Below, one piece after another: positions 1-64,000 of a stretch of 64,000 nucleotides of DNA. Under the pieces are notes generated by a model. That model was given only the letters and a program-made list of their open reading frames with translations. It was not told where the DNA came from and searched no databases. Source of the stretch: Heterodontus francisci (lineage: Eukaryota); the NCBI RefSeq assembly GCF_036365525.1, contig NC_090413.1, positions 20,072,151-20,136,150 of the forward strand. Reading direction: 5' to 3'. How positions within the stretch are numbered: position 1 is the stretch's first letter; each line of letters begins with the position of its first letter. The position numbers were made by a program, and so were the translations under genes.

Positions 1-230
1 CAAATTTAGCAACCATACCTTCGGTCCCTTTATCTAAGTCATTTATATAAATTGTAAAAATTTGAGGCCCCAGCACAGATCCCTGTGGCACACTACTTGT
101 CGCATCTCGCCAACCAGAAAATGACCCATTTATGCTTACTCTCTGTTTCCTGTTAGCTAACCAATCTTCTTTCCATGCCGATATGTTACCCCCTAATACC
201 ATGAGATTTTATTTTCTGCAATAACCTTTG
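1..230 (-). mobile_element. CR1 LINE reverse transcriptase fragment
   Basis: Minus strand reads GTGCCACAGGGATCTGTGCTGGGGCCTC (VPQGSVLGP, the CR1 RT motif), followed by an INDL-like stretch. Confidence 0.8.
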
Positions 231-2839
231 AGCTGAGCCAAGGGGGAGCCTGGAGGGAAGTTTGACTGGGTGGCTAAGGGTGGGTGGGGAGTGCATGTGG
301 GAGGGGGTAAGTAGAGGCAGCTGACCAAATGTTCTCAATCTGTGTGGAAAAGAAGTCCATGAGCTCCTCGCGCTTGTTGGTGAGGACTGAGTGTGTATTA
401 GTTACAGTACACTAAGTGTAAAGGTGTCACTCTAAATAACTCATACAATGATGTGATGACTCAGCGGAGTACAACTTCCAAATAAATACAAGGTATTTAC
501 TTGGTTCCAGTGTTTAATTTCTGAGCAGTGGCTGACCCTGAAATCCAGTACCTTATCGGTGGCTTTGTCTTTCATTGAGAGCTGTAATCACAGTTCAGTT
601 GAATAATGAGGTGACTGTTGTAACTTTGGTTGTTCAACTATATTGCCCCATAACTTAAGAAGTTTTTGCTTTCAAAGAGTTTAAATATTTACTTTTAACT
701 GGGGTTTGAATGCTTGACAGATGCCAACAAGGCCTCTGTCTCATCCTGTTCAGTCACTGATGGATTGTCTTCCAATTACTAAAGTTGTTAACAACACTTA
801 CAGTAAACATTTACTTTTAAGATATTGTTCATGGATTCATGTGTCGCTCAGTGCCGCTCCTTTCCTCCCCTCCTCAGCCTAACACTGATTGGAACTGAGA
901 TCCCACACAGCATTCTAGTCCAGAATCTTATCTAAAAACTTCATGTTCCCGATTGGCGCATTGTGATGCTGGTCCTGAGTACAGTGCATTAATCTTAAAA
1001 GGGCAGATAAGCATTGCAGTTTGCTAGCCTGACTTCATCGGAACTCAATCACTGAAGCCTCGAACTGTGTTTATATAGTGGAATCTTCAGGAATCAGTAC
1101 AAGCTCAGGTGGGCTTTGACCAGTTTGCGCTGGAGCATAAGGTAAGAGCTCTGATCTCTATAGATTCAGCAAGTTTTTTGAAAATTCATTTGTGTTGTTA
1201 TAGGCGTTTCTGCCAAGACCTGCAATGATTACCCATCCCGGGTTATCCTTAAGAAGGTGGTGGTGAGCCTTCTTCTTGAACTGCTGCAGTCCCCGTGGTG
1301 AACGTGATACTGCAGTCCTGTTAACTAGGGAGTTCCAGCATTTTGACCCAGCTACGGTGAAAGAATGATGCATTTACAAGTCCTGCTGGACATGTACGAA
1401 GGCTCAGTCCAGATAGAGCCAGAACTAATAGCATGCTAACAGTTAAAGCATCAATGCCTGAGGACTATAGACCAAGAAGCTCCCCAGATCTGTGCTGAGT
1501 TACCTGACTTCAGCACCATATTTGGTTACCGATCCCTTGTGTTGGAACAGGGAACCACACAAAGGCTACCTATTCCTGACTGCTATCCTGTGACTCCCAC
1601 TGGGAGAATACGTAAGCACATTTATTGGGTGAGAACAGTGTTGGGCTTGTCTGTGATGCCCCTGCAGCAGAATGGCCTGCCAGCACTTAATACGATGAGA
1701 GTTAATGCCTTCAGCAGAGGAGGGACAAAGACTGGAGGAGGAAAAAAGCACTGCACAATGGAGCTTAGCATGCCAGCTCATTGCTGTGGGACATAATGAA
1801 CTATCAGCCCAAGGCCTTCGTTGCACCTGCCTTGCTTTAACCTATATACATTTTTCATTTCCTTGTGCGACAACATGAGCAGAACGACATAATTTTACTG
1901 CTTATTTTGATTGAAGAGTTTTACCACACCATTTTATCATGAAGTGTCATGGAACGTTAAAGATTCTATATAAATGCAAGTTGTTGTCAATATGTAGAAG
2001 TAATTTGAAACAATGAACCCTCTATGTTAAGCTACGATTTGAACGTCAGGCAAAGAAAGAAAGACTTGCATTTCTATAGCAACTTTCACGACCTCAGGAC
2101 GTCCCAAAGTGCTTTACAGCCAAGGAGGTACTTTTGAAGTGTAGTCACTGTTGTAATGTAGGAAACGTGACAGCCAATTTATGCACAGCAAGCTCCCATA
2201 AACAGTAATTTGATAATGACTGGATAATCTGTTTTTGTGATATCGGTTGTACAAAGAGTAAATACCTAACTTTTATTGTTAGAGAAACAATTCCTAGAAA
2301 TAATTTTCATTTTACTCACTTTATTTACATAAACTCTACTCGTACAGAACCACCCCCCTCGCCCTTCCCCCACCATAGATGCGCCAGAAGGTGTACTGCA
2401 GCAACTCACTAAGGTTACTTCAACAGCACCTCCCAGCCCTGCTACCTCTCCCACCAAGAAGGATGAGGACAGCAATGTCACAGGAACGCCATCAGCTCCA
2501 AGTCACCCACGCACCCTGACTTGGACGCACATCAGTATTCCTTCATGGGCACCGGGTCCAATTCCTGGAATTCCCTTCTTAACACCATCGTGGTAGCACC
2601 ATCACCACTTGGACCAGTTTCAGGAGTAGGCCCATCACCACCTTCTCAGGACAGCGAAGGACAGACAATAAAGATACAGCTTTGTAAGCACTGTCCACAT
2701 TCCAGAAACAAATACATATATATTTAAAAAATCTATCAGGAAGGCTGCAGAAGACAAAGCTCTCTTGTTTCAGATATGTTATTCCCTCCATAGTGCAATT
2801 TCAGTATTATCTGCACTATCTTGGCCGGGTTAAGCACTG

Positions 2840-3236
2840 CCTCAATTTAAATATTCTCAATCTTGTTTTCAAATCCCACCATGACCTCACCTATCTCTGT
2901 GATCTTCTCCAGCCCCACACCCTCTGAAATATCTGCGCTCCTCTAACTCTAGCCTCTTGTGCATCCCCGATTTTAATTGCTCCACCGTCAGTGTCTGTGC
3001 CTTCAGTTGCCCAGGCCCCAGGTTCTGGCATTCCCTCTCTAAATCTCTCTGCCTCTATATCTCTCTTTCCTCCTTTAAGGTACTCCTTGAAACCCATTTC
3101 TTTGACTAAGCTTTTAGTCATCTGTTTTAATATCTCCTTATGTGGCTTGGTGTGATATTTTGCTTTATAACGCTCCTTTGGAGTGCCTTGGAACGTTTTA
3201 TTTCGTTAAAGATGCTATATAAATGCAAGTTGTTGT
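2840..3236 (+). mobile_element. L2-clade LINE 3' fragment
   Basis: Matches the L2 3' end repeated through the window (FKIL..VFKS..L.P.YL coding remnant; gctatataaatgcaagttgttg tail). Confidence 0.7.
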
Positions 3237-3471
3237 CAATATGTAGAAGTAATTTGAAACAACAAACCCTCTAAGTTAAGCTACGATTTGAACATCTGCA
3301 GATCAACACAGGCAATGGGTCAACCAACAGACAAGTGGGTAAGTTTGTTGTGCGATGGAGTTATTGAATCCACTGTTTCTTCTGTCCCAGTAACAAGCTA
3401 CGAGCAAGTATCTGAAGTATCTGATCAGTAGCTCCAGCACTGTGCGGACCCTGAGTTTCACATAGCCCAAC

Positions 3472-3585
3472 ATGGACAGAAGGAGTGAGAGCCTGGTTCC
3501 TGCCAGAGGTACAGGGGAAAGAATGTCTATCTCAAGCAGAGCAAGAACCAATAGCCTTCATTCACCAAGCAAAGCAATAATTGAG
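3472..3585 (+). CDS. Tctex1-domain gene, putative coding exon 1 (MDRRSES...AIIE, 38 codons)
   Basis: ATG at 3472, open for 114 nt, ends GAG|gtaaaa in phase 0, compatible with the downstream exons. Confidence 0.55.
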
Positions 3586-4279
3586 GTAAAACACAGCACA
3601 GCTGCTCATTTATAAGTTATTAATTTTTCTTTTGTTTCCCTGACATTTCCTCATGGCCTGAATCTTCAGCTGCTCCCAGGTTGGTGTTCATCCCACTTTG
3701 GCAACCAAGAGGTTGAGAAGAGCTGTTTCAGGATGAAGTTCCCTAAAAGGGTTGTTCGCACCATCCTAGTGTGGTAGATACTTAAAATCATTGAATCATC
3801 CAACACAGAAGGCAGCCATTCGGCCCAGCTCTTTGAAAGAGTTATCCAATTAGTCCCACTCCCCTGCCCTTTTCCCATACCCTGCAAAGTTTTCCTTTTC
3901 ACGTCCATAGCTACCATTGAAAGCTACTATTAAATCTGCCTCGACCACCCTTTCAGGCAGTGCATTTCAGATCAGAAAATTCACATTAAAAAAAATATCA
4001 ATTCTTTGTTTCATTTGCCAATGATCCTAAATTTGTGTCGAATGGAAACAGTTTCTCCTTAATCTACCAAAACCTTTCATAATCAACATTATATCATTGA
4101 CTTTTACAACAGGCCTCTTTAGAGACTCAAACACTCCCACTTAGAAAGGGGTCTAGTGAGAGACTCTCTCACTCCCTCCTTGAACAGGGTCTGGTTAGAG
4201 ACTTCAACCTTGGCCTAGGCCATTCCTCCCTTAATCACAGGCTGAAATTAATTCTTTAACTCCCTCCAATCTTTTTCAG

Positions 4280-4393
4280 CTTGGAGCAGTGAAAGGGAGA
4301 GCTTCACTGGGGAATATTTTAAGTGAGGCACATCGTCCCTCCTTCACCTTCAGTGGGATTCTCGTTGCCAGGAGACTGACGAAGAATTTGAAG
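4280..4393 (+). CDS. Tctex1-domain gene, putative exon 2 (LGAVKG...RRLTKNLK)
   Basis: ctttttcag| acceptor, 114 nt open, AAG|gtgatt donor, phase 0-0. Confidence 0.6.
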
Positions 4394-4481
4394 GTGATTG
4401 AAAATGCACATTTGATGTTGAAGAATTCCAAATTCTCCATCAAACCCAAGGAACTAATCTTCTTTGTTTTCACATTGGAAG

Positions 4482-4544
4482 GAAAGAACAGCTTTGAAGC
4501 TAGCTGCAAAGATACCAGCTGTCACCAAGATTATAAATGAACAG
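4482..4544 (+). CDS. Tctex1-domain gene, putative exon 3 (ERTALKLAAKIPAVTKIINEQ)
   Basis: 88-bp preceding intron with ctaat branch point, pyrimidine tract and ag; CAG|gtctgt donor; phase 0-0. Confidence 0.55.
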
Positions 4545-4631
4545 GTCTGTAATGTTCTCACTCTCAGTAGGAGTGCTAGAAATCCTCTCCCTCCTCTGTC
4601 ATTGCTGTTACATTAACCATTGTCAGGAGGG

Positions 4632-4993
4632 TAGGGTTGCCAGCTCTGGTTAAATGTATTCCTTTTATCACATGACCTTCTGCCTCCAACTGCCCCGCCC
4701 CCAGGTTCTTGCCATTGGTTGGCCAACACATCCATACTAACAGTGCCCCGCCTCCCCAAGCCAATTGGAAAGCAACAAGACTCTTTGCCACCTGATTGGA
4801 TGTTTCTTAATCAGTCAAATAGCCTTTTTTTCCCATCTCAATTTTTATAACTAATAAGCAGAGTGTTAAATGAAGTGAAAAAAGCGCACTATGTTCTTTT
4901 TAATTCCCCTATAATTTTCTCCAATGGTTGCTCAGGAGAATACTCTTTAACTCCTAGACACTCCAGGCCAATTCTGGACTGTTGGCAATCCTA
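4632..4993. mobile_element. hAT-type MITE (Blackjack-like termini)
   Basis: Terminal inverted repeats TAGGGTTGCCA...TGGCAATCCTA; flanking 8-mers caggaggg/caggatgt (6/8) fit a decayed 8-bp hAT TSD. Confidence 0.65.
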
Positions 4994-6042
4994 CAGGATG
5001 TGCAGGCCCTGGAATGTGATAGCTCTTCCTATGAGCACCTCTCCCTCTCTGGGAGAAGCATCAAGCCTCTAAGTGCCAACAGCATAGCTGGCACCAAGCA
5101 GTCCAATGGCCACGTTGAGAAGCATGGGTGTGAACTCATTGCTGTTGCTCGTTGAAAAGAAAGAAAGCTGGAGTTTTATATAGTGCCTTTCACAACACCA
5201 AAACACATTACAGCTAATTATGAAGTGTTGTCATTAGAAACGTGGCATCCAATTTGCGCACAGCAAGACCCCACAAACGACAATGAGATAATAACCAGAT
5301 GATCTATCTTTTAGGTGGCGGTTGAGTGATAAATATTGTCTGGGATACCAGAGACAGCTCCCCTGTTTGTCCTCAAAATCCACCCGAACAGGTCCTCGGT
5401 TTCCTAACAGTGCAGCACTCCCTCATTACCGCTCAAGTCTCTGTTTGTGGCACTGGTAAACATAGCTTGCTGACTCAGAGGTGACAGTGCTACCCACTGA
5501 GCTACGGCTGACGCAGGATGTCAGAATGAAAATAGTGCGCAGATAGGGGACACTCTCTGAGGTTGGGAGTCTGAGTATACAGGGTTTACACCGCACCTAA
5601 CCCGTGCTATAAGTCTACCCTGGAACTGCTTGATGTTGACACAGGAAGGAGAATGGGGCAAAGTGAAATTATTCGATCACTGAGAATGACCATCCCTCAC
5701 CTGGGTAAGCAAAAAATAAAAAGTCAATAGGAACACGAGTTGACCATTCGGCCCCTCCAGCCTGTTCCGCCATTCATTTAGATCATGGATGATATTTACC
5801 TCAATTCTATTTCTCCACCTTTGCTCATATTCCTTACCCAACAAAAATCTATTGATCTCAGTCTTGAAGGCTCCAATTGTACCCCCCCCCCCCGTATCCA
5901 CAGCGTTTTGGGGGAATGAGTTCCAGATTTCCATCACCCTTTGTGTGAAAAAGTGCTTCCTGTTACAATATTAATGCAACTAATGATGGAATTGTCTGAA
6001 TGCCGCAGAACGTTACCCCTTGGCTATCTTCTCCATTTTCAG

Positions 6043-6390
6043 GTGCCACCGGTTTCCTCGAATCCCCAACAGAGATTCAGCACCTCCCTTGTACGGGAGT
6101 TCCTGGAGGAATATTTGCCGGGCAAGCTGAGGGGTGTCGCCTACAGTCCTGCTCTCGCTGGTCGACTCTCGAAAGAGATGAGCGACGAAATTAAGGAGTT
6201 TGCGAAGGGGAGGCTGCCGCCCAGATACAAGCTGGTGTGCATCGTGACACTGGGCGAGAGGAGTAGTGAGAATGCTCTGGTGACCAGCAGGGCTCTCTGG
6301 GACTGCTACGCCGACACCTTTGTTTCACACTGTTACGAGAGCGGCACCATGTTCTGTGTGGCCAGCGTCTTTGCCTTGTACCACGAATAA
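6043..6390 (+). CDS. DYNLT4: Dynein light chain Tctex-type, DYNLT4/TCTEX1D4-like; last exon containing the whole Tctex1 domain
   Basis: ccattttcag| acceptor; the translation PPRYKLVCIVTLGE...SRALWD..D.F.S..Y....FCVASVFALYHE* is a Tctex-1 domain. PRYKLVC and SRALWD resemble TCTEX1D4; paralog assignment is tentative. Confidence 0.85.
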   Translation: MPPVSSNPQQRFSTSLVREFLEEYLPGKLRGVAYSPALAGRLSKEMSDEIKEFAKGRLPPRYKLVCIVTLGERSSENALVTSRALWDCYADTFVSHCYESGTMFCVASVFALYHE

Positions 6391-7303
6391 GCAGCTCTTG
6401 GGCTAAAAGGGTTAAATTATGAGGTCTGATTGTATAGATTAAGATTGTACTCTTTTGAGTATAGAAGATTGCTGTGATCTAATTGAGACACTTAAGGGTA
6501 GGTAGAGAGACACTATTTCCTCTGATGGGGAGTCCAGAACAAGGGGGCATAATATTAAAATTAGAGCTAGGCTGTTTAAAAAAAAAAAGCTCTGGAATTC
6601 CCTCCCTAGACCTCTCTGCCTCATTACCTCTCCTCTTTTAAGATGATCTGAAATACCTACGTCTTTGATTAAGCTTTTGGTCATCTTTCCTGATTTCTCC
6701 TTCAATTGCTTGGATGTTGCTAATGTTAAATGCACTATATAAATGTAAGTAGTTGTTCCAAAAAGGCGAGTGGAAATCTGGAAATCTCTCCCCCAAAAAG
6801 GATGAGAATGGCAAGAAGGTGGTGACAGTTGGAAATGTCAAAACCCAAGATTGACAGATTTCTGTTTTAGGCAAGAGTATTAAGGGTTATGGAACCAAGG
6901 TGGGTAAATGGACTTGGGAATCCAGATAAGCCATGATCTAATTGAATGGCAGAAGAGGCTCAAGGGGCTGAATGGCCTCCTCCTGTTCCCCCTCCATTTT
7001 CTGAACTCCTTTGATATCTCACTTGTCATCAAAATGAAAATGAAGCAGTGCAAGTGTTCTGACGAGGGTGCTGAACCGCAGGCTGGAATGGGGGATTGGG
7101 GACGGCAGGGATGGAGGGAGGAGTGGGAGGGAGGAGCTTTCTGCTTCTGATTGCAACCTATCTCATTCCAGGGTTTCTCTCATAATGGGTCAGAAAGCCC
7201 ATTGTATGTAGCGCCAACCCGCGTCTCTGCCTGTCTGAACAAACTTCATTTTGAGCCAGCAGTCAGAGTGCAGTTTGAAAGTTGCGACAGCTCAGTAAAA
7301 AGA

Positions 7304-7950
7304 TCATAGGAAATAGAAGCAGGAGTAGGCCCCTCGAGCCTGCTCTGCCATTCAAACAGATCATGGCTGATCATCTACCTCTACGCTATTTTTCCCCACT
7401 ATCCCCGTAGTCCTTGATATTGTTAGTATTCAGAAATCTATCAATTTCTGTCTTGAACATACTCAACTATTGAGCTTCCACAGCCCTCTGGGGTGGAGAA
7501 TTCCACAGACTCACCACCCTCTGAGTAAAGAAATTCTTCTTCATCTCATTCTTAAATGGCCTGCCCCTTGTTCTGAGACTGTTTCCCCTTGTTTTAGACT
7601 CACCAACCAGACAAAACATCCTATCCACATCTTCCCTGTAATGCCCTGTAAGAATTTTGTAAGTTTCAATGAGATCACCTCTCATTCTTCGAAACTCGAG
7701 CGAATATGGGCCCAGTTTCCTCCACCTCTCCTCTGAAGACAATCCCGCCATCCCAGGGATTAGTCTTGTGAGCCTCCGTTACACTCTCCCTATGGCAAGT
7801 ACATCCTTCCTTAGATAAGGAGACAAAAACTGTACACAATACTCCAGTTGCGGTCTCATCAATGCTTTATACAATTAAAGCTAGACATCTTTACTCCTCT
7901 ACTCGAATCCCCTGGCAATGAAGGCCAACATACCATTTGCCTTCTTAATT
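7304..7950 (-). mobile_element. CR1 LINE 3' fragment
   Basis: ORF 7467-7751 has SLEFRRMRGDLIETYKIL...FFTQRVVSLWNS, the CR1 ORF2 C-terminus, plus the CR1 3' UTR. Confidence 0.9.
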
Positions 7951-9024
7951 CAGTTGGTAGTGGTTGGTGAGTCACATAAATCAGGAAGTTCCTAGGTTCA
8001 ATATTGTGCTGTTAGTTGGAGTTACCCTCGGCATCCTTGGACTAGGATGGGGGATAGTCATCCTGGGTTTTGCTCCAGGGGTTACACCCACCTACATCCT
8101 CACTTTCCCACTCCAGTTGACAATTACATGTCCAGATGTTGAATGAGGGCAAGAATGAGTTTGAGGCACTGTAGACAAACAGTGGGTCTTGGATAGATAG
8201 TTAAAGGAAAGTGGGATAAAGGAATCAAGGTGAACATATGGGGTTAAGACTACTGCTTGCGTTGAGGATAAAAACCTGCATGGTTGGGCCAAATGCCTTG
8301 TTTTTGTGCTTTACTAATTCTATTTCTACGAGCCTCACCATTGTGGCTTACAACTGATAGATGGCATTGGATGGGGGACTTGAGGAAGGCTGGTGTTTGT
8401 GAAACCGTGAAGGAGTTCCTGCCTTCAGGAAATGAAGGGAGAAAATAAGCTTGTTTCATCATGAGAAAAATTACACCACATGGCTGTGGGATGAGTTGTG
8501 ACAATCGGCACAAGCTGAAAGAGATCGTCACTCTCCTGGTTACGATGGCACCCATACTGCGCAGCTCGATCTCGGCAGGGGCCCACGTTAAAAAACCACG
8601 AGCGCTTTCCTACTTCTTGACCTACTCTGAGCCACAGCTCTGGACACAGTCTCTGCGTGTGTGGGCTGGTCTGTTGTGAATGGCTTAGGTCCTGTATGAC
8701 TTCAGTATTGCTGGCGGTCCCCAAACACGAGCCTGAATCAGCAGGCTGCATGGTGTGCAAGCCCAGACATGCTGGGATGTGTTGGCCTGTGACCCTGCAT
8801 TTCCATTGGCCAAGGCAGAATATTGTCAGCCCATATTATGTAGATTGTTCTCACGGCAACAGTTCACACTGGGGTTATTTACAGTCAATCAAATACATCA
8901 CAAAGCATACAGCTTTTACTCAAAATGTCAACAACTTCTGAAGACTGTTAAAGTTACTAATAAAGGAAAAAGAGAGACTTGTATTTCTACAGCATCTTCC
9001 ATGACCTCAGGAAGATTAAGCACT

Positions 9025-9415
9025 TTAGCCAATTAAATACCTTTCAAGTGTAGTCACTCATGTAATGTAGGAAATGCAGCAGCCTATTTGCGCACAGCAA
9101 GCTCCCACAAACAGCAATGTGATAATGACCAGTTAATCTATTTTAGTGATATGGGTTAAGGGATAACATTGGCCAGGATACCGGGGAGAATGCTCCTGCT
9201 CTTCTTCCAGTAGTGCTGAGAGATCTCTTACTTCCATCTGAGAGGGCAGACGGGGGCCTTGGTTTAACTCCTCATCAGAAAGACGGCACCTCCAACAGTA
9301 CAGCATTCCCTCAGTACTGCGTAGACTTTGTGCTTATGTCCCTGGAGTGGAACTTGAGTCCATAAGCTTCTGACGGAGAGGGGAGAGCACCACGCACTAA
9401 GCCATGGCTGAAGCC
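9025..9415 (-). mobile_element. SacSINE1/Deu-domain SINE (related copies near 2055, 5160, 11460, 29750, 55720, 61140)
   Basis: Contains the reverse complement of the gtactgagggagtgctgcactgt core and a ttgctgtttgtgggagcttgctgtgc tail shared with the copy at 15861. Confidence 0.75.
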
Positions 9416-10375
9416 GATGAGAAGTAATGACTGTCAGTGGGAAGGAAGGACAAGTGTCTTTATCAATGGGAAGGGCTTTCACTGAAATAAGGAAGCACCA
9501 GATAAATTAAAGCAATCCAGTGAAATCAGCAGGTCTGTACATCGAAGCTGGCATAGGAGGAAAAACTATCGACACTTGGTTGACGAGGGAGTCAAGGGTA
9601 ATGGGGGGGACGCAGAAAAGTGGAGTTAAGGTCACAATCAGATCAACCATGATCTTATCGAATGGCAGAGCCGGCTCAAAGGGCCAAATGGCCTACTCCT
9701 GCTCCCAGTTCTTATGTTCCAATGAGACCTAGTCTGAAAATGCCAGCTCAGTGAGATGACAGGCAAAAGCACAGGAACCTGATTGGGAACAAACATAAGA
9801 AAACATGAATTTAAAATGTATTTAATCAGTCCTGACATCACTGATAAATGCAGTGTGTAGCAATTTACTGTATAATTGTGGAGGATGGAAATAGATGATT
9901 TTGAAAAAAAAAAGCTAAGTTCCCTTTTATTTTTAATTATTTTTCTCTTCTGCTTTCCCTGGACCGGACACAGGCTGCAACAGGTGGGCAAAGAGAGCGA
10001 CTTCCAGCTATCCAACAGTGCTGACTTGAACTGGCCAGCGAGCCATTCAGGTTCCTGACTCCCCGACTTTCCCCAAGGCCGTTCCAGTGTTTGGGGACCA
10101 AGATTGGGAACTCTGTGGAAAGAGGGCCGCGAGTCTGTCCACCCATTGGCAGCTTAGAGTCTTGCTGACTGAATGAATTCCATCAAATGGGGGTCAATGA
10201 ACAGCAATAAGGCACATCTGTGATTGTCACAAAAGCTCGGTGTTAATGACAAGGCAGTAGAAATGACTGTGGTCCCTTTTACCATCCACTGGCTGAACCC
10301 TGCTGGAGGCCATCAGGTCAGCGGAGCCAGAGCAGTTCTACTATTCAGTTGAGTCTCAAGATACGAACCTTCCAC

Positions 10376-10393
10376 TTAACTGTCTTTGGTGAT
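10376..10393 (-). CDS. IgSF receptor, possible terminal coding exon (ITKDS*)
   Basis: Strong ttcttttccag| acceptor, phase 0, and an AATAAA about 450 nt downstream on the minus strand; too short to verify. Confidence 0.3.
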   Translation of the reverse strand: MTKDS

Positions 10394-11849
10394 CTGGAAA
10401 AGAATTTAAATAGAACAGAGTTTGGGAGTGAATCTGAAAATCGGCTTTCGTCCAACAGAATAAAATGAAACAAAAAAACAGAAGAATACGGCCAAGGCCT
10501 TCTCTCTCAGCCTCACTGGACCTTCCTGGGCCAATATATCCCTCATCTGTACCAACCCCACATGCACCTCATGCCTGCTTAATCAGGACTCCCCCCACCC
10601 CCCCCCCCCCCCTTTTTCACCTGAGTCCACATTCCCTGCATTTTGTGACGGTCCCCAAGTATCAGCTCAGCTCATGTTCAGCTTCAAACGCCAGTTGCAC
10701 ACCCTTCATTCCTGGTTCCATACAAACCCCGCTGAATCTCTCAGAATCTTACAGCTATCTCCTCCATTAATTTTTACACCTCTGGGAGTGGGTTTAGTCT
10801 CCTCAGCTATTCAGCATTCTTTTATGATCTTGCTGATCTCAGGAATACTGATAATATTCCCCATTCAAGGCAGTGAAATTTGACTTGGCAGGAAGGCAAA
10901 AAACAGACATTATCGCATCCTCCGACTATTAACCGCCTGGTCTGATATTCAGTTTGTCCTCAATGGAGTTGAATAGCAGGCGGAGCGCATAATAGGCAGC
11001 GGATGCAATACCATCCACCTTGTGTCCTCGCCCCCAATGGTACTGGCTTCAATAGGAATACAGAATACAGTGCCACAACTTACTCATCCAAGTGGCAATT
11101 CTCCATGTGTAAACCTGGATAGTGATGTGCTATTCGACTGCAGAGGGCATCGCAGCCAAGTCAGTTCTGCCCCTACCTGATGCCCACCCGCACACTTTGC
11201 AGGAAGGGTGACTGGATGGTCATCAGGAGCAAGAACGGTGGCTGATTCCCCCACTCCTGAAGTGAATTCTGGTAGATCTTCGACCATTGTGATTGTGATG
11301 AGACAAGTCAGGACAGAAACTGGGAGGTCCTGGTTTGCTGGGCAGTGCCATATCCACTGAGCCATCAGGAGAAGCCTGTAGAAGTCACCAAGTATGCTTA
11401 CACTCTGAGCTTTCTTATACGGTTGGTTAAATATGTAACTTATCTCATTAAAGGAAAAGAAAGACTTGCATTTATATAGCACCTTTCAGGAACTCAGGCT
11501 GTCTCGAAGTGCTTTGCAGCCAATCAAATGTTTCACTGTTTTAACATAGGGAACTGTGGCAGACAATTTTGCACACAGCAAGCTCCCACAAACAGCAATG
11601 TAATAAGTGACCAGATCATCTGTTTTGGTGATGTTGGTTGAGGGATAAATATTGTCCTGGACATTGGGAGAACTTCCCTGCTCTTCTTCAGAATAGTGCC
11701 ATGGGATTGAACTGATGGAGGTATTTTGAACAAAAAGAACTGTCCCTAGGTGTCATTGCCTTTGATATCTCTGAGTGAGAGGGTTCCACATGAAGGTTTT
11801 TCCAATTCACACTAAATCAACTTTCTTTTTCTGAGAGACTAAACGAGAA

Positions 11850-12340
11850 CTGTGTGCAGTTCTGGTCACCACATTACAGGAAGGGTGTGAACGCACTAGA
11901 GAGGGTACAGACGAGATTTACGAGACTGTTTCTAAGAATGGAGAATTCTAGCTGCGAGGAAAGATTGGGTATGCTGAGGTTGTTTTCTTTGAAACAGAAG
12001 AGGCTGAGGGGAGATTTAATTGAGTTGTATAAAATTGTGAGGGGTCTAGATAGAAAGGACCTACTTCCATTGCAGAGAGGTCAATACCCGGGGGGGTGGG
12101 CATTGATTTAAAATAACTGGTAGAGGGATTATAGGGGAGTTGAGAAGAATTTTTTTCACCCAGAGGGAGGTGGGGGCGTGTGACTTAGTGCCAGAAAGAG
12201 AGGTAGAGACAGAAACCCTCATCGAATTTTAATCATACTTGGATATATACTTGAAGTGCTGTAACCGACAGGGCTACGGACCAAGAGCTGGAAAGTGGGA
12301 TTAGGTTGGATAGCTCTTTCTTAGCTGGCACAAACATGAA
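11850..12340 (+). mobile_element. CR1 LINE 3' fragment
   Basis: ORF 11854-12111: QFWSPHYRK..ALERVQ.RFTR...RLRGDLIE.YKI. Confidence 0.9.
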
Positions 12341-12572
12341 TGGATATCATCTAAGCTTAGGGATGTACCAGTTCTGAGCCTTTTCATCCTCTCAAAGGCT
12401 TCCCATCCCACTTGTATTAAAATTGTTAGGCCTACTTAGGCTACTACTTCTCTATTCCACAATAGGAAGTTCTGTCTGTAATACAACCAGCTGCTCACTT
12501 TAAAGACTTCAGCCCAAGAGGTTGTTCCTTAACCGTATGCTGCTTGCTGCTGTGCATTTCCCCTTGGCTTAC

Positions 12573-12641
12573 CTTTCTCTTGCTTGGCACTGATTTAAAG
12601 CCTTTGGATTTGTGAACATTTTCATAAATGCCATCGCTTGT
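12573..12641 (-). CDS. IgSF receptor cytoplasmic exon 3 (TSDGIYENVHKSKGFKSVPSKRK)
   Basis: ttctttttcag| acceptor, AAG|gtaagc donor, 69 nt, phase 0-0, IYENV motif. Confidence 0.75.
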
Positions 12642-13173
12642 CTGAAAAAGAAATGAGAAGCAGAGGTCAGTGAGATGCTCGGCTTCAGAGTCTAACCGCT
12701 GCTGTGTGTTACAATTCCTTTCAGTCACTCACCCAGGACCCCAGATCACACGGAAGATCAAGACCTCTTCCAGTAGATGCTAAACGTCCCAGGAAAACAC
12801 ACTGCACAACCCAACCCCCCCATTCACTAATCGTCTTTCATACACCCCTCGCTAAAATGTTCCCAATCCACCTCCTCCCACTGAATACCATCCAGAACCA
12901 ACCCACCCACACTCACACCCAAACACTGTCTGCTTTCCACCCACCCCCCAACCAGAATAATGTACCCCTCTACTCCCAATTGAATACTATTCTCACCCCA
13001 ATGTCCATGGACCCCTTGCACACTCTCTCTCCCTGCAGATGATCTACTCCCAGCCTCTGCTGAAGCTGTCTCAAACTGCTCGGAGATGGGAGTAACCTGG
13101 ATCGACACTGTGGTACCCATGGGCAACGCTGCCCCAAGCCTGTGCCTATCAGCTTCTGCCCGCTGTTAGTTAC

Positions 13174-13251
13174 CTTGTGTTGGGCACTGGGTTCCTCAGT
13201 GTCAGATTTTTGCAGAGTCTCATAAACGTCAGCACTTGGATGTGAGCACAC
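13174..13251 (-). CDS. IgSF receptor cytoplasmic exon 2 (VCSHPSADVYETLQKSDTEEPSAQHK)
   Basis: tttttctccctttaag| acceptor, AAG|gtaact donor, 78 nt, phase 0-0, VYETL motif. Confidence 0.75.
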
Positions 13252-13823
13252 CTTAAAGGGAGAAAAACATAACCACACGGGAATCATTCGGAAGCAGGGC
13301 CTTGACATGGGTTACAATTCAGTCCGATGTAACTACATCGTTTTCCCTGCCTTTCCTCATCCTGTCCATTCCAAAATTCACATTAGTTCCTCTTCACTGG
13401 CAGGAAGGCTTGTATGGGCTTAATTCCATGGGGTTGGAGAGGGTGATTAGTCCCTCTCACAATGGGCAACAGGTAGCCTCAAGACTCAGCCCCCATCCAA
13501 AAACAAGAAGAAAACTTGAGCTGTGTTAAATGCAGTGCACCATGACAGTGACCTCAGGGTCACAGAGGGATGAAAGCTCATCCCTAATCTCAACAATGGA
13601 AACACTGACTGCTACTGGGCACGAGACTGCAGCTCAATGGACCAAACACAGCTCCCCCAACACATCAGTGCGTAACTGCATCAGAGATGTACAGATCAAG
13701 AAGTTTGCAGGCTCTATCCCCAGTCTGTTCTGCCTCAGCTGATTCCAGTCCAGATGGCAGTAGGGAGGCTCCAGCATTCCTGGGCTAAATAAAACCACAG
13801 AAAAAAATCAGATCTTGATCACA

Positions 13824-14173
13824 AAGGCGGTGCAGCGGTTAGCACCGCAGCCTCACAGCTCCAGCGACCCAGGTTCAATTCTGGGTACTGCCTGTGTGGA
13901 GTTTTCAAGTTTTCCCTGTGTCTGCGTGGGTTTCCTCCGGGTGCTCTGGTTTCCTCTCACATGCCAAAGACTTGCAGGTTGATAGGTTAATTGGCCATTA
14001 TAAATTGCCCCTAGTATAGGTAGGTGGTAGGGAAATATAGGGACAGGTGGGGATGTGGTAGGGATATGGGATTAGTGTAGGATTAGTATAAATGGGTGGT
14101 TGATGGTCGGCACAGACTCGGTGGGCCGAAGGGTCTGTTTCAGTGCTGTATCTCTAAACTAAACTAAACTAAA
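13824..14173 (+). mobile_element. HE1-type V-SINE (tRNA-derived head, V-domain core, CR1-like tail, (CTAAA)n end)
   Basis: A/B-box-like head, core gtctgcgtgggtttcctccgggtgctc.ggtttcct, tail gggccgaaggg.ctgtttc.gtgctgtatctct. Confidence 0.85.
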
Positions 14174-15060
14174 CAATCAAATGACTCGTTCGGGAAAACG
14201 ACTCTGTGTGGACAGCGAGTGATTCCAAGATCACTTGTATCTGTGATTTTCCCCCCACAACAACTTGCATTTATATAGCGCCTTTAACATAGTGAACCTC
14301 CCCAAGGCCTGTCACAGGAACGTTAACAAACAAAATTTGACACGAGCCAGATAAAGAGATAATAGGACAGGTGACCAAAAGCTTGGTCAAAGAGGTGGAT
14401 TTTAAGGAAGGTGTTAGAGGAGGAGAGAGAGGTGGAGGGATTTAGGGAGGGAATTCCAGAACTTAGGGCTTAGGCGGCTAAAGGCACGGCTGTCAATGGT
14501 GGAGTGATTAAAATCGAGGATGTAGAAGAGGCCAGAAGTGGAGGAACACAGAGGTCTTGGAGGGTTGTAGGGCTGGAGGAGATTACAGAGATAGAGAGGG
14601 CAAGGCCATGGTGGGATTTGAAAACAAGGTTGAGAATTTTGAAATTGAGGTGTTGTCAAACCATGGTCAAACAACCTCTAACACTCACTGTCTTGTTTAT
14701 CATGTGAAGAGTGGCCACTCGGTTGAGGTACCAGGGTGACCAGCGCTATGCAACTGCGCCTCAGCAATAGTCGATGGGTTTGGGAAGGACAGGGAGAAAA
14801 TGGAGGAAAACACCCAGTAAAGCCACTACGACAGCAGCTGTGTGTGACCTCAGCAGAGCTAGAATTTGGCAGCAAGGAGAATGAAGTCAATGCAGTTTTC
14901 TTCATGGAATGGGTCTTCACCATGTTGGTCCCAGGATTGTAGCACAGAGAATTAGAGGGCCTATTAACAGAATGTCACTGATTGCTTCTAAGATCTGGAA
15001 ATCCCGGGGTCAGTATTTCTCTCTCAAACCCATACACACAACTCTCACATTCACACTCAC

Positions 15061-15114
15061 CATGTAAACTGGCTCCTCCTCCTGTTGGCCTGTCGCTCTG
15101 CACTTTCTGACAAG
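15061..15114 (-). CDS. IgSF receptor cytoplasmic exon 1 (LVRKCRATGQQEEEPVYM)
   Basis: Pyrimidine-rich ...tttcag| acceptor, ATG|gtgagt donor, 54 nt; basic stop-transfer residues follow the TM segment. Confidence 0.78.
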
Positions 15115-15494
15115 CTGAAAAAGAGGGACAACCGTGATTTATGGATCTGGCTAACCATTGTAAACAAAAGGGTCCAGAGGCTAGAGATACTCAGCAGGTC
15201 AGGTAGCGTCTGCAGAGCAACAGACATCAGCTAGTCGAGGTTTCAGGTCTTAAAGACACTGAGCAAGGATCTGAGGACCTCAAGTGTCTAACAACTGATT
15301 CTGTTTCTGTGCAAGTGTGTTTCCAGCCTCGCTGGTTTCCAATTTCCAGCCCCGGCAGTAATATTGCTTTTCACTGCTCACTGCGTATTTGCTCATGGGA
15401 TTTCGAGAAAAAGGTGCAGTTACTTCAGAAGGTTGACAGTAGGCTCCGATCAGGGGCAAGTGGAGCTCCAAAATACAAGTCAAAAGGTACTTAC

Positions 15495-15580
15495 AGCACA
15501 CGTGATGATGGATGTCACAATGATCAGGAGAAGCATAGCACTGACGCTGATCCCAATGACCATGTCGTTGGCAGTCGCAC
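15495..15580 (-). CDS. IgSF receptor transmembrane exon (GATANDMVIGISVSAMLLLIIVTSIITCA)
   Basis: tttctgttgcag| acceptor in phase 1, uncharged hydrophobic helix, GCT|gtaagt donor in phase 0. Confidence 0.8.
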
Positions 15581-15860
15581 CTGCAACAGAAACAGAAACT
15601 CAGAGGAACTTCTTTACCCAATGTTTGGTTAGAATTTGGAACTTGCCACCACAAAGAGAAGCTGAGGCTAATGACATTGACGCATTTGAGGGGAAGCTAG
15701 ATAAGTACATGAGGGAAAAAGGAATAGAATGTTGTGCTGATAGCGTGAGATGAAGTAGGGCGAGAGGAGGCTCGCGTGCAGCATGAACACTAGCATAGAC
15801 CTGTTGGGTCCAAATGTCTATTTCGGTGCTATACATTCTGTCATTCTACCCTGTCAGCTG

Positions 15861-16298
15861 TAACTTAGTGGGTAGTACTCTTGCCTCTGAATCAAGTCTC
15901 ACTTCAGGGACCTGAGCACAAAAATCGAGGCTGACACTCCAGTGCTGTACTGAGGGAGTGCTGCACTGTCAGAGGTACCATCCTTTGGATGAGACGTTAA
16001 ACCGAAGCCCCGTTTGCACTCTCAGATGTATATAAAAGATCCCTTGGCACTATTTCGAAGAAGAGCAAGGGAGTTCTCCCCGGTGTCCTGGCCAATATCT
16101 ACCCCTCAGTCAACATCATGAAAACAGATAATGTGGTCATTATTACATTACTGTTTGTGGGAGTTGGCTGTGTGCAAATTGCCTGCCACATTCCCTACTT
16201 TACAACAGTGGCTACACTTCAAAAGTATGCCACGGGCTGTAAAGCGCTTTGGGAAGTCCTGAGGTTGTGAAAGGTGCTACATAAATGCAAGTCTTTCC
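15861..16298 (+). mobile_element. SacSINE1/Deu-domain SINE, near full length (another copy at ~39695-40135)
   Basis: tRNA-like head, Deu core (gagggagtgctgcactgtc...gatgagacgttaaaccga), L2-like tail. Confidence 0.8.
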
Positions 16299-17450
16299 TC
16301 CATTCTTTTCTATTCTATGTATTAGAAATTACATACAGCACAGGAACAGGCCATTTGGCCCAACTGCTCCATGCCAGTGTTTACGCTCCACACGAGCCTC
16401 CTCCCATCCCTTTTCATCTCACCCCATCAACTTTACTTACTGCGCTTTACAGAATTACCAGCTCATTTCTTAAACCAATTTGCTCCTCTCTTCTCCTGGA
16501 AGCACTGATGTGTGTTGGATTGCCATGGGTACCAGGTAGCCTGCATTACCTTTCAGGTGTAACCAGGGAGGGGGGTGGTTTTAGCTGGGCCTAATTCTGC
16601 CCTCAGTCACCATTCAGACTTTCCTGTCGAATCTGAGAGACAGATAACCCAGAGATCCACAGCCTGCGGGACGGGAGCCCAGAGATTCAGTGATCCATGC
16701 TGGTAAATCAGAAAATCATACAGAACAGAAGGAGGCCATTCACCCCATCATGCCTGTGCCAGCTCATTGAGTTATTCAATTAATGGCTCTGGCCTGCTTT
16801 CTCCTCATAGCCCTGAAAACGTCTCGTTTTGCAGTATTTGTTTGAATTTGCCTCCACCAGCCTCTCAGGCCACTCATTCCCGATCACACCAACTTGCTGC
16901 ATATAAAGAATTCTCCTCATCTCTCCCTCTGGTTCTTTTGCAGATTATCTTAAACCTGCGTCCTCTGGTTACTGAAATTTCTGCCGTTGGAAACAGTTTC
17001 TCCTTACTTACTCCATCAAAACCCACTCACAATTTGAATGTCCTCATTAGATCTCGCCTTAACCTTAAGCATCCGTTTGCTCACACGTTGGATGAGGGCT
17101 ACGTTGAGTTTGATTTTGGAATTGTTGGCCCTTCGTTGTTGGAACTGCCCGCCCATCATGATAACTGATCCTTGGGCGAGGACTGAGGTACTAGAGTGTC
17201 CAGCATGCATGGAACTGTTATCCAGCAAATAAATAAGGACTTTTAAGAGGAGAAACGTGAAAAGAAAAAAGGAACAAAGAAAAAAATTGTGGGCTTTGGG
17301 GGAAGAGCAGGGGAGGGAACAAATTCAGAGAGTCAGAACAATCATGATGGGCAAAATGGCCTCTTTCTATGCTATAGGATTCTATTATTCTATGAAAACC
17401 TCGAAATGTCTTTGGTACAAAGCTAAGATACAAACTGAATGTCATGTTGC

Positions 17451-17714
17451 CAATCACAGTGACCACCACTGTCGTGTTTCCCATTCCCAGCTTGTTCACT
17501 GCGGAGCAGACGTAGGTCCCCTGGTCACTGAATGAGGCATTCTCCACCTTGATCGTCAGACGATTTGTTGTCTCCGTTCGCAAAACTGCTCCGTTGAGGC
17601 GCCAAGACATTAGGGCTGTAGGGTTGCTATTGGCCATGCATGATAGATTGAACGGGTCACCTTTCTTCTTCACAGTATCTTTCCCCGGTTGCACCCTGAG
17701 ATCTACAGGTCCAT
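17451..17714 (-). CDS. IgSF receptor Ig domain 3 (C2/I-set)
   Basis: (Y)GPVDLRV...FNLSCMANSNP..SWRLNG...LTI.VENASFSDQGTYVCSAVNKLG has the canonical C-W-DxGxYxC pattern; acceptor ctaacag|; donor ambiguous (GC at 17450 or GT at 17435). Confidence 0.85.
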
Positions 17715-18616
17715 CTGTTAGAAAAGAGCATCGTAGTAAAACGTAGACAAAACTCATAATAAACCCCCATCTCCAAATTAAATCTTTTGTAAAACAATGG
17801 ATATAAATAACATACTCTGACCTAGTGACAGAATCATTGTCATGCATGTTACTGAGCCAAAAAAGACCAGCAGGTTCTAGTCTGCCTGACACCTGCTCGG
17901 TGTTGAGTTAGCCAATCCCAGCTAGGGCAGCGGTAAGGGTGCTGGAATCGGCCTGGGTGCCCCTTAGCTAGGAAAAGGAAAAATCAGCCAAGGCTCCTGG
18001 TTATTTTCCAGCAATCCCTGCTGCCAAAGTGCATGTATGTGGACAAGAGAGGATCAGTCTTGGCTATGGTTGGCTCTGACTGTTGGTTAGCCTGCTAATG
18101 CTCACTGTCCACGTTCACAGGTAAAGACTGGCCACTCGGGCAGGATCACAGATTATTATTAGCACAGAATGAGGCTATTCGGCCCATCTTGCCTGTGCCG
18201 GCTATTTGGTAGAGCTATCCAAATAGTCCCACTCCCCTGCACCTTCACCATATCCCTGCAAATTTCTTCTATTTTTTATTTTTGCATGGGATTTGGGCAT
18301 CGCTGCCAAGGCCATCATTTATTGCCCATCCTTAACTGCCTTTGGAAAGGTGGCAGTGAGACACCTTCTTGAACCAATGCAGCCCATGTGGTATTGGTAC
18401 ACTTACAGTGCTGTTAGGTTTCAAGTTATATCCAATTCCCCTTTGAAAGTTAATATTGAATCTGCTTCCATCGCTTTGGCGCAATCCAGATTACAACAAC
18501 TCTCTGTGGTAAAAAGACATTAGGAAATACTTGGTGCATGTCCAGGTCTTGCCCAGCAAGATTCAGCACCTTCATGGAAGGACGAAGAATAATTTGTCTG
18601 GCTGTGCAGTACTTAC

Positions 18617-18886
18617 ATAAAACTTGGAGCTTTAGAGACCTCGATGTTTTCATAGTTTTGTGAGTGATCCAGCAAGTAATTATTTTACCATGGTCGTTTA
18701 CTCGTGGTACAAGCGCAATCGTGGACGTAGCTCCGAAGGTTCCATCTCTGTGAACAGTGAAAGATAACAGAGCTTTTTCTTGTAGCTTCTTCTTGTCTTT
18801 CAGCCAATCCACTGCAATGTGTTTTGGATAAAATCCGATCGCTTTCAAGCGTAGAATCGCAGATTTGTTCACCTGCAGTTGAGGCA
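18617..18886 (-). CDS. IgSF receptor Ig domain 2 (C1-set-like)
   Basis: A.GFYP..I.V.W.K...DGTF...S.I......D....TC.ITH; acceptor tttttctacaag|, donor T|gtaagt, 270 nt, phase 1-1. Confidence 0.85.
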
Positions 18887-20932
18887 CTTGTAGAAAAATC
18901 TTAGAAATTGGTACAGCTTAAAGAACAAAAGAGAAAAGAATTAAAATACTTTGCTACAACAGGAGGAATAATGAAGTCAGACTTGTGAAGTACATACATA
19001 TGAACACAAGAACTGAGAGCAGGAGTAGGCCATTCGGCCCCTCGAGCCTACTCTGCCATTCTATAAGATTGTGACTGATTTGTTTGAGGACTCTACTCCA
19101 CTTTCCTGCCTACCCCTGATACCCTTTGACTCCCTTGTTTGTCAAGAATCTGTCTACTGCTGCCTTAAAAACATTCAAAGACCCTGCCTCCACCACTCGC
19201 TCTAGATGTGGTCTCACCAATGCCCTGTACAACTGTAGCAAAACATCCCTACTTTTATATTCCATTCTCCTTGCAATAAACAATTACATTACATTTGCCC
19301 TCTTAATCACTTGCTGTACCAGCATACTAACTTTTTGTGTTTTGTGTACTAGGACACCCTCTGCATCTCAGCTCATATTTGTAATTAATTAGGTACATGG
19401 TTTTTATTTAAGTACATTGGTACCTTAAAGTTGAGAATGTATATTTGTTCTTGTGTCATATCAGTTGTTCTTCACTCTCATCCCGTCCCTTACTGAAGGT
19501 ACTAGCTCATGCCAGGTGTTGGTATGAGGATTGGCATGCCAATCTGGCCCCTCACCCAAACAGTCATACGAATGCCTAGACACTGAGTTTCTTCAAGTAT
19601 TCAACCACAGCCATGCCAACTGTGTCCTCACAAGCAGGTGAACACACAAACAGTCCTGCGGAAGTTGTCGATACCAACCAACAACAACTTACATTTATAT
19701 AGTGCCTTTAACATTATTAAATGTTCCAAGGTGCTTCACAGGAACGTTATCAAACAAATGTTGACACCGAGCCACATAAGGAGATATTAGGACAGGTGAC
19801 CAAAAGCTTGGTCAAAGAAAGAAGTTTTAAGAAGTGTCTTAAAGGAGAAAAGAGAGAGTATGGTGGAGAGTTTAGGGAGGGAATTTCAGAGCTTAGGCCC
19901 TAGGCATCTGAAGGCACAGCCAGCAATGGTGGAGCAGTTAAAATCAGGCATCCACGAGAGACCAGAATGGGAGGATTGTCAAGATCTCAGGTTGTAGGGC
20001 TGGACGTGGTTATATAGATAGGAGGGGGTAATCATCAAGAGTCATCTGCCTTTTCTCCTTCCCAGTCAGGGATTCCAAGACCCCGATTGTCCCTGTCTCC
20101 AACTGTTAACAGCTATCTTAGGACAGGCTAGAGATCAAACCCTGGACTTTCCTGGTCTCTATCAGTCAGTTGGCCGCTATGAATTTGCTGAGCTATTGGG
20201 GATCCATTCTCCCATTGTGTCATACATTGTTTTCAACATGGGGAACAGTCAGGTGACTCCCCTCAGGGTGAAAGGACAGTCAGGTGATTCCTGCCCCAGG
20301 ATAAGCCTGCTCAGATACCCTTCCAAAAAACATGAGAGAGACACAATCTCGGCACTTTTCAAATGACAACGAAGCATTTGCGATACTGAATGTTAAACGG
20401 ATCACTCAGGGAGCTGCTGAGAAATGCAGACTAAGAAGGTGCCAGGTTTTATACCTGGCCTGTCTGGGTTAGGGCATCTCAGTCAGGGGTGCTGTAGTTG
20501 GCCTGAGCACTCTGGATCAAGAAGGGGCAAATCAGACAAACTCCAACCGTGATTGCCCTCTGGTGAGGCCTGCTAAAAAGTGTGTGCAGACTTAGGTTGA
20601 AAAATGGATTGGGCTCAACTGCGATGAGCTTCAACATCAAACAGGCCTTCCCAGGGCCATGTGAGTCTCCTCATGGACTCAATGCAGCATCTGATGGGCC
20701 ATTTCCTCAGAGTCATTAAGCAGGAGCCCTGAGGTGTTTCCACTGTGATAAGCATTGACCAAAAACCCTATTCCAGTCAGTGTTCAATGGCCATCAGCCA
20801 TCATTGTAGGATGTTCACTAATATCCAAACACTCTAGGATGTTATTTCCTACTTTGCAAGTCCCTCTCCCATTCAATCGATATCATGGTGGTTCACACTA
20901 TGGGGACCTGATTTCAACAGACCAGCACTCAC

Positions 20933-21319
20933 CATTGATAATCAGCCGTGTTACATCAGGCTCTCTTTTAAATAGAAATCCTTTCATTTTGATTGGTGGG
21001 GCACAGAAATAGAATCCAGCATCAGTCACGAGTAATTCCTTGATGAGGAGCTGGGCAGTATTCAAGGGAAACATCAAATGTGAAGAAAAACGATCACTTT
21101 TCTCAATAACTTGAGCATTCTTTCGGTCGTTCAGATGTTTGTAATATTGCCAGCTCACAATCTGTAGCTCAGCTATCTCCCGCTTGTAGAAATTTGGGCT
21201 CACGTTCGGTGCCAAAGTCGGTTTCAGGTTGAAGTATGTATATTTGCAGGTGATTGTCACATTTTCCTTTATTACACCAGAGATTTTCTTTATAAGTTCT
21301 GCATTGCTGCTACTTTCAC
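20933..21319 (-). CDS. IgSF receptor Ig domain 1 (V-set)
   Basis: NVTITC...RFS....AQLLIKELLVTDAGFYFCA; acceptor ttgttttccag|, donor G|gtgagt, 387 nt, phase 1-1. Confidence 0.88.
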
Positions 21320-21502
21320 CTGGAAAACAATTTGAAATTAACAAGGGAATGTAATGAATTTTTTTTTAAATCACGACTCAAGGCCCATCATCTCATTACA
21401 ACATCAAAATACTGTGGAAGCTGGAAATCTGAAATGTAAACAGAAAATTCTGGAAATACTCAGCAGGTCTGGCATCATCTGTGGAGATGGAAACAGAGTT
21501 AA

Positions 21503-23330
21503 TTGGGTGCAATTTTATGAGTGCCACAGTGTTCCCAACGGCAGGACCGGAAGTTGTCGTAACTTTTGCTTCTGCCGCAAATCCCATTTCACACGCAATT
21601 TTGTATTTAAATTAGTCATGTGGCGATGGGCACCGGGTCTCCTGGGATCATGCAGCAGGGGCGGCCTTTCACTGATGGAACCCACCATCACTGCCCAAGC
21701 ACCATGATCGCCATAGTTATTCTGTGCTTGCAGCCTCAAGGAGCAACAGCCTTCCTTTCATGTAAATATCTTCAGACGAACTTAAATTGAAACTTTTACT
21801 TAAATCAAAATGTTTTTGCCGCCCTTATTTTGTGAAGCTCACCACCAACTTCACACCATTTATTTTCCCTGCAGCCAAAGTGAATCAAATGGCAGGCGGC
21901 AGGCAGCGTCCCGCCCCACCTTTCAGTGATGCCCGCCTGCAGGCTCTCCTCCAGGCCATCAGGGAAAGGCGGGAGCTCCTCTTCCCTGCAGATGGAGTGC
22001 GAGGGCGCTCCCGCCTCACCAAGGCGGCCTGGATGGAGGGAGCAGAGGAGGTCATGGACCGTGGGGTCACTTGTAGAATATGGATGCAGTGCAGCAAGCG
22101 CATCAATGACTTGCTCAGATTGGTGAAGGTACATAGTCCTGGCCAAAGCAGTTCCATTGTTTTCTTCCATGTTTCTGTGTCTTTAAGGCAGAGAGTACTC
22201 AAGGAATGCAACCTTGTGTGTGCAGCTTTGGTGTAATTCACGAAATTATGTTGTGCCAAGATGAAGACTGGCATTTCTTTTAATGTGATTGGATATGTCG
22301 TGCGAAAGCCAATGCAGAATGTGTGATGTTCATGCATGTATGCAATGGTTGTGGTGCATCATTTACCATGTCGTTAAATCTGCACTGTCTGCCGTAGGAT
22401 AAATGAAGCCAGTGTGAGCGTGCTAGAACAGGAAGAGGGGACCTTTACATAAGACTGCAGACCACAACTGAGGAGGAGGCGTCAGAGATCACGAGAGAGG
22501 AGGGAGGCAGGGCAAGCGAGATGATGAGGCAGGAGCCTGAAGGCGTAAGGATGAAGTGTCATCTCCACTCTTGCAGCCATATATGGAAACTGAAGGAAAT
22601 TGTGTGAACTCATTTGAAGCACACGCTTTAAGTGCCTCTGTTTGTGTCTCCATTGTAGGCGCCCGCACTCGAGTCGCAGAACGCCGCGTGGCCCAAAACC
22701 CCTCCTCTGTGGAGGAAGAAGACAATGCTCCAGAGGGTGCACCATCACCTGCCTCTTCTTCCATCTCCGCCAGCATAGATCCATCCACACAGTCCGCGGG
22801 GGGTTTAGATTAGAATCAGACTCACAAGCTGGTGTGCACAACACGGACACGTCCCAGCAGCTGAGGGAGCGTGTGCCAGCCTGACAATGGGAGGACTGCT
22901 GGGGACCAGGCTCCTGCTCAGCCCCACGCACATGATGATCCTCTGTTTGTTGCTACGAGAAGTCTGCTGGATGTGCAGCAAAGCCATGTGGAAATATATG
23001 CCGGAAATGCCTGAGGTCATGCGTGGCTTTGTGCGTGCTTGGAGGAATCCATGCAAGCCATGACGTCTGCCATGTCCCAGGCATTTGAGCATGTGGCTTC
23101 ATCGGTCGAGGGTTTGGCGAGCTCTGTGGCAAGTGTGGTTGAGCAGTCGAGCCTTGTGCGATCTGACCTGCACTCCATCACTGTTGCCATGGGCTCCATG
23201 CAGCAGAGTCTAAGCAAGAGGGAGACAAGGAACCTGGATCTCCGTCTAGGTGCTCCTTCCCCTCAGAGAGATAAGCAAGTGATATTGTGCACACAGTTGG
23301 AAGAGGTTAGAAATAGGAATGTTCCCTCTT
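21503..23330 (+). mobile_element. PIF/Harbinger transposon remnant carrying a degenerate Myb/SANT-like gene (exon 1 at 21889-22128)
   Basis: PPFSDARLQALLQAI.ERRELLF...AW...AEEV...G...R.W.QC.KR.NDL is a Myb/SANT-like (NAIF1/MSANTD type) domain ending AAG|gtacat; the next exon, with an ERARTG.GP remnant, contains a stop. Confidence 0.75.
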
Positions 23331-24155
23331 GATTGTACTATTCGCATCCCCTCAGATACTGAAGCAGTCCGTGCTCGCATGTAGCAAAACCTGGACAATA
23401 TTCAGGCTTAGGTTGATAAGTGGCAAGTAACATTCATGCTAGGCAATGACCATCTCCAACAAGAGAGAATCTAACCATATCCGCTAGACGTTCAACAGCA
23501 GTTCAACATCGTTGAACCGTACCCTCCACCATCAACATCCTGAGAGTTGCCATTGACCAGAATCTTCACTGGACCAATGATATAAATACTATGGCTACAA
23601 GAACAGGCTTGGAATTCTGCAGTGAGTAACTCACCTCCTGACTCCCCAAAGCCTGTCCACCATCTAGAAGGCACAAGTCAGGAGTGTGATGCCATACTCT
23701 CCACTTGCCTGGATGGGTGCAGCTCCAAGAACACTCAAGCAGCTCAACACATTCCAGGACAAAGCAGCCTGTTTGATTAGCACCCCATCCAGCACCTTAA
23801 ACTTTCACCCCCTCCAACACTGGCGCATAGTGGCAGCAGTGTGTACCATGTACAAGATGCACTGCAGCAACTCGCTAAGGCTCTTTCAACAGCACCTTCC
23901 AAACCCGCAATCTCTACCACTTAGAAGAATAAGGACAGCGGATGTATGGGAACACCACCACCTGCAAGTTCCCCTCCAAGCCACACACTATCCTGTCTTG
24001 GAAATGTATCATCATTCCTTCACTGTCGCTGGGTCATAATCCTGGAACTCCCTTCCTAACAGCACTGTGGGTGTACCCGCACCACAGGGACTGCTTCTGT
24101 TCAAGGTGGCAGCTCACCACCACCTTCTCAAGGGTAATTAGAGATGTGTATTAAA
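23330..24155 (+). mobile_element. CR1/L2-group non-LTR retrotransposon 3' fragment (same family near 1205, 2350, 61470)
   Basis: ORF 23686-24039 (YSPLAWMGAAP.TL..L...QDKAA.LI...H.R.VAAVC..YKMHC) is a LINE ORF2 C-terminus. Confidence 0.75.
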
Positions 24156-24603
24156 TACTAACCTAAAAAAAGTCTCCAGCTGGTCTTAGCACACACTGCA
24201 TTACCACATCCTCTCCATTTTCTCATAAATCATATCACTGTATAGAAATACTAAAAATCCCCAAAATGCTTAATTGAAATTGGAAGAAACAATTAAAAAA
24301 AGATGCAATTAAACATGCGAGGCTAAATGCAATTTCCCCTTCCTCACAGAGCAGTTGGAGAAATAGTTAAACCCAACACACTTCAGTCTTATTCCTAGAC
24401 TGTCCCACTTCTTAACACACAATAAAATGGCCCGGTGGCTCACTCAGCCAATTAGGCAAATCCATTTAGGAACAAGTCAACAACTGCCCTTTCCTGACTG
24501 TAAATCCAACCAACAGGCTCTCCATTCCCCAAACTCTGCTGACAACTGACTCTTTAATGCAGAGAAAGGCAAAGCGTAAAAAGTCAAAAAGTTAATCTTG
24601 TAC

Positions 24604-24667
24604 CTGCAAAGTAAAGACCAGTGATAGCAAAGTGGCAAACCAACACGAAGACAGCTGGAAAATTCAT
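24604..24667 (-). CDS. IgSF receptor leader exon (MNFPAVFVLVCHFAITGLYFA-G)
   Basis: ATG at 24667, hydrophobic signal peptide, G|gtacaa phase-1 donor matching the phase-1 V exon. Confidence 0.75.
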
Positions 24668-27600
24668 GCTTGCCTTTGCTGCTTACTTCCCTTCTATAAA
24701 GTAGATGACTGTGTTCAATATTCTTCAACAGGAACAGGAACCTCAGTGATGGTGCAATTACTTGTTTTACGGTTCTTGTTCCCTTGTGCAATAGGGCATG
24801 ACCCAATTATTTAGTAACATCTTGTTTTGATTTTTTGTCCCACCATGTGTATAGTCTTTAATACGATTGGAATGTCTTTCATTTCTGACAGCCGCTGAAC
24901 TCCAAAGCTTTTACGTCCTCTCCAATCAATGATGGTAGAACAGGTACCTTCACAATCAGCAACAGTGCCATGATAGGTGGACAACAGCATCCTTTCACCT
25001 GGGCAATTTAGGAGGCAGCATCAATACCATTCTACAATTGCTACAGGTACACAGGTTGTTGTAAGCCCAAGAACTGCACTGATTTAGCCAACTGTGGCAA
25101 TTTGGTCAAGATCATGCTATTTTGGTCAAGATAGGGATTGAACTCAAGGCCATTGGTTTAGATTCCAGCACTCAAATACTTAAGTTACAGGAATCTTCTA
25201 TTAGGAACTTTTTTTTTAAACTTCAAAAATAGTTCATTTCCATTTGTTCCACTCTTAGCGTTCATCCAACATTGTAGGTTATCTACATTGATCCCATCCC
25301 TTTGGGATCTGGCTGTAGATACCAGGTCCCATCCTATACAGATTTTATTAGAGACTCTTGTCCCCAATCTATAAGGATCTGTTTAGACATCATTCCCCCA
25401 TTCCTTAGGGATATGGTTACAGACACCAAATCCATCTCATTGTGATGTCCTGTGACAGGCATTGAGCCTTATCCCATCAGGGTCTGAAATGTACAGATAG
25501 ATTAGGTAGCTACCCATAAGGATACCAGTTTCAGCTGATGCCACATCCATGGAGCTGTGGGGAATGATTACTTCAAAACTGTGTAAGAATGTGGTCTGCA
25601 GTTAAGGAAGTACTGGAAGGTCTGATGAAAACATTTACCATCAATTTTGCAAAAAGTGAACAAAAATAATGTGTTACTCATTGGCAACAGGTAGAGTTTC
25701 TCTTAGGATCTGACTGATTCAAGATATTCCAGTAATTAATGCACTACTAATTACACAAAGTTTGTAGCCCACTTCAAATTTCTGTAGCCAAGCACAAAGA
25801 TGTGAGTTACGCATCACTCCAGCAGGATCTAGGATCTACACACTGACCTCATCCAGTCAGAATCTTAGGGACACTCATTGACTCAATCCAGTCAAGATCC
25901 TAAGTAAGTCATGCATTGCCCCATTCCATCAGAAATTGGGGTGCACGCACATCTCGCCCCATCAGAATTGTACACACACGCACACGGATCTAGATTACAC
26001 ATACTGATTCGGAGAGCCAGACCAGACATGATGGGCCAAATGGCCTCCTTCTGTGCTGTAACAATTCTGTGACTCTAGCAGGATTGAGATTAAACATACT
26101 GTTCCTATTTTAATGGAATGAGGGTCAGTGCAGATGCAAATCGCCATCCAGGTCTGGGTTGCACATACAAAGTGGACCAATCCCAGCAGGGTCCTCGTAA
26201 CTCATTCATGGATCTCATGCCATGGAGCTTTGGGGTTCACATGTTGTTGAATTGTTATGGAATGGAATCAATACAATTACAATTTGCATTTGTATAGCAA
26301 ATTTAGCATCGCAAAACATCCAAGGCACTTCATGGAGATGTAGTCAGAGCAAAATGGATGCTGAGCCAAAGAAGGTGATATTAGATGGGTTAACCAAAAG
26401 CTTGGTCAAAAACGGTGGGTTTAAAGGAGGAGAGGGAGATAGAAGTGGTGGAGGGCAGATTAGGGAGGAAATTCCAGAAAGTAGTTCTATGTCCAAAGGC
26501 CTGGCCACCATTAGTAGGTCAACGAGAGTGCACAAGAGGCCAGAATTAGAAGAATTGAGAGGTCTGGGATGAGGTTAGCAGACTGGAAGAGGTTAGAGTG
26601 AAAGGGGCACCTGAGTCCATAAAGGGATTTAAACATGAGGATGAGAATTTTAAATTTGAGGCACTGGGGGACTGGCAACCAAAATACGCCAGTGGAGACA
26701 GAACATGGGCAGAGTTTCAGGAGAGCAGTGGAATAGTTACATCAGGAGGTGACAAAGTCATGGATGAGGGTTTCATTGGCAGAGGTACTGATGCGGGGCG
26801 GAGGTAGGCAATGTAATGGAGGTAGAAGTCGGCAATCTTTGTGACCGAGTCCACCATCTACAAGGCACAAGTCAGGAGTGTGATGGAATACTCTTCACTT
26901 GCCTGGATGGGTGCAGCTCCAACAGATATAAAGAACAACACTCCATTAGCCATTTTGATTATTTTCTATACCTGTTCATGACATTTTAATGATCTATGTA
27001 TCTGGATCCCCAAGTCTCTTTGGACCTTTGCTGTTTCTAGCTTTTCTTCATTTAGAAAGTACCCTGTTCCATTAGTGAGCCAAGACAGCCTGTCAATAAT
27101 AAGAAGACAAAAAATATTACCAGATCAAAGTATACTGTCTGAAACTCAGTGGAGATATCTCATTCAGAACTGACAAAGGAATTAGCAGTTAGACTGCACC
27201 CACTCCTTAAGGAGTCTTTCTCAGCTTCCTTCAGGTATCTACTCAGACCCTGATACTGTTTGCAGGCTGCAGTTACACTGCAATTGAGGAGTTTCCTGAA
27301 ACCAGATCCCTTTCACACTGATGCTACACTTGCATCATCAAAGTATCCCAAAGATGGATACAAGATAGAAAGAGGGTTAGTAAAGCTGAATCCTGAGCAC
27401 TATTAACTTCAGCTGCAAGACAATGGGACATATGGAAAATGAGATAGAAACTAGGGTTTAGAACAGCGACCAGGAAACACTTGACAAAAAGAATGATGAC
27501 GACCTGGACTGGACTTCTGGTTGGGGTGATGGAAGCAAAGAGGCGGCAATGATGGTTGCTATGGTTGATGCTTGCAGCTGTCCTCAAGTGGGTAATGCTA

Positions 27601-30600
27601 GTATAGTAGCTTGGCTTACATAAATCTGATTCCTACAACATGATGTCAGGGAGAACCAATGTTTCAAATCAATTAATCATGACCCGGATTTTGTGGTCAG
27701 CAGCGAAGGAACGGCGCTCACTGTTCACCTTGCTGACAACCGCCCACAAAGTTTGCCTGGACGTTAGAGTGAAGATTTTCTCTAAACTGGCATCTGTTTC
27801 AAAGCGTTGCCCTCTCCAGAGGATCTCTGGTGTCTGTGAGGACAAGAAACAGCGAAGCTCTTCAACCAAGCAGACTGAACAATCCTCAAAGAGGCACGCA
27901 GAGCCTAAACCAGGAAATCTAAAGTGGGAAATATAAATTAGGTTTAAATCACATACAGAAATCAAAATAAAGGATGGCGAATATAGGTGGGATTAACAGG
28001 GAGGTATAAAAGAAACAAATAGAAAAAGGTGTTTGTTTGGCAAGATTCAGTCCTACTAACACATTCCAGCAGAAGTCACCATGAACTTAGAGCTGGGACC
28101 TTAGCTTATTCCTCTCTCCCCTCTACCCTATCACTTCCCGATTCCGGGCAGAAGTAAAAGGCAACACTCTGACTTCTGTCAGGGGCATCATCAACTGATG
28201 GATCTTCAATCACACCCAGGTTCTTTGTGCTATTGTTGCCTCACTGCTGCACTTGGTATTTCATTGAGCAGTTACATTGTCACAGTCCCATTTGATATAC
28301 TAGCCCCGAATGTCCTTGAGCATGGACATCCCAGGCTAATTTTAGTACAAACAGGGACCATAAATGGTGCGAGGAACTCAACCCACAAGAACTGTATCCA
28401 AACAAGCCCAAATTCTTGGAATATGAAAACAAAGACAGACCAGACATGGCTGAATTGGATCCAATCCCATGTCTCAATATCTCAAAATGTCTCCATCTAC
28501 AAATTACTATTACTAAATTTACCATTTATTTTATATATTATTCTCCGAGGTGTCTTCTCCTCAATATAGAACAGTTCTGAAGGCTTGAGTTCACCTTTGC
28601 TATGCCACCCAACCTTTTTATTATTGGCAGACTAGCCAACCAGTAGGGCGTCATAGCTAACCCTGAATCAATATTCAGGCAGTGTCCATTTCTAAGAGCC
28701 AGAGGAAGCCATAACCAGGCTGATCTGCCCTCTCATTGCCCTCCCTGCTGTGGGCACTTACAGTTTCCCAACTACTACCCAGTTGGTATTCCGGTCTGCT
28801 CACCCGTCTTGTTCAATGTCTTCATCAATGATATTAAATGAAAACTGCCTTGAAGTTCCTGTTCTTGGCACTTCTTGGCACTTTCTTTGCACAGATAATT
28901 TCCCTCAAAACATTTGTTGAAATCCCAATGTAACTTGCTCATTCACCTTAAAGTAACGGTCTTGCTCATAGGCCCCATAGTGACACAGATTCGGAGCCAT
29001 CTTTTTAAGCTGTCTGCTATTTTTTGCGGGGGGTGGGGAGGCTGTGTCAATTTATCGAAGTCGTCAGCTTTTTGCTAGGCTGGCAGCTGGAGGTACGTTT
29101 CAAGGAATGTCTTGATGCAACCATTGTGAAATATGTCCTTCCTTTTACTGTTCAAGATGCCGAAGGGAAGTAGGTGACAGTCTCAGTTGTGTACCTCACT
29201 GCTCCCTGCACCTACAGTAGCACCGTCATGGATATATCTATTGTTGGGAGGGGAGAGCAGGGGTGTTTAGTTAGTGAAGTTAGAGCACAGGTGAAGCAAG
29301 TACAAGTATGACATAGGGTGTATAAACTGCTGGATGGAGGGCTAGCCTGAGGGTCCTTTCAGCAACACTGAGTCCAGAGTTTTGGGTCTAGAGGTTCCTG
29401 CCTACCATCATCCATCACATTTGATTGTCCCCCAAGATGCCTGTAGCAACTGGGGGTATCTAAGGAGCAATCCACAACCCTCATTTGTACAATTGTCTGA
29501 CCCAAGCTACAGATCACCATAGAAAGACTTGTATCTATAGCGAATTATAAAATGATACCGCACAGAAAGAGGCCATTCAGTTCATCATGCCTCTGCCAGC
29601 TCTTTGAAAGAACTATCCAATTAGTCCCACTCCCCTGCCCTTTCCCTATAGCCCTGCAAAATGTTCCGCTTCAAGAATTTATGCAATCGCCTTGAGAATG
29701 TTACAATTGAATCTGCTTCCACCAATCTTTCAGGCAGTGCATTCCACTCGTTACAACCTCAGGCTGTCCCAAGGCATTTTACAACCAGTGGATAGCTTTT
29801 GAAGTGTACTCACTGTTATAATGTAGGAAATGCAGCAGCCAGTTTGAGTACAGCAAGCTCCCACAAACAGCAATGAATTAAATGACGAGGTAATCTGTTT
29901 TATGCATTGGCTGAGGGATAAATATTGGTGAGGATACTATGTGAACTCTCCTGCGCATATTCAAACCATGGGATCTTTTACGTCCACCTGTGAGGACAGA
30001 GAAGAGTCTCATCTGAAAAGTGTAGCACTCTCTCATTACTACACTCAGGGTAATCGGCTCGAATCACTGATCAGTCTGTGTAGTCTGATCCAGCACAAAC
30101 TCTATCATGCTGAAGGGTTAGCCAGCCTTGTGTATAATATTTAAACTCTTTCCTGTTGAAGCAAAAACCACATAGCAGAGAAAATACGTAAAGGTGAATG
30201 CCATAGTGATTGCTACTGGAAGGGGAAATCTGGGTGGCAACAAAAGCCAGATCCCCACTGTCACATAAGCCCACAATATTTACCATTCAGGTCCAAACCT
30301 GGCAACAAGGGTAAATTCAGTGTTGCCACCCTCCTCAGGGAGCGAGTTCCAGATAAGGCAGGAACACAGTCTGAGCTGTGCTCCCTCCAAGCGTCTTCAG
30401 TCCCTGTCACAAACTCTGTTTCCTAGGCAATTACTCCATCCTTCTCCCTGGCAACTGTCTGAGGCTGAAACAGACTGTTCGCAACATTGGTGTTAGATTT
30501 GACCCGATCATGAGCTTCTGACCACACATACCATTATTGCTAAAACTATTTCCACCTTCATAACATGGGCCGACTCTACCCCTGCCTCAGCTCCTCTGCT

Positions 30601-30689
30601 GCTTAAACTCTTGTGCGTATACCTTTGTTTCCTCTAAACTTGAGTATTCCAATTCTTGGCTGGCCTCTCACATTTTACTCTCTACAAAC

Positions 30690-32508
30690 TGTATAAAAGG
30701 AACTGTATAAAACTGCAAAAGCCGTATAAAACGCTGGTTAGGCCATAGCTGGAGTATTGCGTATAGTTCTGGTCACCGTATTTTGGAAGGACATAATTGC
30801 TCTGGAGAGAGTACAGAGGAGATTTACAAGAATGTTGCCAGGGCTTGGAAGTTGCAGCTTTGAGGAAAGATTGGATAGAGTTATAGAGTCATAGAGTTAT
30901 ACAGCACAGAAACAGGCCCTTCAGCCCATCTTGTCCGTGCCAGCCATCAGGCACCTATCTATTCTAATCCCATTTTCCAGCACTTGGCCCGTAGCCTTGT
31001 ATGCTATGGCGTTTCAAGTGCTCATCTAAATACTTCTTAAATGTTGTGAGGGTTCCTGCCTCTACCACCCATTCAGGCAGTGTGTTCCAGATTCCAACCA
31101 CCCTCTGGGTGAAAAACCTTTTCCTCAAATCCCCTGTAAACCTTCTGCCCTTTACCTTAAATCTATGCCCCCAGTTAGTGACACCTCCGCTAAGGGAAAA
31201 CGTTTCTTCCTGTCTACCCTATCTGTGCTCCTCATAATTTTGTATACCTCAATCAGGTCCCCCCTCAGCCTTCTCTGCTCTGAAGAAAACAACCCTAGCA
31301 CTAATCTCTCTTCATAGCTGAAATGCTCCAGCCCAGGCAACATCCTGGTATATCTCTTCTGCACCCTCTCCAGTGCAATCACATCCTTCCTATAGTGTGG
31401 TTACCAGAACTGTACACAATACTCCAGCTGTGGCCTAACTAACATTTTATACAGCTCCATCATAATCTCCCTGCTCTTATATTCTATGTCTCGGCTAATA
31501 AAGGCAAGTATCCCATATGCCTTCCTAACCACCCTATCTACCTGTGCTGCTGCCTTCAGTGATCTATGGACAAGTAAACTAAGATTGCTCTGACCCTCTG
31601 TACTTCCTAGGGTTCTACCACCCATTCCCTTGCCTTGTTAGTCCTCCCAAAATGCATCACCTCACACTTTTCAGGATTAAATTCCATTTGCCACTGCTCC
31701 GCCCATCTTACCAGCCCTTCTATATCGTCCTGTAATCTAAGGCTTTCCTCCTCACTATTTACAACACCACCAATTTTTGTGTCATCTGTGAACCTACTGA
31801 TCATACCTCCTATATTTATGTCTAAATTATTAATGTACACTACAAACAGCAGGGGTCCAAGCACTGATCCCTGTAGTACACCACTGGTCACAGACTTCCA
31901 ATCACAAAAACAACCCTCAACCATCACCCTCTGCCTCCTGCCACTAAGCCAATTTTGGATCCAATTTGCCAAATTGCCCTGGATCCCATGGGCTGTTACC
32001 TTCTTGACCAATCTCCCATCGGGGACCTTATCAAAGGCCGTAAGTCCATGTAGACTACATCAACTGCTTTACTCTCATCTACACATCTAGGGTAGGGTTG
32101 TTTTCCTTAGAACAGAGGAGGCTGAAGGGTGACTTAATTGAGGTGTACAAAATTATGCGGGGTCTAGATAGAGTAGACAGGAAGGACCTGTTTTCCCTAG
32201 CAGAGAGGTCAATTACCAGGGGTCACGGATTTAAGGCGATTGGTAGAAAGATTAGTGGAGACATAAGGAAAAACATTTTCACCGAGAGGGTGGTGGGTGT
32301 CTGAAATTCACTGCCAGGAATGGTGGTGGAGGCAGACACCTCAACTCATTTAAAAGGTACCTGGACATGCAGCTGAAGTGCTGTAACCGGCAAGGCTACG
32401 GACCAAGTGCTGGAAGGTGGGATTAGATTGGGCGGCTAGTTTTTTTGGCCGGCATGGACACAATGGGCTGAATGGCTTCCTTCTGTGATGTAATTTTTCT
32501 ATGGTTCT
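30690..32508 (+). mobile_element. CR1 3' fragment interrupted by a second, antisense CR1
   Basis: YKTLVRP.LEYC...EERLD (ends ~30878) resumes as GLFSLEQRRLKGDL at ~32091. Confidence 0.85.
30879..32090 (-). mobile_element. CR1 LINE, 5'-truncated (~1.2 kb, RT C-terminal half)
   Basis: ORFs 31607-32011 (SGVLQGSVLGP, FTDDTK), 31401-31625 and 31152-31382; CR1 tail. Confidence 0.92.
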
Positions 32509-32540
32509 AACTTAAGGTCATCCAAAACTCTGCTGCCAAT

Positions 32541-32798
32541 TGTAATGAGTTCTTTTTATGTTGCCTGATGCAACATACATGAAATGCAGGGAGTCCAGTT
32601 GTTGAGGACCTCAAACAGGTTTATTAAACAGCTAAACTATTATGTACAGCACAGAGCTAACTATGAACAGAACCTCACTCTTGGTGTTACAGTTACAAAG
32701 TGACACAACTTTGGGTCACATGACTACATCCTGGTACTTAGCTGATTAGCATATTATGATCTTAAAGGGATATCACTCTTAAAGGCAATCAAACAACA
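32541..32798 (-). repeat. 3' LTR
   Basis: tgtaatgagt...aaacaaca; roughly 85% identical to 35825-36083 by eye; AATAAA on the minus strand. Confidence 0.93.
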
Positions 32799-32812
32799 GT
32801 CCCCTTCTTTCC
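32799..32812 (-). other. Polypurine tract
   Basis: GGAAAGAAGGGGAC on the minus strand, directly abutting the 3' LTR. Confidence 0.85.
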
Positions 32813-32961
32813 AAAGATAAGTCTTATATGCTAAAAGTAAAAACAGCTAACATTGGATAACATCAAAATTATTTACACATGGATAGAGATTGTGAAATTC
32901 ACAAATACAGAGGCTCAAATTTCAATATATCGTCTCGGTGGTTTGACAACTCTCGCTCGGG

Positions 32962-33400
32962 GAGTTTGTGTCTCATTTGTTGCTGTTTTCCTGAAGTTTC
33001 TCCCTCTCTGCATTCAGTTTCTGTTGCTCTGCCTTCAGCCTGCTAACATACTTGGTTGCTTTTCTCAAGATGACTGCTTTTGGGTCTTTGTCATTCTTGG
33101 AAAGTTCCGGCACCTCATCTCGAAGAGCTAACAGACAATGCTTCAACTCATTCCTCCTCTGCCTCTTCAGGGCATTGCATGTCCTTTGCCTCTCCTCATC
33201 CTTCGCGTCTGAAGGCCTGGGGCTTAAGGTCAAGGACTTGTTGGGGGAGGAGGACTTGACCTCATGGAGATACCTGTCCATTCTGGCTCATAGTGGTGCT
33301 GGCGGTTTTCTATAGAGCAGAAGTGGCATAGTTGTGCAGTTGCTGAGTTTCCAGACTGCATTGTTTGATGCTGGCCAGAGTCTGCGAGCAGGTTCCAGTC
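32962..33400 (-). pseudogene. Captured Myc-family C-terminus (MBIV, NLS-like region, bHLH-LZ), degenerate
   Basis: IKQC....QQLHNYA (Myc box IV); PPAPL*ARMD (NLS-like); [61 protein letters not shown]; after a frameshift, QQQMRHKL. Confidence 0.9.
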
Positions 33401-33419
33401 CTTGAAGATTTCCCCTTGG

Positions 33420-33760
33420 CAATGCTCTCGTGGATAGTTATGATGTTGAGGTCCTTACATGCTAGCAGTCCTGCCACTGCTGGTCTGTTAGTGTCTACTT
33501 GATAGAATGTTTGTGCTTTCCGTACTGACTTGCCGTATCTGCATTGCATTGTTAGTGTGCCAATGCAAGGATGGGTGATCCATTGTATGCAGATAACTTG
33601 GCAGTTTTCAGTTGTATCAATGATTTCCAACAACTCTGGTACATATCTTTGAGGATTCGGACTGGATATTTACACTACCGCCAGTGTCAATCTTGACTCT
33701 GAGTTTATGTTTGCCAGCTTTCTTTGGGCACATGATGTTAATAATGGCAAAAACGTCCAG
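33420..33760 (-). pseudogene. Retrotransposon aspartic protease
   Basis: LRVKIDTGGSVNI catalytic motif; the C-terminal IGT....C...F..V.......GL.AC.DL.II lies in another frame. Confidence 0.85.
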
Positions 33761-33989
33761 TTGTTTGAATTCATCAACATGATGTATAAGGTTCACAATG
33801 TGGAATGCCTGATTGTCTTCTGGCTGAGAATTACTTCTCTCTGAGTCTTCTCTCAGGTCTGTTTCACTGTGGACTTCATGTATCGGCTTGTGTTTACACA
33901 AGTCTTGGGAGATCTGCTGCTGTTGCCCTGTTTCTGCACCTGTCGTCAGTTTGCCTGCACCCTACTGTGACTTCTGGCTGTGTCTTCAG

Positions 33990-34692
33990 AGCCAGATTTC
34001 TTGCATAGGTGGGCCCAGTGTCCTTTTACACCACACGCCTTGCACAGGTCTTGAAATTCTTGAGCAAGTTCGCCGTGAGTGGGACCAATCACACTTACCA
34101 CACTGCTTACTTGATCTTTTCGACCTGGTTATCATGCCGATACTGTTGGCTGCACTTAGTGCTTGCAGATGCTGTTGTCCAGCTACAATGGCTTCATATT
34201 TTCTGCCATCTTCCAGCAGTGCATCAATGCTGTGACCTTTCTTTTTCTCCAAGAGGTCTTTCTGGAATGCTTCAATGGGTGTTGATACAATCACCAACTC
34301 CATTATTTGGTCTGACAGCTCAGCTTCTGAGAAGTCGCATTCATTGCCCTTACTATGGCATCTACTGACAAACTGGTCTATTGATTCCTGTGGCTGTTGC
34401 CTGTAGGGCATCAATTCCAGGCGGTGAATTGTAAAATTCACTCTTAATCTGAGCTGATCTTCTAGCACTTTCCATATCTTTGCAGGAGCTTTCTGGTCTT
34501 CTTCAGATATGCCCGACTTATTGATTCTGTGTAATCCCTCATTCCTAATTGCTATCATTATTTTTACAGCTTGCTTTTCTGGTTCTGTAATTTCTTGGTC
34601 TATGAAGTGTAACGACATTTTTGCTTGAACAATTGGAACTCAGATAGGATATCAATGGCCTTCCAGTTCATGCTGGGAAGTTTGGTATCCAT
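33990..34692 (-). pseudogene. Retrotransposon Gag (frameshifted)
   Basis: ATG at 34692 (MDTKLPSMNWKA...), RQQPQESIDQFVSRC...C.F motif, zinc knuckles CGKCDWSHSRRTC and CKACGVKGHWAHLC. Confidence 0.88.
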
Positions 34693-34888
34693 CTTCCTGC
34701 TATTCTTTTGCTTTCAAACTTGCTTTAAGATCTTGCTTTATGTCTCTGTACTGCTTTCCCTTTAAAAAAAATTCTCTTGGTTGCTTTGATTGGCAGGAGC
34801 AGGTGTTTAGCAGTGCTTGTCTGTTTCTCCAGCTTCCAGCACTCTAGTCTGTCTGTTTACACAGCTGTGCAATAGGCATTTTAAGTGA

Positions 34889-35212
34889 ATAAAAGCAAAA
34901 TACTGCAGCTGCTGGAAATCTGAAATAAAAACAGAAAGTGCTGGAAATACTCAGCAGGTCAGGTAGCATCTGTGGAGAGAGAAGCAGAGTTAACATTTCA
35001 GGTCTGTGGGTTTGTAGCATCTGTGGAGAGAGGAGCAGAGTTAACATTTCAGGTCTGTGGGTTTGTAGCATCTGTGGAGAGAGAAGCAGAGTTAACATTT
35101 CTCTCTGATGTGGGTTCTGATGAAAGGTCACAGACCTGAGATGTTAACTTTTCTTCTGTCTCCACAGATGCAGCCTGACCTCTGAGTATTTCCAACACTT
35201 TCTGTTTTTATT
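34889..35212. mobile_element. Palindromic Penelope-type short element with an internal 51-bp tandem triplication, inserted in the LTR element leader
   Basis: The arms aataaaaacagaaagtgctggaaatactcag...gttaac and gttaac...ctgagtatttccaacactttctgtttttatt are inverted; partial copies at ~15170, 21406 and 60518. Confidence 0.7.
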
Positions 35213-35788
35213 TTACGCATTTTAAGTGCTTTTTTTCTCTGCTAGTATTTGTTTATACAGACGTTCAATAAACAATTCTTCACGCTTGAGTGATTTTGAG
35301 AGTTTTTAAAACTCTGGCTAAATGAATGAAAGCTCTTCACGCCTGAGTGGTTTAATTATTTTTTTTAAAGCTTTAGCTGCAAGCTGTGTGAATGGAGGAT
35401 TCCCATTCTTTTTGCTGTTGGGTGCCTCCTGTAATGGCGCGGACCTTGATCACCCTGGGCAAGATGGATACAGTTGGTTAGCCTGAGATAGGGATTGGGT
35501 TTTCCCTTTTTTTTCTTTTACTGAGCTTTTAAAAAAATCAACTTTGCAAGCACCTCAAAGCTTTCTTTCAGCGGGGATTCCTGGACCATTGGGACAATGA
35601 CTCATCCAATCTCAGTGATTGATTTGCAGCCTGTCATTCAGTACTCTGTCTTCCACAGCTTGAGGTAAGTGTTTTCTTCTTTCCCTGTTTGGGCTAGTAG
35701 TTTTTAAAAAACTTTCTCGCTTTTAGCTGTAGGTGGGTAGTTTTTAAAGCTTTTACCTGTGGTCTTCAGCTTGGACTTTGTGTTCTCA

Positions 35789-35803
35789 CCACAGCTGCCA
35801 CCA
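35789..35803 (-). other. Primer-binding site, tRNA-Leu-like
   Basis: TGGTGGCAGCTGTGG follows an LTR end (...ATTACA) on the minus strand; complementary to the ...CCACCGCTGCCACCA 3' end of tRNA-Leu with one mismatch. Confidence 0.75.
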
Positions 35804-35824
35804 TGTAATGAGGAGCTGCCACTA

Positions 35825-36083
35825 TGTAATGAGTTATTTTTATGTTGTCTGATGCAATATAAATGAGTTGCGTGGAGTCCAGCTGTTGAAGACCTCAAGC
35901 AGGTTTATTAAACAGCTAAGCTATTATGTACAGTACAGAGCTAACTATTAACAGAACCTCACTCTTGGTGCTACAGTTACAGAGTGACTCTGTCTTCAAG
36001 TCACATGACTATGCCCTGCTACTTAGCTCATTTGCGTACAAAGATCTAAAAGGGATATCACTCTTAAAGGCAATCGCACAACA
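35825..36083 (-). repeat. 5' LTR
   Basis: tgtaatgagt...gcacaaca, followed by the CCAAT TSD. Confidence 0.93.
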
Positions 36084-36953
36084 CCAATGTTCTAATTTGC
36101 ACCAAGTCCTGCTCACCCATCACCCTTGTGCTCGCTGACCTACATTGGCTCCCAGTTAAGCAATGCCTCAAGTTTAAAATTCTCATCTTTGCTTTCAAGT
36201 CCCTCCATGGACTCTCCCCTCCCTATCTAGTCTTCACACTACACAACACTGCAAGATCTCTGCACTGCTCCAATTCTGGCCTCTTGCACATCTCTGATTT
36301 TAATAACTCCACCATTGGCAACCATGCCTTCAGCTGCCTATGCCCCAAGTTCTGGAATCTCGACCTCTCTCCTCCTTTAAAACGCTCCTTAAAACTCCTC
36401 TTTGACCAGGATTTTGGCCATCTGCCTAATATCACCTCATGTGGCTCAGTGTCAAATTTTGTTTTATAATGCTCCTGTCAAGCACCTTTGGACTTTTTAA
36501 TTACATCAAAGGTGTGATACAAATACAAGTTCTTGTTGTCTGTTATCTTGTCAGCCCAACATTGTGACGGAACTAAATTCTCATAGTGACCATTGTTAAT
36601 CTAAGGCAGTTCAGATGGGTGCATATTAATTCAGTTTTTGTGTGCTGTTAGACTGCTGCCCAGTTGCTATTCTAAACACTTCACATTTTGGCAAAAATAT
36701 TCAGCAGAAATGGTCGAATAAATTGAACAGAACAGTCTCAAAGTTAATTACTGTTCTTTTAATAGACTGTAAGAGCAGAAAAATTAAAAGGGAATTTCAT
36801 TTTCTCTTCACTCCCCTCTACTCAGGAAGACTTTGACTCTTTGCTAGATTATAGTAAAAATATAGAAAGCCCCTTAGAAGATATTAAGCTATTAGAATTT
36901 ACATATAGATTTTGAATTGCAAGGAGGTGGCAAATTATTGCGTCGGTTCTGTC

Positions 36954-36972
36954 GGCCTGCAGAGGGCGCTCC
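36954..36972 (+). promoter_or_regulatory. CTCF-like binding motif
   Basis: GGCCTGCAGAGGGCGCTCC closely fits CCASYAGRKGGCRS, with local CpG retention. Confidence 0.5.
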
Positions 36973-37699
36973 AGTTGTCTTTGAACATCTAATCTATTGA
37001 AAACCAGCAAATGAGAGTCTGTTGGGGTGAGCCCATGAGGTCATAGAGAGAGTGAAACAGGATCTGTGAAGGTGGATAACATACACATGAGCCAAACCAC
37101 GAGACTGGTATTTCTAACTGTAATCAAGAAGATAGTAAACTGGGCCAGCCACAAAAACACACCCTTGAACACACAGAAATTCCAAGCTTCTACCACTTCT
37201 AAAAGTGCTTCCTAATTTGCCTCCTGAATGGGCCTAACTCTAATTTTAAGATCCTGGCTGCTCATTCTTGATTCTCTCATTAGAGCAAATATCTACCCAA
37301 TCAAAACCTTTCAACATTTTCAATTCCTCGATCAAATCACCCTTTGATCTTCTACGCCCAAGGGAATCTAAGCCAAGTTTATGCAAGCTGCTCTCATAAT
37401 TTGACCCTTTAAACCCATTCCAGTGGATGTAAACTGCTCCTCCAAGGCCAGAACAGAAGGCAGTGCTCCAGATGGGGTCTGGCTAAGGCTCTACAGAACT
37501 GAAGCTTAGATTCCCCTGCTTTGTTATCCAGCTCCCTTGAGATAAAGACCAACATTCATTCGTGTTTTTGTACCTGTCCTCTAGCTTTCAATGATTTGGA
37601 ACAAAACAAATGGGGATGTGACCAGGCGTTAATAAATTAGTCATTTTCATTGTGTAAGCCCTTTATGGAAGTGGTGCTCAATCTCCATAAATAATATTT

Positions 37700-38300
37700 T
37701 CTCTTCCTTCCATGTCCCACTCGTCCCGTTCCTCCTGAAGGCTGCGACTCGGGCTCTAATGCTATTCCACAACATCGAAGGCTATAATTTTTTGCCAAGG
37801 CCAAAGCTGAACAGAACAACAGGAGTTGATTGAGGTTGAGATCCTGGTTTGAGTTCTGACCTTTGCTTTGCTGATGTTGAAAGCTCATCCGAAACCTTAA
37901 ATAAACTGACTGATTAAGCCTCTTGATCATGGAACACAGTAAATGACAAAAGTGGATTTGTATTTAAAGACAAAGACTTTCGGCGTGCGCAAAAACTATT
38001 GTTCATCAAAAACTCAGACCGACAGGACTATAGATGCCTGCATCTGATTTGTTACTTTTTTTTTGAGAATGGGTACCACTTTAGTATGTTTCTGTTCAGG
38101 TGAAACCTCCATCGTGTCAATCAACTCCCTTATAATCAACAGTTACAGCTCATAAATCTCTTGTCTTTTTTATAAACTGGGATAAATCCCATCTATCTAT
38201 TTTGGACTTCCATCTTATTTATATTGAAGGTTATTGCTACTTCGGAAGGATATGTTGCTCATGTCAAAACCTTGTGAATACTTGGAAGCATAAATAATTC
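37700..38300 (-). mobile_element. Ancient degenerate CR1-like RT fragment
   Basis: The remnant PE....KVVPILKK...SDAGIYSPV.L parallels the CR1 motif PEDWK.A.V.P.FKKG...PGNYRPVSL. Confidence 0.5.
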
Positions 38301-38554
38301 AGAATTCTCATGCTCATTATCTATTTCAGCTGTTTGCACCTTTTATAGTTCTTGTATCCTCCTAACTTTCAAGTGCTGAAAAGATTTCTTGACTGTTAAG
38401 TTTTGTGTCTGGAGATACACAATTCCAAATCTCTCCTTGCCCCTCTGAGCACCCTCGTAACATGTTTCTGCACTCATCCCAATGAACTCCTTCATGTTTC
38501 TCCTTATATGATTTATAGTAGTCATTCTTGCTCCTTATTTCATTGAGTTTTGTC

Positions 38555-38866
38555 ATTTTTTATTTATTGAGAGATACAGCACTGAAACAGGCCCTTCGGC
38601 CCACCGAGTCTGTGCCGACCAACAACCACCCATTTATACCAACCCGACAGTAATCCCATATTCCCTACCACCTACCTACACTAGGGGCAATTTACAATGG
38701 CCAATTTACTTATCAACCTGCAAGTCATTGGCTGTGGGAGGAAACCGGAGCACCCGACGAAAACCCACGCAGACACAGGGAGAACTTGCAAACTCCGCAC
38801 AGGCAGTACCCAGAATCGAACCCGGGTCCCTGGAGCTGTGAGGCTGCGGTGCTAACCACTGCGCCA
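38555..38866 (-). mobile_element. HE1-type V-SINE
   Basis: Reverse-complement homolog of 13824-14173. Confidence 0.85.
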
Positions 38867-39136
38867 CAACAATTTATACTGCATGGGTGCTGATTGGTTG
38901 GCAAGTTGACTCTGATTGTTTGTGGCGTCGCCATGGAGAATGCACTTGGGAAATATTGTCCTTCACACTATTGTTTACTTCAAAAAAGGCACAAAGCCTG
39001 GAGATTCCTTTTGCCTGCAGAAGGATGGTCCCTGCATATGAATATATGTAGCTTCTATCAAATGTAAATGAGTCACATTGTGAGCCTGACTAATAATATA
39101 AATTGTTGCTCCCTTTGAAATTTGTCATTCTTGCAT

Positions 39137-39172
39137 CTGTCCTGATGTGTGCAAGATGAAAAGCTTCGACAG
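39137..39172 (+). ncRNA. Degenerate minimal type-I hammerhead ribozyme motif (Penelope type)
   Basis: ctgtc-CTGATGt-gt gcaag at-GAAA-agct-TC-gacag: stem I ctgtc/gacag, palindromic stem III loop, one core mismatch. Confidence 0.55.
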
Positions 39173-40812
39173 TATGTCTCTTTTTTCAGCAAGACTTTAT
39201 TTTTATTCTTGGAATCTGAGCATCACTGGCAATTCCATTAGCACCCAGTCTCTCAATACCTCCAATTTAAAATTCTCATTCTTGTTTTTGAATCCCTTCA
39301 AAGTTTTATCCCTCACTATTTCTGTAACTTCCTCTCACCCTGCAATTCCTTCCCTCACCCACCTACCTTCAATATTGGCCTATTGTGCATCCCTTCATCC
39401 TTGATTGTCAGCCATGTCTTCAGCTGTCTAGGACCCATAACCTTGAAGTCCTTTGATAATTCCTGCGCCTTTCCACCTTTAAGACCCTCCATAAAACCCA
39501 TCTCTTTCACCAAACATTTAGTCTTCCCACCTAATAGCTCCTTCATCAGTTCCACATCCTATGTTTAAGGTGCTGCATATCTATAAATAAATTGTTGTGG
39601 TTGTCAGTTGTTCAGTACAATGGAAACGGAATTTTAATTTCATGCTTGGGATGTGGGCATGACTGGCAAGGCTGGCATTTATTGCCCATTCCTCAGAGTC
39701 AAAAGATTGTGGGTTCACATTCCACTCCAGGACTTGAGCACAAAAACCTAGGCTGACATTCAAATGCAGCACTGAGGGAGTGTTCAACTGTCGGAGGTGC
39801 TGTCTTTCAGATGAGACATTAAGTCAAGGCCCAGTGTGCCCAGTTGAGGACCTCAAATATCCCATGACACCATTTCAAAGAAGAGCAGGGGAGTTCTTCC
39901 CGGTGTCCTGGCCAATATTTATCCGTCAAATCAACATCACAAAATAACAGATTAACAGATTATCTGGTCATTATCACATTGCTGTTTGTGGGAGCTTGCT
40001 GTGCACAAATTGGCTGCCACGTTTCTTACATTAGTAAGAAGTGACTGACTACACTTCAAAAAGTACCTCATTGGCTGTAAAGTGTTTTTGGATGTCCTGA
40101 GGTCGTGAAAGGCATGATATAAATTCAAGACTTTTTTTTCTCATTGCTCTATTTGATACAATCTAGGCCACCTCAGTTAGGAGTGATCTAGAAATAATGG
40201 TTGCCTTCTAACTAGTCAGAATTGTACTTTAAATTACATTGTGAGAGTAGGACAAGGGAATGCAGGTTCAAACGAGTAAAAGGCAAACTTAAGTCTAATC
40301 TCTGTAAGGTCTTCAAACAAGGCCTGATCAATGTGTGAAATGGACTGCCAGGTAAAGTAATGTAGCCAAGAATCATTGAAGGAATAACTGGATGCTGCAA
40401 AGTGCAGCTGTAAACACATCAATGAAAATAATTTAAAACCTCTACCTACCCTTGTGTGCAAATTAAAAAGTGCAAAGATCACCGTAAAACTATGTACAGC
40501 ATCTCAAATGTCATTATTGCAATCCAATTTCTAACTTTGGGCATCTATAGAGGGATGGGCCAAATACCTTTCCTCATACCAAAAGATTGAGAGGGAGAAT
40601 GAGAAATTCTTCAGACAGAACGTTATTATGATTTGGAATGCGCTACCTTAAAGTGTGGCAGAATCAAATTCCATAGTCACTTTCAAAAGGTAAATGGGCC
40701 TGGACTTGAAGAGGACTAATTTGTAGGGTTATGTGGGATAAAGCTGGACTGTGGGATTAAATTGGACAACTCTTTCAAAGAGATGGCAAGTGGGGCCAAA
40801 TAGCCTCAAAGA

Positions 40813-43575
40813 TCAAACAACAAAGAACAGTACAGCACAGGAACAGGCCAGTCGGCCCTCCAAGCCTGCGCCGATCTTGAAGCCTGCCTAAACTAAAACC
40901 TTCTGCACTTCCGGGGACTGTATCCCTCTATTCCCATCCTATTCATGTATTTGTCAAGATGCCTCTTAAACGTCATTATCGTACCTGCTTCCACCACCTC
41001 CCTTGGCAGCAAGTTCCAGGCACGCACCACCCTCTGTGTAAAGAACTTGCCTCGCATATCCCCTCTAAACTTTGCCCCTCTCACCTTAATCCTATGTCCG
41101 CTAGTAACTGACTCTTCCACCCTGGGAAAAAGCTTCTGACTATCCACTCTGTCCATGCTGCTCATAACTTTGTAAACCTCTATCATGTTACCCCTCCACC
41201 TCCGTCGTTCCAGTGAAAACAATCCGAGTTTATCCAACCTCTCCTCATAGCTAATGCCCTCCAGACCAGGCAACATCCTGGTAAACCTCTTCTGTACCCT
41301 CTCCAAAGCCTCCACGTCCTTCTGGTAGTGTGGCAACCAGAATTGCACGCAATATTCTAAGTGTGGCCTGACTAAAGTTCTGTACAGCTGCAGCATGACT
41401 TGCCAATTTTTATACTCTATGCCCCGACCGATGAAGGCAAGCATGCTGTATGCCTTCTTGACTACCTTATCCACCTGCGTTGCCACTTTCAGTGACCTGT
41501 GGACCTGTACGCCCAGATCTCTCTGCCTGTCAAAGTGTTCTGCCATTTACTGTATACTTTCCACCTGCATTAGATCTTCCAAAATGCATTACCTCACATT
41601 TGTCCGGATCAAACTTCATCTGCCATTTCTCCGCCCGAGTCTCCAACCGATCTATATCCTGCTGTATCCTCTGACAATCCTCATCACTATCCGCAACTCC
41701 ACCAACCTTTGTGTCGTCCGCAAACTTACTAATCAGGCCAGCTATATTTTCCTCCAAATCATTTATATATACTACAAACAGCAAAGGTCCCAGCACTGAT
41801 CCCTGCGGAACACCACTAGTCACATCCCTCCATTCAGAAAAGCACCCTTCCACTGCTACCCTGTCTTCTATGACAGAGCCAGTTCTGTATCCATCTTGCC
41901 AGCTCACCTCTGATCTCGTGTGACTTCACCTTTTGTACCAGTCTGCCATGAGGGACCTTGTCAAAGGCTTTACTGAAGTCCATATAGATAACATCCATTG
42001 CCCTTCCTTCATCAATCATCTTTGTCACTTCCTCAAAAAACTCAATCAAATTAGTGAGACATGACCTCCCCTTCACAAAACCATGCTGCCTCTCACTGAT
42101 AAGTTCGTTTGTTTCCAAATGGGAGTAAATCCTGTCCCGAAGAATCCTCTCCAATAATTTCCCTACCACTGACGTAAGGCTCACCGGCCTATAATTTCCT
42201 GGATTAGGCTTGCTACCCTTCTTAAACAAAGGAACAATATTGGCTATTCTCCAGTCCTCTGGGACCTCACCTGTAGCCAATGAGGATGCAAAGATTTCTG
42301 TCAAGGCCCCAGCAATTTCTTCCCTTGCCTCCCTCAGTATTCTGGGGTAGATCCCATCAGGCCCTGGGGACTTATCTACCTTAATGCTTTGCAAGACACC
42401 CAACACCTCCTCCTTTTTGATAATGAGATGACTGAGACTATCTACACTCCCTTTCCTAGACTCATCATCTACCAAGTCCTTCTCTTTGATGAATACTGAT
42501 GCAAAGTACTCATTTAGTACCTCGCCCATTTCCTCTGGCTCCACACGTAGATTCCCTTCTCTGTCCTTGAGTGGGCCAACCCTTTCCCTAGTTACCCTCT
42601 TGCTCTTTATATACATATAAAAAGCCTTGGGATTTTCCTTAATCCTGTTTGCCAATGACTTTTCATGACCCCTTTTAGCCCTCCTGACTCCTTGCTTAAG
42701 TTCCTTCCTACTGTCTTTATATTCCTCAAGGGATTCGTCTGTTCCTAGCCTTCCAGCCCTTACGAATGTTTCCTTTTTCGTTTTGACTAGGCTCACAATA
42801 TCCCACGTTATCCAAGGTTCCCGAAACTTGCCAGACTTATCCTTCTTCCTCACAGGAACATGCTGGTCCTGGATTCTGATCAACTGACATTTGAAAGACT
42901 CCTACATGTCAGATGTTGATTTACCCTCAAACAGCCGGCCCCAATCTAAATTCTTCAGTTCCTGCCTAATATTGTTATAATTTGCCTTCCCCCAATTTAG
43001 CACCTTCACCCGAGGACTACTCCTATCCTTATCCACAAGTACCTTAAAACTTAAGGAATTATGGTCACTGTTCCCGAAATGCTCCCCTACTGAGACTTCG
43101 ACCATCTGGCCGGGCTCATTTCCCAATACCAGGTCCAGTACGGCCCCATCCCTAGTTGGACTATCTACATATTATTTCAAGAAGCCCTCCTGGATGCTCC
43201 TTACAAATTCTGCCCCATCCAAGCCACTAGCACTAAGTGAGTCCCAGTCAATATAGGGGAAGTTAAAATCACCCACCACTACAACCCTGTTACCTTTACA
43301 TCTTTCCAAAATCTGTCTACATATCTGCTCCTCTACCTCCCGCTGGCTATTGGGAGGCCTGTAGAAAACCCCAACATAGTGACTGCACCCTTCCTATTCC
43401 TGAGCTCCACCTATATTGCCTCACTGCATGACCCCTCCGAGGTGTCCTCCCGCAGTATAGCTGTGATATTCTCCTTAACCAGTAATGCAACTCCCCCACC
43501 CCTTTTACATCCCCCTCTATCCCGCCTGAAGCTTCTAAATCCTGGAACATTTAGCTGCCAATCTTGTCCTTTCCT
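40813..43575 (-). mobile_element. Young CR1 LINE, 5'-truncated (~2.8 kb: partial endonuclease, RT, 3' UTR)
   Basis: ORFs 41834-42883 (KSPGPDGIYP, NYRPVSLTS, DFSKAFDKVPH), 41530-41907 (FADDTK), 40893-41546 and 42902-43126 (SDHN); few frameshifts. Confidence 0.95.
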
Positions 43576-44018
43576 CCTTCTGTGCTAAATGAAAGATTGC
43601 ATTTATATAGTGCCTTTCACGACCACAGGATGTTTCGACGTGCTTTTTATCCAAATAAGTACTTCTGACTTTTTTTATTTGTTTGTGGGATGTGGGTGTC
43701 GCTGGCTCGGCCAGCATTTATTGCCCATCCCGAATTGCCCTTGAACTGAGCGGCTTGCTAGGCCATTTCAGAGGGCAGTTAATAGTCAACCACATTGCTG
43801 CAGGTCTGGAGTCACATGTAGGCCGGACCAGGTAAGGAAAGCACGACATTAGAGAACCAGACGGGTTTTTACAACAATCGACAATGGTTTCATGGTCACT
43901 ATTATACTAGCTTTTTAATTCCAGTTTTATTTCTTGAATTCAAATTTCACCATCTGCTGTGGTGGGATTCCCCATGTCCCCACAGCACTAGTCCGGGCTG
44001 CTGGATTACTAGTCCAGT

Positions 44019-45417
44019 TTTTTTAAATTTCCAAAATATACTTTATTCATAAAAATCTGTGAAAATTACATTGCCAAACAGTTTCAAACAGCACCAAAAA
44101 ATACAAACATTGCAAGGGAGATCAGTTTCCTTCAAAACAATCATGAGTTGCCTCACAACCCTTCCATTTCATTTGTCATGCCATTAACATTTTAACATTT
44201 TACAGCAAATGAAAATATTAACGATACAGTTCGAGGGGTTTCCCATGGATCCAGCCCCTCAGTTCAGCTTGGTGGGTGGACCTTACACTGTGGTCTTTCC
44301 CCATTGAGCCTTTGCTGCGGCTGCCCCAAGCTTTAGTGCGTCCCTCAGCACGTAGTCCTGGACCTTGGAATGTGCCAGTCTGCAACATTCGGTGGTGGAC
44401 AACTCTTTGCGCTGGAAGACCAGCAAGTTTCGGGCAGACCAAAGGGCGTCTTTCACCAAATTGATAGTCCTCCAGCAGCAGTTGATGTTTGTCTCGGTGT
44501 ACGTCCCTGGGAACAGCCCGTAGAGCACAGACTCCTGTGTTACAGAGCTGCTTGGGATGAACCTCGACAAAAACCACTGCATCTCTTTCCACACCTGCTT
44601 TGCAAAGACACATTCTAGGAGGAGTTGGGCAACCGTCTCTTCCCTACCACAGCCACCGTGGGGACATTGCACGGAGGGGGCGAGACTTCGGGTGTGCATG
44701 AAGGATCTGACGGGGAGGGCTCTTCTCACCACCAGTCAAGCTACGTCTTGGTGCTTGTTTGAAAGTTCTGGTGATGAGGCATTCCGCCAAATGACTTTGG
44801 CAGTCTGCTCGGGGAACCATCCGACAGGATCCACCATCTCCTTTTCCCGTAGTGCCTTGAGGACATTCCGTGCAGACCACTGCCTGATGGACCGGTGGTC
44901 AAAGATGTTTTCCCGCAGAAACTGCTCCACGAAGGATAGGTGGTACGACACGGTCCAACTGCATGGAGCGTTCCGCGGCAATGTGACCAGGCCCATCCTT
45001 CGCAACACCGGGGACAGGTAGAACCTCAGCACGTAGTGACACTTGGAGTTTGCGTACTGGAGGTCTACACACAGCTTGATGCAGCCGCACACGAAGGTGG
45101 TCATCAGGATGAGGGCCACGTTGGGTACATTTTTCCCGCCCTTATCCAGAGATTTGAACATCGTGTCCCTCCGGACCCGGTCCATTTTAGATCCCCAGAT
45201 GAAGCGGAAAATGGCTCGGGTGACCGCCACAGCGCAGGAGTGGGGTATGGGCCAGACCTGCGCCACGTACAGCAACAACGTAAGCACCTCACACCCGATG
45301 ACCAGGTTCTTACCCACAAAGGAGAGAGATCGCTGCCCCCACATGCTCAACTTTTGTTGTACCTTGGCTACTCGCTCCTCCCAGGTTTTGGTGCACGCCC
45401 CGGCCCTTCCGAACCAT
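44019..45417 (-). mobile_element. L1/Tx1-clade LINE 3' fragment with poly(A) tail
   Basis: ORFs 44736-45350 and 44283-44732 with CP..GCG.EETV.QLL.EC (zf-RVT-like); AATAAA and an A-tail; near-TSD tagtccagt/tagttcagt. Confidence 0.88.
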
Positions 45418-45766
45418 TAGTTCAGTGACCTCACTACCGCCTCCCCTCAAACTGCTGTAATGTAGGAAACACAGCAGCCAATTTGTGCACAGCAAGATCC
45501 CACAAACAGCAATGTGATAGTGACCAGATCATCCCCTTTTTATGCTGTTGAAAGTCTATGTATTATCTTATGAGTTCATACAGAACATTCCAGCTTCTAT
45601 ATCATATATGACTCGCCAGGTAAAATGATCAGTTTCTTTCTAAGAGGCAATCATTCAAACAGTTACAGATTGTGGACAATAATACACTCCTGACTCTGAA
45701 TCAGACAAATTCAGCAGGCACAATGTTAATGAGTGAATGAGATGGTTATGAGGATGTTGAGAGGTT

Positions 45767-45785
45767 TCCCTCTAGATGGTGCTGT
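45767..45785 (+). promoter_or_regulatory. CTCF-like motif upstream of the CAMSAP promoter
   Basis: CCTCTAGATGGTGCTG resembles CCACTAGATGGCGCT. Confidence 0.35.
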
Positions 45786-45819
45786 GTGTGAAGGCACAGG
45801 ACACCTGAACCCATTGAAA

Positions 45820-46121
45820 AATGACGAGTTAGGAACAGCCCAGCCTCCAGCTCCAGTCTGAGTCAGCGCAGTACCTGGATCCGAAAGCCGGCAGCAAGAG
45901 GGAGGAGGTAAGCGGCCAGGGGAAAGAAGGAAGGGGAATGGAGTGAAAGCTCTTTATCCAACGGTGGTCTACAACTCCAAGCCAACACGCTCGCAGAACT
46001 GAAGCCAAGAGAAACCAGCCATTGCCGAGGGAAGAAAGCGGAGGTGGAAAATCTAATTTTACTTGTTCTAATTTGCCTTGTTCGCCCCTTGCACTGCGGA
46101 TGGCCGCTCTTTCCTCTTGCT
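45820..46121 (+). promoter_or_regulatory. CpG-enriched promoter/5' UTR region of the CAMSAP gene
   Basis: Repeat-free and CpG-retaining stretch directly upstream of the ATG. Confidence 0.5.
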
Positions 46122-46251
46122 ATGGTAGATGTGGATGAAATGAGGAAGACCTTCCTTGTCCCGGAGATCAAGCCTTTGGACCAGTACGATTTTTCTAGAG
46201 CGAAGGTGGCTGGAAGCCTCTCGTGGCTCCTGGCTAAATCCTACGGATCAG
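46122..46251 (+). CDS. CAMSAP3: Calmodulin-regulated spectrin-associated protein, first coding exon
   Basis: MVDVDEMRKTFLVPEIKPLDQYDFSRAKVAGSLSWLLAKSYGS matches the CAMSAP2/3 N-terminus (TFLVPEIK.LDQYDFSRAK as in CAMSAP3); G|gtacat phase-1 donor; exon 2 not found in the window. Confidence 0.85.
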
Positions 46252-49200
46252 GTACATGATTGTAAATGGAGCCTGTTCTCTTATTGTTTGATGTGAAAGG
46301 TTTTTGCTATGCGCAACCGGAAGATGTCTCATTAAAACAAACCAACGGCATTGAACCTGTCCCGCAGTCCTCAACTAGCTTAGAATAGTAGATACATTGG
46401 GAGAAGGAAAGGGGGGGGGGGGGGTATTCCACTGTATTTGTAAGTCTTTATTCTCCCTGCCCCCATACCATTTACTTGTTTTAAGGCGCCTTTGATGTCT
46501 GCTTGTTTTTCCGCCTGTTCAGTTAATAAATTGGAAACTCGTTTTCTCTACTGAAATCCCAACTGCCCATTGATTTATGGGCCATTGTTGCAAGTTCTCT
46601 GAATCATTCTAGACCAATATTTGGGTTGGTTGAATTGTAAGCAAAGCGCTAATTGTAAGATATGTCTCAAATTGTGCATTGATCTAATACATTGGGGCTG
46701 AACCATTAATTAAACCGGCTAAGAGGATTAAGAAGCAATCTTTAACTGGGTTTCAATTGTGTGTTTTATTTTCTTCCTGGGCTTGCTGTCGGGGCTGTGT
46801 TAAATGAAATGGCCGTTTTTCTCGAAAAGGCTTGTTTTTTTTTCCTTGTCTTTAATCAGAAGGTCCCTATCCACAGCACCATGAACATGTTTCCCAGATT
46901 AAAGGGACAGGTCGAGCTGTAATGAAATTGTAGAAGGGGCGACGTGTGCGTCAGTTTCAATGGCGAAATTGACAGCTGGCTCGTCAGGGACAAGTGGAAT
47001 TTTAATGGGTTTTTCCAACCAAGTGACAATAAGGTTGGGATCCTTGTTACTTAATTGACTTTTATTTTAATCCCTGTGGCTTTTTTTTTTGACCAGGCGT
47101 GTGATATCGTGTTGTTAAAACATCGCATGTAAATTGTAGTTTGATCGTGACTCAAGCCAATTGTGTAACGAGTTAGGCGAGATCAACTTGTCTTAATCTT
47201 CTTCAAGTGCTGTTTTTTTTTTGGTGCAGATGTCCAGGCCTTAAAAAAACAAGTGTTTTTCTTTTCAAAAGTACTAATTGCACAACTGGTGCACGGTTTC
47301 AAATCATTCTAGCGTGTAGAATAAAACCGAGTGTTTAGATCACCTGAGCTTAATGGAAGGGTCTGAACAGAGAAGAGTGAGATTGGGTAAAGTTTTATAA
47401 TTGACCTAGATTTCCTCATTGCCTCTAGATTAGGTAGTTCTTTGTTCTTGTTATAAACTTGTGCTGTTCAAGATGGAGAAGAAAGGAGAAGGTCAGTTTT
47501 GTTTTTCAGTTGACACTGAACATCCCTACACTCAAAGCTGATTATGTTTTAGACCATAGTATTATTGATTTGCTTTGGTGCTGCAGCAGGTTTATGGGCA
47601 AAATTACAGATCAGCCATGATCTAATTGAATGGCAGAACAGGCCTGAGAGGCCTACTCCTGTTTCCAGAAGCTCTGTGTGCCCTATGTTATTGTGTAATG
47701 ATTATAGTCAACAAATGATTTGCTTTTATGATCTGGAATATTGGTATTCAGTTTTCAGGAGATATTATACAAAGTGAGATGCTGGATCTTGTTAAATATT
47801 CTGATTCTAAAAGGTTAATTTTTTTTGATGAGTAATAGTGTGTTGTATGTTTTGGGCAAGTTTCTGAGGGATCCCCTTATTAACAACCAGTCAGATCTTG
47901 AGAAAAATGGATCGCTATCTTAGGAACAGATCCCGCAGCTTGCATCCCATCTGAGAGATGGTGCATCTCAGTCTAACCAATTACTCCAATGTAGGTGTTC
48001 ACTATATGTCTAGGAGTATAGATTTGCACTGAGGGGGAAATGGGGTCGAGCCCTGGCCTGGGACGTTCCCTTTAATTATGTACAAGTAATGCGATAGAGG
48101 GGATTGCCAATGTATTAATTGTTGCATATCTAATTGTGAGGGGTTTCGCCAATCTATGCTCAGCCACAGCCATTGTTTGCAGTCTATTGCATGTGATCTT
48201 CATATTCCCAGAGCATTTGAGCTTGAAAGTTCTTTGGGGCTTTAGCAGTCTGTGCAATCTCCATGCTGATCTGCTTCTGAGCCTGATCAAGCAACTGGTT
48301 ACCAGGAAGTGTGGCTGAAGCCAGTGAACTGGACCGGTGTCTGAACCCACTCAGTGCTCGGGTTGATACTCAGGAAGCATGTGATTTAAATGAATTGACC
48401 GGTTCAGATACAAAGGCCCATCTTGTGATACATTTTAATTCAAGAACATGACCTGATTTTTATTTTTTAAGTAATTTCATCACTGCTTTGAATTTGGCCT
48501 TTTTATTTATATTAACCATTTGGTCTGTCTTACTAAATCTCTCATTTTAAGTTAAATATTCAGTCATGTTATATTAACTTTTATAGACATGAATTCTCAT
48601 TGTATACATTGAGTTAGTGGTTGTACTTAGATGCACAAAATAAGTGCAACAATATCAAATAGAATTACTACTCCCCTCCATGGTCAGAAGCTTGGTTGGG
48701 TCTGGTCTCAAAGTTCAAGATATGGTCCCAAACACCCCCAGCATTTTCTGATTTTTTTTCTCCCCCTTTGTTCTATTTTCTTTACCTGCCCCCGAATTGA
48801 AAAGTGTTTATGCACTGCTTTAAAGTATAGTGCTTTGTCCTGTCAGCTTGGCCCTTGCTACCTTTTGCTCTTGCCTTTTCAATATTCCACTCTGGTTTTA
48901 GCAGAGGACAGTCCATATTTTTTTAATGGGAGGTAGGTAGTGTTCCTCAGTGTTGGCGAATGTCTCTTTTAGAATGCAGTGCTGCTTTATCAATGGAGCA
49001 AAATGGATTGCTCCGTCTTTGAGTCTCACACCTGCCAAATGAACCGAAGCAGGCGAGAACAAAGCAATATTGTATCAAGACAGTCGATCCTGCTCATTTA
49101 CAAGTTTCCAGAGAGCAAGTGGGAGCTTCGTACAAATGGTCTTAAGTCAGTACGAAATGTTTTGTATGTGATTTTCTATCTGTATTGTAAGCTGTTTTAA

Positions 49201-52200
49201 CATTGAAGAAAGAGGAACGAGTATATTTGACTAGTCTTTGGGGAGGGACTGTGGGGTGTAGGCACAGATTCATAAATTTTAAAATGAAATGAGGTCTTAA
49301 TCACCCAAACCAAATGCTTGGAGTTAAACTGAACTTTTGAGACCATCCTTCCCTAAATTAAACCAAGTCTCCTGTCTCTCAGACAAGCTGCTTGCTAGTC
49401 TCCATTGGTTCCATAGATCATATGTGTGAGTTAAGCATCTGGAGAGAGATTGAGGGGTATTGTGAGGGAAGGGTTATAGGTGGGGTTGATGCATCAATAA
49501 CGCAATTGGCCATTTTTGTTTGGGTGATGCTGGCAAGGCCACATTGCCCTGTGAAGATGGTGCTGGGCTTTCTTCTTAGTTCATGCTGATTGTATAGCTG
49601 GGTTGTTGGACTTCACATGGCATTAAGAATCAACTTTGTAGACGAGTCACATGTAGGTCCGACAAGGTGTGGGAAGCGAGTTCATTCTCTGGAAGGGTGT
49701 TGGTGAGCCAGTTGAGTTGTTACAACAATTAAGCAACTTCTCTGACCCCAGCCCACAACTTATCAAATTTATGGAATTCAGTTAGTTAACCTATGCGTTC
49801 ACTTCAGTACCAGAACCACTGTACTTTAGTACTCTGGGGGTCGGGGTAATGCTCTCTTCCTCATTTTTAAAAATAACTGTGTTGCTAATGAACTTGTTGA
49901 GATCATGTTAAGTTCTCTGTAGTGTCCTGTTTATTTAAGGTGATAGCATTTTTTTCCTTTGTGGTTCTAAGATGGTGGGTAGAATCAAGTGATCTCAGAT
50001 GAGCATTCTCTTTATATCAATGTGTATTGTGCCAGAATTATTATTGGAGCAGAGAAGGTTAAAGGGAGAATTAATAAAGGTGTTCAAAATCATGAGGGGT
50101 TTTGAGGGAGAGAATAAGGCGAAATTGCTTTGGGTGCAAGAGGGTCGGTAACTAGAGGACACAGGTTTAAGATAATTGGCAAAAGAACTGGGGAAGATGA
50201 GGATTTCCTTTACGCAATGAGTTATGATCTGGAATGCACTGCCTGAAAATATGGTGGAAGCAGATTCAGTGGTAGCCTTCAAAGGAAATTGGATATATAC
50301 TTGAAAAGGGAAAAATTTGTGGTCTATGCGCCGTGGGACTCTTTTTTTTTTCAAAGAGCTGACACCAGCATACTGACCCTAATGACCTCGTAGTTCTGTG
50401 ATTCTATGCTAATTAGATTTCCTGGTTAATATAGATGCAGGGCGTTACTGCCAATCACTATGTATTTGTGCCGCATCCAATTGATTGTGTTTTAAGTTTT
50501 GATTGACGGCTTCATAGTCTGAATCTGAGGATGAAAATGGCAGGCATTGGTCTGGTTTGCTTCCATCATCACTTGTGCAAATCGCTGCTCTTAGAGGAAC
50601 AGCATGTTCTTGGGTTAAAAAGTATGTCAAAGATGTTTCCAAGGAAAAACAAACTGTTTTAAAGTGAGTGTCATTAGCCAGTGGATTTATTCTTGTCTAT
50701 AACTTAAGGGACACTAACTAGTAATTTTTGAGACTGAGGCATGTGATGTCAGTACATTGCTCTTTGTTCTGCAAACTTGGGCGAAGGTTGGGCAGATTCG
50801 ATTAATTCTGGTGCATTCCCTGATTGTGGTAGACTTCAAACCCACTAGTCCAGATATGTCTTGCATAAGGTTGAGTTTTGGTTTGTTGGAAGCTTGGGGA
50901 GGCATATAACTGTTGGGAGTGAATCTGAGTAAAACCTATTGGGGAAGTAACTTGAATTGTCTTGTTGAATATTTTTCTTTCTGCCCCTGCACCTCAAATG
51001 ATTCAAGGGAGATCATTTGGTGGTTTTATGAAAGTTTTGTTGGAGGGAGGAGACCTCTAGTAAGATTCTGCAGTTGCGTTGAATCAGGAAATTGGAAGCA
51101 TCAATGAGAAATCCACTGGCTAAAGTTAGTCAACTCTTGGGTTCCATTGCTCGAGAAATGATTTTGGGATCTACTCTCGATGCAAAGATTATTTTCTGTT
51201 TTGTTGGCATAGAATCTGGTAGGAAAGACATTAACTGACTCTCCATTCAGTATCACGTATTTATGATCAAACTCCAGGGCAAAAGTGTAGCGAGACTGTA
51301 ATAGTAACCATTCCCTTTTCCACGTGGTCACAACTGTGGGTGTAGCTGGCTTGCACGCTGTCCACAGCCTGTTCTCTCAGTGGCTGCTACGAGAACAACA
51401 CCGTAGAATTTTAGAGCACAGAATGAAGCCAATTGGCCCATTGCCCCTCTACTGTTTCTCTGAAGGGCTATTCACTTGGATTCATCCCCATTACCGTTTG
51501 TAAATTTTTATCTTTCAAATCATTTTACAACTTTTTTTTTTAAAAGCTATTGTGCTTCTGTTTCCACCATTCCTCCCGATGGGGATTCAGTGTGGTGTGT
51601 GTGTGGTGTGTGTGTGGGTCAGTCAATCCCCCAACAGACTATATTGTCAGCATAGCCGTTAAAAATATAATTGTAACACTGGGATAACATTCTTTTCACA
51701 CTGAACAGCTTCTATCTCCCTTTTATCTTCCCCACCCCTCCACAACTGCAATAAGTCTGATTTTCTGAAGCAAACAATAATTCAGATGTGGAACTGAGCT
51801 TCTAAATACCGCTTTCATTTAGTTAGGCTTTTTACACTCAATGGGCAAGGTATTCTCCTACCCCTGTTGCACTATTCCAATAATAATATGGTGTAATTAC
51901 TTCTTGTGGGCAAAGAATTATGGGAAGGAATTAAACAACAAAAGGTCATTAGTTTGGTTTTTCAAATTGAGGCAATAGTCTTGTTTGGAATGGTAAATTG
52001 AACTTACCAGAAACTCCCTATTGAACAGAGCTTGCTCCTTGATGCCCCTTCAATCACTGGGTACATTTGTTACAAATACTAACATTCCATTCTGTTTCAT
52101 GTTTCTGAATTACATCAAGGTACAGACTCCAAATGTAGGCTTCCCTTCTCTACATCTTCAGTGTGTTGAAATCAAGTTCAACTGCACTGTCTTCGCTCAT

Positions 52201-53914
52201 TCTTTCCCAGGACCTCAAAATTGTGGAATTTCTTATCCCGTGCATCTCTCTTCCGGAATCTTTCCTTCCTACAAGCTTCAGTCCATTAAAACCAACGCTA
52301 GCCGTCACCTTGCTCCTTGTGTCTTAGTGGCGTTGTCTAATTTACCTCCTCTTCCCCCCCCCCTTCAGTCTCTCTTTCCAGCATTGGTGGAGACCTGTGT
52401 CCTATACCTTGGCCATTCTGTTTGATTTCTCAGTTTAGAAAAAAAAATGTTTGTCATGCGATTGAGGTCATCCAGCACCATTCTGAGATCATGTCATTTC
52501 TCCAGTGATCGTTTCAATTGATTCCAGACTTGCTTTTTGTTCCAATGGAGAATAAGTTTTTTTTTTAATGTTGATGCCTGGCTCATTAATGGAATCTGGT
52601 GGTTTAGATATGTTACCGAGGCTGAGATTCTTTGCACTTGGCCATATATAACCCTGCGAGCCAATACCCAAGCTGGTCCTGGCTAGCCAAATGGCTCCAG
52701 TCAGCCATATGTAAACTTCTGTGGTACCTGCTGCCTGCACTTTCGGGTGGACACTAAGCCCTTGCTCTACCAAACTACATCTAAGGTTTTTCTTTTTGGA
52801 AGTCTAAAAGGGCTCAAAATACATAAATCTCCAACGATTACTCCACAGCATTTGGAGAGACTTAAGAGATGATGTTCCAGGCACTGCTTATCATTACCAG
52901 TAAACGATGGATGTTTGCCTTCAAAAGAGAATTTGATAATTATCTGAAGAGAAAATTTGCAGGGCTACAGGGAAAAGGCAAGTGAGTGGGACCAAGTGAA
53001 TTGCTGTTGTAGAGAGCTGGCACAGACATGATGGGCGAATGGCATCCTGTGCTGTAACCATTCTTTGGAGTGCCAGGAGATTGAAAGTGGGCTCATGTGA
53101 TACTCATGTTAATTGTTTGATTGTATGCAGGTGGAGGCTGTTAATTGGGGTCTTGCATGAGCACTTACAAGCAGACAATTACTGAGACTGGTGGAGGGTT
53201 TCAATGAGGAGATGCATGTTTGTAATCCTTTTACTCTGTACAATAAATGTGAAAGTGAGTAAAGATAGGCGCCAGCATTATCCTTCCATAACAAGCTTTC
53301 TGGAGTTTAACAACCCATAGTAAAAAAAGGATGATAAAATAGGCAAAAGCAACTATAGATCCATTAGTCTGGCTTCAATTCTGTATCAGGAGTAACCTTT
53401 AGGATTATCTCTTGAACCTCCACCTAGTAAACACGAGTCAATGGTCATTCAGATGGGGTAGATCCTGCTTGACCAATTTCACTGATTTCTTTGAATAAGT
53501 GACAACGCAACCCAACTGTGGTAAACTCTCCAATCTCGTGTACTTGAGAATTCCAAAAAGGGATTTGAAAAAAGTTCCGCATAATCTCAAAAGCTGTCAG
53601 GATTTTGGACAGAACTTTATGAATAAGAAAATAACTGGTAGGAAAGGTTTGAGATTGGGAGGAGGTACTAAGTGGGTGTTCTATGGGCTCTGCATTGGGG
53701 TCACTGCTGGTTCTAACTTCTATCAATGACTTAAATCCAGAAACTCAATGCCAAGGTTTAGGAGAGCAAGCTAACTGAGCTGCTGTGCTCAATTTGGTTT
53801 TGTAATGTGCATCTGTAAACCAACTGTACAGTGGGCACTGCAACAGTGGGTACATGTAGACTGGCTGTGATGTTTCACCCAGTGTGGGTATGCTTAGTAG
53901 TGATATCTTGATGC

Positions 53915-54420
53915 ACAACAACTTGCATTTATATAGCACCTTCATAGTAAAACCTCCTGTGATGCTTCACAAAAGCATTATTGAACAAAATTTAACAGTG
54001 AGCCTCATGAGGAGATATTAGGACTGGTGACCAAAAGCTTGGTCAGAGTGGTAGGTTTTAAGGAGTAACTTTGGGGGGGGAAAAAAGATTGAGAGGAGTG
54101 AGCTACGGTGGCAGTTCAAGCTTCGGGCCTGGGCAGCTGAGCGCGCAATTTCTGATGGTGGAACAATGACAATCCGATGTGCAAGGTGCTAGAATTGGAA
54201 AAGAGCAGAAATCTTGGACGTTTGTCGGGCTGCAGGAGATTAAAGGGATAGGGAGGGGCGATACCATGGTGGGACTTGGAACAAGGATGAGAAGTTTAGA
54301 ACTGCCAGACCAGGAGTCAATGGAGATCAGTGAACACAGGTGTGGTCAGTGAAGGGGGCTTGGAGTGAAGTACGATATGGGCAGCAGAGTTTTGGATGAG
54401 CTCAAGTTTACAGAGGATGG
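53915..54420 (-). mobile_element. L2 LINE 3' fragment (other copies ~14260-14660, 19680-20030, 26280-26850)
   Basis: caacttgcatttatatagc tail and gaccaaaagcttggtca block shared with the other L2 copies. Confidence 0.75.
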
Positions 54421-57400
54421 GAGAGCCGTTTTGCCTGATAATATGCTATCGCAACAATATGCTTCCTAACCACAGTCTGACTGATGGCAACTAGGAAAAC
54501 CCAGTGGAAAATCTGACCTCTTTTGCATCTGTCTAAAAAGAAAATCTGACAGATCGACGTTGACGAGGCTGCCAGCTGCAAGAGACTGAGCACTGTGATC
54601 CAGCATCTAAAGAAATGTATTGGAAGTTGAATGTTGAACTCCACCAAGGTCCAAGTAGTGCATGGCTCGGCCAGTTAAATAAACATCTGTGAAGTACCTA
54701 GATTTATATAGGGCCTTCAATGACCTTTTGGATGCCCCAAAGTGTTTTATTGTCAACCAAGTACTTTATTTGATGTTTCCTTTCACAGCAAGCCCAGCAT
54801 TTATTACCTATCCCTAATTGTCCTTAACTGAGTGACTTGCCGGGACATTTCATAGGACGGTTAAGAGTCAACCACTTTAGTGTGGGTCTGGAGTCACACA
54901 TAGACCAGACCGGATAAGGACTGCAGATTTCCTTCCCTAAAGGACTTTAGTGAATCCTGAAGCAATGCAGTAAATATGGCAGCCAATTTGCATGCAGCAA
55001 GCTCCCACAAACAGCGATGTGATCATGCCCAGATCATGTTTGAGTGATGTTGGCTAAGGGATAAATATTGCTCTTATTTCGAAATGAGAAGTCCCAGCCA
55101 CAATAACACAACTATAATTTGTTTTGGTCAAATCAGTGAGCATTGCACAACAAGCCACATTGGTCATGGATCTAGCAACATTGTTCTGCATGAAGGTGAT
55201 GGCTTACTCTTTTTTTTTTAATGTGCACTTGATATTTGTATCAAACATTCAAGCATGTCAGGTCAGATTTATCACAGATTATAGTCACAAAATGCAAGTC
55301 CTGCTCATTCCCTGTAATTTCTAAGTCAAGATGTAGCAATAGAAGCATTAAAATGGTTAAAAGCCTCCAGCAATGAATTAAAAAAAAAGCCCCTCCATTA
55401 CTTCACAACAATGCAATCCAATTCTACAAATTCAAAATGATTCAGCAAGGAAATCAGTTCTGCTACTAGACATAACTATCCTGTACTTCTGAGGCTAGCT
55501 GTCATTTGCAGAGACCACACTCCACATCAGGCCCTGAGCTGAAGGGTTTGGTGGACTGACCCTATGAACAAGAGAGAATCTTTTTTTTTCTCTCTTGAAT
55601 CCTACTGTCTTCGAACAACTAGAGCTGCCTGGCAAGCTTCCTAATCTCCACATGTGGTCATGACAACCATTGATCTGTAACTGAGTTTGCATTAAGTCCT
55701 ATTGTACACTCATTTGAATAAAAGAACAAACTTGAATTGATATAGCACCTTTCACATCCCAAAGTGCTTTACCACCAATGAATTACTTCTTTACAACAGT
55801 GACAACATTTTTTTTTAAACGTAGGCAATACAGCAGCCAATTAGCGCACAGCAAGCTCCCACCGAAAGCAGTGTGAATATGACCAGATAATCTGTTTCAG
55901 TGGTGTTGATTCAGGGGTACTGGGAGAAACCCTCTGCTCTTCAAAGTAGTCATGTGGGATTTTTTTTTTTACGTCCACCTGAAAGGACAGATGGAGTCTT
56001 GGTTTAACATTTCATCTGAAAGATGGTGTATCTGTCCATGCAGTGCGGCCTCTCTACTGCACAGGAGTGTCAGCCTGGATTATAGAGCTGCAGTCTCTGT
56101 GGTGGGATGCAGATTATCTGATCATTGCTTGTGGGAGTTTGCTGTGTATAAATTTAGCTTCTACGTTTCCTACATTACAACAGTGCCTGCACTTGAAAAA
56201 GAAAAGTACTTCATTGGCCATAAACCCCTTTGGGACATAGAGGTGGTGAAAAATGCTGTATAAAAATGCATCCTTTTAGTGAAGAGGAAACCACTGTTAT
56301 AGATGATATTTTAATGACCTTGATGGGGGATGGGGGGGGGGGTGGGTGTGGGTGGCAGTTTTGTGAAGAGTGTCCCTGTTTGGTATGACTTCATGGGCTG
56401 AACAATGCGGACCACAGAACAAAATGGTCTAGCACCTTTTATAATTGTACAATATGCGACATTCAAATTCCTGGTCCTACTGCTCAATGCCTTTTATAGC
56501 CATCCTTCAGCGTCTAGAACTGCTCCCAGTTTGTCCATTTATGACATGTATTGAATCCGGATTTTAATAAACTGAGTTTTTAAAAAACCTGTCTTATATA
56601 GATTTTTTTTAGCACTGCTTCCTTCTATAGCCTCGTCCCTCCCTATCTCTGTAATTTCCTCCAGCCCGACAACCCCGCAAGAACTCAGCCCTGCTCCAAT
56701 TCTGGCCTATTGGTTGCCCCTCACTCCCTTTACCACAGAATTGCCAGCTGCATCTTCAGCTGCCTACGCCCGAAGTGCTTGAAATCCCTCCAACTCTTAA
56801 GACCTACCTCTTTGACCAAGTTTTTAGCAATCCACCCTATTATCTCCAGCTTTGGCGCAGTGTCAATTTTTGTCAGACGCTACTGTGAAACGCCTGGGGT
56901 CATTTTCTAATGTTAAAAGCACTACATGAATGCAATTTGCCTGAAGGAATGATTAGATGCAAGGACAATCACTGAAAGCGCTCCACAAAAGGGCATTTCC
57001 TGCAAAAGTGATGAGGTTTGTGTACTATACTGTTGTTTATAGGTGACATTAGACATTGGAATGATTGCAATCAATGTACTGAGTGTTAATAAGTGAATAA
57101 TGGGGGACATTTTTTACCTGAACGGGAAAACAAGAGGCTATGATTAGGTTTGTTCCAACTCTTGCGGCAAATTGGAGCCATATTCTACTCGCTGTCCTTT
57201 TTCCTTTTGCAGGAAAATATTATAATGCAGTTTTTTTTTAAAGAAGCTTGCACAATATTATTGGGGACAGCAAAAGAGAAATGAATAGTTCTTCAATCCA
57301 CTTACTGCGATATTAATATTGTGGATATATTCCCTGCCTTTTTGAGGGCTAGGTCTTCGCTATTTTTTTCCCTCTTTGTGTATAATTTCGTGTTTAAGAC

Positions 57401-57580
57401 GGAGATATTTGACAGGATTAGGAACCATAGGCAAAATTAAAGCTAACACCTGCCCTACCTTGTAGCAGGAATCTCCAGATCAAGTAGAGTTTGATAGCAT
57501 CTGAGCTGGCACCTGTTCTTGCAGATAGGGTGCAGTCATTCTGACGCTGCGGAGGTTGGATGAATGCCTGTGGATTGGTA

Positions 57581-58261
57581 CAAAAGAACAAAGAACAGGT
57601 GGATAAGGTAGTCAAGAAGGCATATGGCATGCTTGCCTTCATCGGTCGGGGCATCGAGTATAAAAATTGGCAAGTCATGTTGCAGCTGTACAGAACCTTA
57701 GTTAGGCCACACTTAGAATATTGCGTGCAATTCTGGTTGCCACACTACCAGAAGGACGTGGAGGCTTTGGAGAGGGTACAGAGGAGGTTTACCAGGATGT
57801 TGCCTGGTCTGGAGGGCATTCGCTCTGAGGAGAGGTTGGAAAAACTCGGATTGTTTTCACTGGAACGACGGAGGTGGAGGGGCGAAATGATAGAGGTTTA
57901 CAAAGTTATGAGCGGCATGGACAGAGTGGATAGTCAGAAGCTTTTTCCCAGGGTGGAAGAGTCAGTTACTAGGGAACGTAGGTTTAAGGTGCGAGGGGCA
58001 AAGTTTAGAGGGGATGTGCGAGGCAAGTATTTTACACAGAGGGTGGTGAGTGCCTGGAACTTGCTGCCGGGGGAGGTGGTGGAAGCAGGTACGATAGCGA
58101 CGTTTAAGAGACATCTTGACAAATACATGAATAGGATGGGAATAGGGGGATACGGTCCCCGGAAGTGCAGAACTTGTTAGTTTAGGCAGGCATCAAGATC
58201 GGCGCAGGCTTGGAGGGCTGAATGGCCTGTTCCTGTGCTGTACTGTTCTTTGTTCTTTCTT
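57581..58261 (+). mobile_element. Young CR1 3' fragment with a 10-bp TSD
   Basis: ORF 57560-58180 is nearly identical to 40893-41546; TGGATTGGTA at 57571-57580 and 58262-58271. Confidence 0.93.
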
Positions 58262-59224
58262 TGGATTGGTAGTCGTGACTTGTCCAATATTTATGCCTTC
58301 TGACAGTTGTTAGAGTGTGGGCTTGGTACTTCGGCAGTCCTAAGGGTTATCCTCCAGCATTTTGTGTAGAACTGTTCTGTGGGCAGGTACTTCTAAGTCT
58401 ATATCAGACTAGTTATTCTGGAAAACTGAGAAGGGTGTGGGAATGTTTAAGTTTGACTTCTCGCCCTTTTAGATGTTTACCTTTTGTATACGCTACTAGA
58501 GTTCAGATGTGTCCTCGTGAGTGTAGACGCAACATTTCAGTAACAATACAGGAAGTCCTAGCATCTTGCATCAGTTGGAACTCTGCTCACCTCTGAATCA
58601 AAAGATCATAGGTTCAAGCATCATACCAGGAATTGAAGCTACAGGATAGGTTGTTTTAAGGGGAGATTTAAATAGAAATGATCAAAATAGAGGAGTTTTG
58701 ATGCACGAAATGAGGAACTGTTTCCGCTGGCCGGAGGGTTGGTAACTAGAGGTCACTGATTTAACTGTCAAAAGAACCAGAGAGAAGATCAGAATTTTGT
58801 TGATGCTGAGTTATGATCTGAAATGCGCTGCCTGAAAGGGCAGTGGAAGCAGATTCAACACTGACTTCCAAAAGGAAATTGGATAAAATACTTGAAAAAT
58901 TTGCGGAGCTATGGGGGACAGCGTGGCGGAGTGAAATTAATTGGATAGCTCGAGCCGGAACAGGCGCGATGGGCCAAATTGTCGCCTCCTGTATGATTCT
59001 ACAATATTAAACTGAATCCTCCCTGCTTATTCAGATGGATGTTGACTAACTACTTGAAGAAGAGTACTCTCTCCTAGTCCGGGCTGACATTCCTCCTTCT
59101 AGAGATGAATACACATACAGAGAACAGGTCAAGGGGCTATCTGGCAGAAGTGTTCAAAAGGGTTTTGAAAAGGTCTGAGAGAAAGTAGCCAACTATTATT
59201 TCCCCTGGTCAGGATTGTTGGGAA

Positions 59225-59710
59225 TAGTTATGGAGTTGATTCCTGGGATAGCAGGACTGATGTATGAAGAGAGTTTCGGTCAATTAGGCTTGTATTTGCT
59301 AGAGTTTAGAAGAATGAGGGTTTCTCATAGAAACCTACAAAATTCTAACAGGACTGGATAGACTAGATGCAGGAAGGATGTTCCCAATGGCGGGGGAGTC
59401 CAGGACGAAGGGTCACGACTAAGGATAAGGGGTAAGTCATTTAGGACTGAGATGAGGAGGGATTTCTTCACCCAGAGAGTGGTGAACCTGTGGAATTCTC
59501 CAGCACCGAAAGCAGTTGAGGCCATATCATTAAATATAGTCAAGAAAGAGTTAGATATAGTTCTTGGGGCTAAAGGGTTCAAGGGATACGGGGAGAAAGT
59601 GGGAACAGGGGACTGAGTTTGGATGATCGGCCATGATTGTATTGAATGGCGGTGCAGGCTCGAAGGGCCTACTCCTGCTCCTATTTTTCTATGTTTTCTA
59701 TGTTTCTATA
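59225..59710 (+). mobile_element. CR1 3' fragment
   Basis: gagtttagaagaatgagg...ttcttcacccagagagtggtgaacctgtggaattc; (ttctatg)n tail. Confidence 0.85.
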
Positions 59711-62449
59711 AAGGTAGGTAGGTTTACGATTAGTTCTGGAGGTGTAAAGAGAAAAGTAGAAGAAACGTTTTCATGTGAAACACTGAGGAAGTTCACCCCA
59801 AGTAGCAACTGAAGCAAATAAAGTTCAAGAGGGAGTTTGATAAATATTTTGGGGAGGGGTGGAATATTAATAGTGGTTGGTGCAGTCTCCCATACCTGGG
59901 CTGCCTTGCACCCAATATACTGTTATACCAGCACCATTTTTTTAAAAAAGTAATTGTTCAGCTGCCTTGGCCCTAAGCTCTGGAATGCCATCCCTACACC
60001 TTTCTGTCTCTTTCTCTGTCTTCCTTTACGACACACCTTTTTAAAATGACCTCTTTGGTCAAGCTTTTGGTCACCTATCACACTATTTTCTTTAGTGCCC
60101 TGATAGATTTTGGTAATGCTCCTGTTGAGCTGCTTATAGAGCTTTTTAATGTCGTATCTAAATGCAGTTCAACTACACTGACGATTCAGACTCTCTGCTG
60201 TTACGGACAGGGTCACATTGGTGCCAAGCAAGTTCTGTCTTCACAACCCCACTGTGTTTGTGCATGCTGACTGTTACTGTGTTCTGCTCACTGGCATTTG
60301 TGGAAGATGCCTTTGTGGATGCTTTATCCACATCCTTCACTCCGTCTGTGCACATATTGATGCTTAAACGGGACTCAGTGCCCTGAGGTACAATACACCC
60401 ATGTTTCCAGTGAGCATCCAAGATAACGGCTGCTGTTAAATAATATTTGGTTCATCAACCCATCATCTAATGTGGCAGGCTGATGCTGAAATTAGTAATT
60501 TCAAGATTCAATTGGCTAAATACTGCAGATGCTGGAAATCTGAAATGTAAACAGAAAATGCTGGGAGTGCTTAGGCCAGGCATCATCTGTGGGAGAAAAA
60601 AGGTTGGGGTGAAACATAGCCCTGTTTCATAAGTCTGGACTCTTAAAAGGGCGATTTTAGCTTTAAATGCTTTGACTGCCCTGTTCAGGGACTGAAGAAT
60701 AGCTTTCTCGGTCCCTCTTCAAGTGTCCAGTGTGCGCTCTCCTGCTCTGAAGCAGCTGAGTTCAGTAGGAAGTGGTAGAGCAACTAGCCAAATGGATTTC
60801 TGTTTCCTGCACCTCTTCTGCCCACAGTTTAAAAGATGATTCAGTGGGGGGCTTGGGGAAAGCAAGCGTGAGGAGTATACTCAGCTGTTCAATGTTTGTT
60901 CTCTGGGAGGGGCTGTGGGGAAAGCAGTGGAATCCAGTTTCTCTGCAGACGATGTGGCGCTGTGTGGGTTGGAGCAGTTTGTGAGTTCTCCTGAATATGA
61001 AACTTTCCATTCATTGCAACAGTTGAAAAGTAATTCATCAGCTGTCAAGTGCTTTGGGATGACCTGAGTTTGTGAAAGGCGCTTTTAAGTCTCTTTGCTT
61101 TCCCTCCTTCTGTCCAAAATGTCAGGAGACCAAGGCTCTATTTATATTGTGCCTTTCAGGTCCTCAGACTCTCAAAGTGCGTTGCATCCAATGAATTGTT
61201 TTTTGAAGAGTGGTCAAGGTTTTTGTCGGCAAATGTTACAGCCAATTTTCACAAGCAGGCTCCCACAAACAGCAGCGATTTGTTTCTGTCAGTGCTGATG
61301 TTGATCAGGATGCATGGGGATCTTTTGCATCCACTTGAACAGGCAAGCGGGGCATCGGTTTAACGTCTTGTCTGAAAGATGATGCCTCTGACGATGCTGC
61401 ACTCTCGCTACTGCAGTGAAGTACCAGCCTAGATTCTGAAGTCCTGGGACGACCTCAAATCCATGATGATCTGGCATTTTTTTTTTGTTTCATGGGATTT
61501 GGGCGTCATTGGCCAGGCCAGCATTTATTGCCCATCCCTAATTGCCCATGAGAAGGTGGTGGTGAGCTGCCTTCTTGAACTGCTGCAGTCCATGTGGAGT
61601 AGGTACACCCACAGTGCTGTTGGGAAGGGAGTTCCAGGATTTTGACCCAGCAACAGTGAAGGAATGGCGATATAGTTCCATGTCAGGATGGTGTGTGACT
61701 TGGAGGGGAATTTGCAGACAATGTTCTGTTCTTGTCTGTCTAGGTGGAAGAGGTTGTGGGGTTGGAAGGAGGTGTTTTGAGTTGCTGCAGTGCATCTTGT
61801 AGATGATATACACTGCTGCCACTGTCATTGGTGGAGGGAGTGTATGTTTTAAGGTGGTGAATGGGGTGCCAATCAAACAGGCTGCTTTGTCCTGGAAGAT
61901 GTCAAGCTTCCTGACTGGTGGTGGCGGCGGCAAGGTTAGTAAGATCTGAACCCAGTTGAGAATCTCTTGTTCCCACACCCCTGATGAATGTCTGCCCATC
62001 TGTAACAGCAGGCTTGATTCATTCTTGGAACTGTTTTTTGGGGGGCAGGATTGTAAATTGCCTCGCCAACATTAAAGGCAGAGCGTGCAGGTAATATCGC
62101 AAACTATTACCAAACATTACACTCCAGAACAAGGCACCGTGAAATATTTCATGTTTTGTATTATTTTAGATGAGAGGAATCTTGCTCAAAATGATTTTCG
62201 TATCAATCGATACTGCTGTAGGAAGAGGCGGGAGTCTGATTTGTGACAAACTGACTTGTATTGGTTTAGTGGACCGACCCAGAGACTTTGATTTTATGTA
62301 GCATTATTATTCCTTTGCTGTTTGTGGGAGCTTGTTGGGGGCAATATGGCTGCCGTATTTCCTGCATTACAACAGTGATTACTCTTCAGTGAAGTATGTC
62401 ACTGGCTGTAAAGTGCTTTGTGATGTCCTGAGGTCATGAAAGACACTAC

Positions 62450-63470
62450 ATAGAATCATAAAATGGTTACAGCACAGAAGGCGACCATTCAGCCCTTCAT
62501 GTTCACACCGGCTCACTGAAAGAGCAACTCAGCTCGTCCCTTTGCTTGTAGCCTTTCAAATGTTTCCTCTTCAGATAATTAGCCAATTCCTTTTTTGGAA
62601 GTCACCATTGAATCTGGCTCCGCCACGCACTCTGGTAGTGCATTCCAGCTACTAACCACTCACTGTGTTGAAAAATTTATGCAACAGTTTTTTTTCATGT
62701 CGCCTTTGGTTCTTTTGTCATTCACCTTCAAATCAGTCTCCTCTCGTTGTTGAGCCTTCCGCCAATGGGAGCAGTTTCTCCCTCCCTACTCTGTCCCGAC
62801 CCCTCGTGATTTTGAACACCTCTATCAAATCTCCTCTCAACCTTCTATTCTCCAAGGCGAGTAGCCCCATCTTCTTCCGTCCTCATAACTGAAATCCCAC
62901 TCCCTGGAACCATTCTTGTAAATCTTTTCTTTCTTAAAGCCTTTGCATCCTTAAAAGTGCAGTGCCCAGAATTGGACACAATATTCCCAGTATGAACCAG
63001 TGTTTCATAAACTTCACCATAAGTTCCTTGTTTTTGTGCTTTATGCCCTTATTTATAAAGTGCAGGATCCCATATGTTTGGTTAACTGCTCTCTCAACCT
63101 GCCCTGCCTTCAATGATTTGTGCACATATACCCCCAGGTCCCCCTCTTCCTGCACTCTTTTTTCAGAATTGTATCCTTTTATTTTACATTGCCTCCTCTT
63201 GTTGTTCCTACCAAAAAGCATCACTTCTCACTTCTCTGCATTAAATTTCATCTACCATGTGCCTGCCTATTCCACTGTCCTGTTAAAGTTTATCACTATC
63301 CTCCTTGCACTTCGCATACTTCCAAGTTTTGTCATCTGCAAATTTTGGAATTGTCTAGGTCATTAATACAGGTCAAGAACAGCAGTGCTCCTCGTACTGG
63401 CGCCTGGGGGACCCCAATATATACCTTCCTCCAGTCTGCAAAACAACCATTCACCACTACTCTCTGTTAA
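62450..63470 (-). mobile_element. Degenerate CR1 fragment
   Basis: GVPQ.PV.G, FADD and DLGVYVHKSLK..QVERAV remnants plus the CR1 3' UTR. Confidence 0.8.
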
Positions 63471-64000
63471 AAACTGAAGAGAAATTCTCAAACTGCCATG
63501 GAAGCATTACTATCTCATGTAACTCTTTTCAGTTCCTTCCTCTCAAGACTGAAAAGCCCAATTTTCTCCAATTTTCCTCATGCTTGGTCCATAGACAGTA
63601 AGGCCCAAATATTAACTTGAGGGCAGCTTCTGTGCAGGATGGGGAATTGCATGGAAGAATCTTGGAGGTCAATGGAGTGGTTCAGAATCAGCAATCTTAA
63701 CTCAATTATACCAATTAATTTTGACCTCCAGGTTTTGAAGCTCCAAGCTGCACAGCGGGCATGATGTTTACCCGCATAACCGAATTTCATAAATGGAAAT
63801 TGGAGAAGTTCAGATGAATGGTGCACAGAGAGTGAGGGCAGCATTCAGATTCAAAGATGCCTCACTGGAATTAGTGCTGGGGACAGTCAGGAGGAGGAGG
63901 GACAGACTTTTCCCCAGCAATGGGATGAAGAAACCTGCCGCTCTCCCTGCAAGGGTGCGGTGGGAGGAGGTGAGCAGGGAGCCTTGTGCCCCAGTCTTTG

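Follow-up and report, generated by a model that had tools for sequence, protein, structure and literature searches.

The locus analyzed here, an LTR retrotransposon in Heterodontus francisci (host genome, 6.0 Gb), raises the question of how the coding sequence of a Myc-family protein came to lie where a mobile element should carry its polymerase, and what became of that cargo. "The window" refers to the whole stretch of DNA that was analyzed, 64 kb in length. With a probability of roughly three in four, we read the window element as a decayed non-autonomous Ty3/Gypsy copy whose family transduced the 3′ part of a host mych mRNA and carried it as a disarmed passenger.

Anatomy of the insertion

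The element is oriented along the minus strand of the window, with the following features.

36084..36088, no strand: target-site duplication CCAAT, right copy, 5 bp
35825..36083, minus: 5′ LTR, 259 nt, TG..CA
35804..35824, minus: 21-nt duplication of the LTR end and the start of the primer-binding site (PBS)
35789..35803, minus: PBS, 14/15 complementary to the 3′ end of host tRNA-Leu(TAG)
34888..35213, no strand: secondary insertion in the leader, ~326 nt, later than the element and without counterpart in siblings
34003..34692, minus: gag, with two Cys/His knuckles, interrupted by frameshifts
34639-33989, minus: gag open stretch
34102-34064 and 34044-34003, minus: gag Cys/His knuckles
33428..33760, minus: aspartic protease region, frameshifted, 5′ limit approximate
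33688-33680, minus: protease DTG motif
32965..33427, minus: captured mych segment, 463 nt, host residues ~201-357, junction type C
32918..32964, minus: integrase C-terminal tail remnant, out of frame with myc in type C
32799..32812, minus: polypurine tract (PPT)
32541..32798, minus: 3′ LTR, 258 nt, TG..CA
32536..32540, no strand: target-site duplication CCAAT, left copy, 5 bp

A preliminary description of this DNA had proposed a complete set of boundaries, and these were confirmed: the LTRs are identical at 223 of 258 aligned bases (86%), the CCAAT duplication flanks them, and the tRNA-Leu-like PBS and the PPT (32812-32799) are in place, so that the hallmarks of the Ty3/Gypsy type (a TG..CA LTR pair, a short target-site duplication, PBS and PPT) are present. 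No tRNA genes were found within the 64-kb window. The 21-nt duplication recurs as the same signature in sibling copy L005, and the leader insertion is made up of inverted arms, three 51-nt tandem units and a 12-nt flanking duplication.

Two zinc knuckles and a DTG protease had also been claimed. Both knuckles can be seen, the first with the spacing C-x2-C-x3-H; Pfam zinc-knuckle models match the second only, with scores under the curated cut-offs. Two CCHC arrays in gag are a feature of the Mag clade and are also found in Micropia/Mdg3 (PMC2577118). No Pfam protease match was obtained at the DTG region, and full-length Gypsy pols align through it. When compared with such pols, RT, RNase H and integrase core gave no alignment anywhere in the element, in agreement with the preliminary description; myc replaced this core.

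The captured segment encodes an HNYA box, basic region, HLH and leucine zipper, shares 88% DNA identity with the host mych gene and has a reading frame interrupted near 33324 and 32990. The Myc bHLH-zipper recognized earlier is real, matching Pfam HLH (E = 1.1e-10) and c-Myc in PDB (E = 2e-18), but the segment measures 463 nt rather than about 440. The PPT had been placed directly after myc; instead, the integrase tail remnant and a further ~100 bases intervene. The window copy is decayed: gag, protease and myc all carry frameshifts.

Donor gene and source of the capture

The proposal that mych is the closest paralogue was borne out. In a tree with no named MYCL, 10 copies cluster with host mych (support 100/97), and their mean identity is 81% to host mych and 68-72% to other shark mych, compared to 43-46% for the MYC-like and MYCN-like genes of the host. 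We conclude from these sequence comparisons that the donor is host mych, neither MYC nor MYCN.

Because the 1,707-nt mych intron is absent from 11 of 11 long copies, we regard spliced mRNA as the capture source; the exon 2-exon 3 join is present in all 11, with zero offset in 8. The N-terminal Myc boxes are missing because the capture begins at about residue 121 of the 366 in mych, and the N-terminal 120 residues, with their Myc box I- and II-like motifs, are absent from all captures examined.

Family size, mobility and helper

Per-copy statistics are based on 58 fetched copies, which are best-scoring hits and not a whole-assembly census; codon analyses drop 9 of these 58 (coverage <85% or identity <80%). 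Patterns for three types of pol-myc junction were found at 985, 387 and 213 sites (total, 1,585), with 0 sites for reversed-pattern controls, and helper-type sites numbered 1,077. In a myc protein search, 28 of 28 loci other than the element itself and the host genes sit in element context. A 5-bp target-site duplication (≤1 mismatch) was present in 6 of 14 scorable LTR-paired copies, in six different sequences; the remaining 8 showed 2-5 mismatches, and two of these adjoin another PBS while two have an unlocated LTR end. Common junctions together with new target-site duplications are a signature of secondary retrotransposition. The preliminary description had left it to sibling copies to decide whether myc was aboard before integration, and the many loci with identical junctions and different duplications indicate that it was, within a mobile myc-carrying family. 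The window element is best read as one copy of this large non-autonomous Ty3/Gypsy family.

The search for a helper, likewise suggested earlier, was also successful: three of four RT-bearing loci match the LTR, gag and protease at ~75-88%, all without myc. L063 was ruled out as helper, with only ~66% identity. Relatives P0019 and P0023 have the pol order protease-RT-RNase H-integrase, and L062 and L065 align colinearly with the related pol P0016. The gap between integrase tail and LTR in L062 and L065 is ~170 nt, and no env-sized region lies there as judged by this spacing. Loci L021, L023, L025, L029 and L030 gave no myc match in their fetched DNA. Absolute dating was rejected: an LTR distance of 0.13-0.15 at 7e-10 per generation, the rate given in PMC10587355, yields ~1e8 generations, an implausible figure, so dating is kept relative.

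Junction types

Five distinct 5′ and three distinct 3′ junctions were identified. In the longest type, A, mych residues ~121-357 replace RT, RNase H and integrase core, in frame at both ends; shorter versions exist with other junctions (B, C, D and E) and shorter 3′ ends, and type C, to which the window copy belongs, is the shortest type counted and also the most numerous. Of six readable junctions, four coincide with microhomologies of 6-9 nt (5′ A, 7 nt; long 3′, 6 nt; B, 9 nt; E, 7 nt), and junction C has ~1 nt. In the DNA tree the junction types do not separate into clades, no branch having support ≥95, and the order of deletions was for this reason deduced from nesting, junctions B-E being nested within the A structure. 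A change of His286 and a 3′ junction motif are common to long and short types, which argues for a single origin. We infer one capture, followed by nested deletions that gave rise to the shorter types.

Reading frame, selection and DNA-reading residues

A single reading frame runs through gag, protease and myc, fusing gag to myc where pol would lie, and the commonest spacing is divisible by 3 in seven of seven gag-to-zipper intervals. The myc frame is kept at five of five shared 5′ junctions (rough p ~0.03 under a microhomology null, for which the in-frame fraction is 35-65%), and the common 3′ junction, downstream of the zipper, loses it. This pattern in itself counts against a pure passenger.

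No purifying selection on myc residues was detected in a corrected omega test of the fetched copies. Rare changes gave omega values of 0.90-0.92 in myc and 0.92 in gag; changes common to many copies, which combine host and element branches, gave 0.57-0.66, below 1 and not significant (p 0.14-0.18). Subfamily-diagnostic changes (A versus C and B versus C) comprise 5 non-synonymous and 1 synonymous. Raw pairwise dN/dS (copy-copy, 0.54; copy-host, 0.45) was discarded as evidence of selection because protein similarity had been the criterion for picking about half of the copies and because the ratio is skewed by transitions and CpG. The sampled copies probably decayed neutrally after insertion.

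Five of eight element-lineage changes fall at positions ≥95% conserved in 113 cellular Myc proteins. His286 and Glu290, which correspond to MYC His359 and Glu363, are retained in 4 of 49 and 3 of 49 copies, respectively, compared to 111 of 111 cellular Myc proteins; His286 is lost in 5/5 A, 5/5 B and 35/39 other copies. The two residues are replaced mainly by basic residues or CpG-decay products thereof. Two of the three E-box-specificity residues are altered family-wide, and of 39 short copies only 1 still has the final leucine of the zipper. As judged by these residues and by the missing N-terminus, the captured piece is without those parts of Myc on which its oncogenic action depends, and the Myc part of the polyprotein would be unable to act as an E-box transactivator. 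The earliest family-wide changes fall on two of the three base-reading residues, which looks non-random in post hoc inspection.

Proposed history and alternative readings

A spliced mych mRNA would have been packaged into a particle of the autonomous family. Junction anatomy suggests that RT switched onto this mRNA at the 7-nt microhomology that immediately precedes the RT domain and back at the 6-nt microhomology in the integrase C-terminal region, swapping RT, RNase H and integrase core for mych. Still equipped with its LTRs, PBS, PPT, gag and protease, the chimera went on to integrate at many loci, creating new 5-bp duplications there; the helper family presumably provided RT and integrase in trans. 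The element would have made a Gag-protease-Myc polyprotein, and nested deletion of the single capture may have produced the shorter types. Most probably the cargo was a passenger, tolerated or disarmed, whose open frame would have been kept to benefit element RNA or Gag production.

An unlikely alternative shares this origin but takes the Myc bHLH-zipper as a working, selected part of the polyprotein that aided spread, DNA-binding-dead and more basic, acting through Max binding (dominant-negative), nuclear import or nucleic-acid binding. It would explain why none of the five 5′ junction types cuts into the bHLH-zipper or breaks its frame, which is lost only beyond the zipper, why His and Glu mostly gave way to basic residues or their CpG-decay products, and why myc-type sites outnumber helper-type sites; against it stand the missing purifying signal between subfamilies and the near-universal loss of the final zipper leucine in short copies. 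In-frame microhomologies are enriched regardless (56-67% at ≥7 nt), and non-autonomous elements can out-multiply their helpers without useful cargo, according to Tan et al. (PMC5131818). That a germline retrotransposon domesticated a Myc-family domain, with its frame preserved across successive deletions, E-box reading lost and a Max-binding or nuclear-targeting module aiding more than 1,500 copies, is held to be unlikely.

Repeated capture events, in which one helper family took up mych mRNA several times and each event gave its own junction type, would fit the five 5′ and three 3′ junctions and the DNA tree, in which types are not nested clades; the near-uniform loss of His286 across types, the common 3′ junction motif and the nesting of B-E inside A make this very improbable. 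A true MC29-like oncogenic transducer, whose Gag-Myc drove germ-cell proliferation, is largely refuted: the in-frame fusion replacing pol, the existence of helper-type relatives and the Glu290 still carried by two A-type copies are in its favor, but the N-terminal Myc boxes were never captured, His286 and Glu290 are mostly gone, and no env-sized region lies between integrase tail and LTR. Neither a later retrocopy that landed in a single element nor a chimera of the assembly has any finding in its favor, and both are refuted: junctions are common to more than 1,500 sites with differing target-site duplications, the segment stops within the coding region without its own poly(A) or duplication, two further organisms have the same junction, and contigs from three organisms span it. 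None of the three outcomes that the preliminary description named as fatal to its proposal was seen.

Comparison with known systems

v-Myc of the avian retrovirus MC29 transforms cells, whereas the shark cargo lacks the transactivating N-terminus and has lost E-box residues. The analogy to MC29 drawn in the preliminary description holds for architecture, both having an in-frame gag-myc fusion with most of pol missing, but not for function, on which the omega test also gave no support. Unlike MC29, the shark family is not a retrovirus, is without env, kept its protease, took mych as donor and is germline-fixed at high copy number. The MC29 product is p110 Gag-Myc (PMC7053243).

In LTR-mediated retroposition in metazoans, as Tan et al. 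2016 describe it (PMC5131818), partial spliced mRNA likewise lies within discontinuous LTR-retrotransposon sequence, switch points have a median microsimilarity of 6 bp (6-7 nt in the shark family), and retrocopies are often in frame and re-mobile as non-autonomous elements; the shark family differs in its more than 1,500 sites, nested subfamilies and Myc-family cargo. Maize Bs1, per the same source (PMC5131818), is also an LTR retrotransposon that contains exonic sequence of the host and multiplied again with switch points in common, but it has 1-5 copies and three donor genes, compared to one donor and hundreds-fold more copies here. The planarian Gypsy-like Burro/GYPSM1 elements, as presented in PMC6431247, also number thousands of copies, with BCL2-like, BIR and MATH domains in frame in the polyprotein; Burro retains PR-RT-RH-IN and adds domains, whereas the shark cargo stands in place of the enzymes and derives from a single host gene, to which its DNA is ~88% identical. 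Compared by identity and layout, echinoderm K02A2.6-like/Mag-like Ty3/Gypsy elements share a single gag-pol frame, two knuckles and the PR-RT-RH-IN order, with gag identity of 47-55% and 432 aa of pol up to ~68% identical to RT-bearing loci in the shark genome; unlike the shark family, they are without host cargo.

The preliminary description knew of no such element. Literature searches found no description of captured myc cargo at such scale, but the mechanism itself is already described, for Bs1 and LTR-mediated retroposition (PMC5131818).

Implications

Six NCBI protein models (named myc-like or N-myc-like) and part of an SLC2A10 model look like element copies, and such models would inflate Myc gene counts in Heterodontus francisci. 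A capture of the kind that underlies retroviral oncogenes took place here outside the retroviruses, in an element of a vertebrate germline, and it took up a Myc-family gene that was then amplified on a massive scale. If the domain was selected after all, the family would hold a non-viral, disarmed equivalent of v-myc. Because donor, helper, junctions and nested derivatives coexist in one genome, the fate of the cargo can be traced stepwise, through loss of DNA-reading residues, shortening and frame retention, which opens to test the idea that a growth gene has to be disarmed before a mobile element carrying it can spread.

Anatomy and insertion site of the window element

The decayed Ty3/Gypsy copy at 32541-36083 is bounded by LTRs of 258 and 259 nt (TG..CA) that agree at 223 of 258 aligned positions, with CCAAT at both element ends and the purine tract adjoining the 3′ LTR. 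Full-length Gypsy polyproteins of echinoderms and environmental assemblies share 47-55% identity with its gag; they align over gag and protease and end there, and the frame that follows protease encodes a Myc bHLH (Pfam E 1.1e-10; PDB c-Myc E 2e-18). The two gag knuckles would fit either Mag or Micropia/Mdg3 (PMC2577118). The element boundaries, the tRNA-Leu-like primer-binding site (PBS) and the Myc bHLH of the preliminary description were upheld; its insert did contain myc, with limits that had to be redrawn.

Features of the window element
32541-36083, minus strand: element with LTRs, PBS, purine tract, gag, protease and myc frame, flanked by the target-site duplication (TSD)
35803-35789: PBS, 14/15 bases matching the complement of host tRNA-Leu(TAG), the tRNA confirmed by ARAGORN
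34888-35213: later insertion in the leader, a 326-nt repeat with inverted arms, three 51-nt units and a 12-nt flanking duplication
33427-32965, minus strand: myc segment, followed by an integrase C-terminal remnant

Pieces related to the 326-nt repeat are present in a few sibling loci. The element splits an older reading frame (32511-32540 and 36089-36469), resembling an L2/CR1-type LINE C terminus, for which a Pfam search gave no match; this frame stays in phase across the target site, which supports clean integration. Elsewhere in the window lie decayed LINE-type fragments (31607-32059, 41837-42901, 40896-41546 and 57545-58177), ordinary shark repeats, two of which match Pfam RVT_1. Tandem tRNA-Leu-type 3′ ends, spaced by ~3,050 nt in many dozens of units, occur in the source genome at G000:C34:18.73-19.00 Mb, and one unit was confirmed as tRNA-Leu(TAG).

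The donor is host mych, captured as a spliced mRNA

The protein closest to the captured segment is P0001, named by NCBI myelocytomatosis oncogene homolog (mych), from Heterodontus francisci itself, encoded at 100% by two exons on contig C16; at the DNA level, the window copy and mych exon 3 share 88% identity. In a 31-row tree, ten copies grouped with host mych (100/97), within shark mych and apart from the host MYC-like and MYCN-like genes, in agreement with the preliminary assignment to mych. This grouping places the capture after the split from Carcharodon, Mustelus and Stegostoma. In the 120 listed of 355 annotated-protein matches to a pol-myc model, where unannotated copies in other species would not show, element-type entries were recognised only under the H. 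francisci name. In eleven longer copies, the match to exon 3 adjoins that to the end of exon 2, and the 1,707-nt GT-AG intron was absent in all eleven, with zero offset in eight and a local loss of 2-3 nt in three. The longest capture runs from mych residue ~121 to ~357 of 366, its end lying inside the coding region.

A Myc_N scan of the source genome, with the best 119 of 1,624 candidates scored, recovered MYC-like (contig C5), MYCN-like (C3) and mych (C16) genes; a clear MYCL was not found among those 119, which is no evidence of absence. The Scyliorhinus mych model (P0003) has an internal ~20-residue duplication just before the basic region.

The myc-carrying family is large and was mobile

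When the 6.01-Gb host assembly was searched with DNA (best 40 of 12,919 candidates scored), 30 loci were cut out, of which 23 held the myc segment at length, 1 partially and 6 were unmatched by the probe, a longer myc being found in one of these six. When the myc frame was used as a protein query, all of the best 150 scored of 4,006 candidates matched; 30 such loci comprised the window, the host gene and 28 in element context. Family copies differ in their 5′ pol-myc joins (junctions A to E; A is the longest and C that of the window copy), and 32-mers spanning these joins (≤3 mismatches) found 985 sites of type C, 387 of type B and 213 of type A, with no match in the assembly to reversed control patterns. 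Since these patterns recovered 24/32, 6/6 and 4/5 known copies of C, B and A, respectively, the total of at least 1,585, which counts junction sites and not whole elements, is a floor. Both LTRs were found at 15 of 30 loci, with a mean identity of 88%; a 5-bp TSD with ≤1 mismatch flanked 6 of 14 scorable copies, all six different, and the remaining eight had 2-5 mismatches. Sibling loci with the same junctions and different TSDs, proposed earlier as the mark of a mobile family, therefore exist.

Junction C was bridged, with at least 31 nt on either side, by contigs of organisms A (run X7), B (X5 and X6) and C (X8), the 4 runs examined of 24 listed. In one of the organism-B contigs, only 7 of 367 bases differ from the window copy, with no gaps, which suggests that the window copy's very insertion is common to organism B.

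Loci L004 and L022 have a second PBS-like sequence directly after the 3′ LTR, suggesting tandem elements with a common LTR. NCBI models P0002, P0004, P0005, P0006, P0008 and P0010, named myc-like or N-myc-like, appear to be copies of the element taken for genes, given the family's altered basic region or pol-derived ends. An SLC2A10 model of this species (P0013) starts with ~270 gag and myc residues of this family, either an annotation artefact or exonisation.

The cargo is in frame with no sign of preserved Myc function

In each of the seven gag-to-zipper intervals the commonest spacing is divisible by three, from which we infer that the active element encoded a single Gag-protease-Myc polyprotein. 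Junction A was in frame in 3/3 measurable copies and junction C in 27 copies at modal spacing; junction B, 51 nt past the protease anchor in 6/6 copies, keeps the frame, although indels at differing places put three of four B copies out of frame as a whole. For each of D and E, one copy of the two was in frame. At the 3′ side, the long junction continues the frame into the integrase tail (2 copies), and the common one is out of frame in 36 of 45. With random microhomologies as the null (in frame 34-43% at 3-6 nt, 56-67% at ≥7 nt), five of five in-frame 5′ junctions give a rough p of 0.03 by our own arithmetic, suggestive but not strong evidence of frame retention beyond chance.

The captures lack the N-terminal 120 mych residues, which we take to hold Myc boxes I and II. 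MYC reads the E-box via His359, Glu363 and Arg367 (PMC10437117), corresponding to mych His286, Glu290 and Arg294. His and Glu are kept in 111/111 matched cellular Myc proteins; of 49 copies, 4 still carry the His, 3 the Glu and 42 the Arg. The longest type accounts for two of the three copies that have Glu, which fits a probable order of His lost first and Glu later. Rare changes were neutral (omega 0.90-0.92 in myc, 0.92 in gag) and changes common to several copies gave 0.57-0.66, not significant; the dN/dS-type comparison suggested earlier returned no preservation signal. Subfamily differences were non-synonymous to synonymous at 5:1, 5:1 and 3:2, and element-side changes were found at 8 of the 13 positions examined, five of these eight being near-invariant Myc residues. 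Judged from sequence, the E-box residue loss, neutral rare changes and mostly non-synonymous subfamily differences give no sign of preserved Myc function and hint at an early loss of DNA binding. The retained frame and lost E-box residues would also suit a selected, DNA-binding-dead module, serving as a Max-binding or nuclear-targeting domain; we consider this unlikely.

Helper relatives, junctions and known systems

A search with a related RT-RNase H (best 97 of 45,086 candidates scored) found, at 3 of the top 4 RT-bearing loci, gag, protease and LTR common to the myc copies at ~75-88%; these three align over full pol without myc and are candidates for the helper with matching LTRs that the preliminary description had anticipated. 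The helper-type pattern at the junction A position occurs at 1,077 places. The microhomology between helper and host is 7 nt long for junction A; for the long 3′ junction it is 6 nt, and a second common block follows; the repeat at the join is 9 nt at B, 7 nt at E and ~1 nt at C. The text of Tan et al. ascribes the same junction anatomy to template switching (PMC5131818). Several captures of mych, as the differing 5′ joins might suggest, are improbable beside a single one followed by nested shortening.

MC29 makes a p110 Gag-Myc product (PMC7053243), similar to the polyprotein proposed here; with E-box His and Glu mostly gone, an MC29-like oncogenic element is very improbable. A late insertion of myc into the element, or an artefact, can be dismissed beside the recurrent junctions.

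The capture mechanism is already known from the maize element Bs1 and LTR-mediated retroposition. Bs1 is present in 1-5 copies and certain fly retrocopies occur at more than one site in the main text of that study, whose supplements may list larger families (PMC5131818). In planarians, Burro elements with host-like domains are present in thousands of copies and, unlike the window family, keep their own enzymes (PMC6431247). No description of the element was found in title listings and the opening lines of abstracts from a mostly open-access literature, outside Repbase and Dfam.

Altogether, the element is real, exists in many copies and can be traced to its donor, and capture and amplification, taken alone, are very well supported. 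We assign a probability of roughly 0.75 to the full reading, in which a single template switch would have captured spliced mych mRNA, amplification would have depended on the helper, the captured copies would have undergone nested shortening, and myc would be a disarmed passenger cargo, kept in frame.

Follow-up and report, generated by a model that had tools for sequence, protein, structure and literature searches.

The window, a stretch of 64,000 nucleotides from the horn shark Heterodontus francisci, contains a 3.54-kb LTR element on the minus strand that encloses the studied region and represents one decayed, non-autonomous copy of Ty3/Gypsy type. Its parts are listed below in window positions, from the 5' end of the element to its 3' end.

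36084..36088, no strand: upstream target-site duplication of 5 bp; the identical 5-mer flanks the element on both ends
35825..36083, minus strand: 5' LTR of 259 bp with TG...CA ends; 85.9% identity to the 3' LTR (K2P 0.151)
35789..35824, minus strand: PBS-like TGG-initiated motif, locally duplicated in the window copy; it abuts the 5' LTR here and in other copies
34888..35214, no strand: later SINE-like insertion with short tandem repeats, foreign to the element; alignment gap 34887-35214 against other copies
33960..34692, minus strand: gag with one CCHC zinc knuckle (~34000-34050) and frameshifts at 34619 and 34071; from anchors and a zf-CCHC_3 match (E 8.7e-5, below Pfam's cut-off)
33428..33760, minus strand: retropepsin-type aspartic protease, DTG motif at 33691; frame broken at 33665, at 33570 and, upstream, at 33915
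33427..33428, minus strand: type C protease/mych junction, in frame, with 1-nt microhomology; from sequence comparison with sister copies and the host CDS
32965..33427, minus strand: captured mych segment, codons 200/201-357; 89.6% identity to the host CDS
33033..33185, minus strand: HLH domain inside the mych segment (PF00010, E 1.1e-10)
32915..32964, minus strand: what is left of the integrase C-terminus, including the native pol stop; the same tail closes RT-bearing copies
32800..32815, minus strand: polypurine tract, immediately preceding the 3' LTR
32541..32798, minus strand: 3' LTR; 85.9% identity to the 5' LTR
32536..32540, no strand: downstream target-site duplication of 5 bp, matching the upstream 5-mer

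Two TG...CA LTRs, a short target-site duplication, a PBS-like motif and a polypurine tract place the copy among Ty3/Gypsy LTR elements, and a matching 5-bp duplication was found for both the window copy and L026. Env was absent between the integrase and the 3' LTR: the integrase tail of the window copy ends about 115 nt before the LTR, and in L104, L105 and L108 the integrase is followed by the same tail and LTR. The identity of the protease rests on its position, its DTG motif and the ESM Atlas features of a sister copy, L106 (0.95 with RVP_2/gag-asp_protease clusters, the best 10 of 10 matches belonging to one clan); a Pfam search of four open sister stretches and of the protease part of the RefSeq model P0006 found no protease. 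The catalytic Asp is retained in 112 of the tallied copies.

Several side observations concern repeats in and around the element. The short duplication of LTR end and PBS-like motif (35789-35824) also occurs in L008, L019 and L020 and is possibly a sub-lineage marker, while the SINE-like insert (34888-35214), situated in the element leader, consists of three tandem units of ~51 nt and has relatives at 21400-21502 and 60511-60613. An older LINE-like fragment, presumably CR1/L2-like, appears to flank the target-site duplication (32500-32540 and 36084-36470), the element having seemingly inserted into it. Elsewhere in the window, an inverted pair of 663 nt with 94% identity (40815-41477 / 57596-58258) is far younger than most window repeats.

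The mych segment comprises box IV with its QHNY motif, the NLS region, the bHLH domain and most of the zipper, and its bHLH-Zip has c-Myc as the top PDB match (E 2e-18; Max, 1e-6). The original prediction was that a single ORF runs from the protease into Myc, and the peptides it quoted lie in a stop-free minus-strand frame of 119 aa (33669-33310). This frame does exist, and the joint at 33428/33427 is in frame with host mych codon 200/201, but the true gag-pro-myc frame is confined to 33570-33326: a 1-nt break at 33570 leaves the part of the ORF before it in a shifted frame, and an 8-nt deletion at 33325, right after the QHNY motif, throws it off the myc frame. Further on come a TGA at mych codon 249 and, at 32990, the loss of one nucleotide; the frame of the window copy accordingly never enters the bHLH-Zip. 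Measured against open sister stretches and the host CDS, it is broken in at least eight places (34619, 34071, 33915, 33665, 33570, 33325, mych codon 249 and 32990). Sequence searches of the 119-aa ORF against Pfam and the PDB returned nothing credible.

Donor gene and chimeric family

The nearest cellular protein is the H. francisci 'myelocytomatosis oncogene homolog' (mych, RefSeq P0001), which matches a two-exon locus on contig C16 of the same genome at 98-99%; mych is described as a fish-specific myc paralog (PMC11457510). We rejected c-myc and N-myc as donors, mych being far closer. The host gene has an intron near codon 184 that is missing from the type A and type B copies, which cross its position, and it was therefore a spliced mych mRNA that was captured. 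Whereas the host gene is the donor, the copies are intronless, hold only codons 120, 133 or 200 to 357, and are fused to gag-pro.

After removal of 17 duplicates we counted 150 distinct loci, namely 33 of type A, 45 of type B, 58 of type C (the window copy among them), 9 without myc and 5 'other' loci without a scorable joint. Type A has 138 nt of linker and RT start with mych from codon 120, type B has 46 nt of pol-side sequence with mych from codon 133, and type C has no linker and mych from codon 200/201. (L117 was assigned to A2 by a rough motif rule, although it has a tail of the 108-nt class.) B and C differ by ~247 nt; a spliced intron was considered as the explanation and rejected, the ends not being GT-AG. 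The joint at 33428/33427 is not the original capture point, since other copies extend 46 or 138 nt further into pol and start mych at codon 133 or 120; it belongs to the most trimmed of three subfamilies, from which the protease/RT linker and the acidic box are gone. The original capture comprised mych codons 120-357, in place of RT-RNaseH-integrase.

RT-bearing relatives accompany the chimera. Seven of the nine myc-less loci were extended, and most continue into RT; ORF pieces from L103-L105 give the pol order PR-RT-RNaseH-IN (the protease by Atlas features only), and RVT_1, RT_RNaseH, Integrase_H2C2 and rve occur in Gypsy order. Against the PDB, an RT piece of 133 aa matched 8r0s 'Enzymatic polyprotein' best, followed by 4ol8 and Ty3-G Gag-Pol, and then by Pr125Pol entries. 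In the gag-pro tree type A forms a clade (100/99), and RT-bearing copies do not cluster apart from B and C (500 of 500 shuffles were as low, and two mixed forks are starred); the gag-pro of B and C was probably refreshed from helpers. The myc tree is unresolved, with 2 of 38 branches starred. A query with the protease only (loci L044-L072) returned 27 of 29 myc-bearing and 2 of 29 RT-bearing loci, in a sample biased to the window's subfamily. The chimera may outnumber its helper.

Exact junction motifs were found 105 times for type A (reversed control 3), 214 times for B (control 40) and 544 times for C (control 3), about 820 net. Such motifs are intact in ~0.2-0.4 of the sampled copies, samples which lean towards well-preserved copies, and this suggests a family of at least ~820 and, by extrapolation from motif survival, perhaps 2,000-4,000 copies. 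Among the 120 matches listed for a chimeric model, only H. francisci proteins showed high identity reaching into the protease part, which hints weakly at a lineage-restricted family. LTR pairs diverge by K2P 0.12-0.13 (5 B and 6 C copies). Over 367 nt spanning the joint, a contig of a second organism, X5, aligns to the window copy without gaps and with 7 differences, so that the insertion appears several times older than the split from that organism; a third organism's contig (X7) also spans a type C joint. The sampled copies are old and nearly all broken. In contigs of presumed RNA runs the element is covered and the joint sometimes bridged, with strand and level unreadable and intronic read-through to be expected.

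Two further observations concern individual loci and gene models. Neighbouring myc-bearing pairs with matching features (C2:163681224 and 163831878; C5:114319315 and 114320414) suggest segmental or tandem duplication after insertion. Six H. francisci RefSeq models named 'N-myc-like' or 'myc-like' (P0002, P0004, P0005, P0006, P0008 and P0010) carry protease, RT-start or integrase-tail residues or family substitutions and look like element copies rather than myc paralogs, and P0013, an SLC2A10 model of the same species, starts with ~260 aa of the element's gag and bHLH-Zip fused to a sugar transporter, which is either an annotation artefact or a chimeric transcript.

The reading frame across the junctions

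An important aspect of this family is that its reading frame was largely kept. The original prediction gave an in-frame junction a 1-in-3 chance, which would apply to a lone accident and does not describe what proves to be a family trait: protease and myc share a frame at 49 of the 58 type C loci, at 41 of the 45 of type B and at 18 of the 33 of type A. With only non-spanning queries the counts are 40/44, 6/9 and 5/9, respectively, and 15 of 17 type C joints are in frame in an independent sample drawn by the 3' tail; in type A, off-frame copies show private indels at scattered positions (the linker indels of 13 copies are listed). By the modal spacing of anchors, the gag ATG, knuckle, DTG and protease end lie in a single frame that continues into myc in each of the three subfamilies, which bears out the proposal of a single ancestral gag-pro-myc frame. 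The grounds on which that proposal was to be abandoned, myc lying off-frame in the family or stops shared within it, were looked for and neither was found. A family-wide stop was sought in myc and gag-pro across copies and none was seen: the commonest myc stops arise at CGA codons (48/123, 30/114 and 23/118, never half of the copies) and the commonest gag-pro stop is present in at most 36 of 109.

We regard as shown that a Ty3/Gypsy-type element with a single gag-pol frame swapped RT-RNaseH-integrase for codons 120-357 of a spliced mych mRNA, and that the resulting chimera, which occurs beside RT-bearing relatives, underwent nested trimming (A, B, C), amplification, stepwise loss of key residues and later decay. 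To the full account that we prefer, in which the frame was kept for the element's own replication in cis and the Myc payload was a disarmed in-frame stuffer rather than a tool, we assign an even chance. Capture would have proceeded through two template switches at microhomologies; an RT-bearing helper would have copied the chimera in trans, with repeated swaps of gag-pro between the two; and the variants that spread would be those translated unbroken from the gag ATG almost to the 3' LTR. The need for an open frame in cis might lie in escape from the decay of RNAs with premature stops and long 3' UTRs, or in packaging coupled to translation. Full-length retroviral RNAs with premature stops and long 3' UTRs are described as targets of nonsense-mediated decay (PMC5580461).

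The principal alternative is that the fragment was a pure passenger, captured by chance, with frames owed to microhomology and luck and with residue losses reflecting drift in a few master copies; we consider this rather unlikely. Copies share joints by inheritance, so the independent events are junctions and not copies. Of the seven multi-copy junctions, six preserve the frame (p 0.007-0.036 with priors of 0.33-0.45), seven being a small number of nested events, and this speaks against a passenger, although the three 5' joints taken alone reach only p 0.04-0.065 and are compatible with one. Microhomologies measure 7 nt at the 5' capture (against 7 RT-bearing copies), 6 nt at the 3' capture (against a single copy, L105), 8 nt at the B joint and 1 nt at the C joint, which matches the template-switch pattern described in PMC5131818. 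Microhomology-guided capture is reported as common and requires no function (PMC5131818), and three capture or trimming joints lie at microhomologies coding identical residues on either side, which counts against our preferred account. On the other hand, the type C joint has a mere 1 nt to guide it, and words shared by pol and mych are in frame just 36-45% of the time.

The 3' side is informative in another way. The reading frame passes into that of the integrase tail at the 3' capture joint and likewise in the 204-nt and 108-nt tails. An integrase tail in frame is not needed for Myc function; being useless to Myc, these joints fit a need at the RNA level. The sole off-frame junction is the 35-nt tail shared by A2, B and C, in which (as in the type C remnant, out of frame with myc) translation usually stops ~22 codons on, near the native stop. 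As a control for a frame requirement in cis, a myc-less deletion subfamily was sought and found at 0 of 28 loci, L183 having been dropped as a duplicate of L002; L171 is the window copy.

Fate of the captured Myc domain

c-Myc is reported to contact the E-box through His359, Glu363 and Arg367 (PMC10437117), which align with mych H286, E290 and R294. R294 is retained throughout. E290, the E-box-contacting Glu, is kept in 11/19 A1, 0/33 B and 1/55 C copies, with mostly Lys instead, and in 0/16 of a fresh sample; H286 is kept in 13/19 A1, 7/30 B and 13/55 C copies, counts that are blurred by CpG decay. c-Myc has a strong NLS in the KR cluster following box IV, according to PMC7226237, and K248 of mych (kept in 19/22 A1, 5/37 B and 1/56 C copies) would be the equivalent lysine, judging by alignment. 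L354 of the zipper is kept in 18/22 A1, 13/27 B and 4/53 C copies, P238 is also lost, and C additionally lost I227 along with L354. H286, E290 and L354 do not vary among the cellular Myc-family proteins compared (113 of 113), and P238, I227 and L354 are conserved in 110-113 of 113, mostly mych orthologs. The acidic box, which we take to be MBIIIb, is kept in A and B and absent from C, and the last zipper heptad is cut off in all types.

Shared amino-acid changes are few (5 in B, 9 in C), which suits a passenger, yet they hit base-contact and NLS residues, which does not; that two of the three base contacts are among 5-9 shared changes has p 0.002-0.009 in a test picked after the data were seen. 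Conserved codons amount to 59 of 156 (~38%), and neutral decay would hence also often hit conserved residues. The HLH core has no shared damaging change, which counts against a disarming reading. We estimated dN/dS from pairwise synonymous and non-synonymous differences with CpG-prone codons excluded. Against a post-insertion, within-group baseline of 0.62-0.74, the element-only net value for myc is 0.59 for A1-C (CI 0.21-2.38; the baseline here is 0.62-0.69), 0.39 for A1-B and 0.99 for B-C; no purifying selection on myc was detectable on the element-only branches, at low power and with intervals wide enough for moderate constraint. Values indistinguishable from neutral again agree with a passenger. 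Gag between subfamilies gives 0.21-0.26 (A1-C 0.21, CI 0.10-0.43), which indicates constraint, but we set this aside as evidence on the chimera because the gag-pro of B and C is mixed with that of RT-bearing copies.

The same data can be held against the model of the original prediction, namely that a Myc HLH-Zip, either still part of the polyprotein or freed from it, bound Max but not E-boxes and damped the Myc/Max output of germ cells to the element's benefit. We find this model unlikely, for all that the frame was kept, that trimming always spared box IV and the bHLH-Zip, and that the most trimmed type, C, has the most exact junction matches (544 versus 214 and 105). Its premise of a product without the N-terminal MBI/MBII boxes is sound, as the capture starts at codon 120, and the loss of base contacts beside an intact HLH core is what it would lead one to expect; moreover, an engineered Myc bHLH-Zip mini-protein is cited as a known dominant negative (PMC7226237). 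Against it, no purifying selection was detected in the bHLH-Zip (element-only A1-C 0.50, CI 0.10-8.9, versus a baseline of 0.53-0.62), the NLS lysine is lost in B and C, and the invariant zipper Leu354 is lost in C, with the last heptad missing everywhere. Release at the former PR/RT site is not supported for type C, in which the linker is deleted down to the last protease residues; only A and B retain it, and release of a free Myc is more plausible in type A than in the window's subfamily. That one or more copies were domesticated and work today as truncated mych genes is very improbable, even though RefSeq models at least 6 loci as myc-like proteins and 3 of 108 in-frame copies are open from the protease end through the HLH, given that within-group dN/dS of 0.62-0.74 fits decay, that a few open copies are expected anyway among thousands, and that the window copy has at least eight breaks.

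Returning to the account of a frame kept in cis around a disarmed payload, an open frame under selection would mean that the fusion protein was really made, and the spreading variants would then have lost Myc activity stepwise because a Myc bHLH-Zip is costly in germ cells. The order of loss would have been the base-contact Glu, then the His, the NLS lysine, the acidic box and the zipper leucine. A bolder version, which we put forward only tentatively and consider rather unlikely, is that a germline retrotransposon made a Gag-protease-Myc fusion that evolved under selection to an E-box-blind form, a fossil Myc/Max antagonist (or a record of stepwise disarming) that aided the element's rise to be the dominant form within its family.

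Comparison with known gene captures

Gene capture by LTR elements and capture of myc by avian retroviruses are already known, and for a germline-amplified myc fragment in an env-less retrotransposon no account was found in the literature searched. The literature covered was that outside subscription journals, and an entry in a repeat library (Repbase/Dfam) may exist. The family could be valuable in three respects: it is an ordered record of what becomes of a captured proto-oncogene in a germline, where the frame survived and the DNA contacts and the nuclear signal disappeared; it allows one to test by counting whether an open frame in cis is required by non-autonomous LTR elements; and it explains several horn shark 'N-myc-like' gene models as transposon copies.

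The closest parallel are the LTR-mediated retrocopies of animals described by Tan et al. 2016 (PMC5131818), who also cite HERV-K/FAM8A1 and maize Bs1. As in those cases, part of a spliced mRNA has taken the place of internal ORFs in an LTR element: the shark chimera has lost the intron and shows microsimilarity at either switch point (7 and 6 nt, compared with a median of 6 bp in that work); like the retrocopy chimeras treated there, it is a non-autonomous element that could be retroposed again. The cases set out in that source are single or few loci, however, whereas the shark chimera has at least ~820 and probably thousands of copies, nested in-frame trimmed subfamilies and a transcription factor domain of the myc family.

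A second parallel are engineered dominant negatives. Omomyc and related Myc bHLH-Zip proteins likewise consist of the Myc C-terminal domain without the transactivation domain (PMC7226237). Omomyc dimers are described there as binding E-boxes, whereas the B and C copies, known here from their sequence, are without the last heptad, part of the NLS and two of the three residues that contact bases.

The third parallel is retroviral. The carrier in the shark is an env-less Ty3/Gypsy-type element, germline-fixed and non-infectious, and its donor is mych. Among the avian viruses, OK10 produces a gag-pol-myc fusion. MC29, CMII, OK10 and MH2 resemble the chimera in being replication-defective and helper-dependent, with cell-derived myc fused to gag (stated for MC29; PMC13431497). 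The shark copies are the opposite of an activated oncogene: the captured myc starts at codon 120 without the transactivation boxes, and the DNA-contact residues E290 and H286 are lost in B and C. If the fusion was indeed selected to be E-box-blind, it would be the mirror image of retroviral v-myc capture.
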